A stretch of 64,000 bases of DNA from positions 139,237-203,236 of the forward strand of contig JAOACW010000002.1 of the NCBI GenBank assembly GCA_026417625.1, given 5' to 3'. Below the pieces are notes generated by a model, which was given only the letters and a program-made list of their open reading frames with translations, searched no databases and was not told the origin of the DNA. The stretch comes from Syntrophales bacterium (GTDB taxonomy: Bacteria; Desulfobacterota; Syntrophia; Syntrophales; UBA8958). The position numbers and the translations under genes were made by a program. Below are positions 1-64,000 of the stretch, piece by piece; position 1 is the stretch's first letter; each line of letters begins with the position of its first letter.

Positions 1-2
1 TT

Positions 3-389
3 GTAAAAGAGCAAGAGTTTCGCACGCCTGAAGAAGGTGCTCGTACAAGGAATAAAAGGGTATTTATCCCAAGGGTAGATATTTATGAGAGCAAAGATAG
101 TATTGTGCTCTTAGCTGATATGCCTGGTGTTGATGTGGATGACGTGGATGTTACTTTAGAAAAGAATACTCTCACGATCCGGGGCAGCGTGAAACCCATG
201 TCCTTTGAAGGATTGGATTTGGTATATTCGGAATATGATGCGGGAGATTATCAAAGGTCGTTTAGTGTGCCAGAGGATGTTGATCGGGAGAGAATTGAGG
301 CTACGGTAAAGAACGGTGTTCTGAGACTTGTGCTTCCTAAGAGTGAAGCAGCAAAAGCTAAAAAAATAGCCATAAAGGTTGAAAACTAA
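3..389 (+). CDS. Hsp20/alpha-crystallin small heat-shock protein, 5'-truncated by the window edge
   Basis: The frame is open from nt 3 (..FIPRVDIYESKDSIVLLADMPGV..). The alpha-crystallin domain therefore begins upstream of the GTG at 105 in the ORF track. C-terminal ..GVLRLVLPK.. is typical of Hsp20. Confidence 0.85.
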   Translation, partial: VKEQEFRTPEEGARTRNKRVFIPRVDIYESKDSIVLLADMPGVDVDDVDVTLEKNTLTIRGSVKPMSFEGLDLVYSEYDAGDYQRSFSVPEDVDRERIEATVKNGVLRLVLPKSEAAKAKKIAIKVEN

Positions 390-409
390 GCGAAGGAGGT
401 GAAGTAACT

Positions 410-910
410 ATGTTCGGCAAATCACTGCTACCTTCCATTTTCGGAAACAGAGGAGTTACCATCAGAAGGGAAGAAGAACATCCCTTCTATAGATTACAGA
501 GAGAGTTGAACCGCTTGTTCGATGATTTCTTCCGAGGATTTGGGTCAGTTACACCATTTGAAGGGGAGTTTGGACGTTTTGTCCCTTCAATTGATGTAAG
601 AGAGGATGAGAAGGAGTTTGTTGTTCAGGCAGAATTACCGGGCATGGATGAAAACGATGTAGAGGTGCTCCTTACGGATGATACCCTGACCATTAGAGGA
701 GAAAAGAAAGAGGAAAAAGAGGATAGGAAGAAAGGGTATTATCATGCGGAGCGCACCTACGGTGCATTTTCGAGGACCATCCCTCTGCCTGAAGGTGTGG
801 ATACTAAAAAAGCCGAGGCTACTTTCAAAAAGGGCGTGTTGAGTATCACGCTCCCGAAGACTGATGAGGCCCGCTCACGGGTGAAGAAGATAACTATAAA
901 GTCAGAATGA
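410..910 (+). CDS. Hsp20/alpha-crystallin small heat-shock protein
   Basis: 166 aa with PSIDVREDEKEFVVQAELPGM..GVLSITLPK motifs. GGAGG lies 8 nt upstream of the ATG. Confidence 0.9.
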   Translation: MFGKSLLPSIFGNRGVTIRREEEHPFYRLQRELNRLFDDFFRGFGSVTPFEGEFGRFVPSIDVREDEKEFVVQAELPGMDENDVEVLLTDDTLTIRGEKKEEKEDRKKGYYHAERTYGAFSRTIPLPEGVDTKKAEATFKKGVLSITLPKTDEARSRVKKITIKSE

Positions 911-932
911 GAATGTAAGTGGCAAAAAGTAG

Positions 933-961
933 CCCCCATCTCCTGGGCAGATGGGGGTTTT
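933..961 (+). terminator. Rho-independent terminator after the hsp20 pair
   Basis: Perfect 9-bp stem cccccatct/agatggggg with loop cctgggc, followed by tttt. It lies 23 nt after the hsp20 stop. Confidence 0.8.
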
Positions 962-1195
962 GCTCTATTATAAATCTTTCTCACCGTTTAAGCGTTTTAT
1001 CCAATCTATCATGTACGCGAGAGTATGAGGATTGCGTCATTTTGCTTCAACGACTCGCCTTCATGATACCTGGTTTATTTGACGAAATCGTGAAAATGTT
1101 TAAAAAGGTAATCAGTGATCAAGATTGAGCTCCAAGTTGTTGGTCTGGATAGACATTAGCTTTAGGCAGAAAAGGGGTTATAGAGCCCTATTAAT

Positions 1196-1759
1196 TCATT
1201 CGTAGGGAGAATTTCCCTGACAAGCTCGACATTGGGCACCGTCTTTTGCGGGATATGCTTCTCTACAGGAAGGGCAAATAGAAAAAATATCACTGAAATG
1301 TTCAGTGCGGTACTCTTTTTTTAGCGAAACGGGATGCAATCCGAGTATGGAGGCGCCTGCAGTGACTAGCTCTTGGATAAGAGATTCTGGTATTTTGATT
1401 TTTTCCCTCTTTCCTGTGTACCAGTTGTAGATTTCCGGCCAGTTGGAAATTTTGGAAGTGTCGATGAATACTCGGATACCTTCACCTTTTTTCCTATCGT
1501 AAAACGTGACGGCGAGTCGCCCAAGATCAATTATTTTCATCATACCATTTCCGATTGTGCAGTGTGTTAGAATCTGAATGGCATCCGGAAGGTAATAAGG
1601 GGTTTCACATATTACGTAGTAAGGCTCAGAACCGTAGAAATTTTCCAGTGCTAGCCTTACCATGAAACAACCGAGTATCAACTCCGGTGTCAGATGTCCG
1701 TGGAAGGATCTAACAATTTTCAAGTATTCTTCAAATGAGAAACCGTTCAGTTCTTTCAT
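1196..1759 (-). CDS. FmdE-domain protein with C-terminal zinc ribbon
   Basis: FHGHLTPELILG and DAIQILTHCTIGNG motifs typical of the FmdE family. C-terminal CPSC..x10..CRAC. Confidence 0.75.
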   Translation of the reverse strand: MKELNGFSFEEYLKIVRSFHGHLTPELILGCFMVRLALENFYGSEPYYVICETPYYLPDAIQILTHCTIGNGMMKIIDLGRLAVTFYDRKKGEGIRVFIDTSKISNWPEIYNWYTGKREKIKIPESLIQELVTAGASILGLHPVSLKKEYRTEHFSDIFSICPSCREAYPAKDGAQCRACQGNSPYE

Positions 1760-2289
1760 TTTATTATCTGAAAGATGTCTTTCGCCCGCGGATCATCAGC
1801 GGTTTTTAGAAGTTCAAAGAGGACCATTTCCGTGCTACTGATCATGGCGCCGGCGGAGACCATTCTCTGAATTCCTACCTCTCTGTTTAGAGGGGATCTG
1901 GAAGCTACAGCATCAGCTACCAGGTGAACCTCGTATCCTATCTTCAGAAGATCCAATGCTGTTTGGTAAACACAAACGTGCGCCTCGATACCACAAAGTA
2001 TAACCTGTTTACGGTTATTTGCATGTATGATTTTCATGAAATTGCTATCGCCGCAGCAACTGAATGTACTTTTTACAATAGGCTTTACATCCGGCATTAG
2101 GTCTGTTAATTCGGGGACTGTAGCACCGATCTTAATCTGTTCTGTACAGATGATAGGTACATTCAGTATTCTTATCCCGTTGATTAGTTTTTTGACATTT
2201 GTTAGAAGGGAATCCCGATTGTGCATTGCAAGAAAAAGGTTCCCCTGGATGTCAATGATAAGAAGCAAGCAGTTTTCTCTTTCCAGCAT
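1756..2289 (-). CDS. Isochorismatase-family cysteine hydrolase
   Basis: LLLIIDIQ.. N-terminus and ..ILCGIEAHVCVYQTALDL.. catalytic-Cys region. 4-nt overlap with the downstream FmdE gene. Confidence 0.8.
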   Translation of the reverse strand: MLERENCLLLIIDIQGNLFLAMHNRDSLLTNVKKLINGIRILNVPIICTEQIKIGATVPELTDLMPDVKPIVKSTFSCCGDSNFMKIIHANNRKQVILCGIEAHVCVYQTALDLLKIGYEVHLVADAVASRSPLNREVGIQRMVSAGAMISSTEMVLFELLKTADDPRAKDIFQIIK

Positions 2290-2301
2290 GGTTTAAATAC
2301 C

Positions 2302-3216
2302 TCAAGATAAAGATTTTGGAAGCCCTGCGTGATAAACGGCACTTGTTGTTATGATTCCAGGAATTGATTCCTGCAAATAGTGTGTCACTTTTAAGAGCGC
2401 ATTCAGGTCGATGTCCGTTGCACAGCCCATACTGTTGAACATGAAAACGATATCCTCAGTGGCTATGTTTCCTGTCGCACCTGGAGCAAAAGGGCATCCT
2501 CCCAGTCCTCCAAGGGCGGCATCGAATCGTCTTATACCCATTTCATAGGCTTTGAGTGCATTGGCAAGTCCCAATCCCCGGGTGTTGTGAAGGTGAAGTG
2601 CAAATTCAATTGTCGGGAAGAGCTCAAAACAGAGGGATAGTATTTCCTCCACCAGCGCAGGATGGGCATAACCAACAGTGTCACACAGTGTTATTTTCCT
2701 TATACCAAGAGATACAGTTTTTTCGATGTATTTTACAATTTCATCGTTGGGTATGTATCCTTCAAAGGGACAACCGAAAACGGTTGCCAGAGCCACTGTT
2801 ATATCCACGCTCTTTTCTGTGGCGAACTCTTCTTTGATTACTTTAAGCTCTCTAAGGGATTCATCTCTACTCTGGTTAACATTGTTCTGGTTGTGGGATT
2901 CGCTTAAGGAGTAAAAGAAAACTAGTTCTTTAATACCTTTTGAAACTGCTGTTACTGCCCCTTTCACGTTTGGAACGAGAACGTTTAATTTAGTGTCACC
3001 TAAATCTTTAAGGTTTTCGATTACTTCCTCCATATCACTGAACTGCGGTATAGCCCTCGGGCTTACAAAAGCGCCCACTTGAATTTCCTTTATGCCGCAG
3101 GTAGCGAGCTGTTTTATTAGAGAGATTTTTGTGGCTGTGGGAACAAAAAAATTGAGATTCTGAAGGCCGTCCCTTGGACCCACCTCTATGATTGTAATTT
3201 CACTCCTAGTAATCAT
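2302..3216 (-). CDS. Hydroxymethylglutaryl-CoA lyase-like (HMGL/DRE-TIM) enzyme
   Basis: EVGPRDGLQN.., ..HLHNTRGLGLANALKAYEMG.. and ..GGLGGCPFAPGATGN.. motifs. Confidence 0.85.
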   Translation of the reverse strand: MITRSEITIIEVGPRDGLQNLNFFVPTATKISLIKQLATCGIKEIQVGAFVSPRAIPQFSDMEEVIENLKDLGDTKLNVLVPNVKGAVTAVSKGIKELVFFYSLSESHNQNNVNQSRDESLRELKVIKEEFATEKSVDITVALATVFGCPFEGYIPNDEIVKYIEKTVSLGIRKITLCDTVGYAHPALVEEILSLCFELFPTIEFALHLHNTRGLGLANALKAYEMGIRRFDAALGGLGGCPFAPGATGNIATEDIVFMFNSMGCATDIDLNALLKVTHYLQESIPGIITTSAVYHAGLPKSLS

Positions 3217-3346
3217 CGCGTGTTCTTTTATAAAAGATGTTCGTTATTTTCAAGCAGTATTCTGATAAATTTCCCCTTGACATCGTTTGAATATTTAGGT
3301 ACCCAGTACAACCTCGAAAACTACACGCATCAATTTGGAGGTTCCG

Positions 3347-3616
3347 TTGGCGAAGCATAAATCAGCGATAAAAAGGGCAAGACAGAACGAGCGTAGAAGG
3401 CAGCGCAATGCTGCGGTAAAATCAAGCATCAAAACGGCTATGAAAAAGGTGTTGAACGCTGTGTCGCTGTCAAATAAGGAGGAAGCCAGGAGGCTACTTC
3501 AGGAAGCTATTCCGAAGATTAGCAGGGCAGGAACGAAAGGATATATACACAAACGGAATGCGGCAAGGAAAATTTCAAAGCTGACGAAAAAGGTTAATGC
3601 TCTGTTTCAAACGTAA
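3347..3616 (+). CDS. rpsT: 30S ribosomal protein S20
   Basis: MAKHKSAIKRARQNERRRQRN... The ORF track starts at TTG 3335, but GGAGG (3337-3341) sits 5 nt before the in-frame TTG at 3347, which gives the canonical N-terminus. Confidence 0.9.
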   Translation: MAKHKSAIKRARQNERRRQRNAAVKSSIKTAMKKVLNAVSLSNKEEARRLLQEAIPKISRAGTKGYIHKRNAARKISKLTKKVNALFQT

Positions 3617-3621
3617 TGTAT

Positions 3622-4155
3622 TTAAAACCCGAAAGTCATCAGTTGATACGCCCTTTCTGCTATGTCAGTAGCAAGTTTGGAAATTGATTTCGATCGTGCA
3701 ATTTCCCTTTCAGATAGGGTAACTGCGAAATAGTCCGCCGTTCCCTGAAAGGCAGGATTGGACCATATGATTTCTCCTTTAGATCTGTCTTTGAGTTTAA
3801 CATCGAGGGTGAGATGAAGACGTTCTTCCAGTGCATAGTTTGAGGTTGATTGAGAAAGAGTTGATGACTTCAGATCGACAATTTTTATTTCTAGAACAGC
3901 ATCTGCCTCTTCTGGACAGGCAACAACCTGAAAAATTCCTCCTTTTATGAGCCATTCGATAAATGCTGATTTTATGGTGTTTTCTATGTATGCTTCGTTC
4001 GTTTTATTTACGACAGGTTCTACGTAAATTTTCCGTATGTGTGGAGCTCTGTGAACAGACGCTTCCTTTACACTGTGATATCCGCATGCGCTGAATAGTA
4101 TAGCCGAAATCACCATAATTAGACTCATAACGGAACTTTTTTCTTTACTAAGCAT
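3622..4155 (-). CDS. lptE: LptE-like LPS-assembly lipoprotein
   Basis: Lipobox ..ILFSACGYH.. resembles the LptE signature. Position immediately downstream of leuS (8-nt overlap) is the classical leuS-lptE arrangement. The start could instead be ATG 4128. Confidence 0.65.
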
Positions 4156-6730
4156 CTTTGACCACGATATTGATCAATTTTTTGGGTACGTAGAATTCTT
4201 TCACAATCGTTTTGCCGGCTGTGAATTTCTGAACCCTTTCGTCAGCCAGAGCTAAGGACTTGATGGTGTTCTCTTCTTCGTCTGCGGGAACTGTTATGCG
4301 ACTTCTCACTTTACCGTTAACTTGGACCACTATTGTAATCTCTTCTTCAGTGGCAACTGCTGGATCGTATTCTGGCCAGGGGGTGTTGCACAGCATCTCT
4401 CTCATACCGAGATGACTCCAGAGTTCTTCGGCGAAATGAGGAACAATGGGGGATAGGAGTTTAAGCAGGGTTTCAATGGTTTCCCTTATTACACTTAGGC
4501 CTAAACTATCTGATGGTTTAGGTGTCGCATATAGTGCGTTTACTAGTTCCATAATAGCGCTTATTGCTGTGTTGAAGTGGTACCTATCCTCAATATCCCT
4601 CGTGACTTTTCTCACCGTCTGGTGGGTTTTTTTTCTGAGCGCTTTTATCTCACCTTCAATGGCTTCTGGACTGGAACAGGTTGGAATGTTCTTTATTTCA
4701 TCCAAGTAATCAACAATGATTCTCCATGCACGATTGAGAAAACGAAAGATCCCTTCCACCCCCTGATCGTTCCACTCTAGATCTTTTTCGGGCGGGGCGG
4801 CGAAAAGACAGAACATCCTCACAGTATCTGCGCCGTACTTTTCCACGAGATAATCTGGATCTACCACATTCTTCAAAGATTTGGACATTTTTTCAACTTT
4901 TCCTATTACAACTGGCAATTGACAATGTTTGCATTTACCGTTTTCCACTTCGTACGGGTACAGATATCCATGAGTCGGGCACTTGGTGCTCTCTTTGCAA
5001 ACCATGCCTTGTGTAAGTAAATTTATAAAAGGTTCGTCAAATCCTAGAATCCCGAAATCTCTCAGCACCTTTGTATAAAATCTGGAGTACAGTAGGTGTA
5101 ATATGGCATGTTCAATTCCCCCTATGTACTGATCTACAGGCATCCAGTAATCCAGTTTTTCACGGTCCAGACCAGGTTTTTTGTCGTAATTGGCACAGCA
5201 GAACCGGTTAAAGTACCATGAAGACTCCACAAAGGTATCCATGGTGTCAGTTTCCCTCTTTGCGGGACCTCTGCAGTTTGGACATGAGGTGTTCAGAAAA
5301 GCTTCGTTTTTTGCCAGGGGTGATCCCCCCTCACCTGTAAACTCCACGTCTTTTGGAAGAATAACGGGTAAGTCCTCTTCAGGGACGGTAACGATACCAC
5401 ACTTGTCGCAGTATACTACGGGTATAGGTGCTCCCCAGTAGCGCTGTCTTGAAATACCCCAATCACGCAGACGGTACTGGACCGTTCTTTTACCCAGACC
5501 CATTTTTTCCAGATAGTCAGCAATTTTGTCCATCGCATCTCTATTTTCAAGGCCGTTGAAAGGTCCAGAATTTACGAGAACCCCGTCTCCCTCGTACGCT
5601 CTTTCCATTGTTTGTATGTTTAGGGCTTTTTGGTGAGGTTGTATAACGATGATGATGGGGAGATTGTATTTCCTGGCAAATTCGAAGTCCCTCTGATCGT
5701 GAGCAGGAACGGCCATGACGCACCCTGTGCCGTAGTCTGCGAGAACGAAGTTGGCGGCATAAATAGGCATTTTACGTTTGGTTACTGGATTTAAGCAATA
5801 AGTACCGAGGAAGATACCTTCTTTTTCATAGAAATCGGAGGTTCTTAGAATTTTATCCTGCTTTTTGATCTTATCAACCCATTCTCGAACCTCTATTTCA
5901 CGGTCCTTTCCCTTAACAAGTTCCATGACCAATGGGTGTTCCGCCGCGATCAACATAAAAGTCGCACCGAAAATTGTATCCTGTCGAGTAGTAAACACTT
6001 TAATTTCTCCATTTCCATCGGCCATAGGGAATGTAATTTCGCATCCGTAACTTCTCCCAATCCAATTCTTTTGCATGGTGAGCACACGCTCCGGCCAGCC
6101 TTTTAGTTTGTCGCAATAGTCCAGCAGTTCTTCTACATAGGCGGTTATGCGGAAAAACCATTGTTCTAGTTCACGGATAGTAACTTCACTTGAACATCTC
6201 CAGCACAAACCACCTTCAACTTGCTCATTTGCAAGTACCGTTTGACACTGGGGACACCAGTTGACAAAAGAGGATTTTTTGTACGCTAGACCTTTTTCAT
6301 ACATCCACAGGAAGAATAGCTGTTCCCAACGGTAGTACTCAGGTTCGCATGTGGAAATCTCTCTTTCCCAGTCATAGCTAAATCCTAAACGTTTGAGTTG
6401 TTGCCTCATGGTGGTTATATTTTCGTTGGTCCAGATGGCCGGATGAATCCCATGGGCAATAGCAGCATTTTCAGCGGGCATTCCAAAAGCATCCCATCCC
6501 ATGGGATGTAACACGTTAAACCCTTTCATTTTTTTGTAACGGGCAATTACATCACCGATTGTGTAGTTGCGCACATGCCCCATATGGATTTTACCTGAGG
6601 GATAAGGGAACATCTCGAGAAGGTAGTACTTAGGTTTTGAAGTGTCCTCTTCAACGTGAAAGGTTTTGTTCTCCTCCCATATTTTTTGCCATTTCACTTC
6701 AATTTCTTGAGGATTATAACGGAGGTTCAT
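4148..6730 (-). CDS. leuS: Leucyl-tRNA synthetase
   Basis: 860 aa with [11 protein letters not shown] (HIGH) and KMSKS motifs and a CP1 editing region. Confidence 0.97.
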
Positions 6731-6873
6731 GGTTGCCTCCCTGAAAGAGATTTTATTTTGACATCCGTAGCATATATGCAGGCGTAATTCAATATATACA
6801 ACTAATCGTGTTGTTGAAATTTCCTCAGTGATTTTGTTTATGCGAGGTCGTAATGGGTTGAGAGCTTAGAGCA

Positions 6874-8052
6874 TCAAACACCCGCTGCCTTTCTAAGAAT
6901 CTCAACCATGTCTGTTCTTTCCCATGGATAATCATCGAGGAAGAAGGTGACTGGGATTCTTCTGTAGATATCTCCGTTGAGGAGATCAAAACGCTCAATC
7001 ATCGCTCCGGGACGGAGATCAAATAGTTCAGATACAATTTTGTCAAGCTGGCGATCAGGGATTATTCCTGTTCCAAATGTGTTTACGTATATTGAGAATG
7101 GTCTAGCTATACCTATGGCGTAAGACAATTGTACTGAACACTTTTGTGCCAATCCTGCAGCAACAATGTTTTTTGCCACGTAGCGAGCTCCGAATGCAGC
7201 AGAGCAATCCACCTTCTCCGGCGACTTGTTAACCACTGAACCACCGCCAACCTGTGCTCCTGGATATCCTCCGTAAAAATAGACAACCAACTTGCGGCCT
7301 GTTACACCTGAGTCGGCAGCGCTACATGAGTTTACCGCCTGCCACTCACCGGTGGGATTGAACAAAAATTCTGTTTTTTTATCCACCCATTCCTTAAGGC
7401 ATGTGAAGGCAATTTTTTTAGCTTTTTCTTTCACCTTCTCTTTATTTCCCTTTACAAATCTGTAATCTACAGCATTGGAAACAAGCACTTTGACTAACCT
7501 TTTTGGCTTTCCTGTTTTATCGTCGTATTCAACCGAAACCTGCCCTTTACCGTCGGGTGCAAAAACAGGATCACCACACCTTTCAAAAGCTCTCATAAGT
7601 CGGCTAACCAACACGTATGGTAATGGCAATAACTCCGGCGTTTCGTCACAGGCGAAACCATACATTATGCCTTGGTCGCCTGCCCCCACCTCTCTTTCTA
7701 CGTTGTGCTCCATGCTAGTACCCAGGTTTATATCGGGGGATTGGGGTATAATTGCATTTAACACCCCCATTACATTGCCGTCGAGCCCCACGGCTGAGCT
7801 GTTGTAACCTATTTTTAGAACCGTTTCTCTAGCAATCCGCTCAACCTCCACATTTACCCTAGTTCTTACTTCACCACCAACTAGGCATAATCCTTTCCCG
7901 AGGAATACCTCGAGACCACAATGAGGCATGTTTTGCAAAGACAACCCCAATTGCTTTTCTTTGTCGAGGATATCAGCAATGATATGGGCAGCTATCATAT
8001 CAGCGACGATGTCAGGATGACCAATCTTTACGCTTTCTGCTGTAATTTGCAT
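6874..8052 (-). CDS. metK: S-adenosylmethionine synthetase (divergent MetK)
   Basis: GHPDIVAD, GAGDQGIMYGFA, ..TGRK.., ..ARYVAKNIVAAGLA.. and ..FDLRPG.. align with MetK. Several otherwise conserved positions differ (see findings). Confidence 0.85.
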   Translation of the reverse strand: MQITAESVKIGHPDIVADMIAAHIIADILDKEKQLGLSLQNMPHCGLEVFLGKGLCLVGGEVRTRVNVEVERIARETVLKIGYNSSAVGLDGNVMGVLNAIIPQSPDINLGTSMEHNVEREVGAGDQGIMYGFACDETPELLPLPYVLVSRLMRAFERCGDPVFAPDGKGQVSVEYDDKTGKPKRLVKVLVSNAVDYRFVKGNKEKVKEKAKKIAFTCLKEWVDKKTEFLFNPTGEWQAVNSCSAADSGVTGRKLVVYFYGGYPGAQVGGGSVVNKSPEKVDCSAAFGARYVAKNIVAAGLAQKCSVQLSYAIGIARPFSIYVNTFGTGIIPDRQLDKIVSELFDLRPGAMIERFDLLNGDIYRRIPVTFFLDDYPWERTDMVEILRKAAGV

Positions 8053-8182
8053 TTTTTAATCCTCCTCAGGGGTAAATAAAAAACCCGCACCAAAGCACGG
8101 GTTTAAACTGTGTATTTTAGCTTGGTGCTTTAGCACATTTATATAGCGGAGCAAGTTACCCTTAAATCACCGCTGTGTGAGC
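8053..8182 (-). promoter_or_regulatory. About 130-nt metK 5' leader with mutually exclusive terminator/antiterminator pairings (candidate riboswitch or attenuator)
   Basis: Reading the minus strand 5'->3': a 5-bp stem AGCGG..CCGCU enclosing 20 nt, then the hairpin GUGC-UAAA-GCAC, then the terminator. GCACCAAG (8121-8128) can pair with UUUGGUGC (8087-8094) of the terminator. Confidence 0.5.
8075..8101 (-). terminator. Intrinsic terminator inside the metK leader
   Basis: Minus-strand RNA CCCGUGC-UUUG-GUGCGGG (5 GC pairs and 2 GU pairs), followed by UUUUUUAUUU. The GU pairs mean the stem is intact only in the minus-strand transcript. It lies about 25 nt upstream of the AGGAGG RBS. Confidence 0.65.
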
Positions 8183-8210
8183 ACATTACCACATGGAGGA
8201 AGTATGTCAA
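8183..8210 (-). promoter_or_regulatory. Sigma-70-type promoter for metK
   Basis: Minus strand TTGACA (8210-8205), 16-nt spacer, TAATGT (8188-8183). Confidence 0.55.
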
Positions 8211-8232
8211 GGAAAATTAGCCAGAGTGGATT

Positions 8233-8658
8233 CTATTTTTCCATCTTGCTGTATATCGCATCAAGTATACCGTTTATAAAGGCTCCCGAGTTTTCCGTCC
8301 CGTAAAGTTTTCCGAGGTCAATAGCTTCATTTATGGTTACTTTAGGTGGAATGTCATTACAGTAGAGCAACTCGTATACTGCCATTCGGAGTATACATCT
8401 ATCTACTACCGCCATGCGACTTATTGTCCAATGTTCTGAATAGTTGCCTATAATGGAATCTATTTCGTCACGATGTTCCCATACGCCCTGGACGAGTCTG
8501 AGGGAAAAATCACGGATGTCCTTCCCATCACTGATATCCTCTGGAATCCCATATATTTGGAAATAGAGTTCGAAGGCCTCTTCTACATCTCTGTTGTAGA
8601 TATCCAAACTGTAAAGGATCTGGAGGGCAATTTCCCTCGACCTTCTCCTGCGGTGCAT
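8233..8658 (-). CDS. nusB: Transcription antitermination factor NusB
   Basis: 141 aa with RRRSREIALQILY.. and ..AVYELLY..DIPPKVTINEAIDL... It follows ribH, as in many bacteria. Confidence 0.93.
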   Translation of the reverse strand: MHRRRRSREIALQILYSLDIYNRDVEEAFELYFQIYGIPEDISDGKDIRDFSLRLVQGVWEHRDEIDSIIGNYSEHWTISRMAVVDRCILRMAVYELLYCNDIPPKVTINEAIDLGKLYGTENSGAFINGILDAIYSKMEK

Positions 8659-8671
8659 CGAAGTTGTGCAT

Positions 8672-9139
8672 TTAAATCTTTCTGAAAAGATCTACCATTT
8701 CGATTGCCGTTATGGCGGCATCCCAGCCTTTATTGCCCGATTTTGTACCCGCTCTTTCGATGGCCTGCTCAATGGTATCCGTTGTTAAAACACCGAAAGC
8801 TATTGGTATCTCTGTTTCCAGGGTTACGTTGGCTATTCCTTTTGAAACCTCAGCCGCTATGTATTCGAAGTGCGGCGTAGCACCACGGATTATGGCTCCG
8901 AGACAAATGATTGCATCAAAACGTCCACTTTTTGCTAACTTTTTTGCAACGAGTGGGAGTTCAAAGGCTCCTGGGACCTTAACAATATAGAGGTCTTTCT
9001 CCTCTGCTCCTGCTCTTGTAAGGGCGTCGATCGCTCCTTCGATGAGGCGCCCGCTGATAAATTCGTTGAAGCGACTCGCCACAATGGCGAATTTCATTCC
9101 TTTAGCAACGATTTTCCCTTCCACAGTTTTTACAGGCAT
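8672..9139 (-). CDS. ribH: 6,7-dimethyl-8-ribityllumazine synthase
   Basis: ..[12 protein letters not shown].., ..VPGAFELP.. and ..[15 protein letters not shown].. motifs. Confidence 0.95.
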
Positions 9140-9157
9140 GTTTATTGACCTCTGATT

Positions 9158-10354
9158 TTATAGTAAGTGTCCTAATTTCTGTTTTTTTGTTTTAAGGTAG
9201 TGGACATTGTTGACGTTGGGTTCGATTACGATGGGAACCCTTTCAACTATCTGTATGCCGTAACCTTCAAGGCCGACAATTTTTTTGGGGTTGTTTGTCA
9301 TGAGTCGCATCTTTCGCACTCCCAGATCTGCAAGAATCTGGGCACCAATACCGTAGTCCCGCAGGTCTGGCTTAAACCCGAGGGCGATGTTCGCTTCAAC
9401 CGTATCTTTACCCTGTTCCTGAAGGGCGTAAGCGCGGATTTTGTTTACAAGTCCTATACCTCGCCCCTCCTGTCTCATATAAACGATGACACCTTTTCCC
9501 TCCTGTTTTACCATTTCCATAGCTCGATGAAGTTGATCACCGCAATCACACCGTTCTGATCCGAATACGTCGCCTGTTACGCATTCAGAATGCACCCTTA
9601 CGAGAACTGCTTCATCGGGTTTTATTTCTCCCTTGACGAGCGCTATGTGCTGTAAATCATCTACATCGTTTTCGTATACTGTTACCTTGAACTCACCTCC
9701 CCAGCGAGTGGGCAGAGTTGCTGATGCCACTCGTCGGATTAAGGATTCGTGTTTTAACCTGTAATTGATTATGTCCGCTATAGTTACTATTTTTAGATTG
9801 TGCTCGGCGGCGAATTTTTCAAGGTCAGGCATTCTCGCCATCGTCCCATCGTCCTTCATAATTTCGCAGATCACCGCTGCCGGTTTTAGTCCAGCTAATC
9901 GGGCAAGGTCCACGGACCCTTCTGTTTGACCCGTACGGACAAGAACACCTCCTTTTCTCGCACGGATAGGAAATACGTGACCGGGACTCACCAAATCTTC
10001 GGGTTTTGCGTCATCAGCAACTGCCGTTAAGATCGTTGTAGCTCTGTCATGGGCTGAAATTCCAGTTGTTACACCCCTTCTGGCTTCAATGGAAACTGTG
10101 AATGCCGTTCCGAAGCGGGATCTGTTTTCCGGAACCATGGGTTTTAGGCCCAATCTATCCGCATGTTCCTCTGTTAGTGTCAGGCAGATCAATCCGCGAC
10201 CGTACTTTGCCATGAAGTTTATGGCCTCAGGTGTCACAAACTGAGCTGCCATGCAAAGATCACCTTCATTTTCTCTGTCTTCATCGTCCACTAAAATTAC
10301 CATCTTTCCCTGACGAATATCTTCAAGTGCCTCAGGTATGGAGCTTATGGGCAT
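9158..10354 (-). CDS. ribBA: Bifunctional 3,4-dihydroxy-2-butanone-4-phosphate synthase / GTP cyclohydrolase II
   Basis: 398 aa. N-terminal DRENEGDL (RibB); C-terminal ..VRVHSECVTGDVFGSERCDCG.. (RibA). Confidence 0.95.
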   Translation of the reverse strand: MPISSIPEALEDIRQGKMVILVDDEDRENEGDLCMAAQFVTPEAINFMAKYGRGLICLTLTEEHADRLGLKPMVPENRSRFGTAFTVSIEARRGVTTGISAHDRATTILTAVADDAKPEDLVSPGHVFPIRARKGGVLVRTGQTEGSVDLARLAGLKPAAVICEIMKDDGTMARMPDLEKFAAEHNLKIVTIADIINYRLKHESLIRRVASATLPTRWGGEFKVTVYENDVDDLQHIALVKGEIKPDEAVLVRVHSECVTGDVFGSERCDCGDQLHRAMEMVKQEGKGVIVYMRQEGRGIGLVNKIRAYALQEQGKDTVEANIALGFKPDLRDYGIGAQILADLGVRKMRLMTNNPKKIVGLEGYGIQIVERVPIVIEPNVNNVHYLKTKKQKLGHLL

Positions 10355-10358
10355 GTCA

Positions 10359-11009
10359 TCACCTCACAAAACCGTGCTTCTGCAAAAATTCCAGAGTTAT
10401 TCTTTCTTCTTTAGTTTTTTCTTTTAAACTCACGAATTTCTCGATGTATTTACCGATAATGTCTGTTTCGATGTTTACCTGGTCACCGATTTTCTTCATT
10501 GTTAAAGTAGTTACACTTGCTGTGTGGGGAATGATATTCACGTAAAAACAATTGTCAAGTACACGATTCACTGTAAGACTCACACCATCGACCGCAATTG
10601 ATCCTTTTTCCACAATGTACCTCATAAGCTCGTTTTTAGTTTCGATGGCAATTACGGTCGAGGAGACTTTCGTTTCCTTTATCTTTATGTAACCAATTCC
10701 GTCTACATGCCCCAAAACGAAATGACCACCCAAAAAATCTGTCGGTCTTAGAGGTTTTTCTAGGTTGACCAGAGACTCCAATTTCAAATTACCGAGGGTG
10801 GTTCGGTTCAGCGTTTCTGCTGAAACGTCTGCAGTGAATTCATTTACTGAAACGCGTGTAATCGTAAGACAAACTCCATCGACAGCTATGCTGTCCCCGA
10901 TCTTCAGATCCTCAAGGTTCAAGTTTGTTTTAATTACAATGCGTGCACCTTCACCTTGTTTACTTAACTGTTTAACTTTGCCAAGATTCTGTATAATTCC
11001 TGTAAACAC
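10359..11009 (-). CDS. ribE: Riboflavin synthase
   Basis: MFTGIIQ..GDSIAVDGVCLT.. with the duplicated ..GSIAVDGVSLTV.. repeat. Confidence 0.95.
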   Translation of the reverse strand: MFTGIIQNLGKVKQLSKQGEGARIVIKTNLNLEDLKIGDSIAVDGVCLTITRVSVNEFTADVSAETLNRTTLGNLKLESLVNLEKPLRPTDFLGGHFVLGHVDGIGYIKIKETKVSSTVIAIETKNELMRYIVEKGSIAVDGVSLTVNRVLDNCFYVNIIPHTASVTTLTMKKIGDQVNIETDIIGKYIEKFVSLKEKTKEERITLEFLQKHGFVR

Positions 11010-11011
11010 GC

Positions 11012-11473
11012 TCAGTCCCTTTTGGCGTTGAGGAGTTGTTTCAATTCGTCAAAAAAGTCATTTACATCTCGAAACTGTCGGTATACTGAAGCGAAACGCA
11101 CGTATGCCACCTTGTCAAGTTTATGGAGTTCATTCATTACCTTCTCCCCGATAAATGATGATGATACCTCTTTTCCCTGAATCTCCTGACAGGCCCGTTC
11201 TACCTCATCTACAATGCGGTCGATCTCATCAACACTTATAGGCCGCTTTTCACACGCCTTCAAGAGGCCATTTTTTATTTTCATTCTGTCGAAAGGTTCT
11301 CTACGTCCATCTTTCTTTACTACCATGGGATATATTTCTTCCACTATTTCGTAAGTTGTGAATCGTTTGCCACAACCGAGACATTCCCTCCGTCGACGGA
11401 TGGCATTACTATCTTTGCTAATACGAGAGTCGATAACTTTGTTTTCGTGATAATAACAGAATGGGCATTTCAC
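11012..11473 (-). CDS. nrdR: Transcriptional repressor NrdR
   Basis: MKCPFC..x..CLGC zinc ribbon followed by an ATP-cone (..[11 protein letters not shown]..). Confidence 0.95.
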
Positions 11474-11943
11474 AGTTTGCGTACCTCTGTCATTGCTTCC
11501 CGCAGTATCTCTGATGAGAGGGGATCACTGTAGGGATCTTTTATAATTACTGTTGTAATTCCAGCATTTACGATCATCTTTGCACAAATTACACAGGGGT
11601 GGTGTGTGCAGTAAAGGCTTGCCCCTTTGGTGACCACACCGTGTCTTGCCGCCTGGATGATGGCGTTCTGTTCCGCATGAAGCCCACGGCAGAGCTCATG
11701 ACGTTCCCCGGATGGTACATTGTTTTGTTCCCGCATACAGCCAACTTCTAAACAGTGCCTAAGACCTGAAGGTGCGCCGTTATAGCCTGTAGAGAGTATG
11801 CGTTTTTCTATAACGAGGACTGCTCCCACCGCCCGGCGCAAGCATGTCGATCGGGACGCCACGAGTTCAGCAATACTCATAAAATATTCGTCCCATGATG
11901 GTCGTGTTTTCGTGATCTTTAGCTCTCTTGCATCATGTATCAT
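11470..11943 (-). CDS. Deoxycytidylate (dCMP) deaminase, ComEB-like
   Basis: ..[10 protein letters not shown].., ..HAEQNAI.. and ..[14 protein letters not shown].. motifs. At 157 aa it lacks a RibD reductase domain. Confidence 0.85.
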
Positions 11944-13226
11944 GTTTCAGCTGGGTTGAGTTCCTCGATGTTTACACCTTTCAGGTGATCCGCGTAGAGT
12001 GGAAATTTTTCACATAACTGGGATACTTGTTCTCTAACTTCTTTGATTATCTTTTCGTTGTCTATGTTTCTCAGCACGGTAGATATGAGCTGTCCAATCA
12101 GTTCCATTTCTCCTTCTTTCATTCCTCTCGTTGTTAAAGCAGGAGTACCGAGTCTCAGCCCGCTGGTAACCTGGGGACCTCTGGTATCAAAGGGAATGCT
12201 GTTTTTGTTAGCTGTTATACCAGCGCGGTCGAGAGCTTCTTGGGCTTCTTTGCCTGTGATTCCCTTGTCGGTAAGATCTATAAGCATAAGGTGATTGTCC
12301 GTACCTCCAGAGACGAGACGGAACCCTTCTTTCTTCAGTGTTGCCGCAAGGGCCTTTGCGTTTTTCACGATTTGTTCCTGGTATTTTTTGAATTCCTCTG
12401 TTAGTGCTTCTTTGAAAGCTACTGCTTTGGCTGCAATTACGTGCATTAGGGGTCCTCCCTGGGTTCCTGGGAACATGCGACTGTTGATTAGGGAGGCGTA
12501 TTCTGCATTACACATGATGAGACCACCCCTTGGTCCACGGAGTGTTTTGTGAGTTGTGGATGTGACGAATTCACAAACGGGGATAGGAGAAGGGTGTAAA
12601 CCTGTAGCCACAAGGCCCGCGATGTGGGCGATATCGGCCATTATCATTGCTCCCGTTGCGTCTGCTATTTCTCTGAATTTCTGGAAATCGATTGTTCGGG
12701 GATATGCGCTGGCACCTACTACAATCAGTTTTGGTTTGTGTTTCTTTGCCAGCTCTTCCACCTCGTTGAAATCGATCTCTTCTGTGTCTCTATTCACACC
12801 GTAAAATACGACGTTGTAAAGACGCCCAGAGAAGTTTGCCGGACTTCCATGGGATAGGTGACCTCCATGGGATAGGTTCATCCCCAGTATTGTGTCACCT
12901 GGCTGAAGAACTGCAAAGTATACTCCCATGTTTGCCTGTGTTCCCGAATGTGGCTGGACATTTACATGGTCAGCACCGAACAGTTTCCGGCAACGTTCGA
13001 TAGCGAGGTTTTCCACAATGTCCACGTATTCGCAGCCACCGTAATACCTTTTACCCGGATAACCTTCAGCATATTTGTTTGTCATGACGCATCCTTGAGC
13101 CTCAAGGACGGCGTTGCTAACAAAATTCTCCGAGGCAATTAGCTCTAATTTGCTTGCTTGTCTGTGGGTCTCCAAGAGTATTGCCCTTGCCACCTCAGGA
13201 TCAACCACTTTTAGGTGAGAAAGCAT
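11940..13226 (-). CDS. glyA: Serine hydroxymethyltransferase
   Basis: 428 aa with ..LIASENF.., ..[12 protein letters not shown]... Confidence 0.97.
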
Positions 13227-13247
13227 AGGATTTTACCTCCTTTTGTT

Positions 13248-13709
13248 TTAAAGGCCGTTAGCCTTTTCGATGAGAGTGATTTTTTCAATACGCCTCGCAT
13301 GCCGACCCCCTTCAAAGGGAGTTTCAAGCCAGATCCTCACGATTTCTGACGCTTTTTTTGGGGTCGTCCACATACCTGAAAGAACTAGAATGTTGGCGTC
13401 GTTATGTCTTCTGCTGAGGTACGCCATTTTTTTGTTCAGGCACAATGTTGCCCTAATACCTCTAAACTTGTTGGCCGTAATAACCATACCCGCTCCAGAA
13501 CCGCATACCAGAATTCCCCGTTTGAACTCCCCTTGAGAAACTGATCGTGCTACAGCCGCTGCATAATCGGGATAATCTGACGGTTCTTCACTGTTTGTAC
13601 CCACATCCGCTACATTTAAATTTAATTCCTCAAGTATTGTTCTGACAGCCTCCTTGAGGCGATATCCTCTGTGATCGGCACCGATTATTATAGTTTCTAT
13701 TTTATTCAT
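13248..13709 (-). CDS. rpiB: Ribose-5-phosphate isomerase B
   Basis: 153 aa with ..GADHRGY.. and ..GILVCGSGAGM.. (RpiB/LacA/LacB family). Confidence 0.9.
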   Translation of the reverse strand: MNKIETIIIGADHRGYRLKEAVRTILEELNLNVADVGTNSEEPSDYPDYAAAVARSVSQGEFKRGILVCGSGAGMVITANKFRGIRATLCLNKKMAYLSRRHNDANILVLSGMWTTPKKASEIVRIWLETPFEGGRHARRIEKITLIEKANGL

Positions 13710-14950
13710 GATTTGAATTTCTTGAAAATTAGTACAGCATTGGTTCCGCCAAACCCAAAGGAGTTTGACATAGCCGCCCTTACTTCTTTTTTCTTTGCCT
13801 TATGAGGTACAAAATCCAAATCCATCATGTCGGGATCGGGATTGAACAGATTTATCGTAGGGGGTATGATTTCTTCTTTTATCGCCATGACACAGAATAT
13901 TGCCTCCACACCACCTGCGGCCCCTAACATGTGACCAGTCATGGATTTTGTTGAACTGATTGATATTTTATGAATATGATCACCAAATACCCTACGAATG
14001 GCCTGCACCTCGTATAAATCGTTCAGCGGTGTAGATGTCCCGTGTGCGTTGATGTAATCTATATCCTCTCTGGTGAGTTCAGCATCAACAAGGGCCGCTT
14101 CCATGCATCGCGCAGCTCCTTCGTGCCCTTCTGGTGGCGCTACCATGTGATAGGCGTCACTGGTAATGGCGTACCCTACAATTTCTGCGTAGATTGTTGC
14201 GCCCCGCTCCAGAGCATGATTGAGTTCCTCCAGTACGAGCAGGGCAGCCCCCTCGGCGATAACGAAACCATCTCTGTCTCTGTCGAAGGGTCTGCTTGCC
14301 CGCTCAGGCTCATTGTTTTTCCTCGAAAGAGCACGCATAGCGTTGAATCCGCCGACGCTAAGTGGTGTAATTGCTGCATCCACGCCTCCTGCAATCATGA
14401 CATCAGCATAGCCATACTGAATCATTCGGAACGCATCACCAATACCATAAGTACCTGATGCGCAGGCAGCCACAGGACAGGCAATTGGTCCTTTAAGGTT
14501 AAACCTTATAGAGACGTGGCCAGCTGCCAAATTTGCAAGCACAGCTGGCACATCAAAAGGTGACATCTTGTTGGGTCCCCCTGAGAGGATCCTCTCTTTC
14601 GCATCTTCCATTGTGGAAAGACCACCGATTGCAGAACCTATAATCACTCCTGCTCTGTTGCATTCTTTAGAGGATAACTTTAGACGGGCGTGATCGACGG
14701 CCATATCAGCGGCTGCGAGGGCATATATGATGAAGTCATCGTATCTACGCAATTCTTTTTTTGTTACGTGTTTTAGTGGGTCAAAGTTTTTCAGCTCCCC
14801 TGCAATCCGTGTTTCGAAATTTTGGCAATCAAACTTAGTAAGGGGTCCTATTCCCGATTTTCCGCTGCATGCAGCAACCCACGATTCTTCTACACTGTTA
14901 CCCAGAGGCGTTACTGCACCCATACCTGTGACCACAACACGTCTTTTCAA
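13706..14950 (-). CDS. fabF: 3-oxoacyl-ACP synthase II
   Basis: 414 aa with RRVVVTGMG.., active-site ..ACASG.., ..HGTSTP.. and ..SFGFGGTNA... Confidence 0.95.
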   Translation of the reverse strand: MKRRVVVTGMGAVTPLGNSVEESWVAACSGKSGIGPLTKFDCQNFETRIAGELKNFDPLKHVTKKELRRYDDFIIYALAAADMAVDHARLKLSSKECNRAGVIIGSAIGGLSTMEDAKERILSGGPNKMSPFDVPAVLANLAAGHVSIRFNLKGPIACPVAACASGTYGIGDAFRMIQYGYADVMIAGGVDAAITPLSVGGFNAMRALSRKNNEPERASRPFDRDRDGFVIAEGAALLVLEELNHALERGATIYAEIVGYAITSDAYHMVAPPEGHEGAARCMEAALVDAELTREDIDYINAHGTSTPLNDLYEVQAIRRVFGDHIHKISISSTKSMTGHMLGAAGGVEAIFCVMAIKEEIIPPTINLFNPDPDMMDLDFVPHKAKKKEVRAAMSNSFGFGGTNAVLIFKKFKS

Positions 14951-14974
14951 GAAAGACCTCCTTTTTTTTGGAGT

Positions 14975-15211
14975 TTATTCGACGCCTTTGCTTCGCAAAA
15001 ACGCTATAACGTCTCCTATTGTTCGTATTCTTTCTAGTTCTTCGTCCGAAACCTGAATGCCAAAATTTTCTTCCATTTCCATGATGAGTTCAACAAGGTC
15101 AAGGGAATCGGCTCCCAAATCGTCCACAAATGACGCCTCCGGAACGCATTCCTCCCGGGTTACACCTAACTGTTCCATTATGATTTCGATGACCTTTGCC
15201 TCAAGCGACAT
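14975..15211 (-). CDS. acpP: Acyl carrier protein
   Basis: ..DLGADSLDLVELIMEME.. phosphopantetheine site. AGGAGG sits 8 nt upstream of ATG 15211. The longer track ORF (to 15259) would overlap fabG. Confidence 0.93.
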   Translation of the reverse strand: MSLEAKVIEIIMEQLGVTREECVPEASFVDDLGADSLDLVELIMEMEENFGIQVSDEELERIRTIGDVIAFLRSKGVE

Positions 15212-15239
15212 ATAGCATTCCTCCTGAACTTCCGTTTTT

Positions 15240-15980
15240 TTACATATAAAGACCACCATTGACGCGGAATACCTGACCAGTTATGTATTCTGCATCATCG
15301 GAGGCAAGAAAAGCGACAACGTTCGCAACATCTTCAGGTTTGCCAAATCTTTTCAAAGGGATGATCTCCTTTATTTTTTCCTTAGTTTCGCTTAACATTG
15401 TGGCTGTCATCTCTGTTTCTATTAGCCCCGGGGCTACAGCATTTACGCAGATGTTTCTAGAACCAACTTCCCTTGCCAGGGATTTTGTAAAACCGATAAT
15501 TCCCGCTTTCGAAGCTGAGTATAAAGTGTCGCCGGCGTTTCCTGTTTCACCCGTAATTGAGGTGATATTTATAATTTTGCCCGACTTTCTTTTGATCATG
15601 TGGCGGATAACTGCGCGACAGCAGTTGATAGTCCCCTGCAGATTAGTACCTATGACTTTTTCCCAGACGGAGTTACCCAATCTTAGGAGGGGACCCCCAA
15701 CCCAAACACCAGCGTTATTGACTAAGATGTCTATATGTCCCCATTCTTTAGCTATAGAGTTTATGTTTCTCTGAACCGCGTCTTCGTTCCGAACGTCAAA
15801 AGGACATAAACGACCTTTTCCTCCAATTTCTTCTACGGCTTTTAAGGTTTCTAGAGCAGCTTTTTCATTCTGTATATAATTGATGTAAACGAAGGACCCC
15901 TGCTTTGCTAGTTTTACTGCAATTGCCCTTCCGATACCGCGGGATGCCCCTGTTACAAGGGCCACCTTTTCTACGATCAT
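15240..15980 (-). CDS. fabG: 3-oxoacyl-ACP reductase
   Basis: SDR with ..VTGASRGIGRAIA.. and ..YSASKAG... Confidence 0.92.
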   Translation of the reverse strand: MIVEKVALVTGASRGIGRAIAVKLAKQGSFVYINYIQNEKAALETLKAVEEIGGKGRLCPFDVRNEDAVQRNINSIAKEWGHIDILVNNAGVWVGGPLLRLGNSVWEKVIGTNLQGTINCCRAVIRHMIKRKSGKIINITSITGETGNAGDTLYSASKAGIIGFTKSLAREVGSRNICVNAVAPGLIETEMTATMLSETKEKIKEIIPLKRFGKPEDVANVVAFLASDDAEYITGQVFRVNGGLYM

Positions 15981-16165
15981 GTGACCGTTTTTTCAATCGC
16001 TGTGATCACTCTTCCCCGGTACGTTCCACATTGACCACATACCCTGTGGGGTAGTTTATGCCCCCCACATTGTGGGCATAAAGAAAGGGAAGGAGAAGTA
16101 AGGAAGTCGTGGGCTCTTCTTTTGTTTCTTCTCGCCTTCGAATGTCTTTTTACAGGATTAGCCAT
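15977..16165 (-). CDS. rpmF: 50S ribosomal protein L32
   Basis: MANPVKRHSKARRNKRRAH.. plus a CPQC..CGQC zinc ribbon. Confidence 0.95.
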   Translation of the reverse strand: MANPVKRHSKARRNKRRAHDFLTSPSLSLCPQCGGHKLPHRVCGQCGTYRGRVITAIEKTVT

Positions 16166-16185
16166 AGATCTACCTCTTCAAAGGG

Positions 16186-16722
16186 TTATTTTACAACCTT
16201 GAGTTTCTTTAGTATGGCGAAACGTTCATCTACCTTTTCTTTGCTGCAGGAACATGGTTCGATGTTCCGGTTTTTGCCACATGTTGGACAGATCCCCTGA
16301 CAATCGTCCCTGCAGAGAACTCTCATAGGGGCTTCAAGTATTAACTGTTCGTATATTAATGTCTCAAGGTCAATGGTTTCGCCGTCGTAATAGGTCACAT
16401 CAAGATCTTCACTGCTTAGTTCTAGCTCTTCACTGTGGATTACTATTTGATGATAAGGTGTTATAACGTAGCGGAAATAACATTCCACAGGAAAGGTTAC
16501 TGCCTCTAAACATCTGCTACACGCCATTATCAGAGATGTGGAAATTAACCCATCAACTATTACATTTCGCCGTGCCCTTTTTAACGTGCATGTTACTTGT
16601 ACAACTGTGCTACTAAAAGGAAGGGGGTCGTTACTGGGAAGCTGTTGTGATAACCACTCCCGGTCTTTAAAAAAATTGAGATGTAAACCTTCATCAGGGA
16701 TTCTGTTTACATTAATCTTCAT
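16186..16722 (-). CDS. yceD: YceD/DUF177 family protein
   Basis: 178 aa immediately upstream of rpmF (conserved pairing). C-terminal ..C..C..CP.CG.. cluster and ..DERFAILKKL... Confidence 0.8.
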   Translation of the reverse strand: MKINVNRIPDEGLHLNFFKDREWLSQQLPSNDPLPFSSTVVQVTCTLKRARRNVIVDGLISTSLIMACSRCLEAVTFPVECYFRYVITPYHQIVIHSEELELSSEDLDVTYYDGETIDLETLIYEQLILEAPMRVLCRDDCQGICPTCGKNRNIEPCSCSKEKVDERFAILKKLKVVK

Positions 16723-16756
16723 ATGCTTCTAAGCTTTGAATTTTTTGAAAGGTTTA

Positions 16757-16785
16757 ATTACATTACAAAATAAAAGTCATGTCAA
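16757..16785 (-). promoter_or_regulatory. Sigma-70-type promoter for the yceD-rpmF-fab... block
   Basis: Minus strand TTGACA (16785-16780), 17-nt spacer, TGTAAT (16762-16757). Confidence 0.55.
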
Positions 16786-16816
16786 GAACAAAATATCATG
16801 TTGCTATTTGAGGAAC

Positions 16817-16845
16817 TTGACAAATATATATACGGTCAATATAAA
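16817..16845 (+). promoter_or_regulatory. Sigma-70-type promoter for gltX
   Basis: TTGACA (16817-16822), 17-nt spacer, TATAAA (16840-16845). Divergent from the yceD promoter. Confidence 0.6.
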
Positions 16846-16877
16846 AGCCCCATTTGACTCGAGAGGGTTGGTGCATT

Positions 16878-18293
16878 TTGAGTGGTAAGAAGCCTGTAAG
16901 AACGAGGTTTGCTCCTTCACCAACAGGGCATCTTCATATCGGTGGTGCGAGAACGGCATTGTTCAACTGGTTATTTGCCAGGCATCATGGGGGGAAGTTC
17001 ATTCTCAGGGTGGAGAATACGGATCTGAAACGTTCATCGGAGGAGTCAACCCGGGCTATTCTGGAATCTCTAACATGGTTGGGTTTGACCTGGGATGAGG
17101 GTCCTTACTTCCAAACGGACAGGATTGAGATTTATCGATCCATGGTGAGAAAGTTAATTGCGGAGGATAAAGCCTATTACTGTGTTTGTTCTCCTGAGGA
17201 GCTGGAGACTAAGCGGAGAATGGCCATAGCGGAGGGTCGAAAACCTAAGTATGATGGTACCTGTCGTGACAGGGGTCTAAAAAAGGTAGAAGGAGCAGTA
17301 GTTAGATTTAAGGCCCCAAAGATGGGTACCACGAGATTTAGAGACCTCATAAAGGGGTGGATAAGTTTTAGTAATGAAGAGATGGATGATTTGGTTATAG
17401 AGCGTGCTGATGGTTTTCCAACTTACAACTTTGCAGTGGTGATTGATGATGCTTTGATGGGGATCACACACGTAATAAGAGGTGACGATCATGTGAATAA
17501 CAGCCCCCGCCAGATTTTGCTATACGAAGCTTTAGGTTTCTCCATTCCTGAATTTGCCCATGTGCCGATGATACTTGGTCCAGATCGCACAAGGTTGAGT
17601 AAACGCCACGGTGCGATGTCAGTTCTTGCCTATAGAGATATGGGGTACTTGCCCGAGGCGTTGGTGAACTACCTAGCACGGTTAGGTTGGTCACACGGTG
17701 ATCAAGAGATATTTACCATAGAGGAGTTGATCGAATATTTCGATCTGGATGCAGTGGGTAGATCAGCGGCAGTTTTCAACCCAGATAAGTTGCTTTGGTT
17801 AAATCAGTATTACATAAAGCAGTATGATTCAGAAAAACTTGTAGATGCAGCACTTCCTTTTTGGCGTGCGAAGGGTATAAAAAAAGAAGATAGGGATTTT
17901 CTGAGAAATATTGTGAAAGACTTGAAGAGTAGATCCCGAACAGTTGTGGAACTCGTTGATAAGAGCTTATTCTATTTTAACGATGATATTGAGTACGATC
18001 CTGAGGTCAGATCAAAGTTTCTCACAGATGAGATTATCGTCCATCTTGAGGCGATAGCGGTTCGTCTTGCTTCATTGGAAGATTATTCCAAGGGAGGAAT
18101 AGAACGGTTTCTCCGGCAATTGGCAGAAGAGAGGGGGATAACGCTGAAGACCATTGCACAGCCGCTTCGAGTGGCTCTAACCGGATCCACTGTAAGTCCT
18201 GGCATCGACGAGGTTATGCTGACGCTTGGTAAGGAACGCGTTATCAAAAGGCTGCTGAGGGCGATTTCTGTGGGTAGAGAGCGCTCAGGTTGA
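16878..18293 (+). CDS. gltX: Glutamyl-tRNA synthetase
   Basis: ..VRTRFAPSPTGHLHIGG.. and ..LSKRHG... The track start (TTG 16854) lies only about 8 nt after the predicted -10. The in-frame TTG 16878, with GAGAGGG upstream, gives the canonical N-terminus. Confidence 0.93.
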   Translation: MSGKKPVRTRFAPSPTGHLHIGGARTALFNWLFARHHGGKFILRVENTDLKRSSEESTRAILESLTWLGLTWDEGPYFQTDRIEIYRSMVRKLIAEDKAYYCVCSPEELETKRRMAIAEGRKPKYDGTCRDRGLKKVEGAVVRFKAPKMGTTRFRDLIKGWISFSNEEMDDLVIERADGFPTYNFAVVIDDALMGITHVIRGDDHVNNSPRQILLYEALGFSIPEFAHVPMILGPDRTRLSKRHGAMSVLAYRDMGYLPEALVNYLARLGWSHGDQEIFTIEELIEYFDLDAVGRSAAVFNPDKLLWLNQYYIKQYDSEKLVDAALPFWRAKGIKKEDRDFLRNIVKDLKSRSRTVVELVDKSLFYFNDDIEYDPEVRSKFLTDEIIVHLEAIAVRLASLEDYSKGGIERFLRQLAEERGITLKTIAQPLRVALTGSTVSPGIDEVMLTLGKERVIKRLLRAISVGRERSG

Positions 18294-18375
18294 TGCGAAA
18301 AATCTTTAAAATCTTCTTGACAAGAAGCAGGGTGTCAAATTAGTTGGTAAGATCATGGTCTTGGACATAGATGCT

Positions 18376-18447
18376 GGTCCTATCGTCTAGGGGTAAGGAC
18401 GCCGGCCTCTCACGCCGGAAACCGGGGTTCAAATCCCCGTAGGACCA
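18376..18447 (+). tRNA. tRNA-Glu (anticodon CUC)
   Basis: Manual cloverleaf: acceptor GGTCCTA/TAGGACC, D arm GTCT-AGGGGTAA-GGAC, anticodon arm CCGGC-CTCTCAC-GCCGG, T arm CGGGG-TTCAAAT-CCCCG, discriminator A. CCA is not encoded. Confidence 0.9.
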
Positions 18448-18465
18448 TCAAATTAAGAGAGAAGG

Positions 18466-18501
18466 AGGACATAATGCGTATGTCATCATGCATTATGTCC
18501 T
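18466..18501 (+). promoter_or_regulatory. Perfect 12-bp hairpin between tRNA-Glu and galE (terminator-like or SD/AUG-sequestering element)
   Basis: aggacataatgc (18466-18477) and gcattatgtcct (18490-18501) are exact reverse complements, separated by a 12-nt loop and followed by taatttat. The 5' arm contains part of AAGGAGG and the ATG at 18474. Confidence 0.6.
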
Positions 18502-18524
18502 TAATTTATGGAGATGAGGTTATT

Positions 18525-19544
18525 ATGGCGATACTTGTAACAGGTGGGACGGGTTTTATTGGAAGTCACACTGTTGTGGAGCTTATCGCAGCCGGATTTG
18601 AAGTCGTTATCATTGATAACCTCTCGAATAGTAGAAGAAGTGTTATTGACAGGATAGAGGTAATTACGGGGGAAAGACCCACATTTTACTTGGCCGATTT
18701 GAGAGATGAAGGGGCGTTGAAACGTATTTTTTCTGTAAATTACATTGAGGCTGTTGTTCATTTTGCTGGTCTTAAATCGGTTGCGGAATCTGTAGAGAGG
18801 CCACTCGATTATTACGATAATAACATTGTGTCCACTTTGATGCTGTGCAAAGCTATGAGGGAGGCAGGTGTTAAAAAGATAGTGTTTAGCTCCTCCGCCA
18901 CAGTTTACGGAGATCCTCAAAAAGTGCCCGTTTCTGAGGATGCTCCTCTGAACCCCATAAATCCTTATGGCAGAACGAAGTTAATAATCGAAAACATATT
19001 GCGTGACCTTCAAGGAGCGGATAGGGAGTGGAAAGTGGTTTTGCTTAGGTATTTCAATCCTGTTGGAGCTCATGCAACAGGCCTTTTAGGTGAGGATCCA
19101 CGAGGCATTCCCAATAACCTCATGCCTATTATTACTCAGGTAGCGGTCGGTAAGAGGGATAAACTTTTTGTGTTTGGAAGAGATTATCCCACACCAGATG
19201 GAACGGCTATACGTGATTATGTGCATGTCGTTGACCTTGCAAGGGGCCATGTGCAGGCTTTGAAATGGTTATTCAGTGCGGATCCGAGTGATGTCCTCAT
19301 CTTAAACCTCGGAACGGGTCGAGGGTACAGTGTGCTTGAAGTAATAAAGGCTTTTGAGGAGGCTTCGGGGAGAGCAATACCATATGAATTTACAGTTCGG
19401 CGTCCAGGAGACGTACCTGTTATCTATGCTGATCCTTCACGTGCCATGGAAGTGCTGCACTGGGAGGCTCATTATGATCTAAAGCGTATGTGTATTGATG
19501 CCTGGCGGTGGCAGTTTCAAAACCCCAGTGGATATCCCTATTGA
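18525..19544 (+). CDS. galE: UDP-glucose 4-epimerase
   Basis: MAILVTGGTGFIGSH.. and ..YGRTK... The canonical N-terminus begins at ATG 18525. The track ORF start (18474) would add 17 aa and lies inside the hairpin. Confidence 0.9.
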   Translation: MAILVTGGTGFIGSHTVVELIAAGFEVVIIDNLSNSRRSVIDRIEVITGERPTFYLADLRDEGALKRIFSVNYIEAVVHFAGLKSVAESVERPLDYYDNNIVSTLMLCKAMREAGVKKIVFSSSATVYGDPQKVPVSEDAPLNPINPYGRTKLIIENILRDLQGADREWKVVLLRYFNPVGAHATGLLGEDPRGIPNNLMPIITQVAVGKRDKLFVFGRDYPTPDGTAIRDYVHVVDLARGHVQALKWLFSADPSDVLILNLGTGRGYSVLEVIKAFEEASGRAIPYEFTVRRPGDVPVIYADPSRAMEVLHWEAHYDLKRMCIDAWRWQFQNPSGYPY

Positions 19545-19565
19545 ACTGAAAGAATTTTCCCCATT

Positions 19566-20360
19566 ATGTCTGTTCCTATCGTTACTTTAATTACCGATTT
19601 TGGCACTAAAGATCCCTTTGTGGGCCAAATGAAGGGTGTGATGTTGAGCATTAACCCTAGGATTGTTATCGTTGATGTTACGCATCAGATCCCTCCGTTT
19701 GACGTCAGAAAGGCTGCTTTCGTGGTGTCAGAGAGTTTTGGTTATTTTCCTCGAGGTACTATCCACGTCGCTGTGGTGGATCCAGGTGTCGGATCTGCAA
19801 GAAGGCCGATCATTGTTGCGGCTCAGGGTCATTTATTCGTGGGTCCGGACAACGGTATTTTTTCTCTGATAATTGACGCGGATGATAACTATAAAGTGAT
19901 AAAAATCGAAAACGTAAAGTTTTTCTTTCCTGAAAGAGGTTCAACATTTCATGCCAGAGATGTTTTTGCCCCAGTGGCAGCATGGTTAGCAAAAGGGATT
20001 CCTGTAGAGGATTTTGGTCCCCCTGTAGCGGATCCTGTCACACTGAACATAGATATTCCCTTGATTTTAAGTAACTCCATTAAGGGGAGAGTTGTGTATA
20101 TAGACAGGTTCGGGAACTGCATTACCAATATTCATAAAAGAATGTTGCCGCGGGAAGATATGAGTACTCAATGGGAAGTTCTCTGGAGAAACAGAACCGT
20201 TGAACTGGTAAGTCATTACGAAGCTGCATCAAAGGGCGATATCTTTGCCCTTTTCAACAGCTCGGGTTATCTTGAACTTTTTGTGTTTATGGGAAACTGC
20301 GCAGCTGAATGGAACTTTCTCTGTGGTGATGAGGTTGAGTTAGTCTTCCGATCCAAATGA
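19566..20360 (+). CDS. SAM hydroxide adenosyltransferase family protein (DUF62, fluorinase/chlorinase-like SAM hydrolase)
   Basis: ..TLITDFGTKDPFVGQMKGV.., ..VVDPGVGS.., ..GPDNG.. and ..DRFGN.. motifs characteristic of the family. Confidence 0.8.
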   Translation: MSVPIVTLITDFGTKDPFVGQMKGVMLSINPRIVIVDVTHQIPPFDVRKAAFVVSESFGYFPRGTIHVAVVDPGVGSARRPIIVAAQGHLFVGPDNGIFSLIIDADDNYKVIKIENVKFFFPERGSTFHARDVFAPVAAWLAKGIPVEDFGPPVADPVTLNIDIPLILSNSIKGRVVYIDRFGNCITNIHKRMLPREDMSTQWEVLWRNRTVELVSHYEAASKGDIFALFNSSGYLELFVFMGNCAAEWNFLCGDEVELVFRSK

Positions 20361-20366
20361 GAGTTT

Positions 20367-20456
20367 TTATTTCTTTTTATGGCGGTTCATTTTAAGCCTT
20401 TTTCTGTATTTGTGCTTGCTCATTTTTTTCCGTCTCTTCTTTACCACACTTCCCAT
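20367..20456 (-). CDS. 29-aa lysine/arginine-rich protein resembling ribosomal protein bS22 (AURKAIP1/COX24-like); not in the ORF track
   Basis: My translation of the minus strand is MGSVVKKRRKKMSKHKYRKRLKMNRHKKK*. A purine-rich AGGAAGGGAAG lies about 10 nt upstream of the ATG. It closely resembles the mycobacterial bS22 N-terminus as I recall it ([21 protein letters not shown]..). Confidence 0.65.
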   Translation of the reverse strand: MGSVVKKRRKKMSKHKYRKRLKMNRHKKK

Positions 20457-20529
20457 GGCCTAAACTTCCCTTCCTACGGTAATAAGAGCTCTACTACCAT
20501 AAAATCTATTAAGAGTACAGCAGATCTTA

Positions 20530-20868
20530 TCAGCCACCTTCCCAACCTTTAAAGCCCCTGAGAGTGGCTGTTAGCTTTTCTCCCAGATAATGATAAACCT
20601 CGTATTCCGTAACATTCCCAGTTACTTCGTCGATTTTGCTCTGTTTTGCTGTGCGTTCTGGACTTGCTTGCCATGATTTCCAGTCCTCTATACTTCGCCA
20701 TGTGCTGATCACTAGAAACTTATTCGGATCATCGGCGGAGACGAGAGTTTCACCACTAATGTAACCCGGTTGATTTACCGCTAATTTTCTCAGTTCTTTC
20801 ACGAGGTCTAGGACCTCTTTCTCTTTGCCCTGAGGGATTTGCCTCCGGATAAACACCTTAACAGCCAT
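20530..20868 (-). CDS. Antibiotic-biosynthesis-monooxygenase (ABM) domain protein
   Basis: 112 aa with ..FLVISTWRSIEDWKSWQASPER.. in a typical ferredoxin-like ABM pattern. Confidence 0.7.
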   Translation of the reverse strand: MAVKVFIRRQIPQGKEKEVLDLVKELRKLAVNQPGYISGETLVSADDPNKFLVISTWRSIEDWKSWQASPERTAKQSKIDEVTGNVTEYEVYHYLGEKLTATLRGFKGWEGG

Positions 20869-20903
20869 GCTGCCCCTCCTTTTGAAATGCTCTTTACGAT
20901 TTA

Positions 20904-20932
20904 AATTTAGAGTAACGGCTTTTTGGTGTCAA
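20904..20932 (-). promoter_or_regulatory. Sigma-70-type promoter for the ABM gene
   Basis: Minus strand TTGACA (20932-20927), 17-nt spacer, TAAATT (20909-20904). Confidence 0.45.
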
Positions 20933-21041
20933 TAGAAAAGAGAAAAAATTTTGTATCATTTACCGTAAGTGTAGACAAAAGTTTCTTTTAGAGGTAAATG
21001 TAAAACGAATGGACAGCTAGTTTTGAGGGGAGTTTTGGGCT

Positions 21042-21800
21042 ATGGATGATTACGGGGACCTCAAAATAATTGATGCTCACATTCACTGCGGGGTTCAGAA
21101 TGTCCATCAGCCTTTTGAAATGATTGTGGATTATCTTAAGACCGGTGGCATATCAGGGGCGTGTTTATTTGCCCCCGTTGAAGACGTATATGATCGCTAC
21201 GACTACAATTTTAAGGATAATGCTTTCTGGCAGGTGTGTCGTAAAAAAGCGAATGAGTATGTTTTAAAAATTCAGGAAACACACGAATTTTTTTGGGCCT
21301 TTTATTTTGTTTGGAACGATTTTCCTGTGTCGGAGTTGAAAAAAGGTTTCAGAGGTGTTAAATGGCATCGGCACGAATACGAGCCAGTGTATAATTATGA
21401 TGATCCTGCATGTGATACCTTTCTACAAACTGTTTTTCAACTTCGCCTACCTATTATTCTTGAAGAAACTTTCCATAACACGATAATGTTCATCTCTCGG
21501 GTTGATGGAAAAACACCGATTATTATACCCCATTTAGGGGCTCTAAATGGAGGGTTTTATGCGCTTTTTCATTCTGGGATATGGGATCTCGAAAATGTGT
21601 ACGCCGATACCGCACTTGCTTCGCAAGACGAAATAGAAGCTTTCATAAACCGGTACGGCGTGGAGAAACTGATTTTTGGTAGCGATTTCCCCTTTGGCAT
21701 ACCGTCCCATGAACTGTCTAAAGTTAGACGGTTAGGTCTTTCTATGCAGGACTTCGAAAAGGTAGTTTGTAAAAACATCAGACAGCTGATGGGTTGTTAG
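21042..21800 (+). CDS. Amidohydrolase-family (TIM-barrel metal-dependent hydrolase) protein
   Basis: ..IIDAHIHCG.. N-terminal metal motif, ..IIIPHLG.. and ..LIFGSDFPF... 252 aa. Confidence 0.7.
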   Translation: MDDYGDLKIIDAHIHCGVQNVHQPFEMIVDYLKTGGISGACLFAPVEDVYDRYDYNFKDNAFWQVCRKKANEYVLKIQETHEFFWAFYFVWNDFPVSELKKGFRGVKWHRHEYEPVYNYDDPACDTFLQTVFQLRLPIILEETFHNTIMFISRVDGKTPIIIPHLGALNGGFYALFHSGIWDLENVYADTALASQDEIEAFINRYGVEKLIFGSDFPFGIPSHELSKVRRLGLSMQDFEKVVCKNIRQLMGC

Positions 21801-22050
21801 AACCTTCCCTCGAGAGGATATTGATGGTCCTGTCTATAAGAATTACTGCAAATTCAGGTTCTTGGAGGGCTTTTTGGTATTCATCAAATGTGATGAAGTC
21901 ACTGTAATTTTCGTAAAGCGTTCCGATTATTTCCTCTAGCTCTGCTGAGGCGATGATTGCACTTCCTAAATCGGCACATCCCATAGAAGATATAGTGAAA
22001 CACAAAGCTATCCGTAAGGATTTTAGCTCCGATAATTTATCTTTAATCAT
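21778..22050 (-). CDS. Hypothetical 90-aa protein (doubtful)
   Basis: ORF only. No recognisable SD before ATG 22050, no motif recognised, and the 3' end overlaps the amidohydrolase gene by 23 nt. Confidence 0.3.
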   Translation of the reverse strand: MIKDKLSELKSLRIALCFTISSMGCADLGSAIIASAELEEIIGTLYENYSDFITFDEYQKALQEPEFAVILIDRTINILSREGSNNPSAV

Positions 22051-22178
22051 GCTTAAAGTTTACTTTTTAATTTTGGTTTATTTTTTTAACTTACGCGAGC
22101 TGAAAGGTCAAATGCAAATGTGGGAAGGAGAATTGAGAAAGATGATATCAAACTATTTTCCCAATTCCCCGTTTCCCT

Positions 22179-22976
22179 CTATGACTCTATGCCAATTTTC
22201 CTACCCAATTCTTTGAAGAATTTTGGGAATTCAGGCTGGAAGTTAAGGTTCATTGGTATGGGGTATGTTGCCCCGACTTTTTTGCCCGCTTCTTTTAGGT
22301 TTTCAAATAGTTCGCTGAGAAATGCGCCGGGAATCGCAAAAATCATTTCGTCATCCTGAGTAAGAGAGAAGATGCGATCTCCAGTGCCAGGAATAGCCAA
22401 ACGTGCATCCTGGGTTATGAAGGGAGCAATTAAATATTCAGAACATTCGACCTTGCCTCCGCAGGAACACATAACTCTGGTTCCTCTTCCATAAGTCCAT
22501 GCATGGATCAACCTCATGAGCTGGGCGGGATTACCATAGAAGACAACTGTGTCCGGTTTGAAGCTCGCTCTGTGTAAGGGGGAAAACAGGAGCGCACTGT
22601 ATTCGTTAGTTTTAAATGTATAGAGATTTTTTGCCTCCCTGTATCCGATTTCCTCGGTTTTTGAATAACTACCTTCGCACCACAGTTGAGACATCGTTTT
22701 AGCTGGATCTTCAGCAGTACTGAATCCAAAGACAATTGCACCAGGAACACAAACTACATCTTCCTTCGTGATACCTACAGTCCATCCATAGAGCCGAGCC
22801 ATAGATAATGCTTGACAGATGGAAACTTTTTTACCGAGCTGTTTAGATGGAGTTCTGGTTTTCTCCGGAAAATCGGAGGTATCTTTTAGAAATTTTGATG
22901 CAACAGGGTAGGACTTTAGCCTGATCGTATTTCTGATAAACTCACTTACTTCTTCAAGGTTCAAGTTTGTACTCAT
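22179..22976 (-). CDS. DUF169 domain protein
   Basis: ..YPVASKF.., ..SICQALSMARLYGWTVGITKEDVVCVPG.. and ..PGTGDRIF.. resemble DUF169 (COG2043) proteins. Confidence 0.7.
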   Translation of the reverse strand: MSTNLNLEEVSEFIRNTIRLKSYPVASKFLKDTSDFPEKTRTPSKQLGKKVSICQALSMARLYGWTVGITKEDVVCVPGAIVFGFSTAEDPAKTMSQLWCEGSYSKTEEIGYREAKNLYTFKTNEYSALLFSPLHRASFKPDTVVFYGNPAQLMRLIHAWTYGRGTRVMCSCGGKVECSEYLIAPFITQDARLAIPGTGDRIFSLTQDDEMIFAIPGAFLSELFENLKEAGKKVGATYPIPMNLNFQPEFPKFFKELGRKIGIES

Positions 22977-23156
22977 GGGAGAACCCTCCTCTTTTTTCGA
23001 TTTTTATACCATAGGTTTTATCTGGGATACTATTTTTTGTTTGTTTTAACACTGGACAGGTGTATCCATTATGAGTAAATTTTCTTTCTCAGAATTGTGC
23101 TAAAAACCTCTACTGTAAACTTGTGGGTAAGTAAAAGGGGGTTAACAGACTGAAGA

Positions 23157-26100
23157 ATGGGAAATAGTGTTGATCTTTATGTTGGTATAGATATCGGTAG
23201 TGTCAGTATAAATCTTGTTGTCATAAATGATAGAGAGGATTTGGTGTATGAGCGACCTTACGAAAGGCATTTTGGGAAAGTGGAGGAAAAATGTACTGAG
23301 GCGCTTTTCGATGTTTTAAATAGGTTTGGGTACGAAAGAGTAAGATCTGTTTCTTTTACGGGTAGTCACGGACGTAAGATCGCGGAGCGTTTGGGGTTGT
23401 TCTACGAGTTTGAAAGCATAACCCAAGTTATGGGTACTTTGAAGGTGTATCCAAATGCCAGAAGCATCATATGCATGGGCGGCCAGGATACATCCTTTTT
23501 CCAAATTGCTCACCATTATGAGGGGGAGTGGAGTATTGAGCATTTTTCAACCAACGGACCGTGTGCTGCAGGAACGGGTTCTTTTATTGATCAGCAGGCT
23601 GAGCGATTAAGTATTGCTATGTACGAGCGTGAAGCTGTAAGGGAGGTACATGAAATTGACAAAATTTTGAAGGATTTCATCACATTGGGAATGAAAAGTA
23701 ACTCTCCTGCTTGTGTGGCTTGTCGGTGTACCGTGTTCACTAAATCCGACATGATTCATCTGCAAAACAAAGGTGAAAAACTGGAGGATATAATTTACGG
23801 ACTTCACGTAGGAAATGCCCGAAACTACATAAGCACTATTATAGGGAATAGAATGGTTGCGGAACCTGTGATATTCATAGGTGGTCTTTCATTAAATGCA
23901 CTGCAGGTAAGAGCATTCAGGGAGTATTTCACGGAGCTTGTTATCCCTCCCTTAAGCACATCCCTGGGAGCTCTAGGTGTTGCTATTCTTGCACTGAGGG
24001 CAGGGGACAATAGGATTGTTAAACCTGAGGATATTGGAACCACCTCTGATCTTTCGACCAGTGGGACGCTGCCTGTTGGAGAGAGGTTGATCTTGGAGAA
24101 AACCGTTTTTCAGGATTCGGGTTTTCCTGAACCGGTGGAGACGGATGGGAAAATAAGGGTCTATCTGGGTATCGATGTGGGGAGCACTACTACAAAATAT
24201 GCTCTTGTGGATGAGCGGGGTAGGATTATTGGAAAGAGGTATGTAACTACTCGGGGAAGACCAATTGAGGTAACACAGGAGTTACTGAAGAATATTTGCG
24301 AAACATTTGGTGACAGACTGGAAATTCTTGGTGTAGCTACCACAGGTTCGGGGAGACATGTGGTGGGTGATTTTTTGAATGCAGACCTTATGGTGGATGA
24401 AATAACCGCCCATGCTAGGGGAGCCGTGGAGATAGATGGAGATGTGGATACTGTGTTCGAAATAGGAGGTCAGGATTCAAAGTACATCTACATACATAAT
24501 AGGAATCCTCTGGATTTCGATATGAACAAGGTTTGCGCTGCAGGAACAGGAAGCTTCTTACACGAGCTCGCCAGTAAATATGGAGTGAATATCGTCGGAG
24601 AGTTTCAGGATATCGCCATGAGCGCTGAACATCCCATAAAGCTGACAGAGAGATGTACTGTTTTTATGGAATCTGATCTCCTTTCTTACCACCAGAGAGG
24701 GGCCTGTCGGAATGATCTTCTTGCTGGTCTCTGTTATGCTATTGTTCACAATTACTTAAACAGGGTGGTAGGAAAAAGAAAAATTGGTAAAAGAATAATG
24801 TTTCTTGGAGGACCTTCACTAAACAAAGGGGTAGTTGCGGCGTTTGAGAAGGTTCTCGGCGTAGGTATTGTTGTACCCCCACATCGCGAGGTACTTGGAG
24901 CCTACGGAGCTGCTCTTTTTGTAAAGGAGTATATGGAGCACAGACCCTCGGTGCGATCGCGCTTCCGGTCCGTTAAGAGTGTTATAAACGACAAACTTGA
25001 CTATGTTGAGCGGGTCTGCAGGGCTGATGCCAACTGTCACAATCAGTGTAAATTGAAGATTTATGATTTTGATGGGAGGAAGAGTATCTGGGGTGGAGAG
25101 TGCGGGCGATACGAAATTTTAAAAAGTGTTGAACGGGTTGCGAAGAACTATTTTAAGGTGAGGGAGGAGATTCTACATTCGTTCATAGGAGATTTAGATA
25201 GTTTTTCTGTCAAGGAAGGTAAAGTTTTGTCTCCAGTTGTAGGTTTAGCCCGATGTCTCCACTTTTTCCAGACAGCTGTATTTTGGGTCTATTTTTTTAA
25301 TGAACTCGGAATGAATGTTGTGCTTACACCACCAACGGATACGCGTATCGCCGAAAGAGGAATAGAGCTTACCCTTGCCGAGACGTGTTTTCCCGTAAAA
25401 TTGAGTTACGGTCATTTCGAACTTTTAAAAGGTAAGGTGGATTACTTTTTTGCTCCCCATATGATCGATATGCCTGTTGCAAACCCTGGGGAGGTAGGCC
25501 TTTACTGTCCTTTAGTTCAGGCAAGTCCTTCTATGATTAACGCAGTACTCCAAATGGACAATTTTTTGGATCCTGTGGTTCGGTTAAACCAGGAACCGGA
25601 AATAGTTGCCCACGACCTTTACGTGCAGCTCAAGGGGAAGCTGTCCATCAAATTCAAGAAGGAAGATGTAAGAAGGGCGGTTGTGATTGGTTTGGAGAAA
25701 CACCGCGACTTCCAGAACAAGTTGATAGGTATCGGTCAGGAAGTTTTGAATGGGATTGACGATCGTGGTTGGATGGTTGTTGTAACAGGGCGTCCGTATA
25801 ACCTTTATGACGAAAGGATCAACCTACGCCTCGGATATCATTTGAGCCGTCTTGGGATCACTGCACTTCCCATGGATTTTTTGGATGTGCGTGGAGTAGA
25901 TCTCTCGGATTTTCCATCGATGTACTGGGGTTTGGGTGCTACTATTCTAAAGGTTGCTAAATTCATAAAGAATCATCCCCGCCTATTTGGTATTCACATC
26001 ACCAATTTTAGCTGTGGTCCCGATTCTTTTCTGGAGCATTTCTACCGGTATGTCATGGGCGACAAGCCGTATTTGATTCTCGAGATGGATGAGCACACAG

Positions 26101-26168
26101 CGGTTGCAGGAATGATGACCAGGATTGAGGCGTTCCGAAACGTTATCGAGAATGTAGTAAATACATGA
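23157..26168 (+). CDS. Tandem BcrA/BcrD/BadF/BadG/HgdC-type ATPase (activase x2) fused to a DUF2229-like C-terminal domain
   Basis: Two actin-fold ATPase modules (GIDIGSVS.. at the N-terminus; GIDVGSTTTKY.. at about aa 337). Each has ..CAAGTGSF.. and ..RCTVF.. cysteines. The C-terminal 400 aa carry CX5CX3CX17C, ETCFPVK and FSCGPDS motifs. Confidence 0.8.
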   Translation: MGNSVDLYVGIDIGSVSINLVVINDREDLVYERPYERHFGKVEEKCTEALFDVLNRFGYERVRSVSFTGSHGRKIAERLGLFYEFESITQVMGTLKVYPNARSIICMGGQDTSFFQIAHHYEGEWSIEHFSTNGPCAAGTGSFIDQQAERLSIAMYEREAVREVHEIDKILKDFITLGMKSNSPACVACRCTVFTKSDMIHLQNKGEKLEDIIYGLHVGNARNYISTIIGNRMVAEPVIFIGGLSLNALQVRAFREYFTELVIPPLSTSLGALGVAILALRAGDNRIVKPEDIGTTSDLSTSGTLPVGERLILEKTVFQDSGFPEPVETDGKIRVYLGIDVGSTTTKYALVDERGRIIGKRYVTTRGRPIEVTQELLKNICETFGDRLEILGVATTGSGRHVVGDFLNADLMVDEITAHARGAVEIDGDVDTVFEIGGQDSKYIYIHNRNPLDFDMNKVCAAGTGSFLHELASKYGVNIVGEFQDIAMSAEHPIKLTERCTVFMESDLLSYHQRGACRNDLLAGLCYAIVHNYLNRVVGKRKIGKRIMFLGGPSLNKGVVAAFEKVLGVGIVVPPHREVLGAYGAALFVKEYMEHRPSVRSRFRSVKSVINDKLDYVERVCRADANCHNQCKLKIYDFDGRKSIWGGECGRYEILKSVERVAKNYFKVREEILHSFIGDLDSFSVKEGKVLSPVVGLARCLHFFQTAVFWVYFFNELGMNVVLTPPTDTRIAERGIELTLAETCFPVKLSYGHFELLKGKVDYFFAPHMIDMPVANPGEVGLYCPLVQASPSMINAVLQMDNFLDPVVRLNQEPEIVAHDLYVQLKGKLSIKFKKEDVRRAVVIGLEKHRDFQNKLIGIGQEVLNGIDDRGWMVVVTGRPYNLYDERINLRLGYHLSRLGITALPMDFLDVRGVDLSDFPSMYWGLGATILKVAKFIKNHPRLFGIHITNFSCGPDSFLEHFYRYVMGDKPYLILEMDEHTAVAGMMTRIEAFRNVIENVVNT

Positions 26169-26182
26169 GGTAAAGCGTAGTT

Positions 26183-27535
26183 ATGTCCAAGAGTGAACAG
26201 AAGATATTCAGCAGTGTTATGAACGGTGTGGGAAAAATCGGCATACGCGGCAAGACACTGCTCATTCCCGAAATGGATAGGATAGGTAGTCACCTGCTTG
26301 CAGCTGTTTTCAGGTCTTTTGGGATAGAGGCTAAAGTTTTAGAAACATACAGGGGTATAGAATTGGGAAAACAGTTTACTTCCGGCAAGGAGTGTTTTCC
26401 CTGTCAGATAACAATAGGTGATATCCTTTGGTTTGTGAAACAGGAAAGATCTAAAGGAAACTTTGATCCAGAGCGGTATCTGTACTTCATGCCGGAGACT
26501 GACGGTCCCTGTAGATTCGGCATGTACAACAAGTATCAGAGAATGGTGTTGAATTCCTTCCCGGAAACAAAGGATTTGAGAATAGTTGCGCTTACCACCG
26601 GAGATGGATACTCGCTTGAGGGACTTGTGGAAAGGGATGTTGTGAGAAACCTCAGAAAAAGTGCTTATTTTTCCGTTGTTGTCGCCGATATTGTAAATCG
26701 GTTGGTCTGGCGAGTACGACCTTACGAAAGGCGCTCAGGAGAAACGGATGATTTGGTGGACAGATCACTATCACGGCTGGTAGATTTGTTTGAGCGTTAC
26801 AGCTCCCAGGGAGAATGGAGGAAGATCGAGGACGGTCTTGGAATGATATTCGCTGCAGCGCGAGATTTAGTGGATACTGAGATACCAAGAAAACCGAGGA
26901 TAGGTATTATTGGTGAGATTTATGTTCGGAGTCATGAAAAATCTAATCAGGATACTATTAGGGTGATTGAGAAATACGGCGGCGAAGTGGTAAACGCCAG
27001 TTTAGCCGAGTGGATAAACTATACCACTTATTCCAGACTGAGGGATGCGAAAAGAGAGCTCAATATCGCTCTTATGCGTCTTGATTTAGATGTTTTTTTA
27101 CGCACGTTGAAAAAAGTTGTAAATTTCGCTGAAGCGCTATTTTATCAGGAAGTAAAGTTATCGCAGCTTTACAAGCAGTTTCTCCGCTGGGTGGATATCC
27201 ACAGGGATCATAGGATTGGGGAATTAGAAAAGATATTACATAAAACGGATGTATTCAAGTTTGATGTGGGCACTGAGGCCTGTCTGGGTATACCGGGAGC
27301 AATAACCTATGCTAGGGAAGGGTTTAACGGTGTGGTCAACGTATATCCTTTTACTTGTATGCCTGGAACTATTACAGCTGCTATCCTGAAACCAGTTATG
27401 TCACACTTTGGTGTTCCTTTTCTCAACCTGGCTTACGATTCCAGTGTACAACCAAACAGGGATATGGCCATTCGTACTTTTATGTATCAGGCGAACCAGC
27501 ACTTTATTAAAAACGGCGGAAGGAAAGAGCGATGA
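26183..27535 (+). CDS. Activase-associated uncharacterised subunit (DUF2229 / 2-hydroxyacyl-CoA-dehydratase-like fold)
   Basis: 450 aa, 15 nt downstream of the activase. It has ..GKECFPCQITIGD.., ..DGPCRFGMYN.., ..IGIIGEIYV.. and ..YPFTCMPGT... In other genomes this part is usually fused to the activase (from memory). Confidence 0.65.
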   Translation: MSKSEQKIFSSVMNGVGKIGIRGKTLLIPEMDRIGSHLLAAVFRSFGIEAKVLETYRGIELGKQFTSGKECFPCQITIGDILWFVKQERSKGNFDPERYLYFMPETDGPCRFGMYNKYQRMVLNSFPETKDLRIVALTTGDGYSLEGLVERDVVRNLRKSAYFSVVVADIVNRLVWRVRPYERRSGETDDLVDRSLSRLVDLFERYSSQGEWRKIEDGLGMIFAAARDLVDTEIPRKPRIGIIGEIYVRSHEKSNQDTIRVIEKYGGEVVNASLAEWINYTTYSRLRDAKRELNIALMRLDLDVFLRTLKKVVNFAEALFYQEVKLSQLYKQFLRWVDIHRDHRIGELEKILHKTDVFKFDVGTEACLGIPGAITYAREGFNGVVNVYPFTCMPGTITAAILKPVMSHFGVPFLNLAYDSSVQPNRDMAIRTFMYQANQHFIKNGGRKER

Positions 27536-27613
27536 ATTCGGTCGTTGATGTTTGATTGCTTATTTCAAGATGCTTCCCTAGGTTGTGGATTTTAGTTCGA
27601 ATTTTAAATGGCT

Positions 27614-28843
27614 TTATTCCGTGGTATCAACCCCAGCTAGGTCTTCGTGGGTGAAAATTACACCCTTCTCTCTCAGCTTAACAATCCTTTCCTCGGGGTA
27701 TTTCAAGACGTTCTTTAGTATTTCCACGGTGTGTTCTCCCATGAGAGGTGCTGGCGCGTATACTTGACCTGGTGTTTCAGTCATTTTGAAAGGTGAACCA
27801 GCGATCTTTATATTCCCGGGGCCCGGCTGGTTAATGGCAACAATCATACCTCTGAAGTTAATAGCCGCATCGTTCACGACACTGTCTATTGTATTCACCG
27901 GTGAGTAGGGAAGGTTGAACCTTTCAAAGAGTTCAGACCATTCTTCAAATGTCTTTGTGATAAATATATTTCCCAAAATGCTGGTCAGTTCTTCCCGATT
28001 TTCAGTTCTCATTCTGTTTGTTCTGAATCTGGGGTGATCTATGAGATCCTCTCTCCCTAACATGCTGCACAGTTGTGACCAGAGATTATCATTACCTATG
28101 GGTACGATGATCCACTTGTTCTTTGTTTTGAAGGCCTGGAAAGGTGTGATTGTTGGGTGCATTGATCCCATTGGTTTTGGAATTTCTCCGGTTACGGTGT
28201 AGCGAACAATGGCATTCTCCAGGGTATACACCAGACTATCAACCATAGATATGTCTATCTTTTGTCCTTTGCCCGTTCTGTTTCTGTAGAGTAATGCGGC
28301 AAGTATGGCTATAGCGCATTGATGCCCTGCCATAATGTCGCCAATTGAGGTTCCTGCTCGGCAAGGAGGGCCCCCTTCGGGACCCGTTATGCTCATGAGC
28401 CCGCTGTACGCCTGGGCGACTAAATCATAGGCTGGTCTGTTTCGGTAATCTGGAAGAGTATTGTGGCCGAAACCGGAAATGGCGGCGTATATTATGGAGG
28501 GGTTTATTTTTCTCACATCTTCGTACCCAAAACCGAGTTTTTCCATCGTTCCAGGTCTAAAATTTTCCAGTACTACGTCGGAACGTTTTATAAGATCTGA
28601 TAGTATCTCCTTTCCCTCTTCTTTTTTTAAATCGACGACAATACTTTTTTTGTTACGATTGATGCTTATGAAATATGCGCTGTGTTTTCCAATGAACGGA
28701 CCGAATTCCCTGGCATCGTCGCCATTCGGAGGTTCTACATGAATTACCTCCGCACCCAGGTCGCCAAGGATCATTGAGGCGGTAGGACCGGCAAGGACGT
28801 GACTCAAATCGCATATCCGTACGTCTTGTAGTGCTTTCTTCAA
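27614..28843 (-). CDS. Family III CoA-transferase (CaiB/BaiF)
   Basis: ..VRICDLSHVLAGPTASMILGDLGAEVIHVEPP.GDD.R.. N-terminal signature. 409 aa. Confidence 0.88.
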   Translation of the reverse strand: MKKALQDVRICDLSHVLAGPTASMILGDLGAEVIHVEPPNGDDAREFGPFIGKHSAYFISINRNKKSIVVDLKKEEGKEILSDLIKRSDVVLENFRPGTMEKLGFGYEDVRKINPSIIYAAISGFGHNTLPDYRNRPAYDLVAQAYSGLMSITGPEGGPPCRAGTSIGDIMAGHQCAIAILAALLYRNRTGKGQKIDISMVDSLVYTLENAIVRYTVTGEIPKPMGSMHPTITPFQAFKTKNKWIIVPIGNDNLWSQLCSMLGREDLIDHPRFRTNRMRTENREELTSILGNIFITKTFEEWSELFERFNLPYSPVNTIDSVVNDAAINFRGMIVAINQPGPGNIKIAGSPFKMTETPGQVYAPAPLMGEHTVEILKNVLKYPEERIVKLREKGVIFTHEDLAGVDTTE

Positions 28844-29018
28844 GGAAACCTCCCTCTTGAATTTGTTTCCTTAATTTCTCACGAAAGAATTATCGATTTT
28901 TTTTTGGAAAGTCCAGGAGTAATCGGCGTGTGAGACGAAAATTTCATTCTTTACATTGCCTTGAATTTTGATTTTAAATCGTGCAATAAGTTTCCTTATA
29001 TGGAGGTGATTTCAAAAT

Positions 29019-32003
29019 ATGCCGCATGATTGTCCTTCACCGGAATTCAAACCTGGTGATTTTTACGAAGGGTTTCTTGTTAAAAGGGTGGAATTGATCT
29101 CTCATCTTAGGATTACCGCCTATGAGATGGAGTATGTGCCTACGGGAACGGAGATTTTACATTTGCACTGTAACGACAGAGAGAATCTCTTCGCCATTAC
29201 CTTTCTTACCCCGCCTCCGGACTCCTCGGGGTTACCGCATATATTGGAGCATTCTGTTCTCGCCGGTTCGCAAAATTTTCCCGTAAAGGATGCTTTCAAC
29301 GAGCTTTTAAAGGGTAGTCTCCAGACGTTTCTCAACGCATTCACTTACCCTGATAGGACCATTTACCCCGTTGCCAGTACTAACAAAGTGGATTTTTATA
29401 ATCTTGTCCGCGTGTATATGGATCTAGTTCTTAGACCTCGTCTTTTGGAGGAAACGTTTTGGCAGGAAGGCTACCATCTAGAACCTTACGATGAGCCGGG
29501 GAAAGGGCGTAGTTATACAATATCCGGTGTAGTTTATAATGAGATGAAAGGTGCGTATTCATCACCTAATAACTTGATGTACAAGGTTATTCAGGAGGGG
29601 ATATTTCCTGATACTGTCTACCGCTTTGACGCCGGTGGCCATCCGGAGCACATTCCCTCACTTACATATGAGAGTTTTAAGAAATTTCACACCGCTTATT
29701 ATACACCGTCTAATGCTCGAATTTTCCTGTACGGTGACATATCTCCAAAGGCGCATATGGAATTTTTTTCGGGTATGGTACGGAGATTCGAACGGGTACA
29801 GGCAAACATTGCAGTGAATCCGCAGCCACGATGGAATAGCCCCCGTTATTTAAAAGCGTATTTCCCCATTGGGAGGGATGAGGATCCAAAAGAGAAATCA
29901 ATTGTGAACTGTACCTGGTTGCTTTGTGATGTTACAGACGAGGAGACGGTTCTTGCGCTTAAAGTAGTGGCTGGTTGTCTTGTTGGTACATCGGCAGGAC
30001 CTCTTAGAAAAGCTCTAATTGATTCTCGTCTCGGTCACGACCTCTCCCCTGCTACGGGTATGGAATGTGATTATCGACAACCTGTTTTTACAGTGGGACT
30101 AAGGGGTACTGAGGACAACCGGGATAGGGAGATTGAAGCGTTGATTCTGGAGACACTGGATAAGGTGTGGAGGGAAGGACTGGATAGGAAGATTGTTGAG
30201 GGCATACTGCATCAGGTAGAATTTAGAGGACGGGAGATTGTTCGGGCGGAGTATCCTTATGGATTGATTCTGATGAATAGAGTCCTTCAGAGCTGGATAT
30301 ACGGAGGTGATCCTATAAGAAGTTTGAACTTTGCAGGACTGATAACGAGATTGAGAAAGAGATGGGAAGATAACCCCAGAGTTTTTGAAGAGGCTATAAA
30401 GGAGTGGTTGATAGACAATCCCCATAGGTTGCTCTCAGTGATGGTTCCTGACCCTGACTACCTTATGCGAAGAGAGGATAGGGATCGTCGGGTTATCGAG
30501 GAGAAGATCAGTGGTATATCCGAGAAAGAGGAGCAGGAGATTATTAATCGTGCCCAGTATCTCAAAGAATTTCAATCCATGCCTGATCCACCGGAAGCAC
30601 TTAGAACGATACCGCGTTTGCGTCGCCTGGATCTTGATAGATATGGTGAGAACATACCTAAAGAAGTGAAAATTATAGAGGATGTAGCTGTCCTTTGTCA
30701 TGACCAGTTCACGAATGGGATAGCTTACATTGATCTTGTATTTGATGTTGGTTCAGTCGTGGAGGATTGTCATGTTGTACTTCCTTTTCTTTGCCAGTTG
30801 ATGGCGAATATGGGAGCTGCTGGTCTAAGTTACGACGAAATGGCCAAAAGAATTGCCCTTAGAACTGGTGGTATTACTTGTCGGTTGGTCTCGGGTATGG
30901 TTAGAGGTGAAGGTAATCTTTGGCAGAAAATGGTCATAAGAGTGAAAACACTAAATAGAAACATTAAGGAGACTATGGAGATTATTTCCGATGTTCTCTT
31001 CAGAGGGGATTTTTCCGATGTGAAAAGGGCAGGTGACTTGTTGGTCGAGAAGAGGAATAGTCTATACAATGCGGTGGTTCCTTCCGGCCATATATTTGCC
31101 CGACGGGTCGCTGCTGAGTCTCTCTCCCCAGCGGCATACCGAGACGAACAGTGGTATGGTCTTAAGCAGCTTGCTTACCTTACTGAGATTATACGTGGGA
31201 AGAAGATTCTGGAAGAGAATTACCTGGAAAGTCTCGCCCGTTTGAAGGAACACATTATGAACAGAACCGGTTTAACCATTGTCCTAACGGCTGAGGAAAC
31301 AGGACTTAATCAGCTCTTTGGCAATGTGGGATTTTTGATAGAGTCCCTACCTAAGGGTTCATTGATGGAAGAATCTGTTCGTCTGCCTGAGTTACCTGAT
31401 TTCATAGGTGTTGTTGTTCCAGCAGAAGTGGCATACGTAGCGAAGGTATGGGGAGCTCCCGTTTATGGTCATCATTTGTGTGCTCCCCTGATGGTGGCAG
31501 CCCGTTATCTCTCCAACGGTTTTATGTATAAAAAAGTCAGGGTGCAGGGTGGTGCCTATGGTGGACTATGCCAGTATGATCCTCTCCACGGGATCCTAGC
31601 ATTTCTCTCCTATCGTGATCCCCATGTGAAGCGGACGCTTGATGTCTACGACGAAGCTTTGGCTTTTATAAGGAATGTTCTTCCTGAAGATGATGAGGTG
31701 GAAAAAGCGGTTATAGGAACAGTGGGGGCTTTGGATAGACCTTTGGATCCTGCAGGTCGGGCCTGGGTTTCAATGGTTCGTCATTTTTCTGCAATTACGG
31801 ACGAATATCGTCAAGAACTCAGGGAAGAGATCATCCGTGTGGATGGGAAAAGAATACGAGAAGCCGGCGAAGAGTTTTTCTCTTTATCCCTCCATAAAGG
31901 TCGAGTAGCTGTTTTTGCTGGGGAAGAAAAACTACTTCAAACTAAAGAAGGTATTGAAGATATGGTTATTCGGCCCCTAGTCGAAGATATGAAGATCTGT
32001 TGA
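29019..32003 (+). CDS. M16C (PreP-like) zinc metallopeptidase
   Basis: 994 aa with the inverted zinc motif HILEHSVLAGS and a four-domain length typical of presequence-protease-like M16C enzymes. Confidence 0.85.
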   Translation: MPHDCPSPEFKPGDFYEGFLVKRVELISHLRITAYEMEYVPTGTEILHLHCNDRENLFAITFLTPPPDSSGLPHILEHSVLAGSQNFPVKDAFNELLKGSLQTFLNAFTYPDRTIYPVASTNKVDFYNLVRVYMDLVLRPRLLEETFWQEGYHLEPYDEPGKGRSYTISGVVYNEMKGAYSSPNNLMYKVIQEGIFPDTVYRFDAGGHPEHIPSLTYESFKKFHTAYYTPSNARIFLYGDISPKAHMEFFSGMVRRFERVQANIAVNPQPRWNSPRYLKAYFPIGRDEDPKEKSIVNCTWLLCDVTDEETVLALKVVAGCLVGTSAGPLRKALIDSRLGHDLSPATGMECDYRQPVFTVGLRGTEDNRDREIEALILETLDKVWREGLDRKIVEGILHQVEFRGREIVRAEYPYGLILMNRVLQSWIYGGDPIRSLNFAGLITRLRKRWEDNPRVFEEAIKEWLIDNPHRLLSVMVPDPDYLMRREDRDRRVIEEKISGISEKEEQEIINRAQYLKEFQSMPDPPEALRTIPRLRRLDLDRYGENIPKEVKIIEDVAVLCHDQFTNGIAYIDLVFDVGSVVEDCHVVLPFLCQLMANMGAAGLSYDEMAKRIALRTGGITCRLVSGMVRGEGNLWQKMVIRVKTLNRNIKETMEIISDVLFRGDFSDVKRAGDLLVEKRNSLYNAVVPSGHIFARRVAAESLSPAAYRDEQWYGLKQLAYLTEIIRGKKILEENYLESLARLKEHIMNRTGLTIVLTAEETGLNQLFGNVGFLIESLPKGSLMEESVRLPELPDFIGVVVPAEVAYVAKVWGAPVYGHHLCAPLMVAARYLSNGFMYKKVRVQGGAYGGLCQYDPLHGILAFLSYRDPHVKRTLDVYDEALAFIRNVLPEDDEVEKAVIGTVGALDRPLDPAGRAWVSMVRHFSAITDEYRQELREEIIRVDGKRIREAGEEFFSLSLHKGRVAVFAGEEKLLQTKEGIEDMVIRPLVEDMKIC

Positions 32004-32011
32004 GGTGCAAT

Positions 32012-32503
32012 ATGTCTAAACATATGTCGTTTATGTTCGTTGTTCTGTCCGTGATTGTGTTTTTCCTTTCAGGATGCACTAGTGGGAGATACGGTGATAT
32101 CATTCCCGATGAGAAAGTGGATAGGGATTTCAGTGCGTATGTAATGGACGCTGACTATAACTATTACTACAGTGGGCCTGATGTATATCCCAATGTTATT
32201 ATCGGTGTTAAGAAAGGTCTTGTTTTAGCACCTGACCTCTGGAAACCTTTAAGAGGTGATCAGAAACAGTTTCGCGAGGTTATTCAGGATATGCAGTCTA
32301 AGGCCCGCGAGTATGGAGAAAGTGTCTTTGGTTCTGTCATCAGGGATCATCAGGGGAGGACTGTGGGCGTTTGGTATTCCATTCTTCGCGCAATAACGTT
32401 TTGCGAAATTAAGGGGGATAAAACGATTGTCGTTTACCCCCCCAATCTTGTCATTTTCCAGAGTGATGGAGCTGGTTTCGCCCCCACCGACAGGGACAAA
32501 TAA
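32012..32503 (+). CDS. Hypothetical lipoprotein
   Basis: Signal peptide plus lipobox ..FFLSGCTS... The ATG at 32012 is preceded by GAGGTG, and the upstream TTG start overlaps the M16 stop. No motif recognised. Confidence 0.6.
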   Translation: MSKHMSFMFVVLSVIVFFLSGCTSGRYGDIIPDEKVDRDFSAYVMDADYNYYYSGPDVYPNVIIGVKKGLVLAPDLWKPLRGDQKQFREVIQDMQSKAREYGESVFGSVIRDHQGRTVGVWYSILRAITFCEIKGDKTIVVYPPNLVIFQSDGAGFAPTDRDK

Positions 32504-32519
32504 TTTGCCGGCAGTATTA

Positions 32520-35156
32520 CTAAAGTATTTCGTATATTTTGTTTATAGCTTCATTGACTTTTTCTCCGTTAGGTCCTCCAGCCTGGGCCATCTCGGGGCG
32601 TCCTCCCCCGCTTCCTCCAACAATGGGAGCTACTTTTTTAACAATTTCTCCTGCTGAATAGCGATTGGTAAGGTCCTTAGTAACCATACAGAGGATCATT
32701 GCTTTTCCTTCAACAACGCTTCCAAGGAGTATGATGCCGGAACGCATTCGGTCACGCAGTTTATCTCCCAGGTCTCTCAGGGTTTTCACATCGGGGGCGT
32801 TTACCACGCTGGCTAGTACTCGAACACCTTTGACATCCTTTATTTGGTTTACCAGTTCAGCGGAATCTTTGGCCGCTAATTTGCTCTTTAGGATTTCAAT
32901 TTCTTTCTCAAGTTCTCGCTGATGGCATTGAATTTTTTCCACTCGGTCAGCAATCTCCAGAGGATTTGCTTTGATCAAATTGGCCACCTTTTTTAACTCA
33001 CCTTCTACTTTCCGGAAGTATTTGATAGCCTCTTCCCCGGTTAGGGCTTCTATTCGGCGAACACCCGCAGCGATGGATGATTCACTTATTATCTTCAGGG
33101 CTCCTATGTCACCGGTTCGGTTGACATGCGTTCCGCCGCAGAGCTCCATACTGATATCACCCATCTTTACGAGTCGTACTAAGTCCCCGTATTTCTCATC
33201 GAAAACGGCAGCAGCGCCCGTTTTGAATGCTTCTTCTTTGGGAAGTACTTGCGTTACAACTTCCACATTCTGGCGGATGTATTCGTTTGCTAAGAGTTCT
33301 ATTTTTTCCAGCTCTTCCTCATCTATTTTTGAAAAATGCGTAAAATCAAAGCGAAGTCGTTCGGGATTAACTAGAGACCCCGATTGCTTTACATGTTCCC
33401 CTAGTACCTTTCTCAGGGCAGCATTTAGAATGTGGGTACCCGAATGGTTCGCCTCTATGGCTCTCCTACGTTTTTCATCCACCTTGAGTTCTGCTGCATC
33501 TCCCACACGGATGTCGCCCTTTCTCACCTTTCCTATATGGGTGATGAGAGTATCAAGTGGCCACTGAGTGTCCCACACTTCGAAGAGGAAATGTTCACCT
33601 TTTATAATGCCTGTGTCCCCTATTTGGCCACCTTTTTCTCCATAAAACGGAGTTTCGGTAACGAATATTTCTACATTTTCTCCTTCCCTAGCTTCATAGA
33701 CTTCCTGATCGTCTTTTAGGATGGCAATTATCGGGGATGTAGCTTCAGTAACACCGTGATAGCCTACAAACTCTGTGGTGACGCCTTTAAGAGAGAGACG
33801 TTTGTACGATTCTGCCACTGCTTCTGCCCCGCTTCCTTTCCACGACTCTCGGGCTTTTTCCCTCTGGGCTTCCATACACCGCTCGAAACCTTCCATATCG
33901 AGTGTGAGATTGTCCTTTCGGACTATATCGTCTGTTAAGTCTACTGGGAACCCATAAGTGTCGTACAGCTTGAATATAAGTTCACCGGGGATTACAGTTT
34001 TGCCTTCTTTCTTGAGGACAGAAACTTCCTCAGCGAGCAATCTCATCCCGGTGCCGAGTGTTTCCAAGAAACGTTGCTCCTCATTCACTACAACCTTTCC
34101 TATATATTTTTCTTTACCGATGAGGTCGGGGTAAGCGTCTTTCATTATTTCTATAACAGTGGGTACAATCTCGTGCAAAAACGGTCGATCCATGCTGAGG
34201 AGTTTACCGTGCCTTGCCGCCCGGCGGAGTATTCTTCTTAGCACATATCCTCTTCCCTCGTTGCTGGGTAGGCATCCATCGTTTATAAGAAATGTTATAG
34301 CTCTTATGTGGTCAGCAATTACCCTTATGGAAACGTCGTTATCGGGTTCTTTTCCGTATGGTTTGCCTGTTATTTCTGAAATAGTTCTAATAATGGGTGT
34401 GAATAGATCTGTCTCGTAGTTACTGGTTACTCCCTGAACAACAGCGGCAAGCCGCTCCAAACCCATACCTGTATCGATGTTTGGTTTGGGGAGAGGATGG
34501 AAGTTACCTTCTCTGTCGCGATCAAACTGGGTAAACACGTGATTCCACAGTTCTAAGTAACGATCGCAGTCGCATTCTACTGAACAGTCTGGACGCCCAC
34601 AACCTACACCTGGTCCTTGGTCATAAATTATTTCAGAACATGGACCACATGGGCCAGTATCACCCATCATCCAGAAATTGCTGTCCATTCCCATACGTAC
34701 TATTCGTGTCGCTGGTACACCGATTTCCTTTTCCCATATCTCGAATGCCTCGTCGTCATCTTTGTATATGGTTACCCATAGCCTATCAGGTGGAAGTCCC
34801 ATGACTTCGGTTAAGAACTCCCATCCCCAGGTTATTGATTCTCTTTTGAAATAATCTCCAAATGAGAAATTTCCTAGCATCTCAAAGAAGGTGTGATGAC
34901 GGGCAGTGTAACCCACATTTTCCAGATCGTTATGTTTTCCTCCTGCACGAACGCATTTCTGTGAGCTGGCAGCTCTCGTATATCCCCTATCTTCCAAACC
35001 AAGAAACAGATTTTTAAATTGAACCATACCCGCATTTGTGAAGAGAAGCGAAGGATCATCTCTCGGTATTAGTGATGAGCTTTCAACGATTGTATGTCCT
35101 CTTTCTTTGAAGAACTGGAGAAACTTCTCGCGGATTTCCGCCGATGTCATTGCCAT
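32520..35156 (-). CDS. alaS: Alanyl-tRNA synthetase
   Basis: 878 aa with ..FFKERGH.., the editing-domain ..HSGTH.. motif and a C-terminal DHHA1 ..GGGGRPEMAQAGG... Confidence 0.97.
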   Translation of the reverse strand: MAMTSAEIREKFLQFFKERGHTIVESSSLIPRDDPSLLFTNAGMVQFKNLFLGLEDRGYTRAASSQKCVRAGGKHNDLENVGYTARHHTFFEMLGNFSFGDYFKRESITWGWEFLTEVMGLPPDRLWVTIYKDDDEAFEIWEKEIGVPATRIVRMGMDSNFWMMGDTGPCGPCSEIIYDQGPGVGCGRPDCSVECDCDRYLELWNHVFTQFDRDREGNFHPLPKPNIDTGMGLERLAAVVQGVTSNYETDLFTPIIRTISEITGKPYGKEPDNDVSIRVIADHIRAITFLINDGCLPSNEGRGYVLRRILRRAARHGKLLSMDRPFLHEIVPTVIEIMKDAYPDLIGKEKYIGKVVVNEEQRFLETLGTGMRLLAEEVSVLKKEGKTVIPGELIFKLYDTYGFPVDLTDDIVRKDNLTLDMEGFERCMEAQREKARESWKGSGAEAVAESYKRLSLKGVTTEFVGYHGVTEATSPIIAILKDDQEVYEAREGENVEIFVTETPFYGEKGGQIGDTGIIKGEHFLFEVWDTQWPLDTLITHIGKVRKGDIRVGDAAELKVDEKRRRAIEANHSGTHILNAALRKVLGEHVKQSGSLVNPERLRFDFTHFSKIDEEELEKIELLANEYIRQNVEVVTQVLPKEEAFKTGAAAVFDEKYGDLVRLVKMGDISMELCGGTHVNRTGDIGALKIISESSIAAGVRRIEALTGEEAIKYFRKVEGELKKVANLIKANPLEIADRVEKIQCHQRELEKEIEILKSKLAAKDSAELVNQIKDVKGVRVLASVVNAPDVKTLRDLGDKLRDRMRSGIILLGSVVEGKAMILCMVTKDLTNRYSAGEIVKKVAPIVGGSGGGRPEMAQAGGPNGEKVNEAINKIYEIL

Positions 35157-35629
35157 GATGTTTTCTCCTCCTTTAAATGTTTTAATGACTCGCAGATTAA
35201 GGATGAGGAAAACCCCCTGGCTCTCAACATGCGTGCAAAGCGGGCTTCTTCTTTTCTGTCCAGAGAGCTACTTCTCTTTTTCCGTTTTATAATCAACTTT
35301 ATAGCTTCCTCTTCAGGTAACTCTGATCGTAACTCTTTGAGGGCATCGTTTATCTGCTCCTCGGATACGCCTTTGGCGAGAAGATCGGCTTTAATGCGCA
35401 GATCTCCTAAGAGATGTTCCTGAGCAAGGTAACGAACTCTCTGTTTTGTAAATCTCTCGTTGTTGAGAAATCCCAATGATTTGAATTCGGAGATGATTTC
35501 TCCGATCAGATCTTCTTCCAGGTTCATCTTCCTGAGTTTATCTCCTACCTCTTTTTCTGTCCTATCTCTGAAAGACAAAAACCTCATTATTGCTCTTTTT
35601 GCTTTTTCTTTAAAGGCTGATTCATCCAT
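35147..35629 (-). CDS. recX: Regulatory protein RecX
   Basis: 160 aa helical-repeat protein directly after recA, with start/stop overlap. Confidence 0.85.
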   Translation of the reverse strand: MDESAFKEKAKRAIMRFLSFRDRTEKEVGDKLRKMNLEEDLIGEIISEFKSLGFLNNERFTKQRVRYLAQEHLLGDLRIKADLLAKGVSEEQINDALKELRSELPEEEAIKLIIKRKKRSSSLDRKEEARFARMLRARGFSSSLICESLKHLKEEKTSWQ

Positions 35630-36636
35630 TAGTTTTCCGTAACTTCCCTTAGGCCGAAACGATCCCTTAATATGCTTTCCAGTTCAGCGAGCAATTCGGG
35701 ATTTTCTTTCAGAAACGATCGGGCGTTATCCCTACCCTGGCCAAGGCGGGTACCTTTGTACGCATACCAGGCTCCACTTTTCTCGATGATTCCCTGTTCG
35801 GTGGCTAGATCTAGAATGTCTCCTTCTTTAGAGATGCCTTCACCGAAGATGATGTCGAATTCCGTTTCCCTAAAGGGAGGTGCAACTTTATTCTTAACAA
35901 CCTTGACCTTACTGCGCATGCCGATCACATCCTGTCCCTGTTTGATAGTGGTGGTTTTCCTTATATCCAGTCTCATAGAGGCGTAGAATTTAAGGGCATT
36001 ACCACCTGTTGTAGTTTCCGGACTGCCGAATAAAACGCCGATTTTCATTCGTAGCTGGTTAATGAATATCACTGTTGTTCTTGATTTGCTTATACTACCG
36101 GTTAATTTCCTCAAAGCTTGGGACATAAGACGTGCCTGTAAGCCCATTTGGGCATCTCCCATTTCTCCTTCCAGTTCTGCCTTTGGAACAAGGGCTGCAA
36201 CTGAATCAATTACAATAACATCAAATGCTCCGCTCCGAACCAGTGTCTCCGCAATTTCCAATGCCTGCTCCCCCGTATCAGGCTGAGAAATGAGGAGCTC
36301 GTCAGTGATAACGCCAATTCTCCTTGCATAACCTACATCCAGAGCGTGTTCAGCATCGATGAACGCGGCTTGACCGTTTCTTTTTTGGGCTTCGGCAACG
36401 ATATGTAAAGCTAGGGTCGTTTTTCCGCCTGCTTCAGGACCGAATATCTCCACCACCCTTCCTCGGGGTACACCACCGACCCCGAGAGCAATGTCCAGAC
36501 TGAGGCAGCCCGTGGGTATTACGGGTACATCTATCTTTTCCGCACTGCCCAAACGCATAATCGCGCCTTTACCGAACTGCCGTTCTATTTGGGCAATGGC
36601 TAGATCCACCGCTTTGGTTTTATCTATGTCAGCCAT
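35629..36636 (-). CDS. recA: Recombinase RecA
   Basis: ..GPEAGGKTT.. Walker A and ..[11 protein letters not shown]... Confidence 0.98.
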
Positions 36637-36699
36637 TATTCACCTCCATGGTGCTTTCTCATTTTTATCCCGAGTAATTCAAAAATATCAATTGTTTTT

Positions 36700-37281
36700 T
36701 TATCCCCCAAAAGGAAACGAGTCTAGCTTAGTGTACACGGCCCCACTCGGTGTTAAATTGCTTTGAAAAAGAATGAGTTTATCTACTTTAAATTCACCGA
36801 ATCGCGCGTGTTTTTGCGTTTTCACCAATTCCATAAGCTCCGGAATTGGTTGGGGTTTTTTTAATCGTCCCAGGGTGAGATGACCCCTGAAGTCTCTTTC
36901 CTCGTTTTTGAAGCCCAAACTCTGGAAGACATGTTCAAGTTTGCTCTGAAGGTTTTTTAGCGTATCTACGTCACCGCTTGTGCCCACCCACAATACCCGC
37001 GGACGCTTAAGGTCAGGGAAAGCACCCAGCCCTTCTACACTAATAATGAATGTCGGAGATGCAGTGCATACGGTGCGTATTGATGTGCTGAGCGATTTGA
37101 GGGTGTCTCTGTGTACAGTTCCGAAAAATTTCAGCGTGAGATGGATGTTTTCCTTACGCACCCATGTAATGGAGTACTTTAGAGTTTTTTTTAATTGTTC
37201 CTCAAAGATTGAGAGTGCCCTTTGGATTTCTTCGGGGGGTTCTATAGCGAGGAAAGCCCGGATTAAACTTTCATTTTTCAT
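36700..37281 (-). CDS. thpR: RNA 2',3'-cyclic phosphodiesterase (2H family, ThpR/LigT)
   Basis: Two H-x-T-x motifs (HLTLKF and HLTLGR). 193 aa. Confidence 0.85.
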   Translation of the reverse strand: MKNESLIRAFLAIEPPEEIQRALSIFEEQLKKTLKYSITWVRKENIHLTLKFFGTVHRDTLKSLSTSIRTVCTASPTFIISVEGLGAFPDLKRPRVLWVGTSGDVDTLKNLQSKLEHVFQSLGFKNEERDFRGHLTLGRLKKPQPIPELMELVKTQKHARFGEFKVDKLILFQSNLTPSGAVYTKLDSFPFGG

Positions 37282-38525
37282 TTCAACTTTCCTTTCAGGT
37301 AATTGTTGAGAAGCATCAAGGCTGAGTGGGCCATGATAATTTTGTTACGTCTTCTATTCCAGCGAAACGTGTAGTGGCGAACGAAGGTGTCTTTATCATC
37401 TGCAAGAGCAATGTAAACTGTACCCACGGGCTTGACGTCAGTTCCACCCGTTGGTCCAGCTATCCCTGTGGTAGACAGTCCCAAATCGGTTCTTGAGATC
37501 TTTTTGATACCTTCTGCCATCAATCGGGCTGTTTCTTCACTTACAGCTCCGTAGCGTTCAATTGTTGTTTCAGGTACACCGAGGATTTCCACTTTGGCGG
37601 TATTACTGTAAGCGATTAGACCCCTTTCGAAGAACGCAGAACTTCCAGGTACGTCTGTCAGGTGATCGGCGATGAGTCCACCTGTGCATGATTCGGCTAC
37701 GCTTAAAGTGAGTCCTTTTTTAATCATTTTAGAAGCAACAACTTGCTCGAGTGTCTCTTCGTCGGTTGCGAAAATGTAAGAGGATAACCTGTTTTCAACC
37801 TCGCTGCACACCCTTTGGAATTTCTGAAAGGCTATGGTTTCCGATGAATCTTTGACAGTGATGACCACGTGATTTTCCGGAAAAATTGGATAGAAACCGA
37901 TCTCGATACCATCATCGTCTTTTACGTCCTTGAGAATTTCATCTATTCTGGACTCAGTAAGCCCGAAAGTCTTGTATGTTCTTGAAAATGTAAAACCTGT
38001 TGATTCTGGAAAGAATCGCTTCATAAGGGGGAGAACGCCAGAGGAAAACATCTGCGCTGCTTCGCTGGGTACACCGGGGATAACCGCTATGAGTTTTTGT
38101 TCTCTATAAAGGGCAAATCCCGGCGCTGTTCCGGTAGTATTTGGAATAATTTCTGCACCTATGGGGAATCTTGCTTGTTTTGCATTGTTTTCTGTCCACG
38201 GAAGATTCCGAGATGCAAAGAGATTCTTAATATGGGCGAGGACATTTTCTTCGGTATACAGGGGGAGATTAAAGAACCGAGCAATCGCCTCTGTAGTAAT
38301 GTCGTCCTGGGTGGGGCCGAGTCCCCCTGTGATTACGATTACATCGGCCCTTTCCAAAAGAAATCTTAACCCATATTCGATATCCGTGAAGTTATCGCCT
38401 ACAGATTCAATGGCGACAGTACGCCATCCTTTTTGGTGGACTTCACGGGCGATCATTGCAGCGTTATGGTCTACAATTCGACCAGTTGTGAGTTCGTTCC
38501 CTATTGTGAGGATACCTACGTTCAT
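37278..38525 (-). CDS. cinA: CinA family protein (MoCF-like domain plus nicotinamide-nucleotide amidase PncC domain)
   Basis: MNVGILTIGNELTTGRIVDHN.. and a C-terminal ..SVAESCTGGL... ATG 38525 forms an ATGA overlap with the pgpA stop. The 28 extra codons of the track ORF lie inside pgpA. Confidence 0.9.
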   Translation of the reverse strand: MNVGILTIGNELTTGRIVDHNAAMIAREVHQKGWRTVAIESVGDNFTDIEYGLRFLLERADVIVITGGLGPTQDDITTEAIARFFNLPLYTEENVLAHIKNLFASRNLPWTENNAKQARFPIGAEIIPNTTGTAPGFALYREQKLIAVIPGVPSEAAQMFSSGVLPLMKRFFPESTGFTFSRTYKTFGLTESRIDEILKDVKDDDGIEIGFYPIFPENHVVITVKDSSETIAFQKFQRVCSEVENRLSSYIFATDEETLEQVVASKMIKKGLTLSVAESCTGGLIADHLTDVPGSSAFFERGLIAYSNTAKVEILGVPETTIERYGAVSEETARLMAEGIKKISRTDLGLSTTGIAGPTGGTDVKPVGTVYIALADDKDTFVRHYTFRWNRRRNKIIMAHSALMLLNNYLKGKLK

Positions 38526-38983
38526 GAGGCCCCCCATAGTTTTGTTATCAGGTGCAAAGAAGTACAAGCGTATATACCCGCTGCAACGTCGTCCATAACA
38601 ATCCCCCACCCTCCTGGTAGAGCCTTCTGAATTCTACGTATGGGAAACGGTTTAACGATATCAAAAAAACGAAAAATTAGAAAGCCCGCAGTAATGTTAA
38701 AAAAATCAGGAGAAACGAGAAACATAGTCCACAGAAAACCTGTTATTTCATCGATAATGATTGGTGGCGCATCTTTTTTCTTGAGATTCATCTCTGCAAT
38801 ACCGGCTATGTACACGCTGAGAATTGTAAAGGCAAGTATTGTAAGGAGGTAAAGGGTCCATTGAAGATCTACGAGGGCAAGGAATATGGGAATTCCAAGA
38901 ATTGTTCCCGCTGTTCCTGGTGCGTACGGTACAAAACCGATACCGCAACCCGTAGCAAGTATTTTTGCAACTTTTGCGCTCAA
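38522..38983 (-). CDS. pgpA: Phosphatidylglycerophosphatase A
   Basis: ..GCGIGFVPYAPGTAGT.., ..IIIDEITG.. and ..GGWGIVMDDVAAGIYA... Confidence 0.9.
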   Translation of the reverse strand: MSAKVAKILATGCGIGFVPYAPGTAGTILGIPIFLALVDLQWTLYLLTILAFTILSVYIAGIAEMNLKKKDAPPIIIDEITGFLWTMFLVSPDFFNITAGFLIFRFFDIVKPFPIRRIQKALPGGWGIVMDDVAAGIYACTSLHLITKLWGAS

Positions 38984-39007
38984 CGAGACAGTCCTTATGA
39001 AGACTCT

Positions 39008-39310
39008 TTATATCTTGGTTACGTCAATTCCTGCCTTTATAGCCAGTTTGTATGATTCCCTTTTCAGAAATATGCCAATACATATGACGGAGAAAGAAAA
39101 AATTATACCCCCCGCACCAATTTTTGCTCCAAGTACCCATCCATCTTCGTAGAGGTAGTAAAATAGGATTGGGAGAAACATTATGATAAGGAGAAAACCC
39201 ACCTGAAAGAGAAGGTCTCCTATGAGCCAGAGTCGAGCCGCTTTCGGTGCTCTGACAAGCATCTTTTCGTAGAGAGGATAGTCTAACGATGTTAAAAACC
39301 TTCGTTTCAT
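39008..39310 (-). CDS. Hypothetical small membrane protein
   Basis: 100 aa with two clear hydrophobic helices, first gene of the pgpA-cinA-recA string. No motif recognised. Confidence 0.5.
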   Translation of the reverse strand: MKRRFLTSLDYPLYEKMLVRAPKAARLWLIGDLLFQVGFLLIIMFLPILFYYLYEDGWVLGAKIGAGGIIFSFSVICIGIFLKRESYKLAIKAGIDVTKI

Positions 39311-39341
39311 ATCTTACTTACTGTTAACATGACGCTATTTC

Positions 39342-39370
39342 CTTGACAAGATGTTTGTTAAGTTTAAAAA
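39342..39370 (+). promoter_or_regulatory. Sigma-70-type promoter for the ferredoxin-AOR operon
   Basis: TTGACA (39342-39347), 17-nt spacer, TAAAAA (39365-39370). It lies 12 nt before ATG 39383, implying a very short leader. Confidence 0.4.
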
Positions 39371-39382
39371 TTCTTCTACCCT

Positions 39383-39799
39383 ATGCGATTGGTGGTTTTG
39401 GAAACCGAAAGGTGTGTGGGTTGTCAGAGCTGCATGTTCGCCTGCACCCGCAGGCAGGGAGGGGCGGGTCTTGCACGGTCATGCATATCTGTGAAGTCTA
39501 TAGGGGGTATGGAACGCGGATTCAAGGTAATCGTCTGCAGGGCCTGTTCTGACCCACCGTGTGCCAGGGTATGTCCCACTGAGGCCCTGACTCCCCGGAC
39601 GGGTGGTGGTGTGCGAATGGCAATGTCTAAATGCATAGGGTGTGGATATTGTAAAGAGGCATGCCTTTTGGGAGCGGTAATGTGGGATGAGGGGCTTAAT
39701 AAGCCTATGATCTGTTTGCACTGTGGATTCTGTGTACGCTATTGTCCCCATCATGTGTTGGGGATGAGAGAAGAGAAGTTCGAGTATGTTATCCGGTGA
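39383..39799 (+). CDS. 4Fe-4S multi-cluster ferredoxin (AOR electron-transfer subunit)
   Basis: CVGCQSCMFAC, CRAC..C..CP, CIGCGYCKEAC and CLHCGFCVRYCP motifs. Overlaps the AOR start by 14 nt. Confidence 0.85.
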   Translation: MRLVVLETERCVGCQSCMFACTRRQGGAGLARSCISVKSIGGMERGFKVIVCRACSDPPCARVCPTEALTPRTGGGVRMAMSKCIGCGYCKEACLLGAVMWDEGLNKPMICLHCGFCVRYCPHHVLGMREEKFEYVIR

Positions 39800-41561
39800 T
39801 CCTCTAAGCAACGTTCTCTACATTGATCTTACGCGCAAGTCTTTTTATGTACTTGAGCGACGTGACCTCTTCGCGAAGTATCTGGGAGGCACCGGTGCGG
39901 CAATTGCTCTATTGCACGAGGAATGCCCACCTGACTGCGATCCTTTGGGGGAAGAGAATCCAATAGTATTTGCTGTAGGTCCCTTGACGGCTCTCTACCC
40001 GCTGGCTTCGAAGACCGTGGCTGTGTTCAAGTCGCCGCACACGGGAAATCTTGGGGAAAGTCACTGTGGAGGTCGCAGTGCAATTGCCATTCGTATGGCG
40101 GGATACGGTGCAATAGTCATAAAAGGAAAAAGTGAAATACCTTTATATGTGGCTGTTCATGGGAATAGAGTATCTTTTCACGACGCCTCGTCGATTTGGG
40201 GTATGAGGAGTGATTCCACGGGACGGGTGATAAGAGAAAGGGAAGAAGGTGCGGGACTTCGAACAATTATGAGGATTGGTCCAGCAGGCGAAAAACTTGT
40301 AACTTACGCGTCGGTAGCTACAGAGACTTATAGACACTTCGGCCGTCTTGGTTTGGGTGCTGTTTTTGGTAGTAAGAAGTTGAAAGCTGTGGTCATTTCT
40401 GGCAAACGGATGATTCCCATCGCTGATCTTAAAGGCTACAGAAAACTTTACGATCACATCTACGATCTTGCTGTTTCCTCACCAGTTATGAAAAAGTATC
40501 ATGATCTGGGAACGGCAGAAAACGTATTGTCCTTAAATAGGTTCAAGGGTTTACCAGTTAGGAATCTTCAGGAAACATCCTTTGAAGGCGCGTTAAACCT
40601 TTCAGGAGAAACGTTTGCAGCCCGCTTTCTGGGACGGAGACTTGCGTGTGCTCACTGTCCTGTTGGATGTATTCACATCGCTGCTTTGAGAGAGCCCTAT
40701 GAGGATGAGCCATACTTTTATAAAACCTCCATGATTTCATATGATTACGAGCCTATTTATGCGCTTGGAACGATGCTCGGGATTAAGAATCCGGAGGATT
40801 TTCTTGTTCTAATGGACAGGGTGGAGGCCTTAGGTATGGATGTTATGACTACGGGTGTAACGCTCGCCTGGGCGACGGAAGCGATGGAAAAGGGTCTGAT
40901 CTCTGTGAAAGATACGATGGGTGTTTGTTTTTCTTGGGGGGATGTGAAGAGCTATATGGAGGCATGTCGAATGATTGTGGAGCAGCCAAACGAATTCTAT
41001 CGATCTCTTGCAAGGGGAGTAAAGTTTGCAAGCGAGATGTACGGCGGCAAAGATTTTGCGCTTGTTCTCGGAGGAAACGAAATGCCGGGGTACCATACAG
41101 GTCCTGGTGCTCATTTGGGAGTTCTCATTGGCCTTCGCCATAGCCATCTCGATAATGCAGGTTATAGTTTTGATCAAAAGCTACTTTTGGAAAGGGAAGT
41201 TTCACCAGAGGAACTTGTAGATGTACTACTTTGTGAAGAAAGATGGCGACAAGTATTATCTTCTCTAGTTGTATGTTTCTTTGCTCGAGGTATATACACA
41301 CCCGAGGTAGTCCTGGAGCTTTTGAAGACTACGGGATATGAATTTAAAGAAGGAGACCTGCAGCAACTTGGTCATTTTATCTACTTTAACAAGTTTCGAT
41401 TTAAAGTGAGGGAGAAATTCGCCATTTCTTACTTAACTCTTCCAAAACGTCTTTATACAACGCCGTCTCCTACTAGATCGCTAGATCCCGAATTTGTTGC
41501 ACGGGCTCTTGAACATTTTAAACGCGTTATGGAGGAGGATGAGAAAAGATTTTCACCATAG
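39786..41561 (+). CDS. Aldehyde:ferredoxin oxidoreductase family (tungstopterin) enzyme
   Basis: 591 aa with ..LGGTG.., ..KSPHTG.., ..AIVIKGKS.., ..CAHCPVGC.. ([4Fe-4S] ligands) and ..YHTGPG... Confidence 0.88.
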   Translation: MLSGDPLSNVLYIDLTRKSFYVLERRDLFAKYLGGTGAAIALLHEECPPDCDPLGEENPIVFAVGPLTALYPLASKTVAVFKSPHTGNLGESHCGGRSAIAIRMAGYGAIVIKGKSEIPLYVAVHGNRVSFHDASSIWGMRSDSTGRVIREREEGAGLRTIMRIGPAGEKLVTYASVATETYRHFGRLGLGAVFGSKKLKAVVISGKRMIPIADLKGYRKLYDHIYDLAVSSPVMKKYHDLGTAENVLSLNRFKGLPVRNLQETSFEGALNLSGETFAARFLGRRLACAHCPVGCIHIAALREPYEDEPYFYKTSMISYDYEPIYALGTMLGIKNPEDFLVLMDRVEALGMDVMTTGVTLAWATEAMEKGLISVKDTMGVCFSWGDVKSYMEACRMIVEQPNEFYRSLARGVKFASEMYGGKDFALVLGGNEMPGYHTGPGAHLGVLIGLRHSHLDNAGYSFDQKLLLEREVSPEELVDVLLCEERWRQVLSSLVVCFFARGIYTPEVVLELLKTTGYEFKEGDLQQLGHFIYFNKFRFKVREKFAISYLTLPKRLYTTPSPTRSLDPEFVARALEHFKRVMEEDEKRFSP

Positions 41562-41638
41562 TACTTTTTGTTTCGTAAAATGTGTTGTCGTAAAGTTGTA
41601 GTGGATTTCGAGCGAAGTTTTGCAAATAAAAACGTTTA

Positions 41639-42415
41639 GTGTTAGGTTGCCTTTCTGTGAAAACTGAGGTGAGTATAGTCATACCTGTGAAGGATGAGGC
41701 GGAGAACATAGAGGTTCTCGCAGCGGAGATTAATGCGGTTATGGGGTCACAATTCGATATTTGGGAATGCATATGGGTTGATGACGGATCTAGTGATGAA
41801 ACTCCCCTGATTTTGGAGAGAATTGCCAGGGAAGATCCTCACCATCGATTTGTACAGTTGTCACGTAACTTTGGTCAATCGGCAGCACTTTTTGTCGGGT
41901 TTAAAAAGGCGAGGGGTGATATTATTGTTACCCTCGATGGTGATGGGCAAAACGACCCTTCTGACATTCCTCGGCTTGTCGGACTCCTTATGGAGCGGAA
42001 TGTAGATATGGTGAATGGTGTTCGATTGGAACGGCATGATTCGCTGGTTAGGAAAATTTCTTCCTGGATTGCCAATAATTTTCGCAACTGGGCAACCGGA
42101 GATCGTGTAACCGATGTTGGATGTTCTCTCAGGGCATTCAGGTCGTATTGTGTAACCCATCTCCCTCTTTTCAAGGGAATGCACCGCTTTTTCCCCACTC
42201 TTGTTAGAATGGCAGGTTATACGAAGATAATCGAGACCCCTGTGAATCACCGTCAACGTCTCAGGGGGAAAACGAAATATGGTATACGCAATAGGCTATG
42301 GGTGGGATTGGTCGATATTTTTGGAGTTAAGTGGATGCAGAAAAGATTTGTTTTCCCCTCGGTAAAATGCGAATTTCCAGGTTCCGGGGACAATACGCAG
42401 CGGAGGGGTTTATGA
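41639..42415 (+). CDS. GT2 polyprenyl-phosphate glycosyltransferase (ArnC/DPM1-like)
   Basis: ..VSIVIPVKDEAENI.., ..VDDGSSDET.. and ..TLDGDGQNDP... The start is uncertain (GTG 41639, 41657 or 41669). Confidence 0.85.
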   Translation: MLGCLSVKTEVSIVIPVKDEAENIEVLAAEINAVMGSQFDIWECIWVDDGSSDETPLILERIAREDPHHRFVQLSRNFGQSAALFVGFKKARGDIIVTLDGDGQNDPSDIPRLVGLLMERNVDMVNGVRLERHDSLVRKISSWIANNFRNWATGDRVTDVGCSLRAFRSYCVTHLPLFKGMHRFFPTLVRMAGYTKIIETPVNHRQRLRGKTKYGIRNRLWVGLVDIFGVKWMQKRFVFPSVKCEFPGSGDNTQRRGL

Positions 42416-42684
42416 CCAACACATTTTGGCTTGTAGTTGGATTTGTGGCTCAGGGTCTTTTTTCTGCGCGTTTTTTGGTACAGTGGATAGCGAGCGAACG
42501 AGCAGGTAAAAGTGTGATGCCGGTGTTATTCTGGTATCTGAGCATCGTTGGTGCGGCATTGTTACTTGCTTATGCCATATACCGTCGTGATCCTGTTTTT
42601 ATTCTTGGTCAGTCTGTTGGATTGATCGTGTATGTGAGAAATCTTTACCTGATACGGCGTGAAAAAGCTTCTCTTTCTGAATAA
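42412..42684 (+). CDS. Lipid-A-biosynthesis N-terminal (LAB_N) domain membrane protein
   Basis: ..GFVAQGLFSARFLVQWIASERAGKSVMPVLFWYLSIVGA..LLAYAIYRRDPVFILGQ... GGAGG lies 5 nt before ATG 42412, which forms an ATGA overlap with the GT2 stop. Confidence 0.75.
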   Translation: MTNTFWLVVGFVAQGLFSARFLVQWIASERAGKSVMPVLFWYLSIVGAALLLAYAIYRRDPVFILGQSVGLIVYVRNLYLIRREKASLSE

Positions 42685-44149
42685 AATTTGTGATTCTCGA
42701 ATTTCAGCGATTCTAGTAGTTGCTCTGCTGGCAGGTGTTGTTGCCTTTGCATTTCAAGGCACCAGGGGGCTTTACGAGACCACCGAAGGACGATATGCTG
42801 AGGTTGCCCGGGAAATGCTCGAAAAGGGCAACTACCTCGTACCCACCCTGGACTATAGGCCTCACTGGACTAAACCCCCCTTTTTTTACTGGATTGAAGT
42901 GGCAGGAATAAAGGTGTTTGGGTTGAATGAATGGGGTCTGCGGACCGGAAACGCTCTAGCGTTTCTTTTGACAAGTGTTTGTGTTTCGTTTTTTGGAGTT
43001 TCGTTGTGGGACTGGAAAAGGGGATTCGTTGCGGGATTGATCTATGTCTCTTCACCATTTCCCGTTTTTGCTGCAAATGCCCTATCCACTGACACAGTGC
43101 TTACTTTATGGGAGGTTCTGGCTGTTTTCTTTTATGTGAAGGCGTACAGGGAAATTAGGGTTAAGGTGCGGCGCTTCTTTATTTGTGGAATGTGGTTGGC
43201 TTTTGCACTTGGATTTTTAACCAAGGGTCCTCCTGCCCTTCTACCTTTTTTAGCTATTCTTGTGTGGAATCTAAAGCGGGAAAGACCTGTTAAACTTTTC
43301 TATTTTGCAGGTATTTTCGTTTTTCTTATAGTAGGTTTCTCGTGGTTTAGCTTTGTTATTTACCGAAATCCGGAGCTTCTCGATTATTTTTTAAGGGTGG
43401 AGGTGCTAGAGCGTGTTGCTTCGGAAAAGGGACATAATCCCCAATGGTATGCGCCTATCACTGTTTTTCTGCCGGTTCTTGTTTTAGGTCAGGGTGCTTG
43501 GTTATACTTTACTCTACGGGGAATGATCTCTACATTCAAAGCAGGTGTGAAGAATTTTATCCTCAACATCAAAAAACGAGAAGAAACAGCATTTCTCTTC
43601 TTATGGATTTTGATTCCTCTCATTGTTTTCTCCTTCTCTAAGAGCCGCTTACACCTCTATGTTCTACCCCTTTACGCTCCAGTATCTTTGCTCATAGCCA
43701 ATCACGTGTGTGAGGAAGGTTTATGGGGCACGAGGCGTATCCTTATCGTTGCTACCTTCAGCATTGTGATCCTCGTCACTTTAAAATGGATAGTTGCTAT
43801 TTACCCTAATAGAAACGATATGCGCGCCGTTTATGAAGCGGGTATTCGACTTGGGGGTAGAGGGGCGCATTACTACGTTTTTTCAGAGGACAAACTCTAC
43901 GGACTTGAATTTTACATGGAAGGTAAACTCCAAAGGGTTGCTGGGGAAAATGTCGACCACCGTTTCAATATGAAAATTGATGATCTGCTGTATCAAATCT
44001 CCACGGGGACCTCTGGTGGGAGGCACCTCATTCTCGTGTCCAGGAACAAGTTGCCTGAGTTTGAGCGATTTTTATCGCGGTATTCTCTGAGGATGGAAAC
44101 TGGCGGCTCTGATAAGTGGATCTGGTTTAGTCTCAGCAAGCAGGAGTGA
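42659..44149 (+). CDS. GT39 (ArnT/PMT-like) polytopic membrane glycosyltransferase
   Basis: 496 aa with ..ETTEGRYAEVAREM.. and ..HWTKPPFFYW.., followed by many transmembrane helices. Confidence 0.8.
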   Translation: MKKLLFLNKICDSRISAILVVALLAGVVAFAFQGTRGLYETTEGRYAEVAREMLEKGNYLVPTLDYRPHWTKPPFFYWIEVAGIKVFGLNEWGLRTGNALAFLLTSVCVSFFGVSLWDWKRGFVAGLIYVSSPFPVFAANALSTDTVLTLWEVLAVFFYVKAYREIRVKVRRFFICGMWLAFALGFLTKGPPALLPFLAILVWNLKRERPVKLFYFAGIFVFLIVGFSWFSFVIYRNPELLDYFLRVEVLERVASEKGHNPQWYAPITVFLPVLVLGQGAWLYFTLRGMISTFKAGVKNFILNIKKREETAFLFLWILIPLIVFSFSKSRLHLYVLPLYAPVSLLIANHVCEEGLWGTRRILIVATFSIVILVTLKWIVAIYPNRNDMRAVYEAGIRLGGRGAHYYVFSEDKLYGLEFYMEGKLQRVAGENVDHRFNMKIDDLLYQISTGTSGGRHLILVSRNKLPEFERFLSRYSLRMETGGSDKWIWFSLSKQE

Positions 44150-44261
44150 AGTGTACCCAAAACCAGGAGTAATCCATCACCTGGAACATTTCGGGGTACT
44201 CCGTTTCTTATCAAATTAGAACGCAGGGTTAATCTAAAACCTGGATAATCAGTAAGCCCTT

Positions 44262-46346
44262 TTACTCAAAGATAATTCTCGCATCTACTGGGACGCATTT
44301 TTCTTCTGAAACGATGACAGGGTTCAAGTCCATCTCCTGTATTTCTGGAATAACTTGAGCCATGAATGAGAGTCTCTCTAAAATATCGATAAGCATTTCA
44401 ATATTTACAGGCTTTTCACCTCTGACACCTCTCAATATGGGATAGATCTTTAGTCTTTTTATCATCTCTTCTGCCTCTTTTCTACCAATTGGGGTGAGCT
44501 CTCTTGCGATATCCATAAAGACCTCTGTGTAAATTCCTCCAAGTCCGCACGCGATGACATGCCCGAATTGGGGATCCTTTTTCAACCCTAGAAGTAGTTC
44601 TTTGCCTACGATGTGTTTCTGTATTTGCCAGGATGAAATGCTCAATTCAGCATTTATTTTTCGCACGTTTGATTCTATACGTTTGAATGCTCTTTTCAAT
44701 TCTGTGGCGTTACGAATCCCGGTTTTTACCCCTCCCCACTCACTTTTGTGAAGAAATTCCGGGCCGGTGACCTTAAGCACTACGGGGTACCCAATTGCTG
44801 CCGCCACGTTCTGCCCTTCCTCTATGGAGTAAACAGTTTTAGATTCTGGAGTGGGTATGTCAAAGGCAGAGAGTAATTCTTGTGCTGCATCACCTACTAG
44901 TATTTTCCCCTTTTGCTTGAGTTTTAAAACCTTTTCCTCATCGTAGGGGAAAGTTCTCACTTCGGGTTTCTTCAATGTTTTGTTTTTTGTTGCTTGAAGT
45001 GCAAAGTTGAGCGCTAAAACAGCTTGTTCCACTGATTCAAAGCAGGCGGTACGATCAATCTTCTCTAAGTCTTTAACAAAGTACTCTCGATCCAAGTAGG
45101 GCCATACTGCAAGAGGTTTATCACTCTTTGTTTTTTTTCTGAGTTCATCGATGACATCTACGATTTTCAGATCTTGGTGTAATGGCGAGTTGGAGACGGG
45201 GAATATACCGATGATGGCATCAGCCTCATCCGATGTAAGTAATGACTCCAGCGCTTCAGAAAAGGCTTCACGAAAACCTTTACCGATCATTCCGATTGGC
45301 CATATATCAATAGGATTCTTTACGTGAAGCCAGTCTGGAAGCCCCTGTGTAAGCTTTTCTGCAAGACCTTCAGGTAGTTTCGAAGCGATGAGTCCCTGTT
45401 CTTCCGCTGCATCGGCGAAAATGATACCCCCTGCACCCGTGACCGTAATCACCGCAACACGGGGTCCCTTCATTTCTTTGAGGAATAGGAGGGCGTGAAC
45501 GGCTGTTTTTAAATCGTCCATCGTTTTCACTCTTATAATACCTGCCCTGCGAAAGGCAGCGTCAAATACGTGATCTTCGCCCACAAGAGATCCCGAGTGG
45601 GAGAGGGCCATCTCCCCTCCGTACTTTGTTCTACCCGTTTTGAGCACAACAATTGGTTTTTTCTTTGTTATGTCTGTGGCTAGTTCCAGAAAGGCCTTGC
45701 CCCGTTTTATTCCCTCCATGTGTATGCATATGATCTCCGTTTGGGGATCCTTACCAAAGTATTCTAGGGCATCTACAAAGTCCACATCACATGCATTTCC
45801 TATGTCTATCGCTTTCCCTATGTCCCCATAAAATATTTCATGCGAAGCAACCTGGAAAACGCCAGACTGGGCTATAAGTGACACAGGTGCGAATTTCTCT
45901 GGACGGGGTTTATCGACAAAAGATGAGGTGAAGCAATCGTAGTTGTTTAAGACTCCCATGGTGTTAGGCCCCATTATCCTTACACCGTTTGTCTTGGCAA
46001 ATTGGGTAAGCTCCTCTTGGAGAGATTTTCCAACGTCATCTGCATCTGCAAACCCCTGGGTGATAACAATGATGCGTTTTATCTCTTTTTTTGCGCACTG
46101 TTTTACAATTGAAAGCACTCTGTCCCTACTCACGGAGATGATAGCCAGATCGGGTGATTCAGGGATATCATCTACAGAGGAATAAGCTTTTAGGCCACAT
46201 ATATGTGAGGCATTGGGATTTACGGGGTATATTTTCCCCTTGTAACCATAGCGAAGCATCATTTCCACATTGTTGAAAGTTCCGGGACCAGTTTTCCTAG
46301 GAACGCCAATTACGGCGACTGAAGCGGGGTTAAGAAATAGATTCAT
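44262..46346 (-). CDS. ADP-forming acyl-/acetyl-CoA synthetase (fused alpha and beta; CoA-binding, ligase-CoA and ATP-grasp domains)
   Basis: ..PASVAVIGV.. (CoA-binding), ..GPNTMGV.., ..ALSHSGSL.. (phosphohistidine loop) and a C-terminal ATP-grasp. ATG 46346 has GGAGG 7 nt upstream, whereas the track's TTG 46361 would include the SD. Confidence 0.85.
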   Translation of the reverse strand: MNLFLNPASVAVIGVPRKTGPGTFNNVEMMLRYGYKGKIYPVNPNASHICGLKAYSSVDDIPESPDLAIISVSRDRVLSIVKQCAKKEIKRIIVITQGFADADDVGKSLQEELTQFAKTNGVRIMGPNTMGVLNNYDCFTSSFVDKPRPEKFAPVSLIAQSGVFQVASHEIFYGDIGKAIDIGNACDVDFVDALEYFGKDPQTEIICIHMEGIKRGKAFLELATDITKKKPIVVLKTGRTKYGGEMALSHSGSLVGEDHVFDAAFRRAGIIRVKTMDDLKTAVHALLFLKEMKGPRVAVITVTGAGGIIFADAAEEQGLIASKLPEGLAEKLTQGLPDWLHVKNPIDIWPIGMIGKGFREAFSEALESLLTSDEADAIIGIFPVSNSPLHQDLKIVDVIDELRKKTKSDKPLAVWPYLDREYFVKDLEKIDRTACFESVEQAVLALNFALQATKNKTLKKPEVRTFPYDEEKVLKLKQKGKILVGDAAQELLSAFDIPTPESKTVYSIEEGQNVAAAIGYPVVLKVTGPEFLHKSEWGGVKTGIRNATELKRAFKRIESNVRKINAELSISSWQIQKHIVGKELLLGLKKDPQFGHVIACGLGGIYTEVFMDIARELTPIGRKEAEEMIKRLKIYPILRGVRGEKPVNIEMLIDILERLSFMAQVIPEIQEMDLNPVIVSEEKCVPVDARIIFE

Positions 46347-46434
46347 GCTTATGCCTCCCAAATTTTATTTCGGTTTGCCTCTGAGTACTTCACTCTTTGC
46401 GTTGTCAAAGTTATATGATCTGATTAACGTAAAT

Positions 46435-47532
46435 TTACTTAAGAAGATGAACATTTCCTAACCTTACCCTTTTGAGTCCCACTTGCAAAGCCGTTTCACG
46501 ACACTGCTCTGCCTCTTTCCAGCTCATAAGGGGGAGATCCCGAAAAAAGTGGTGCGGAAAAAAGGCAAGGAGCGTGTAGGGTATGTCAGGGTCAAGTTGA
46601 GCTAAAAATCTGGCAATTCCTGCTACTTCTTCCACTCCGACGTATCCTGGAACGAGGAGTGTACTTGCCACGAGGAATGGAGGATCGGGACGTTTTGGGA
46701 TGAATTTTGCGAGATAGGCAAAATTATCCATTGTCTTTTTGTTGCTTACCCCAGAAAGAGTACGGTGGAGGTTTTCGTTTATGGCTTTCAAATCGAATTT
46801 TATGCAACCTCCTGAAATCAGAGAAAGCTCAGCCATTTCGTCGATAAAAGTTTCATGTATGTTTCCGTTTGTTTCCCAGCATAATCGGAGGATTCTCCCC
46901 CTTTTTTTTCTGATAGCAAGCCGGCATACTTCTAGAGCAAAGGGCATCTGTGGGGAAGGGTCTCCCCCGAAGAAACACAGGCAAGCTGTGCGTTCTGTTA
47001 TAGCATCCACCAGTTCCTCGGGAGTGTGTAATTCACTAGGTTCTACGGCCATTGCGTGGTAGCTCCTGTTCTGACAGAAAAGGCAATCGAACGAGCAGCC
47101 TCCAAAAAAAACAGCAAGATTCGTATATCCGCATTCTTTGTTAGGTGTGTATGAATAGTCTGGGTAACCACTTTGTGAACCGGCGGGACACACCCAGTCA
47201 GCCACACAGTTTGTTGGAAGGGGATCATGGTACCAAGTGACGAGGCCCTTTCTGCTGTCCCCTGCAATCACGGCTAGTCGGTTATCTCTGTTCTCTTTGA
47301 GTCCGCAAAACCCCCTTTTTCCAAGTTCTATACAGCAGCGGTTTGGGCAAAGAAAACATGTGACACCACCACTTTCTTTGGGTGGTGTTGCCGGAAGTGG
47401 ATAGCGACTCTGTTTGTGAGTTTTTAGAATTAGTTCTTCTAACTCGGGGCCTGATAGATTTTTGATACAATCGCCGCATATAAGAAGCGACCGTGAGACA
47501 GGATATTTACCGCAGAGCTTACATGTTGCCAT
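46435..47532 (-). CDS. Radical SAM enzyme, activase-like (PflA/AmmeMemoRadiSam-type), with an extra N-terminal zinc ribbon
   Basis: GGCSFDCLFCQN (CX3CX2C), preceded by ..CFLCPNRCCIELGKRGFCGLKENR.. and an N-terminal CKLC..x15..CGDC. Confidence 0.8.
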   Translation of the reverse strand: MATCKLCGKYPVSRSLLICGDCIKNLSGPELEELILKTHKQSRYPLPATPPKESGGVTCFLCPNRCCIELGKRGFCGLKENRDNRLAVIAGDSRKGLVTWYHDPLPTNCVADWVCPAGSQSGYPDYSYTPNKECGYTNLAVFFGGCSFDCLFCQNRSYHAMAVEPSELHTPEELVDAITERTACLCFFGGDPSPQMPFALEVCRLAIRKKRGRILRLCWETNGNIHETFIDEMAELSLISGGCIKFDLKAINENLHRTLSGVSNKKTMDNFAYLAKFIPKRPDPPFLVASTLLVPGYVGVEEVAGIARFLAQLDPDIPYTLLAFFPHHFFRDLPLMSWKEAEQCRETALQVGLKRVRLGNVHLLK

Positions 47533-48370
47533 TTTCTGTACACTTTTTTTGTGATAGAAAGTCCATTACAGCTTTTGTGAACTCTTTTGGATTATCCGTC
47601 ATTACAGGATGGGCTGCCCGGGAAATTTCATGTATGCGGCAGTTCTTAATTAAAGTGCTCATTTTAAAAGCTCCTTCTCTTGTGAGCACCCGACTTTCCT
47701 CTCCTCGTACGATCATTGTGGGGCATTCTATGTATTTTAGATAAGGTCTTAGGTCGTAATTGTCGAAATTGCGGAGCACCTCCCTATGAAAACAGAGACA
47801 GAAGCTGCCGTCTTCCGTCTTTTTTAAATTATGCAAGGCGAATCGAGAAAGGCTCTCTTTTTCTGCGTATGTGCTGTTCTTTTTTAGTATATTGACGTAT
47901 TCTTCTATTGATGAGAAACTTTGTGTTAGCGATAAGTAGAGCTTTTCAAGGTATCGTTTATTCCACACTGGGGGAGCAGGTTCTATGTCTGTGTGTACGA
48001 GTGCTTTCACTTTTTCCGGGAAAAGGGTTGCAAACCGCGTTCCATGAAGTGCCCCCATGGAATGGCCCACAATAACCATTTTTCTCAGTTTTAAATGTTC
48101 GGTGAGTGCGTGGATGTCTGAAATATAATCCTCGCATTTATAAGCGGGTGGATCCGTCCAGTCACTGAGACCGTGACCGCGCTGATCGAGAGCTATAACG
48201 TAATGGGTATCCATGGCACTTTTTGCAAGGTTTTCCCAGATCCAGGCACTGTCTCCAATACCGTGAAGGAGAAGTAAAGGCTCTTTTATGTTTGTACCTC
48301 CTGTTAGATAATGGAGTTTTAGCCGGCCATTTGCGAAGAAATTGCTTCGGAAGATTTGGTCTTTGTTCAT
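47519..48370 (-). CDS. Alpha/beta-fold hydrolase
   Basis: ..LLLHGIGDS.. and the nucleophile elbow ..VGHSMGA... 283 aa. Overlaps the radical SAM start by 14 nt. Confidence 0.85.
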   Translation of the reverse strand: MNKDQIFRSNFFANGRLKLHYLTGGTNIKEPLLLLHGIGDSAWIWENLAKSAMDTHYVIALDQRGHGLSDWTDPPAYKCEDYISDIHALTEHLKLRKMVIVGHSMGALHGTRFATLFPEKVKALVHTDIEPAPPVWNKRYLEKLYLSLTQSFSSIEEYVNILKKNSTYAEKESLSRFALHNLKKTEDGSFCLCFHREVLRNFDNYDLRPYLKYIECPTMIVRGEESRVLTREGAFKMSTLIKNCRIHEISRAAHPVMTDNPKEFTKAVMDFLSQKKCTENGNM

Positions 48371-48391
48371 TTTTACCTTTCTGTAACGGTA

Positions 48392-48422
48392 TTATATATT
48401 GTGAAGGAACTTTGGCAGTCAA
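48392..48422 (-). promoter_or_regulatory. Possible promoter for the hydrolase / radical SAM / acyl-CoA synthetase operon
   Basis: Minus strand TTGACT (48422-48417), then 17-18 nt to ATATAT/TATATA within aatatataat (48400-48391). Confidence 0.4.
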
Positions 48423-48836
48423 TAGATAAAAAATTAAAAAATTTTTAGTCCCTTCAAACATTAAACCCTCTTTACCAACATAGTTTGAATTAGTGGCTAA
48501 GCATTGATATTGCTGCTGATAAAGGATGAAGGTAAAGAATCTGTTTTGGGAAAACCCTCATTTGTTTACTACTCTTAGAGCCTCTTGCTGTTTATATGGG
48601 AGGCCCGTTGAGGTATATTTTACTGACTCGTGTGATTGATATAGACTAAACGGCTCGCTTTAAATAAACCGTTATACTATCTGCCTATAAAAAACTTTTT
48701 TGTAAATTGTTTATCTTTGGGGTTTGAGATACGGAGCTTGAAGTGGTGCATTAATCAGGTTTTATTGTAAAGATGTCTTGACAATGAAGGAAAGTATAAT
48801 CTTATTCAATTCAACGGACAAAAAGGGGGTTCAACT

Positions 48837-50159
48837 ATGGATCGAAAGAAGGTAGCAATTGTGAAATACGAGAAACCATACGAGTCTGTCGAAAAAGTGG
48901 TTAGTCTTTGTAAAGGGCTTGATCATCTACCGCACAATGCAAGGGTCTTTATAAAACCCAATATTGTTTTCTGGACAAAGGTTACGGCGTTTCCCAAATG
49001 GGGAGTTATAACGACGTCTAGGGTTATCGAGGATGTGGTGATAATCCTGAAAGAAATGGGAGTACAAGATATAACAATTGGAGAAGGCACTATCACATAT
49101 GATCCGAAGGATAGAGAAACGCCAGCCCATGCATTCGAAACTCTTGGGTACGGCACACTTAAAAAAAGGTACGGGGTAAGAGTGGTGAATGTTTTCGAAA
49201 GATTCTTCGAAAAGGTTGATTTTGGAGATGGGGTTGTGTTGCGCGTAAATGCCGATGTGCTTCAGAGTGACTTTGTGGTAAATGTTCCAGTCCTCAAAAC
49301 GCATGCCCAGACTGTTGTTAGTCTTGGAATTAAAAATTTAAAAGGATTCCTGGACATCGATTCACGGAGAAGGTGCCACGGCACCGATCCGGCAAAAAAT
49401 CTTCATTATATGATATCCAGACTTCCCTTAAAGCTCCCTCCTACTTTGACTCTTATCGATGGTATCTACTCGAACGAAAGGGGACCCAGTTTTGACGGGA
49501 GAATAAGGAGGACTGACATACTCATTGCTTCCTCAGATATTTTATCAGCTGATATGGTGGGGGCGAAGGTTCTTGGCTACGAACCACGCGAGGTTCCTCA
49601 TTTAGTATATGCTGCAAAAGAATGTAATAGACCGCTGGATCTTTCAGATGTGGAAATACTGGGTGAGAGAATAGATGAGATCGGCTTGCATTATGAGTAT
49701 TCTTTTCCTTACACGGATGATGATTCTCTTCCATCGTCTTTAGCTATGATGGGTATAAAGGGACTTTATTACAGGAAATACGACCTCACTATGTGTTCCT
49801 ATTGTTCAAGAATCAACGCGCTTATACTCCCAGCGATTGCCAGGGCCTGGAAAGGTGAACCTTGGGATGAAGTGGAGGTCCTCACGGGAAAATCCATGAG
49901 GCCCTCCAAAGGTAAAAACAAAACGATACTTCTTGGAAAATGTATGTATCAGGCTAATAAAGACCACCCTGACATAAAAGAATTGATCGCAGTGAAGGGA
50001 TGCCCGCCGAAACTAAACGACATAGTGGAGGCATTTCACAAGGCTGGAATAGATATAGACCCTTCTCTCTTTGATGATATTGATAAATATCCAGGCACAT
50101 TTATGAAACGCTACGAGGGCAAACCAGAATTTGATGAGTCTTTTTTCAGGGTTGTGTAA
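48837..50159 (+). CDS. DUF362 domain protein with a C-terminal Cys cluster
   Basis: ..ARVFIKPNIV.., ..VPVLKTHAQT.. and ..LIDGIY.. are DUF362-like. C-terminal CSYC..x40..C..x20..C. AAGGGGG RBS. Confidence 0.7.
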   Translation: MDRKKVAIVKYEKPYESVEKVVSLCKGLDHLPHNARVFIKPNIVFWTKVTAFPKWGVITTSRVIEDVVIILKEMGVQDITIGEGTITYDPKDRETPAHAFETLGYGTLKKRYGVRVVNVFERFFEKVDFGDGVVLRVNADVLQSDFVVNVPVLKTHAQTVVSLGIKNLKGFLDIDSRRRCHGTDPAKNLHYMISRLPLKLPPTLTLIDGIYSNERGPSFDGRIRRTDILIASSDILSADMVGAKVLGYEPREVPHLVYAAKECNRPLDLSDVEILGERIDEIGLHYEYSFPYTDDDSLPSSLAMMGIKGLYYRKYDLTMCSYCSRINALILPAIARAWKGEPWDEVEVLTGKSMRPSKGKNKTILLGKCMYQANKDHPDIKELIAVKGCPPKLNDIVEAFHKAGIDIDPSLFDDIDKYPGTFMKRYEGKPEFDESFFRVV

Positions 50160-50206
50160 AGGTTCCTTTGTGGCTTGTTTTTGAGTTGAGAAAGCCAAAG
50201 ATTTGA

Positions 50207-50291
50207 TGCCGGAGGTGGGATTCGAACCCACATGACCTCAGGGGTCGGGGGATTTTGAGTCCCCTGCGTCTACCAGTTTCACCACTCCGGC
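50207..50291 (-). tRNA. tRNA-Leu (anticodon CAA)
   Basis: Manual cloverleaf: acceptor GCCGGAG/CTCCGGC, anticodon arm GGGGA-CTCAAAA-TCCCC, long variable arm GACC-CCTGA-GGTC, T arm GTGGG-TTCGAAT-CCCAC, discriminator A. 85 nt. Confidence 0.9.
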
Positions 50292-50303
50292 ACTATATTA
50301 CGC

Positions 50304-50330
50304 ATAATATGGGCCAGGTTAAAAAGTCAA
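50304..50330 (-). promoter_or_regulatory. Possible promoter for tRNA-Leu
   Basis: Minus strand TTGACT (50330-50325), 15-nt spacer (short), TATTAT (50309-50304). It ends 12 nt before the tRNA 5' end. Confidence 0.4.
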
Positions 50331-50407
50331 GGGGGAAATATGCCTTGAAATTTTAAAGAAGTTATTAGTATAAGCTTTACTTTCGAAGTGGTTTGGGATT
50401 TTTGTAA

Positions 50408-50842
50408 ATGGCTATACTAGGAATAGATTACGGTGAAAAGCGAATAGGAGTGGCGATTAGCGATGATATGGGGCTTTGCGCCTTTGCGTTGACTACTATT
50501 CGCAGAGGCAGTAAGCAGAGGGACATCGCTGTAATATGTGAACTAGTAAAGAGTCGTGGTGTAGAGCTTATTGTTGTGGGTTATCCTGTTTGCCTTAACG
50601 GATCGGAGGGCGTGCAATGTCGGAAAATAAAGTCTTTCGCAAAGGAGGTGGAGAAAGCCACGGGCAGAGAGGTGGTTCTCTGGGATGAAACCCTTTCAAC
50701 TTGGGAGGCTTGGGAATTGATGGAGAAAGCGGGTGTAAGGAAGAAAAAACGAAAGGAGGTTGTTGATAGCATGGCTGCCGCGGTCATCCTTCAAGGTTTT
50801 CTTGAAGCCCGCAGGCGAAAAGGTGGGGGTGGTTTTTCGTGA
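50408..50842 (+). CDS. ruvX: YqgF/RuvX putative pre-16S rRNA nuclease (Holliday-junction-resolvase-like)
   Basis: MAILGIDYGEKRIGVAISD.. and ..DETLST... Confidence 0.9.
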   Translation: MAILGIDYGEKRIGVAISDDMGLCAFALTTIRRGSKQRDIAVICELVKSRGVELIVVGYPVCLNGSEGVQCRKIKSFAKEVEKATGREVVLWDETLSTWEAWELMEKAGVRKKKRKEVVDSMAAAVILQGFLEARRRKGGGGFS

Positions 50843-51837
50843 ATTTGCTTAAAAGTAGGGGAATTTTTTACCCTATTTTTTTGGTTTTTATTTTGATGCT
50901 CGTTATTTTAATTGTTTATGCATACGGGCCAGTGTCAAGTGACAGAAAGACTATTCTTATAGAGATCCCTCGAGGGACTAAATTTTTCCAGATAGTAAAT
51001 CTTCTTGATGAGGCAGGGTTAGTTAATAATAGGCCTCTCTTCTGTGTTCTGGTGATTGCTAAGGGTGCGGCACGGAAGATAAGGGCAGGAGAATACGAAT
51101 TTTCCACTTCTATGTCGCCTTTAGAGATCATAGAGAAGCTTCTCGTGGGGGACATAAAGAAGTATAGAATTACAGTGCCTGAAGATCTGAGCTTGAAGGA
51201 AATCGCCGCCCGACTTGCGGCCGAAGGTTTGGTCGATGAAAGTACATTTCTTTATTGGGCATACAACAGGGAATTTATTTCCTCACTGGGAGTGGAAGCG
51301 AATAGCATAGAGGGGTATCTTTTCCCTGATACATATTTTTTTGATAGATCTATGACAGCTCGGGATATAATAAGGACGATGGTAAAGCAGTTCTGGAAAG
51401 TGGCGACACCTGCGCTTAGACAGCGGGCTGAACGGATGGGCATGAGTGTCCACGAGTGGGTCACGTTAGCATCTATTATAGGAAAAGAGACCAGTTACAG
51501 TGCTGAGAAACCTCTCGTATCAGCTGTTTTCCACAACCGGATGAAAAGGGGAATGAAACTTCAGAGTGATCCGACGGCAGTTTATAATATTGACTTTAAT
51601 GGAGTTATCACCAAGACCCATTTGCTTCTTGATCACCCTTACAACACCTACAGGATTTATGGATTGCCTCCTGGACCAATTGCGAACCCTGGACGGGATT
51701 CTCTTTTGGCTGCCCTTTATCCTGCCAAGGTGGATTATCTGTACTTTGTTTCTAATGGAAATGGTTCCCACCGATTCTCATCCACACTTGAAGACCATAA
51801 CCTTGCGGTTCAGAACTATCGATCTCAGAGAAAATGA
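50839..51837 (+). CDS. mltG: Endolytic murein transglycosylase MltG (YceG-like)
   Basis: N-terminal TM helix, with ..LASIIGKET.., ..VFHNRMKRGMKLQSDPT.. and ..YNTYRIYGLPPGPI... Confidence 0.9.
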   Translation: MNLLKSRGIFYPIFLVFILMLVILIVYAYGPVSSDRKTILIEIPRGTKFFQIVNLLDEAGLVNNRPLFCVLVIAKGAARKIRAGEYEFSTSMSPLEIIEKLLVGDIKKYRITVPEDLSLKEIAARLAAEGLVDESTFLYWAYNREFISSLGVEANSIEGYLFPDTYFFDRSMTARDIIRTMVKQFWKVATPALRQRAERMGMSVHEWVTLASIIGKETSYSAEKPLVSAVFHNRMKRGMKLQSDPTAVYNIDFNGVITKTHLLLDHPYNTYRIYGLPPGPIANPGRDSLLAALYPAKVDYLYFVSNGNGSHRFSSTLEDHNLAVQNYRSQRK

Positions 51838-51851
51838 TTTTTAAATTTCCC

Positions 51852-51880
51852 TTGACAAGGTTTTTACTCCCCCCTATAGT
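51852..51880 (+). promoter_or_regulatory. Sigma-70-type promoter of the dcw cluster (Pmra)
   Basis: TTGACA (51852-51857), 17-nt spacer, TATAGT (51875-51880). Confidence 0.65.
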
Positions 51881-51903
51881 GGAGCAAAGTGGATTGTTGT
51901 GGA
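51879..51903 (+). promoter_or_regulatory. Three GTGGA direct repeats at 10-bp phasing (putative MraZ operator)
   Basis: GTGGA at 51879-51883, 51889-51893 and 51899-51903, separated by exactly 5 nt. The array spans from the -10 hexamer to the mraZ RBS. Confidence 0.6.
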
Positions 51904-51913
51904 GGACAATCCC

Positions 51914-52360
51914 GTGTCTACATTCCGGGGGCAGTACTATCATACCATTGATGAAAAGGGCCGTATAATCTTTCCCTCTCGTTTTCGTGAGGTGCTCTCA
52001 GAGAAGTATGATAACCGTCTCGTCATAACTAAATGGGACGGATATCTCATGGTGTTTCCCTACGATGAGTGGCGGATCATTGAGGAGAAAGTGGCGCACC
52101 AGTCCATTTTGCGAAAGGAGATCCGTTCATTTCAGCGTTTCTTCATGTCTGGAGCTGTGGATTGTGCCCTCGATTCTCAGGGGAGGGTCCTCATTCCTTC
52201 AAACTTCCGAGAATATGCAGGCCTGGACAGGGATGTGGTTCTTGTAGGTATGCTTAGGGTCATTGAGATATGGAGCAGGGGCCGTTTTGAAGAGGAAATG
52301 CGGAAGATAGGTGAAAATATGGATTTGCTTATGAATTTTTTGAATAGCATTGGCATTTGA
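51914..52360 (+). CDS. mraZ: Transcriptional regulator MraZ
   Basis: MSTFRGQYYHTIDEKGRI.. and a second ..DSQGRVLIP.. repeat. GGAGG lies 8 nt upstream of GTG 51914. The track start 51899 lies within the RBS/operator. Confidence 0.92.
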   Translation: MSTFRGQYYHTIDEKGRIIFPSRFREVLSEKYDNRLVITKWDGYLMVFPYDEWRIIEEKVAHQSILRKEIRSFQRFFMSGAVDCALDSQGRVLIPSNFREYAGLDRDVVLVGMLRVIEIWSRGRFEEEMRKIGENMDLLMNFLNSIGI

Positions 52361-52373
52361 ATGGTACGCTAAG

Positions 52374-53306
52374 ATGGGTGATTTCCATGTACCTGTTCTG
52401 CTTGAAGAGGTGGCTTACTACCTTAATTGTCGAAGTGAAGGGATATACGTTGATGGTACTGTTGGGGGTGGAGGACATGCTCACAAGATTCTGGAAATGT
52501 CGGCTCCAAATGGGAGACTCATTGGTATAGACCTTGACGAAGATGCTCTGAAAACCGCTGAGAGAAATCTTAAAAAATTTGGCGATAGGGTGACTTTAAT
52601 CAGAGGTAACTTTGCCGATGTGGAAGATATCCTGGGCAGGTTAAACATTTTTCGGGTTGACGGTGTTCTTCTCGACCTCGGTCCTTCTCTGCATCAACTT
52701 ACATCACCAGAACGGGGTTTTGGCTTTTCCGTGGATGGTCCTCTGGATATGCGAATGGACAGGAGGAGTCGACTAACGGCGAAGACGATAGTTAACAGAT
52801 TTGGTATTGAGGAGCTGGAGGAGATAATTTGGAGATACGGTGAGGAAAGGATGGCTGCAGAAATAGCACAAGCTATAGTCAAAAAGAGGGAAACTTCGCC
52901 CATTGAAACCACGAAAGAGCTGAAAGAACTGATCATGTCAGTTTTGCGAACAGGGGCGAAGAGATCCATTAATCCGGCAACGAAAACATTTCAGGCTTTG
53001 CGTATCGCCGTAAATAGGGAACTGGAGAATCTGAAGAAGGCCATCCCTGCCTGGATAGAAGCTCTTAATCCGTCGGGTAGAATGGTTATCATTTCCTATC
53101 ATTCCCTTGAGGATCGTATTGTTAAGGAAGTTTTCACTTTTTACTCCAAGGATTGCGTCTGTGCCCCACGCATTCCTCATTGTATATGTGGTCACAGTAG
53201 AAAAATAAGATTGATAACGAGAAAACCCGTTCGCCCTACGGACGAAGAAGTGCAACGTAATCGCAGGGCTCGAAGTGCAAAGTTAAGAGCCTCAGAGAGA
53301 GTCTAG
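52374..53306 (+). CDS. rsmH: 16S rRNA (cytosine1402-N4)-methyltransferase RsmH
   Basis: ..HVPVLLEEV.., ..DGTVGGGGH.. and ..DLGPS... ATG 52374 gives the usual N-terminus, whereas track start TTG 52350 overlaps mraZ. Confidence 0.93.
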   Translation: MGDFHVPVLLEEVAYYLNCRSEGIYVDGTVGGGGHAHKILEMSAPNGRLIGIDLDEDALKTAERNLKKFGDRVTLIRGNFADVEDILGRLNIFRVDGVLLDLGPSLHQLTSPERGFGFSVDGPLDMRMDRRSRLTAKTIVNRFGIEELEEIIWRYGEERMAAEIAQAIVKKRETSPIETTKELKELIMSVLRTGAKRSINPATKTFQALRIAVNRELENLKKAIPAWIEALNPSGRMVIISYHSLEDRIVKEVFTFYSKDCVCAPRIPHCICGHSRKIRLITRKPVRPTDEEVQRNRRARSAKLRASERV

Positions 53307-53641
53307 TGATGGATATGAACCAGTTTTTTAGCAAATCTCACTTTTCATATTTGTATAACCCTCTTAGAGGTTTATCTGTATCAAGATGGGTTTTTTTAGC
53401 TTTGCTATTTATGTCGGTATTCCTCCTTTACGTATGGAGTCACGTAAACATGACGCGATTGGAGTACAAAATTGCGGAGGCAATGGAGGTTCAAGTTGCA
53501 CTCCTTGAGGAGCAGAAGAGGTTAAAACTAGAAATCGCCCGTTTAAAATCGCCGCGGCGTATCAGTGCTATTGCTCAGGAAAGACTAGGGCTTGGGCCTC
53601 CTTCACAGGATCAGATTATCCTGATCAGGTCAAAGGAGTAG
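53306..53641 (+). CDS. ftsL: Cell-division protein FtsL
   Basis: 111 aa with a single TM helix followed by a coiled coil, in the conserved position between rsmH and ftsI. Confidence 0.75.
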   Translation: MMDMNQFFSKSHFSYLYNPLRGLSVSRWVFLALLFMSVFLLYVWSHVNMTRLEYKIAEAMEVQVALLEEQKRLKLEIARLKSPRRISAIAQERLGLGPPSQDQIILIRSKE

Positions 53642-53648
53642 GTTTAAA

Positions 53649-55640
53649 GTGACCTACATAGAGAAAAAATGGCTTCGTTTTCGGATAGCAACTGTACTTG
53701 CAAGTTTTGCGGTATTTTTTCTCGCTTTGATGACGCGAGCGTTCCAATTACAAATAATTTCAGGGGAAACACTCAAGAATCTTGCCAATCGTCAGCACTT
53801 TAAGGTTGCTGAAATATTGCCTGAACGTGGTAAAATTTATGACCGCAATGGTGTTGAGCTTGCAGTAAGCTTAATGGTTGAGTCAGTTTGTGCTGATCCT
53901 AGCAGAATTCGCAATCCCAAAGTGGTGGCTGATCACCTAGCCAGAGTCCTCGAAATGAATGTGGATGATATTTATAGAAAACTGACAGGAAGCGGTGGTT
54001 TTTCCTGGATTGCCCGACACATACCACCCGAGAAAGCAGAAATGGTCAAGGCATTGAGGTTGGATGGTATATATATGATAAAGGAGCCGAAACGTTACTA
54101 TCCTCACGGAGAATTGGCTGCTCATCTTCTTGGTTTTGTGGGGATGGACTCCGTTGGCCTGGAAGGTCTAGAGTTGAAATACGATAAGTACCTTCGGGGC
54201 ACACCAGATAGGCTGGTATGGGTGAGAGATGCAAAGGGTAGGCACCTTTATCCTCGTGTTGAACAGAGTCCGGACGGTAAAGGGGAAACCTATCATCTTG
54301 TGTTGACTCTCGACAGTAAGCTCCAACACGTGGTGGAATCTCAGTTGCGGGAGGCCGTGAAAGAGAAAGCGGCAAAGGGCGGCCATGTCATAGTGATGGA
54401 TCCTCGAACAGGGGAGATCCTCGCTATGGCAAGTGAACCAGCGTTCAATCCCAACGAATTTAGGCAGATTCCTCCTTTTATTCGGAAAAATAGGGCAGTA
54501 ACCGATAGTTACGAGCCCGGTTCTGTTTTGAAGCCTTTTGTAGTAGCAGCGGCCCTTGAGGAAAAATTAGTGAGAGAGGGAGACAGGTTCTATTGTGAAA
54601 TGGGACGTTATACAGTAGGTAACCGCGTCGTTCATGAGGCTCAGCACAAACGATACGGATATCTTAACGTTAGAGAGATTATTAAGTACTCAAGCAATAT
54701 AGGAGCCGCAAAGATCGGGGAGCGACTGGGCAGAGAGCGTTTGTACAAATATTTGAGCAGATTTGGATTCGGATCAAAGACGGGGGTTGGTTTGCCTGGA
54801 GAATCGCAAGGGCTGTTAAGACATTACACGTACTGGAGAAAAGTGGATACAGTGGCGGTTTCTTTTGGTCAGGGGATAGCTGCAACACCTCTTCAGCTGG
54901 TTACGGCGCTTTCTGCGATTGCGAATTCTGGGATACTTATGCGACCCTACGTTGTTAAGGAAATCCTTGACTCTCGTGGACGTGTGGTAGAAACATTTCA
55001 ACCCACGGTAGTAAGGCAAGTTCTTTCTTACGAGACATCTAGAAAGATGAGGGCCATAATGAAATCTGTGGTAAGTGACGACGATGGAACAGGAAAGATG
55101 GCAAGAATAGAAAGCGTATCTGTGGCCGGGAAAACGGGCACGTCTCAAAAATTTGATTTCAAAAAGGGGGTTTACTCCGTGGATAGGGTCTGGGCTACCT
55201 TTATGGGATTTTTCCCGGCAGAGGAACCAAAATTAGCAATTATTGTGGTTTTGGACGAACCCAGAAGAGACCGTTGGGGTGGTTTGGCATCTGCACCACT
55301 CTTTCAGAGGATCGGGGAACAAATTCTGGTATGCTGGAGAATGGACCTCCGGGACCGTTTGGTTGGTGAAAATGGTATAAATCAGTGGAAAGGAAATATA
55401 AGACTTGCTGAAGCTTTAAAGCCATATGTGGTGGTTAATGAGGATAGGATAGATGATAGTGGGAATAGAGTTCCCGATTTCAGAGGGCTGACGATCAAAG
55501 AAGCATTCAGGAAAGCAAGGGAAACGGGCGTGGAACTAAGTATAGAGGGAAGTGGTTGGGCTGTAAAACAGGACCCGTTGCCAGGTGCAGTTTTTGGTAG
55601 GTCAAGGTTTTGTAAAGTGATCTTTAGCAGGGGGATGTAA
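53649..55640 (+). CDS. ftsI: Division-specific class B penicillin-binding protein (FtsI/PBP3) with a C-terminal PASTA domain
   Basis: Transpeptidase motifs ..SVLKP.. (SxxK), ..SSN.. and ..KTGT... C-terminal ..VPDFRGLTIKEAFRKARETGVELSIEGSGWAVKQDPLPG.. is PASTA-like. Confidence 0.92.
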   Translation: MTYIEKKWLRFRIATVLASFAVFFLALMTRAFQLQIISGETLKNLANRQHFKVAEILPERGKIYDRNGVELAVSLMVESVCADPSRIRNPKVVADHLARVLEMNVDDIYRKLTGSGGFSWIARHIPPEKAEMVKALRLDGIYMIKEPKRYYPHGELAAHLLGFVGMDSVGLEGLELKYDKYLRGTPDRLVWVRDAKGRHLYPRVEQSPDGKGETYHLVLTLDSKLQHVVESQLREAVKEKAAKGGHVIVMDPRTGEILAMASEPAFNPNEFRQIPPFIRKNRAVTDSYEPGSVLKPFVVAAALEEKLVREGDRFYCEMGRYTVGNRVVHEAQHKRYGYLNVREIIKYSSNIGAAKIGERLGRERLYKYLSRFGFGSKTGVGLPGESQGLLRHYTYWRKVDTVAVSFGQGIAATPLQLVTALSAIANSGILMRPYVVKEILDSRGRVVETFQPTVVRQVLSYETSRKMRAIMKSVVSDDDGTGKMARIESVSVAGKTGTSQKFDFKKGVYSVDRVWATFMGFFPAEEPKLAIIVVLDEPRRDRWGGLASAPLFQRIGEQILVCWRMDLRDRLVGENGINQWKGNIRLAEALKPYVVVNEDRIDDSGNRVPDFRGLTIKEAFRKARETGVELSIEGSGWAVKQDPLPGAVFGRSRFCKVIFSRGM

Positions 55641-55641
55641 T

Positions 55642-57159
55642 TTGAGATTACGGGATGTGATAAGAGATACAGAAGTAATTTCCGTAAAGGGTGATCTTGA
55701 AGTGGAAGTTACCTCTCTGTGTTATGATTCTAGGCAGTGCGAGGAAAACAGCTTATTTGTGGCAATTCCAGGATTCAAAACCGATGGACATGCGTACGTT
55801 CAAGAGGCGATTTCTCGTGGAGCACGTGTTATTGTACATGAAAAAGACTTAATTTTTCCTAGTAATGTGACTGGTGTAAAGGTCAGAGATGCCCGGGACG
55901 CACTTGGGAAATTTAGCCGGAATTTTTACCGTAATCCATCCCGTTCTCTCTGTTTGATTGGTGTGGTAGGCACGAACGGTAAAACGACGATTACCTATCT
56001 GTTGGAGTCCATATTTAGAAAAGCGGGTGTTAATTGTGGTGTACTGGGAACAATAAACTACCGTTTTGAAGGTCGAGAAATTCCAGCTTCTAATACGACT
56101 CCAGAATCCTGTGATTTTCAGAGGATGCTCTATGATATGAAAGAAAGTGGGGTAAAGGTGGTTGTTGCAGAAGTATCTTCCCATGCTTTGGCATTGAAAC
56201 GTGTTGACGACTGCGAATTTGATGTAGGTATCTTTACCAATCTCTCCAGGGATCACCTCGATTTTCATGGAAACATGGAAAATTATTTCAATGCGAAGAG
56301 GCGTTTTTTCTCAGAAATTCTCGCGTGTTCACCGAAGAAAAGGGAACGGGGTATGATCGTTAATGTGGATGATATGTGGGGTAAAAGACTGCTAAGGGAT
56401 GTTCCTCTTAAGGCGTGCACATATGGTGTTGAGAGTGCCGCCAATATTAGACCTCTTCACTATGAATGCACTTTGGAGGGGATATTTGCCGAGGTAGCCG
56501 CAGGTGGTGTTGTGTTAACCTTAAATTCTCCTCTGATAGGAAAATTCAACCTCTCGAATATCCTTGCAGTGGTTGCCTGTGGACTGGTACTAGGTGTAGG
56601 AGCAAAAGACATCATCGATGGGGTGGCCTCTCTAAAGTGTGTTCCTGGGCGTTTAGAGAAGATTAGTAGGGATGGTCAGCCTTGTGTTTTTGTGGATTAC
56701 GCACATACTGAAGATGCCTTAAGTAAGGTTTTGGGGAATCTGAGGGAGTTTAAAACATCACGTGTCATAACGGTTTTTGGATGTGGTGGTGACAGGGACA
56801 GGGGTAAGCGGCCACTGATGGGAAGGGCTGCCTTGGAAGGTAGTGACTGGATCGTGATTACCTCTGATAATCCCCGTTCCGAAGACCCTCTTTCTATAAT
56901 TGCAGAGATAGAGAGTGGTATAAAAGATTTAGCGCGTAATGTTTCTCCAGAAAGATCGTTTGATCACCAAGGAAAGATCTACTCCGTTATACCGGACCGG
57001 AGGGAGGCCATTGAATTAGCTATAAGTCAGGCAAGACCTGGGGATATTGTGCTGGTTGCGGGTAAGGGTCATGAGGACTACCAGATCATAGGTGATAGAA
57101 AGATCTTCTTTGATGATCGGGTAGTAGCACGGGAAGCTCTGGAGAGGTACCATAGTTGA
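55642..57159 (+). CDS. murE: UDP-N-acetylmuramoyl-L-alanyl-D-glutamate--2,6-diaminopimelate ligase
   Basis: ..GVVGTNGKTT.. and ..DNPRSEDP.. (the DNPR motif suggests mDAP specificity). Confidence 0.93.
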   Translation: MRLRDVIRDTEVISVKGDLEVEVTSLCYDSRQCEENSLFVAIPGFKTDGHAYVQEAISRGARVIVHEKDLIFPSNVTGVKVRDARDALGKFSRNFYRNPSRSLCLIGVVGTNGKTTITYLLESIFRKAGVNCGVLGTINYRFEGREIPASNTTPESCDFQRMLYDMKESGVKVVVAEVSSHALALKRVDDCEFDVGIFTNLSRDHLDFHGNMENYFNAKRRFFSEILACSPKKRERGMIVNVDDMWGKRLLRDVPLKACTYGVESAANIRPLHYECTLEGIFAEVAAGGVVLTLNSPLIGKFNLSNILAVVACGLVLGVGAKDIIDGVASLKCVPGRLEKISRDGQPCVFVDYAHTEDALSKVLGNLREFKTSRVITVFGCGGDRDRGKRPLMGRAALEGSDWIVITSDNPRSEDPLSIIAEIESGIKDLARNVSPERSFDHQGKIYSVIPDRREAIELAISQARPGDIVLVAGKGHEDYQIIGDRKIFFDDRVVAREALERYHS

Positions 57160-57185
57160 ATATTTTACGAAGGTGTTAATGGGAA

Positions 57186-58598
57186 GTGAAGCTGACGGCG
57201 AAAGATATTACCCGAGCAACAGGTGGGTACATAGTGAGAGGGAGTGCTGATGTGGAGTTTTCTGGAGTGAGTACAGATTCCCGCACGGTTAACCGGGAAG
57301 AACTCTTCATATGTCTCATTGGGGAGAGGTTCGACGGCCACGATTTCGCAGAAAATGCTCTGCAAAAAGGGGCCAAGGGTGTGCTTGTGTCACGGCATAT
57401 TTCCCTCAATAAGAGTTATGATGCGACGATTATTTCTGTAAAAGATACTCTTAAGGCCCTGGGAGATATTGCCACTTTTGTCAGAGATAGATTTTCTGGA
57501 CCTGTGGTGGCTATTACAGGGAGCTCCGGAAAGACCACAACGAAGGAGATAATTGCAGCAGTTTTTTCTCAGTTAGGACCAACCCTTAGAACAGAGAAGA
57601 ATTTTAATAATCTAGTTGGTTTGCCCCTTACCTTGCTTCGGCTTGAAGGTAGGCATGTAGCTGCCGTGCTTGAAATGGGAACAAATTCTCCTGGGGAGAT
57701 ACGCCGTCTTACAGAGATTGCCCTTCCTACTGTTGGTGTTGTTACAAATATTGGTCCCGCACATTTGGAAGGTCTCAAGTCAATTGAGGGTGTTTTTGAG
57801 GAGAAGGTGGATCTATTCCGGTATATGCCCGGGGGGGGCACAGTTGTGCTTAACGTAGATGATGCATTTCTTAGAAGGTACGTGTGCGGGAGTAAACACC
57901 GATGTATAACCTTTTCTATAAGATATAATGCTGATGTCAGTGCCTCTGATATTACCCTGGGCGAGGAAGGTATATGTTTCACCTTGAACGTAAGGGAAGT
58001 TACTGATCGGGTTTTTTTAAGGTTGATAGGGCAACATCAATTGGGGAATGCCCTTGCAGCAACAGCAGCGGCTTTGGCAGCAGGTGTACCGTTTGATTGT
58101 ATCAAAAAAGGTCTGGAGACTGTTCGTCCCATTTCGGGAAGGATGAACGTATTGAAACTTTTAAATGGAGCTTTTGTGTTGGACGACACTTACAATGCAA
58201 ATCCCTCATCAGTCAGGGAGGCAATTCATACTCTAGCCGAGTTAAACAAAAACGGGCGCAGTATTGTTGTGTTGGGAGATATGCTGGAATTGGGAAAAGA
58301 TGCGCCTTTATGGCATCGAAAGATAGGTTCTCTTCTTGCGGAGGTGGGTGTGGATGGGTTGTTCCTCAAGGGAGAGTTTGCGGGAGAGCTAGCAATGGGT
58401 GCCTTGTCATATGGTTTCGATGGAAAGAAGATCCATATCGTGGAGGATAATAGGGAGTTAGCTGAACGATGCGCCGCTATCCTATCAGATGGTGATTGGG
58501 TTCTAGTTAAGGGTTCGCGCCGAACAAAAATGGAAGAAGTTGTTGCAAAGATTGTGGAAATTGTGGGTTTGAAGGAAGACAAGGAGGGTCGGGTGTGA
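57186..58598 (+). CDS. murF: UDP-N-acetylmuramoyl-tripeptide--D-alanyl-D-alanine ligase
   Basis: ..[12 protein letters not shown].. and ..DDTYNANP... Confidence 0.93.
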
Positions 58599-59674
58599 TC
58601 TACCATCTTCTGTACCCACTCCACACAGTATTCTCCTTTTTCAATGTTTTCCGCTACATTACCTTTAGAACCATCTACGCGACAGTCACCGCTCTGGTAA
58701 TCTGCTTTATCATAGGACCTTGGTTGATAAGGAAGCTGCAAGAACTGCAGCTCAAACAACCGATAAGAGAAGATGGTCCAAGTAGTCATTTGTCCAAGGA
58801 AGGAACTCCCACGATGGGGGGACTAATGATCATATTCGCCGTTATTATATCGACTCTTCTTTGGGCTAATCTAACAAATCCTTATATCTGGCTGGTAATT
58901 ATGGTGACTGTGTCGTTTGGTCTTATCGGTTTTTTCGATGACTATCTCAAATTGACACGGGAGAATAGTAAGGGCCTCCCGGGACGAGTACGCCTTCTGG
59001 CCGAGATAACTGTTGCATTTTTTGTTGGCCTTGTCCTTTACTTCAAACCAAATTTCAGCTCAGCAGTAACCATGCCGTTCTTCAAGACTGTTTTACCCGA
59101 TATCGGTTGGGGGTATGTGCTCCTTACTGTTTTTATCATCGTGGGTTGTGCAAATGCCGTTAACCTGACAGATGGTCTGGACGGTCTCGCCATCGGCCCG
59201 GTGATTGTATGTTTTATGACTTACCTCCTTTTTTCTTACTTTTCAGGTAATGTAAAGATTGCCAATTATCTGCAGATTCCTTACGTTTCAGGTACGGGAG
59301 AGTTGGCGATATTCTGTGGAGCAATGGTTGGTGCGGGATTGGGATTCCTCTGGTACAACGCATATCCTGCCCAAGTTTTCATGGGTGATGTGGGTGCACT
59401 TGCCCTCGGTGGTGCATTGGGAACGCTGGCCATACTTACCAAACAGGAGATTCTTCTTGCAATTGTGGGTGGTGTTTTTGTTTTGGAAACTGTTTCTGTG
59501 ATTTTTCAGGTAGGATGGTTTAAGCTGTCGCACGGGAAGAGAATCTTTCGCATGGCACCTCTACATCACCATTTTGAACTTAAGGGATGGGCGGAGCCTA
59601 AAATAATCGTTCGTTTCTGGATCATTTCAATACTCCTTGCGTTGCTTGCCATAAGTACACTTAAATTGAGGTGA
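58595..59674 (+). CDS. mraY: Phospho-N-acetylmuramoyl-pentapeptide transferase
   Basis: ..KEGTPTMGG.., ..[13 protein letters not shown].. and ..APLHHHFE... Confidence 0.96.
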
Positions 59675-61044
59675 TTATTGTGGATTTTAAAGGGAAAAGG
59701 GTTCTCGTGGTTGGGCTTGCACGTACGGGTATAGCTGTTGCGAGATTTCTCCTTAAGAGGGGGGCTTACGTTTTTGTAACAGACATAAAACCCCTCCATC
59801 AGATTCCTGAAGCTGTAAGTTTACTTGAGCACTGCGGGGATAGACTTATGGTGGTTCCCCATAGCGAAGAAGCATTAGATGGGATGGATCTGGTGATACC
59901 ATCGCCGGGTGTTCCTCCGAACAATGTGATTCTCAGAGCAGCATCTGGACATGTGAAGGTTCTCAGTGAAATAGAAGTTGCCGCGCGTTTTTTGAAGCGA
60001 CCAATTATAGCTGTTACGGGTACCAACGGAAAGACGACGACGGTTTCTCTTACGGGATTTCTCCTCGAGCAAGGAGGTATGCATGTCTTCGTGGGGGGGA
60101 ATATCGGAAATCCGCTGATAAGTTATGTGGACGGTCCTCAGGAGGATGATTACTGTGTAGTGGAGGTTAGCAGTTTTCAGCTGCAGTGGGTGAATGATTT
60201 CCATCCTTATATCGCTGCCAATCTTAACGTGACAAATGACCATCTTGATTATCACGGTTCTATGGATGAATATAGAGCCGCAAAAGAACGCATTTTTGCA
60301 AATCAGACAGAGAGGGATTATGCGGTTCTTAATGCTAGTGATGCTCGTACATCAGAACTTCGGTCCACTCTTAGATCGAACGTGGTTGTTTTCAGTTCGG
60401 GCGGATCTTCCTTAGACTGCAATGTGTATCTGCAAAATAACGCCATTCATTATATCAATACGGATGGTTCTTCTGAATCATATCCTCTTTCGATTCTTTC
60501 TCTTAAGGGAAGGCATAATGCCGAAAACGCGATGGCAGCCATTGCAATTGCTCGTCTATGTGGATGTTCGGTGGAAAGTATAAAGAAATCTCTGCCGTTG
60601 TTCAGGACTCTTCCTCATAGGATTGAGTTTGCAGGCCAGGTGAGAGGAGTGGAATTCTACGATGATTCGAAGAGTACCAATGTCGATTCAGTGCGAAGGG
60701 CCTTGGAAACATTTGAAGATAGATCTGTGATCCTTCTTATGGGTGGAAAGGACAAAGATGGCGATTTCGCGAGCTTGAGGAATGTAATTAAAAAGCGAGT
60801 GAAGAACCTTGTTCTCTTTGGTGAGGCAAGGGATAAGATAGCAAAGAGTTTAGAAGACACTGTGTCCATGGTCGTTGTTCCCCGTTTGAGAGATGGTATC
60901 TATGAGGCATACAGTTTGGCCCTTCCCGGGGAAATTGTCCTTCTTTCGCCGGGATGTGCCAGTTTTGATGAGTTTAGAGATTACAGGGAACGGGGGGAGT
61001 TTTTCAAAAGCGTCGTAAGGGAGATTGGTAGAAGTGGTGGATGA
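59671..61044 (+). CDS. murD: UDP-N-acetylmuramoylalanine--D-glutamate ligase
   Basis: ..VVGLARTG.., ..[10 protein letters not shown].. and ..DSKSTN... Confidence 0.94.
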
Positions 61045-62140
61045 AGGGAAGAACTTGGGTACACCCGATAAAGTTCTGTTTGCTGTGGTGCTTATCCTTA
61101 TTATCATGGGAACGATTATGATTTATAGCTCTAGTTCTATAATGGCACTTGAAAGGTTCAGGGATCCTCAATTCTTCCTGAAAAAGCATCTGCTTATGTT
61201 GTTGTTATTTGGTTTCCCCATCATGGTATATTTTATGAAAATGCCGTATGAATGGTTGCAAAAGCTTGCTTACCCTACCGTTATAATATCTATTTTTCTG
61301 CTCATACTTGTACTGATCCCACCTTTCGGACCTCAGATAGGGGGTGCGAAACGGTGGTTGAGACTAGGAGTGTTTTCCATACAGGTGTCAGAACTTGCAA
61401 AAGTGGCTGTAGTACTTTTCATGGCTCATTTTCTCTCGCGAAAGTACGATCTCCTTAAGGATCCTAAAAGGGGCATTGTGCTGCCCCTTACGGTAGTTCT
61501 GGCTGTGATTTTCCTTATACTAAGGGAGCCTGATTTTGGGACTGCTGTAATGGTTGGGGTTATTTCTATTGTAATGCTTTACATCGCCGGTTGTAGACTC
61601 CGTTATTTAGTTATCACAGGAATGATGTCTATTCCTTTTTTTGTCTGGCTTTTGGTTAGCAAGGCTTACAGGTTGAAGCGCTTGACTGCCTTTTTGGATC
61701 CCTGGAGCAATCCTCATAGTACGGGTTTTCAGATCATACAGTCATTTCTCTCCTTCGGATCGGGTGGAACTTTCGGTGTGGGGCTGGGGGATGGTATGCA
61801 GAAACTATTCTATTTGCCTGAACCCCACACGGATTTCATTTTGGCGGTTGTGGCGGAAGAAATGGGATTCTTCGGTGTTGCTGTGGTCATTATTCTTTTT
61901 GGGATACTCGTCTACAGAGGGTTTGTAATATCCATGCGGGCACCGGATCTTTTCGGTATGTTGCTCGCTTCGGGGTTGACAGTGTTGCTAGCCCTTGAGG
62001 CTTTTATAAATATAGCAGGTGTTATGGGATTGGTTCCTGTGAAGGGATTGGCCCTGCCATTTATGAGTTACGGGGGGAGTTCCCTTGTTATGAGTATGGC
62101 GGCAGTTGGAATGCTTTTGAATATATCGAGTCGTGATTAA
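61025..62140 (+). CDS. ftsW: Peptidoglycan glycosyltransferase FtsW (SEDS)
   Basis: Polytopic protein with ..GAKRWL.., ..LPEPHTDFI.. and ..PFMSYGGSS... Confidence 0.92.
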   Translation: MVEVVDEGKNLGTPDKVLFAVVLILIIMGTIMIYSSSSIMALERFRDPQFFLKKHLLMLLLFGFPIMVYFMKMPYEWLQKLAYPTVIISIFLLILVLIPPFGPQIGGAKRWLRLGVFSIQVSELAKVAVVLFMAHFLSRKYDLLKDPKRGIVLPLTVVLAVIFLILREPDFGTAVMVGVISIVMLYIAGCRLRYLVITGMMSIPFFVWLLVSKAYRLKRLTAFLDPWSNPHSTGFQIIQSFLSFGSGGTFGVGLGDGMQKLFYLPEPHTDFILAVVAEEMGFFGVAVVIILFGILVYRGFVISMRAPDLFGMLLASGLTVLLALEAFINIAGVMGLVPVKGLALPFMSYGGSSLVMSMAAVGMLLNISSRD

Positions 62141-63242
62141 TAAAGAAGGTATAAAGGTAATCATTGCTGGAGGTGGGACAGGAGGACATCTCTTCCCAGG
62201 AATAGCCATTGCTGAGGAATTTATGAAGAGATCTAGCAAAAACAGGGTACTTTTTATAGGGACGAGAAAGGGGATAGAGAAAAAGGTACTTGAAGAACTC
62301 GGTTTTCCTCTTCGCTTCATAGATGTTGAAGGGATTAAAAGAAGAGGGATTTTGAAGACGGTTGCTGCTCTGTTAAAGCTTCCGAAAAGTTTTGCTGAAT
62401 CACGAAGAATCCTGAAAACCTATGTCCCTCACATAGTCGTTGGAGTGGGAGGATACGCCTCAGGTCCGGCGGTACTAATGGCTGTTATAATGGGGATTCC
62501 CAGCGTGATTGCAGAGCAAAACGCAATTCCCGGCATGACAAATAGAATTTTGGGGCACTTTGTGGATCGTGTTTTTTTGAGTTTCCCCGATGAAATGGGA
62601 TGTTTCGACCAAGCTAAGGTGAGAGTAACGGGAAACCCCGTTCGTTCTGCTTTTTTGGAGGCGTCTTTCCACGAAAGAAAAAGAAATGGGAAGTTTACTA
62701 TTCTTGTATTCGGGGGTAGTCAGGGGGCTAGGACTTTAAACAGGACTTTCCTAGAAGCGTTGAACTACCTTGAGGAGATGAGGAATCTGATAAGAATTGT
62801 TCATCAGACAGGTGAGCATGATCTTAGCGAAGCAGAAAAAATGTACAGGGAGCGAGGTTTTGAGGCTTGTGTTTTTCCCTTTACAATGGATATGGCTCGT
62901 GCTTATGCCGAGGCGGATTTGCTCGTATGTAGGGCAGGGGCTTCAACGGTAGCTGAAATAACCATTGCGGGAAAGGCTTCTATACTCGTTCCGTATCCCT
63001 ATGCGGTGAACGATCACCAGGCAAAGAATGCTGAGTACCTTGCCAGAGAGGGTGCCGCTATACTTTTGCCGGAAAAGTATCTTACGGGAGAAAGATTGGC
63101 AAACATCATAATTGAATGTATACATGACCCTCAAAAGTTGAGTTACATGGAGGAAAGGGCAAGGAGTTTGGGGAAAAGAGAGGCAGCGAAGGCCATAGTT
63201 GATGAATGTCTAACTTTATTAATGGAGAAATCAGTCACATAA
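62133..63242 (+). CDS. murG: UDP-N-acetylglucosamine--N-acetylmuramyl-(pentapeptide) pyrophosphoryl-undecaprenol N-acetylglucosamine transferase
   Basis: ..[13 protein letters not shown].. and ..RAGASTVAE... Confidence 0.94.
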
Positions 63243-63255
63243 GAGAGTGAAGAGA

Positions 63256-64000
63256 ATGATGAAGAAGGAGAGGAACAGTTACTCACGTGCGGATGCCATG
63301 AAATGGAAGGTGCGGAATATCCATTTCGTTGGTATCGGCGGAATCGGGATGAGTGGTATCGCCGAGGTCCTTCTGAACTTGGGCTATAACGTATCTGGTT
63401 CCGACATAGCACTTTCGGATATCACTCATAGATTGGAGACACTTGGGGCTCGCATATATAAAGGGCACGACCGCCGCAATGTAGGGCAGACCGACGTGGT
63501 GGTTACTTCCACTGCGGTGCGCAGTGATAATCCAGAAGTTCTAGAAGCACTTAGGAGAGGAATCCCTGTTATCCCAAGGGCCGAGATGCTGGCTGAACTC
63601 CTGAAAATGAAGTTTTCCATAGCTATTTCGGGCAGCCATGGAAAAACGACCACTACCTCTATGATCGCCACTGTGCTTGCCGCAGGAGGACTGGATCCTA
63701 CGATGGTCATTGGGGGTAAATTAATGAGCATTGGCAGCAATGCCCGTCTTGGAGGTGGTGAGTTGATAGTGGCAGAGGCCGATGAGAGTGATGGTTCTTT
63801 TTTGAAACTCAACCCACACATTGCAGTAATTACAAACATAGATCGTGAACATCTGGATTTCTATCGAGGGATTGAGGACATCAGGGAATCTTTTCTGAAA
63901 TTCGCGAATAGCGTTCCTTTTTATGGATGCGCTGTTGTCTGCGGTGACGATCCCAACGTTCTTTGTATTCTACCAGAGGTAAAGAGAAGGATTGTGACGT
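63256..64000 (+). CDS. murC: UDP-N-acetylmuramate--L-alanine ligase, 3'-truncated by the window edge
   Basis: My translation from ATG 63256 is ..[18 protein letters not shown].., ..[13 protein letters not shown].. and ..EADESDGSF... The frame is open to nt 64000. It is not in the ORF track because no stop lies inside the window. Confidence 0.92.

Follow-up and report, generated by a model that had tools for sequence, protein, structure and literature searches.

How is metK controlled at this locus? On the minus strand of the window (the whole stretch of DNA analyzed, 64,000 nucleotides), the gene order is ribE, ribBA, ribH, nusB (8233-8658), a 180-nt intergenic region, metK (6874-8052), and leuS. 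An earlier note on this DNA proposed that metK is preceded by a leader that has a promoter of its own and a structured 5' UTR and that follows terminator/antiterminator logic, a proposal that both the sequence and its conservation among homologues bear out. We consider it likely, with a probability of roughly 80%, that this leader is a SAM-II-class, SAM-sensing transcriptional off-switch joined to an intrinsic terminator, SAM binding being a prediction. The gene and the signals that frame the leader are as follows.

6874-8052, minus strand: metK (S-adenosylmethionine synthetase), the presumed regulated gene, with all three S-AdoMet synthetase domains (Pfam PF00438, PF02772, and PF02773); its ATG is at 8050-8052.
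8205-8210, minus strand: -35 hexamer TTGACA of the leader promoter, from the sequence and its conservation in homologues.
8183-8191, minus strand: extended -10 element, TGG followed by TAATGT (hexamer 8183-8188), from the sequence, with similar elements in homologues.
8061-8067, minus strand: Shine-Dalgarno (SD) sequence GAGGAGG of metK, from the sequence, outside the switch.

The promoter TTGACA-16-TAATGT, also named in the earlier note, is present on the minus strand with its 16-nt spacer. CTTGAC[AT] recurs at a fixed distance upstream of the first aptamer stem, P1, in 36 of the 41 distinct homologous upstream regions, and homologues carry TGTGATAAT, TGTGGTAGAAG, and similar TG-extended sequences at the -10 position. 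A consensus promoter scan did not list the leader promoter, because TAATGT matches the consensus at just three of six positions and fell below the scan threshold. Given the fixed distance in homologues, transcription probably starts at about 8175-8178, 1-4 nt before P1. The SD sequence lies ~57 nt downstream of the 3' end of the aptamer (8124), and downstream of the terminator as well, and is therefore not occluded by the aptamer.

We retrieved homologous loci through MetK protein homology rather than through the RNA. A full-length MetK alignment used in a profile scan of genome contigs was swamped by the universal GAGDQGIM motif and gave only three close relatives; an alignment of MetK N-terminal fragments was then used for a metagenome scan. 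Among the 84 metK upstream regions retrieved, 47 have the leader, as do four of four further MetK homologues that we looked up individually. These 51 instances come from Syntrophales/Smithella-like genomes and metagenomes, and the leader is always upstream of metK on the same strand. The MetK homologues (73-96% identity) are named as methionine adenosyltransferase of Smithellaceae/Syntrophales, and belong to Smithellaceae, Smithella, or Syntrophales wherever the source gives a name. A covariance model built from 20 leaders scores the 51 instances, which comprise 36 distinct aptamer sequences, at 67-85 bits. The same model matches the window exactly once and has no match among 64 loci that either lack the motif or are distant. 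The gene upstream of the leader is nusB in the window and in two relatives (L161 and L162), a GAF-HD gene in L163, and others elsewhere. Since the leader is kept with metK behind different upstream genes, it is an element of metK and not the terminator of nusB. The alignment of metK upstream regions from relatives, which the earlier note had put forward as a check, thus yielded a leader that is conserved and covarying. All 51 instances sit in the 5' leader of a SAM gene, and each of the 38 distinct homologous leaders checked for an expression platform ends in a strong terminator.

This arrangement bears on another way of reading the locus, namely that promoter, aptamer, and terminator together yield a trans-acting RNA of ~100 nt and that control of metK is secondary. 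The unit is self-contained from promoter to terminator, and its distance to metK reaches about 390 nt in some homologues, where repeat elements separate the two. According to PMC9373788, SAM binding to the SAM-II element of Sinorhizobium meliloti metZ is predicted to terminate transcription, giving the sRNA RZ. However, all 51 units precede metK and share its strand, the window has one copy only, and a function in trans would add to riboswitch control rather than replace it. We regard a primarily trans-acting RNA as very unlikely.

The aptamer spans 8124-8174 (~50 nt), and we assign its elements, from 5' to 3' in the RNA, as follows.

8170-8174, minus strand: P1 5' strand AGCGG, pairing with 8145-8149; 100% of cells paired in 36 distinct sequences.
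8162-8169, minus strand: L1, UGAUUUAA, in which A-U-U-U at 8164-8167 is the putative third strand of a triplex, from alignment with RF00521 and SAM-V.
8158-8160, minus strand: P2a 5' strand GGU, inside the P1 loop, pairing with ACC at 8124-8126.
8151-8154, minus strand: P2b 5' strand UUGC, invariant, complementary to GC(U)AA and aligned with CUUGC of RF00521.
8145-8149, minus strand: P1 3' strand CCGCU, pairing with 8170-8174.
8135-8144, minus strand: L3 linker AUAUAAAUGU, A-rich, with an A run at 8138-8140 that is invariant in the homologue alignment.
8130-8134, minus strand: P2b 3' strand GC-U-AA with U8132 bulged, invariant in the 36 distinct sequences.
8124-8126, minus strand: P2a 3' strand ACC, covarying with 8158-8160.

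The leader has the pairing scheme of an H-type pseudoknot: P1 (5 bp) encloses a 20-nt loop, UGAUUUAAGGGUAACUUGCU, that pairs with the 3' tail as P2a and P2b. All bases of the binding core are present (A-U-U-U after P1, UUGC in the loop, and GC-U-AAA with its bulged U in the tail), as is the A-rich linker of the SAM-II type (AUAUAAAUGU, with the invariant AAA); at only 10 nt, this linker leaves no room for a P3 hairpin. L1 aligns with GAUUU of the RF00521 consensus and with A7-U10 of SAM-V metY, and the 3' strand of P2b aligns with GCUAAAg of RF00521 and UGCUAAAgCA of RF01726. The pattern GATTT-N(5-20)-TTGC-N(10-25)-GCTAAA occurs once in the 64-kb window versus 0.09 occurrences expected.

We asked how well this model is supported by the 36 distinct aptamer sequences. 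In total, 98.1% of cells are paired in the pseudoknot model, versus at most 59% in slid controls. The covariation score and the count of cells changed on both sides both exceed those of all 500 shuffles, which should not be read as a probability, as the sequences are mutually related and all come from one MetK clade. The covarying pairs number two of 12, one each in P1 and P2a. The outer P1 pair is A:U in 34 sequences, C:G in one, and U·G in one, and the outer P2a pair is G:C in 11, A:U in 10, G·U in nine, and U:A in two. The four rows that do not pair at this P2a position all belong to one clade (that of L081), and shifting their 3' strand by one position restores pairing, as GGU/GCC. The invariance of P2b is consistent with the fold but uninformative on covariation. 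The A and the last two U residues of the third strand are also invariant in the 36 rows; in the L081 clade the first U is G and the loop is longer. Overall, the core is invariant and the positions between its elements vary. The invariance of the presumed pocket bases, that is, of P2b and, except in one clade, of the third strand, fits a ligand pocket. Two elements of this picture had been anticipated: the 5-bp stem AGCGG/CCGCU of the earlier note is P1, and its guess of a small pseudoknot-type SAM sensor agrees with the SAM-II-type core and with the conservation of the pseudoknot, SAM binding being a prediction.

Could the resemblance be due to chance, the leader being a promoter followed by a terminator-like hairpin without sensing? 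The energy of the leader fold is unremarkable (z = -0.62; 54 of 200 shuffles fold at least as well), and the E-values of its Rfam matches are 0.18-0.44. Because the fold energy is not unusual, the case rests on conservation. On that side stand 51 conserved instances in which loops vary around an invariant core, covariation in the pseudoknot (P1 and P2a), the terminator, and the antiterminator alike, and a core pattern expected far less than once per window. Nor are the instances assembly duplicates of one sequence, as 36 of the aptamer rows and 41 of the upstream regions differ from one another. We judge a chance resemblance to be extremely improbable.

Several other local elements were considered within the aptamer. 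The earlier note had described a small hairpin, GUGC-UAAA-GCAC, and its sequence (GUGCUAAAGCAC) is indeed present at 8125-8136 on the minus strand. The GUGC/GCAC pairing is formed in 89.7% of cells across 29 tail-plus-terminator constructs. We rejected it as a conserved helix, since its 5' side is invariant, two-sided changes are absent, and the pairing is disrupted in the L081 clade; its bases are better read as the putative 3' strand of the pseudoknot together with the 5' strand of the antiterminator. A second AAGCUAAAA (8114-8122), to which the note had also drawn attention, was rejected as a pseudoknot strand because it is not conserved among homologues. Leader-peptide attenuation was rejected from the sequence alone: the invariant AUG-UGC-UAA amounts to two codons, no SD precedes it, and its bases are explained by P2.

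A further hairpin, GAUUUA/UAAAUU, can form within the P1 loop and is mutually exclusive with P2b. It is 95.4% conserved; one of its pairs changes from U:A to G:C in the L081 clade and is a U-C mismatch in the window and in L161. This hairpin may represent a ligand-free state. Taken further, it suggests that the leader could stand beside SAM-II and SAM-V as a third, separate type of the class, restricted to Syntrophales-like bacteria and dedicated to metK, in which the loop hairpin acts as a decoy to give a three-state switch and the L081 clade has perhaps acquired altered specificity. If so, the decoy would sequester the third strand together with the 5' strand of P2b. We find this extension possible but doubtful.

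To which class does the leader belong? At gathering scores, Rfam models find only two tRNAs in the whole window and nothing in the leader. At permissive thresholds, the sole correct-strand riboswitch-family matches in the leader are RF01726 (SAM-II long loop), with 17.4 bits versus a gathering score of 44, and RF00521 (SAM_alpha), with 12.9 bits versus 36. At E ≤ 10, there is no match in the leader to SAM-V (RF01826), to SAM-I/SAM-IV (RF00162, RF00634, and RF01725), or to the SD-sequestering SAM-III (SMK box) and SAM-VI, and the SD lies ~57 nt beyond the aptamer. SAM/SAH (RF01727) gives a single match of 13.5 bits on the plus strand, opposite metK; we rejected it for its wrong strand, and it indicates that scores this weak do arise by chance. 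The 19 homologous leaders scanned all stay below every gathering score, and an Rfam scan of the AT-rich and different metK leader of L156 gave nothing meaningful. In the Rfam scan suggested in the earlier note, the SAM-II models gave the best correct-strand matches, yet far below their gathering scores, and the SAM-I and SAM-V models gave none. The statement that the leader does not look like SAM-I holds. The description "unclassified," or "only loosely reminiscent" of SAM-II and SAM-V, does not: GAUUU, CUUGC, and GCUAAAG of the RF00521 consensus (CGUGGuGAUUUGac..GGCUUGCAgCCACGUUAAAcAAgU.CGCUAAAgAGGCC) are matched exactly, in the same order and with the same spacing, and the core is likewise exact at the positions of the SAM-V contacts.

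A gathering score in Rfam is an operational cut-off, not a structural definition. We consider it most likely that the leader is a divergent SAM-II-type riboswitch of the known class that Rfam models score below their cut-off. There is direct precedent for curated models missing true members. Leyn et al. (PMC4239095) published as new an element upstream of beta-proteobacterial metX or metZ genes for which known Rfam motifs gave no explanation, and McCown et al. (PMC5473149), who regard SAM-II and SAM-V as two types within a single class, later judged that element to be canonical SAM-II.

We then considered the expression platform, which comprises the following elements.

8074-8104, minus strand: intrinsic terminator, from a terminator scan; hairpin AAACCCGUGC-UUUG-GUGCGGGUUU at 8081-8104, followed by the U tract UUUUUUAUUU to 8074.
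8125-8132, minus strand: antiterminator 5' strand UAAAGCAC, pairing with 8091-8098 and overlapping the 3' strands of P2b and P2a.
8091-8098, minus strand: antiterminator 3' strand GUGCUUUG, the end of the terminator 5' arm plus the loop, from folding and covariation.

The minus-strand terminator hairpin has 10 pairs in the scan and covaries among homologues (95% of cells paired; three pairs change on both sides). Its stem ends about 13-17 nt before GAGGAGG, not ~25 nt as the earlier note had it; the hairpin and U tract themselves are as described there, as is the observation that two GU pairs of its stem are specific to the minus-strand RNA. More generally, the G·U pairs of both P2a and the terminator are possible only in the sense-strand RNA.

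We searched for an antiterminator by folding each transcript after cutting it just before the 3' arm of the terminator. The pairing of UAAAGCAC with GUGCUUUG is the minimum-energy fold of the cut transcript in the window and in most homologues. Across the 29 tail-plus-terminator constructs, 87.5% of cells are paired and 12 are changed on both sides (C:G to G:C and A:U to G:C), a result reached by none of 500 shuffles. A different pairing, GCACCAAG (8121-8128) with UUUGGUGC (8087-8094), had been proposed; these strands are complementary in the window, but as an antiterminator we rejected them, because only 60.8% of cells are paired across the 29 homologues, below the shuffle mean. A few lineages (L106, L136, L151, and L159) appear to use another competitor instead, in which GCGGG of the P1 5' strand is matched with CCCGC in the terminator.

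In the full leader, the terminator is the minimum-energy structure even without ligand, so regulation would have to be kinetic, and the switching decision would presumably be made during transcription. This property is also what one would expect of an attenuator that depends on a protein, or at least not on a ligand; the conserved stretch would then be bound by a regulatory protein, or serve as an operator at the DNA level, and would be no aptamer. The very high nucleotide conservation with few covarying pairs would suit such a site, as would the inverted repeat GTGC...GCAC. However, the invariant bases coincide with the SAM-II/SAM-V core and form no palindromic operator, P2a covaries through G·U intermediates, which are a property of RNA only, and one clade has lost GUGC/GCAC but kept the pseudoknot strands. 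No feature of the leader requires a protein, and the protein-dependent attenuator that the earlier note had entertained finds no support here; we give a protein site or operator little credence.

Taking the leader as a SAM-II-type off-switch, we propose the following mechanism. Transcription would start a few nucleotides before P1, and the aptamer (8124-8174) would fold as an H-type pseudoknot, its 3' tail GC(U)AA...ACC pairing back into the P1 loop to form P2b (with UUGC) and P2a (with GGU). The loop AUUU would be a third strand placed along the major groove of P2b, and the bulged U8132 would pair with the adenine of SAM. At high SAM, the pseudoknot would hold UAAAGCAC, allowing the terminator at 8081-8104 to form and transcription to stop in the U tract before metK. 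At low SAM, free UAAAGCAC would pair with GUGCUUUG, occupying the end of the terminator 5' arm and the loop, and with this antiterminator formed, polymerase would read through into metK. Both the direction of the switch and its kinetics are predicted in this scheme.

SAM is the probable ligand, to judge by the conservation of the pocket bases, by what the regulated gene does, and by a SAM-I riboswitch at a related metK. The product of metK makes SAM, and SAM is thus the logical feedback signal for an off-switch. In the SAM-V metY structure (PMC6061858), P1 is followed by a third strand, A7-U8-U9-U10, that forms base triples and contacts the bulged U; P2 pairs U19, U20, and G21 with A49, A48, and C46; the partner of the SAM adenine is U47, which is bulged; and the minor groove of P1 accommodates A41 and A42. 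Aligned with metY, the bases of the leader correspond position by position to these contacts. By base equivalence to the contacts in 6FZ0, a major-groove triple helix would enclose SAM in the leader, U8132 would be the partner of the SAM adenine, and the A run of L3 may be the counterpart of the SAM-V A-rich strand in the P1 minor groove.

The same fold might instead recognize another ligand, such as SAH or another SAM-related metabolite, or a subgroup might have changed specificity. The Rfam SAM-II models score the leader far below their gathering scores, and L081 and its relatives have a longer loop and, at the third-strand position whose U touches the bulged U in SAM-V, a G. Weighing more heavily for us, the window and most homologues keep every position aligned to the SAM-V SAM contacts, metK itself points to SAM as the signal, and the related metK of L152 has a SAM-I riboswitch at the same position (56 bits versus a gathering score of 44.4). 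We therefore consider a different ligand unlikely, if somewhat less so than a protein site or a trans-acting RNA.

The fold, pocket, and logic proposed for this leader are those of the SAM-II class and already known, and they open no new kind of biology. What sets this leader apart is the Syntrophales-like host, metK as the target, the 5-bp P1, the 3-bp P2a, the loop hairpin, and the failure of all three Rfam models. Our literature searches found no description of SAM-II in Deltaproteobacteria or Syntrophales and no paper on a riboswitch in Smithella/Syntrophales; in the alpha-proteobacteria surveyed in PMC4239095, SAM-II controls metY, metA, metX, and hom, not metK. The assignment would (i) account for metK control in syntrophic, mostly uncultured anaerobes (Smithella/Syntrophales), (ii) add both a lineage and a target gene, metK, to the range of the SAM-II class, and (iii) provide another case in which curated covariance models miss true relatives of a small pseudoknot riboswitch. 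The 51 sequences could be turned into a model for annotation pipelines, and the naturally minimal P1 and P2a with their competing loop hairpin would offer structural biologists a small variant in which to examine the coupling between the SAM-II fold and a terminator.

How does the leader compare with known SAM riboswitches? The SAM-I (S-box) riboswitch before metK, as in L152, has the same role, a SAM-dependent terminator off-switch in a metK leader, but it adopts an unrelated fold, about 100 nt long and built on a four-way junction. SAM-V (RF01826; Pelagibacter metY/bhmT; 6FZ0) shares with the leader the AUUU of the third strand (putative in the leader), UUG opposite C-(U)-AA with its bulged U, a similar P2 3' strand (GUGCUAAA in the leader, GUACUAAA in metY), and a short P1. 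In contrast to the leader, most SAM-V members have a P3, a 6-bp P2, a 4-bp P1, and translational control by occlusion of the SD, whereas the leader has no P3, an SD ~57 nt downstream, and a terminator as its platform. The long-loop SAM-II family (RF01726; Bacteroidetes and marine metagenomes, PMC2864571) scores best on the leader: P1 and the 3' element AAAUGCUAAAgCA match AAAUGUGCUAAAGCA of the window almost base for base. However, the loop is skipped as a local end, so that the loop of the leader is unlike that of the model, and the taxa differ.

SAM-II itself (RF00521; metA/metX/metY/metZ leaders of alpha- and beta-proteobacteria) resembles the leader in its H-type pseudoknot, in which the P1 loop pairs with the 3' tail, in its 4-bp P2b, A-rich linker, and lack of P3, and in a conserved core in the same order and spacing. 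It also mostly acts by transcription termination, on genes of methionine/SAM metabolism. The leader differs in having a P1 of 5 bp versus usually 6 or more, a P2a of just 3 bp (GGU/ACC) versus a G+C-rich GGCC-type helix, a P1 loop that can form its own GAUUUA/UAAAUU hairpin, metK as its gene, and a Syntrophales/Smithella-like host. The notes to Fig. S5 of PMC6061858 describe SAM-II as having a P1 of at least 6 bp, a 4-bp P2, and no P3, and SAM-V as having a 4-bp P1, a 6-bp P2, and usually a P3. With its 5-bp P1, 4-bp P2b, and no P3, the element in the window is therefore closest to SAM-II, with a short P1.

The leader and metK lie within the order ribE, ribBA, ribH, nusB, leader and metK, leuS (window 4148-11009, minus strand), which is common to the metK loci of the two closest relatives, L161 and L162 (MetK identity 96% and 83%). 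In more distant relatives, other genes precede the leader and metK. Across the whole window, the only matches at the Rfam gathering score were two tRNA genes:

18376-18447, plus strand, tRNA gene (Rfam, gathering score)
50207-50291, minus strand, tRNA gene (Rfam, gathering score)

Short pseudoknot models easily yield weak chance matches, as is shown by the SAM/SAH model RF01727, which scored 13.5 bits (E = 0.33) at 8122-8153 on the plus strand, opposite metK.

Within the P1 loop of the aptamer, a second pairing, GAUUUA with UAAAUU, is possible (window 8153-8168, minus strand; columns 11-16 with 23-28 of A5, our alignment of homologous aptamers). This loop hairpin and the pseudoknot helix P2b are mutually exclusive. 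The pairing is 95% conserved in A5, with one U:A to G:C change, found in the L081 clade, and a U-C mismatch in the window and L161. The L081 clade (variant seen in L081, L083-L086, L088, L095, L096 and L099) deviates at several points: the third strand reads GAGUU in place of GAUUU, the loop is 2 nt longer, and the P2a register is displaced by one (GGU/GCC). Its terminator contains a UU bulge, and the antiterminator is altered in step, AAAGGC pairing with GCCUUU. Ligand recognition may be changed in this clade.

In one group of loci (L107, L108, L109, L112, L113, L116, L117, L121, L122, L125, L129 and L143), the aptamer and terminator lie approximately 230-390 nt upstream of metK, and the gap between terminator and metK holds one to several palindromic units, e.g., GAAACTCCAATTCCGAAAGCGCAGCGCAGCGGAATTGG and AGTCGAATTATCCCCGAAGCGTAGCGTAGGGGATTAATG, which look like REP- or MITE-type insertions.

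Among metK loci without the aptamer, many (L087, L089, L092, L103, L110, L124, L130 and others) have a metK start no more than about 100 nt past an upstream ORF ending in ...EEAFKLIMSGG.... Promoter, aptamer and terminator are all absent ahead of metK in these loci; metK therefore appears to be co-transcribed, without riboswitch control. Four other aptamer-less loci (L150, L156, L157 and L158) have in common an AT-rich block approximately 50-120 nt upstream of metK, (A)TGATTTAACTAAAA..TATATGTG(C/T)TAAT(T/C)GC, and L003 is similar. The block includes a variable hairpin, e.g., GUGCUAA...UUAGCAC in L156, and matched neither Rfam (scan of the L156 leader) nor our aptamer covariance model, built from 20 homologous leaders. 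It may represent a different metK control element, or else a vestige of the aptamer.

In one further related locus, L152, whose MetK shows approximately 70% identity across the N-terminal 80 residues, the metK leader contains a true SAM-I (S-box) riboswitch (RF00162; L152:1338-1433, plus strand; 56 bits versus an Rfam gathering score of 44.4). Hence, two unrelated SAM riboswitch classes are in use at the same leader position of closely related metK genes.
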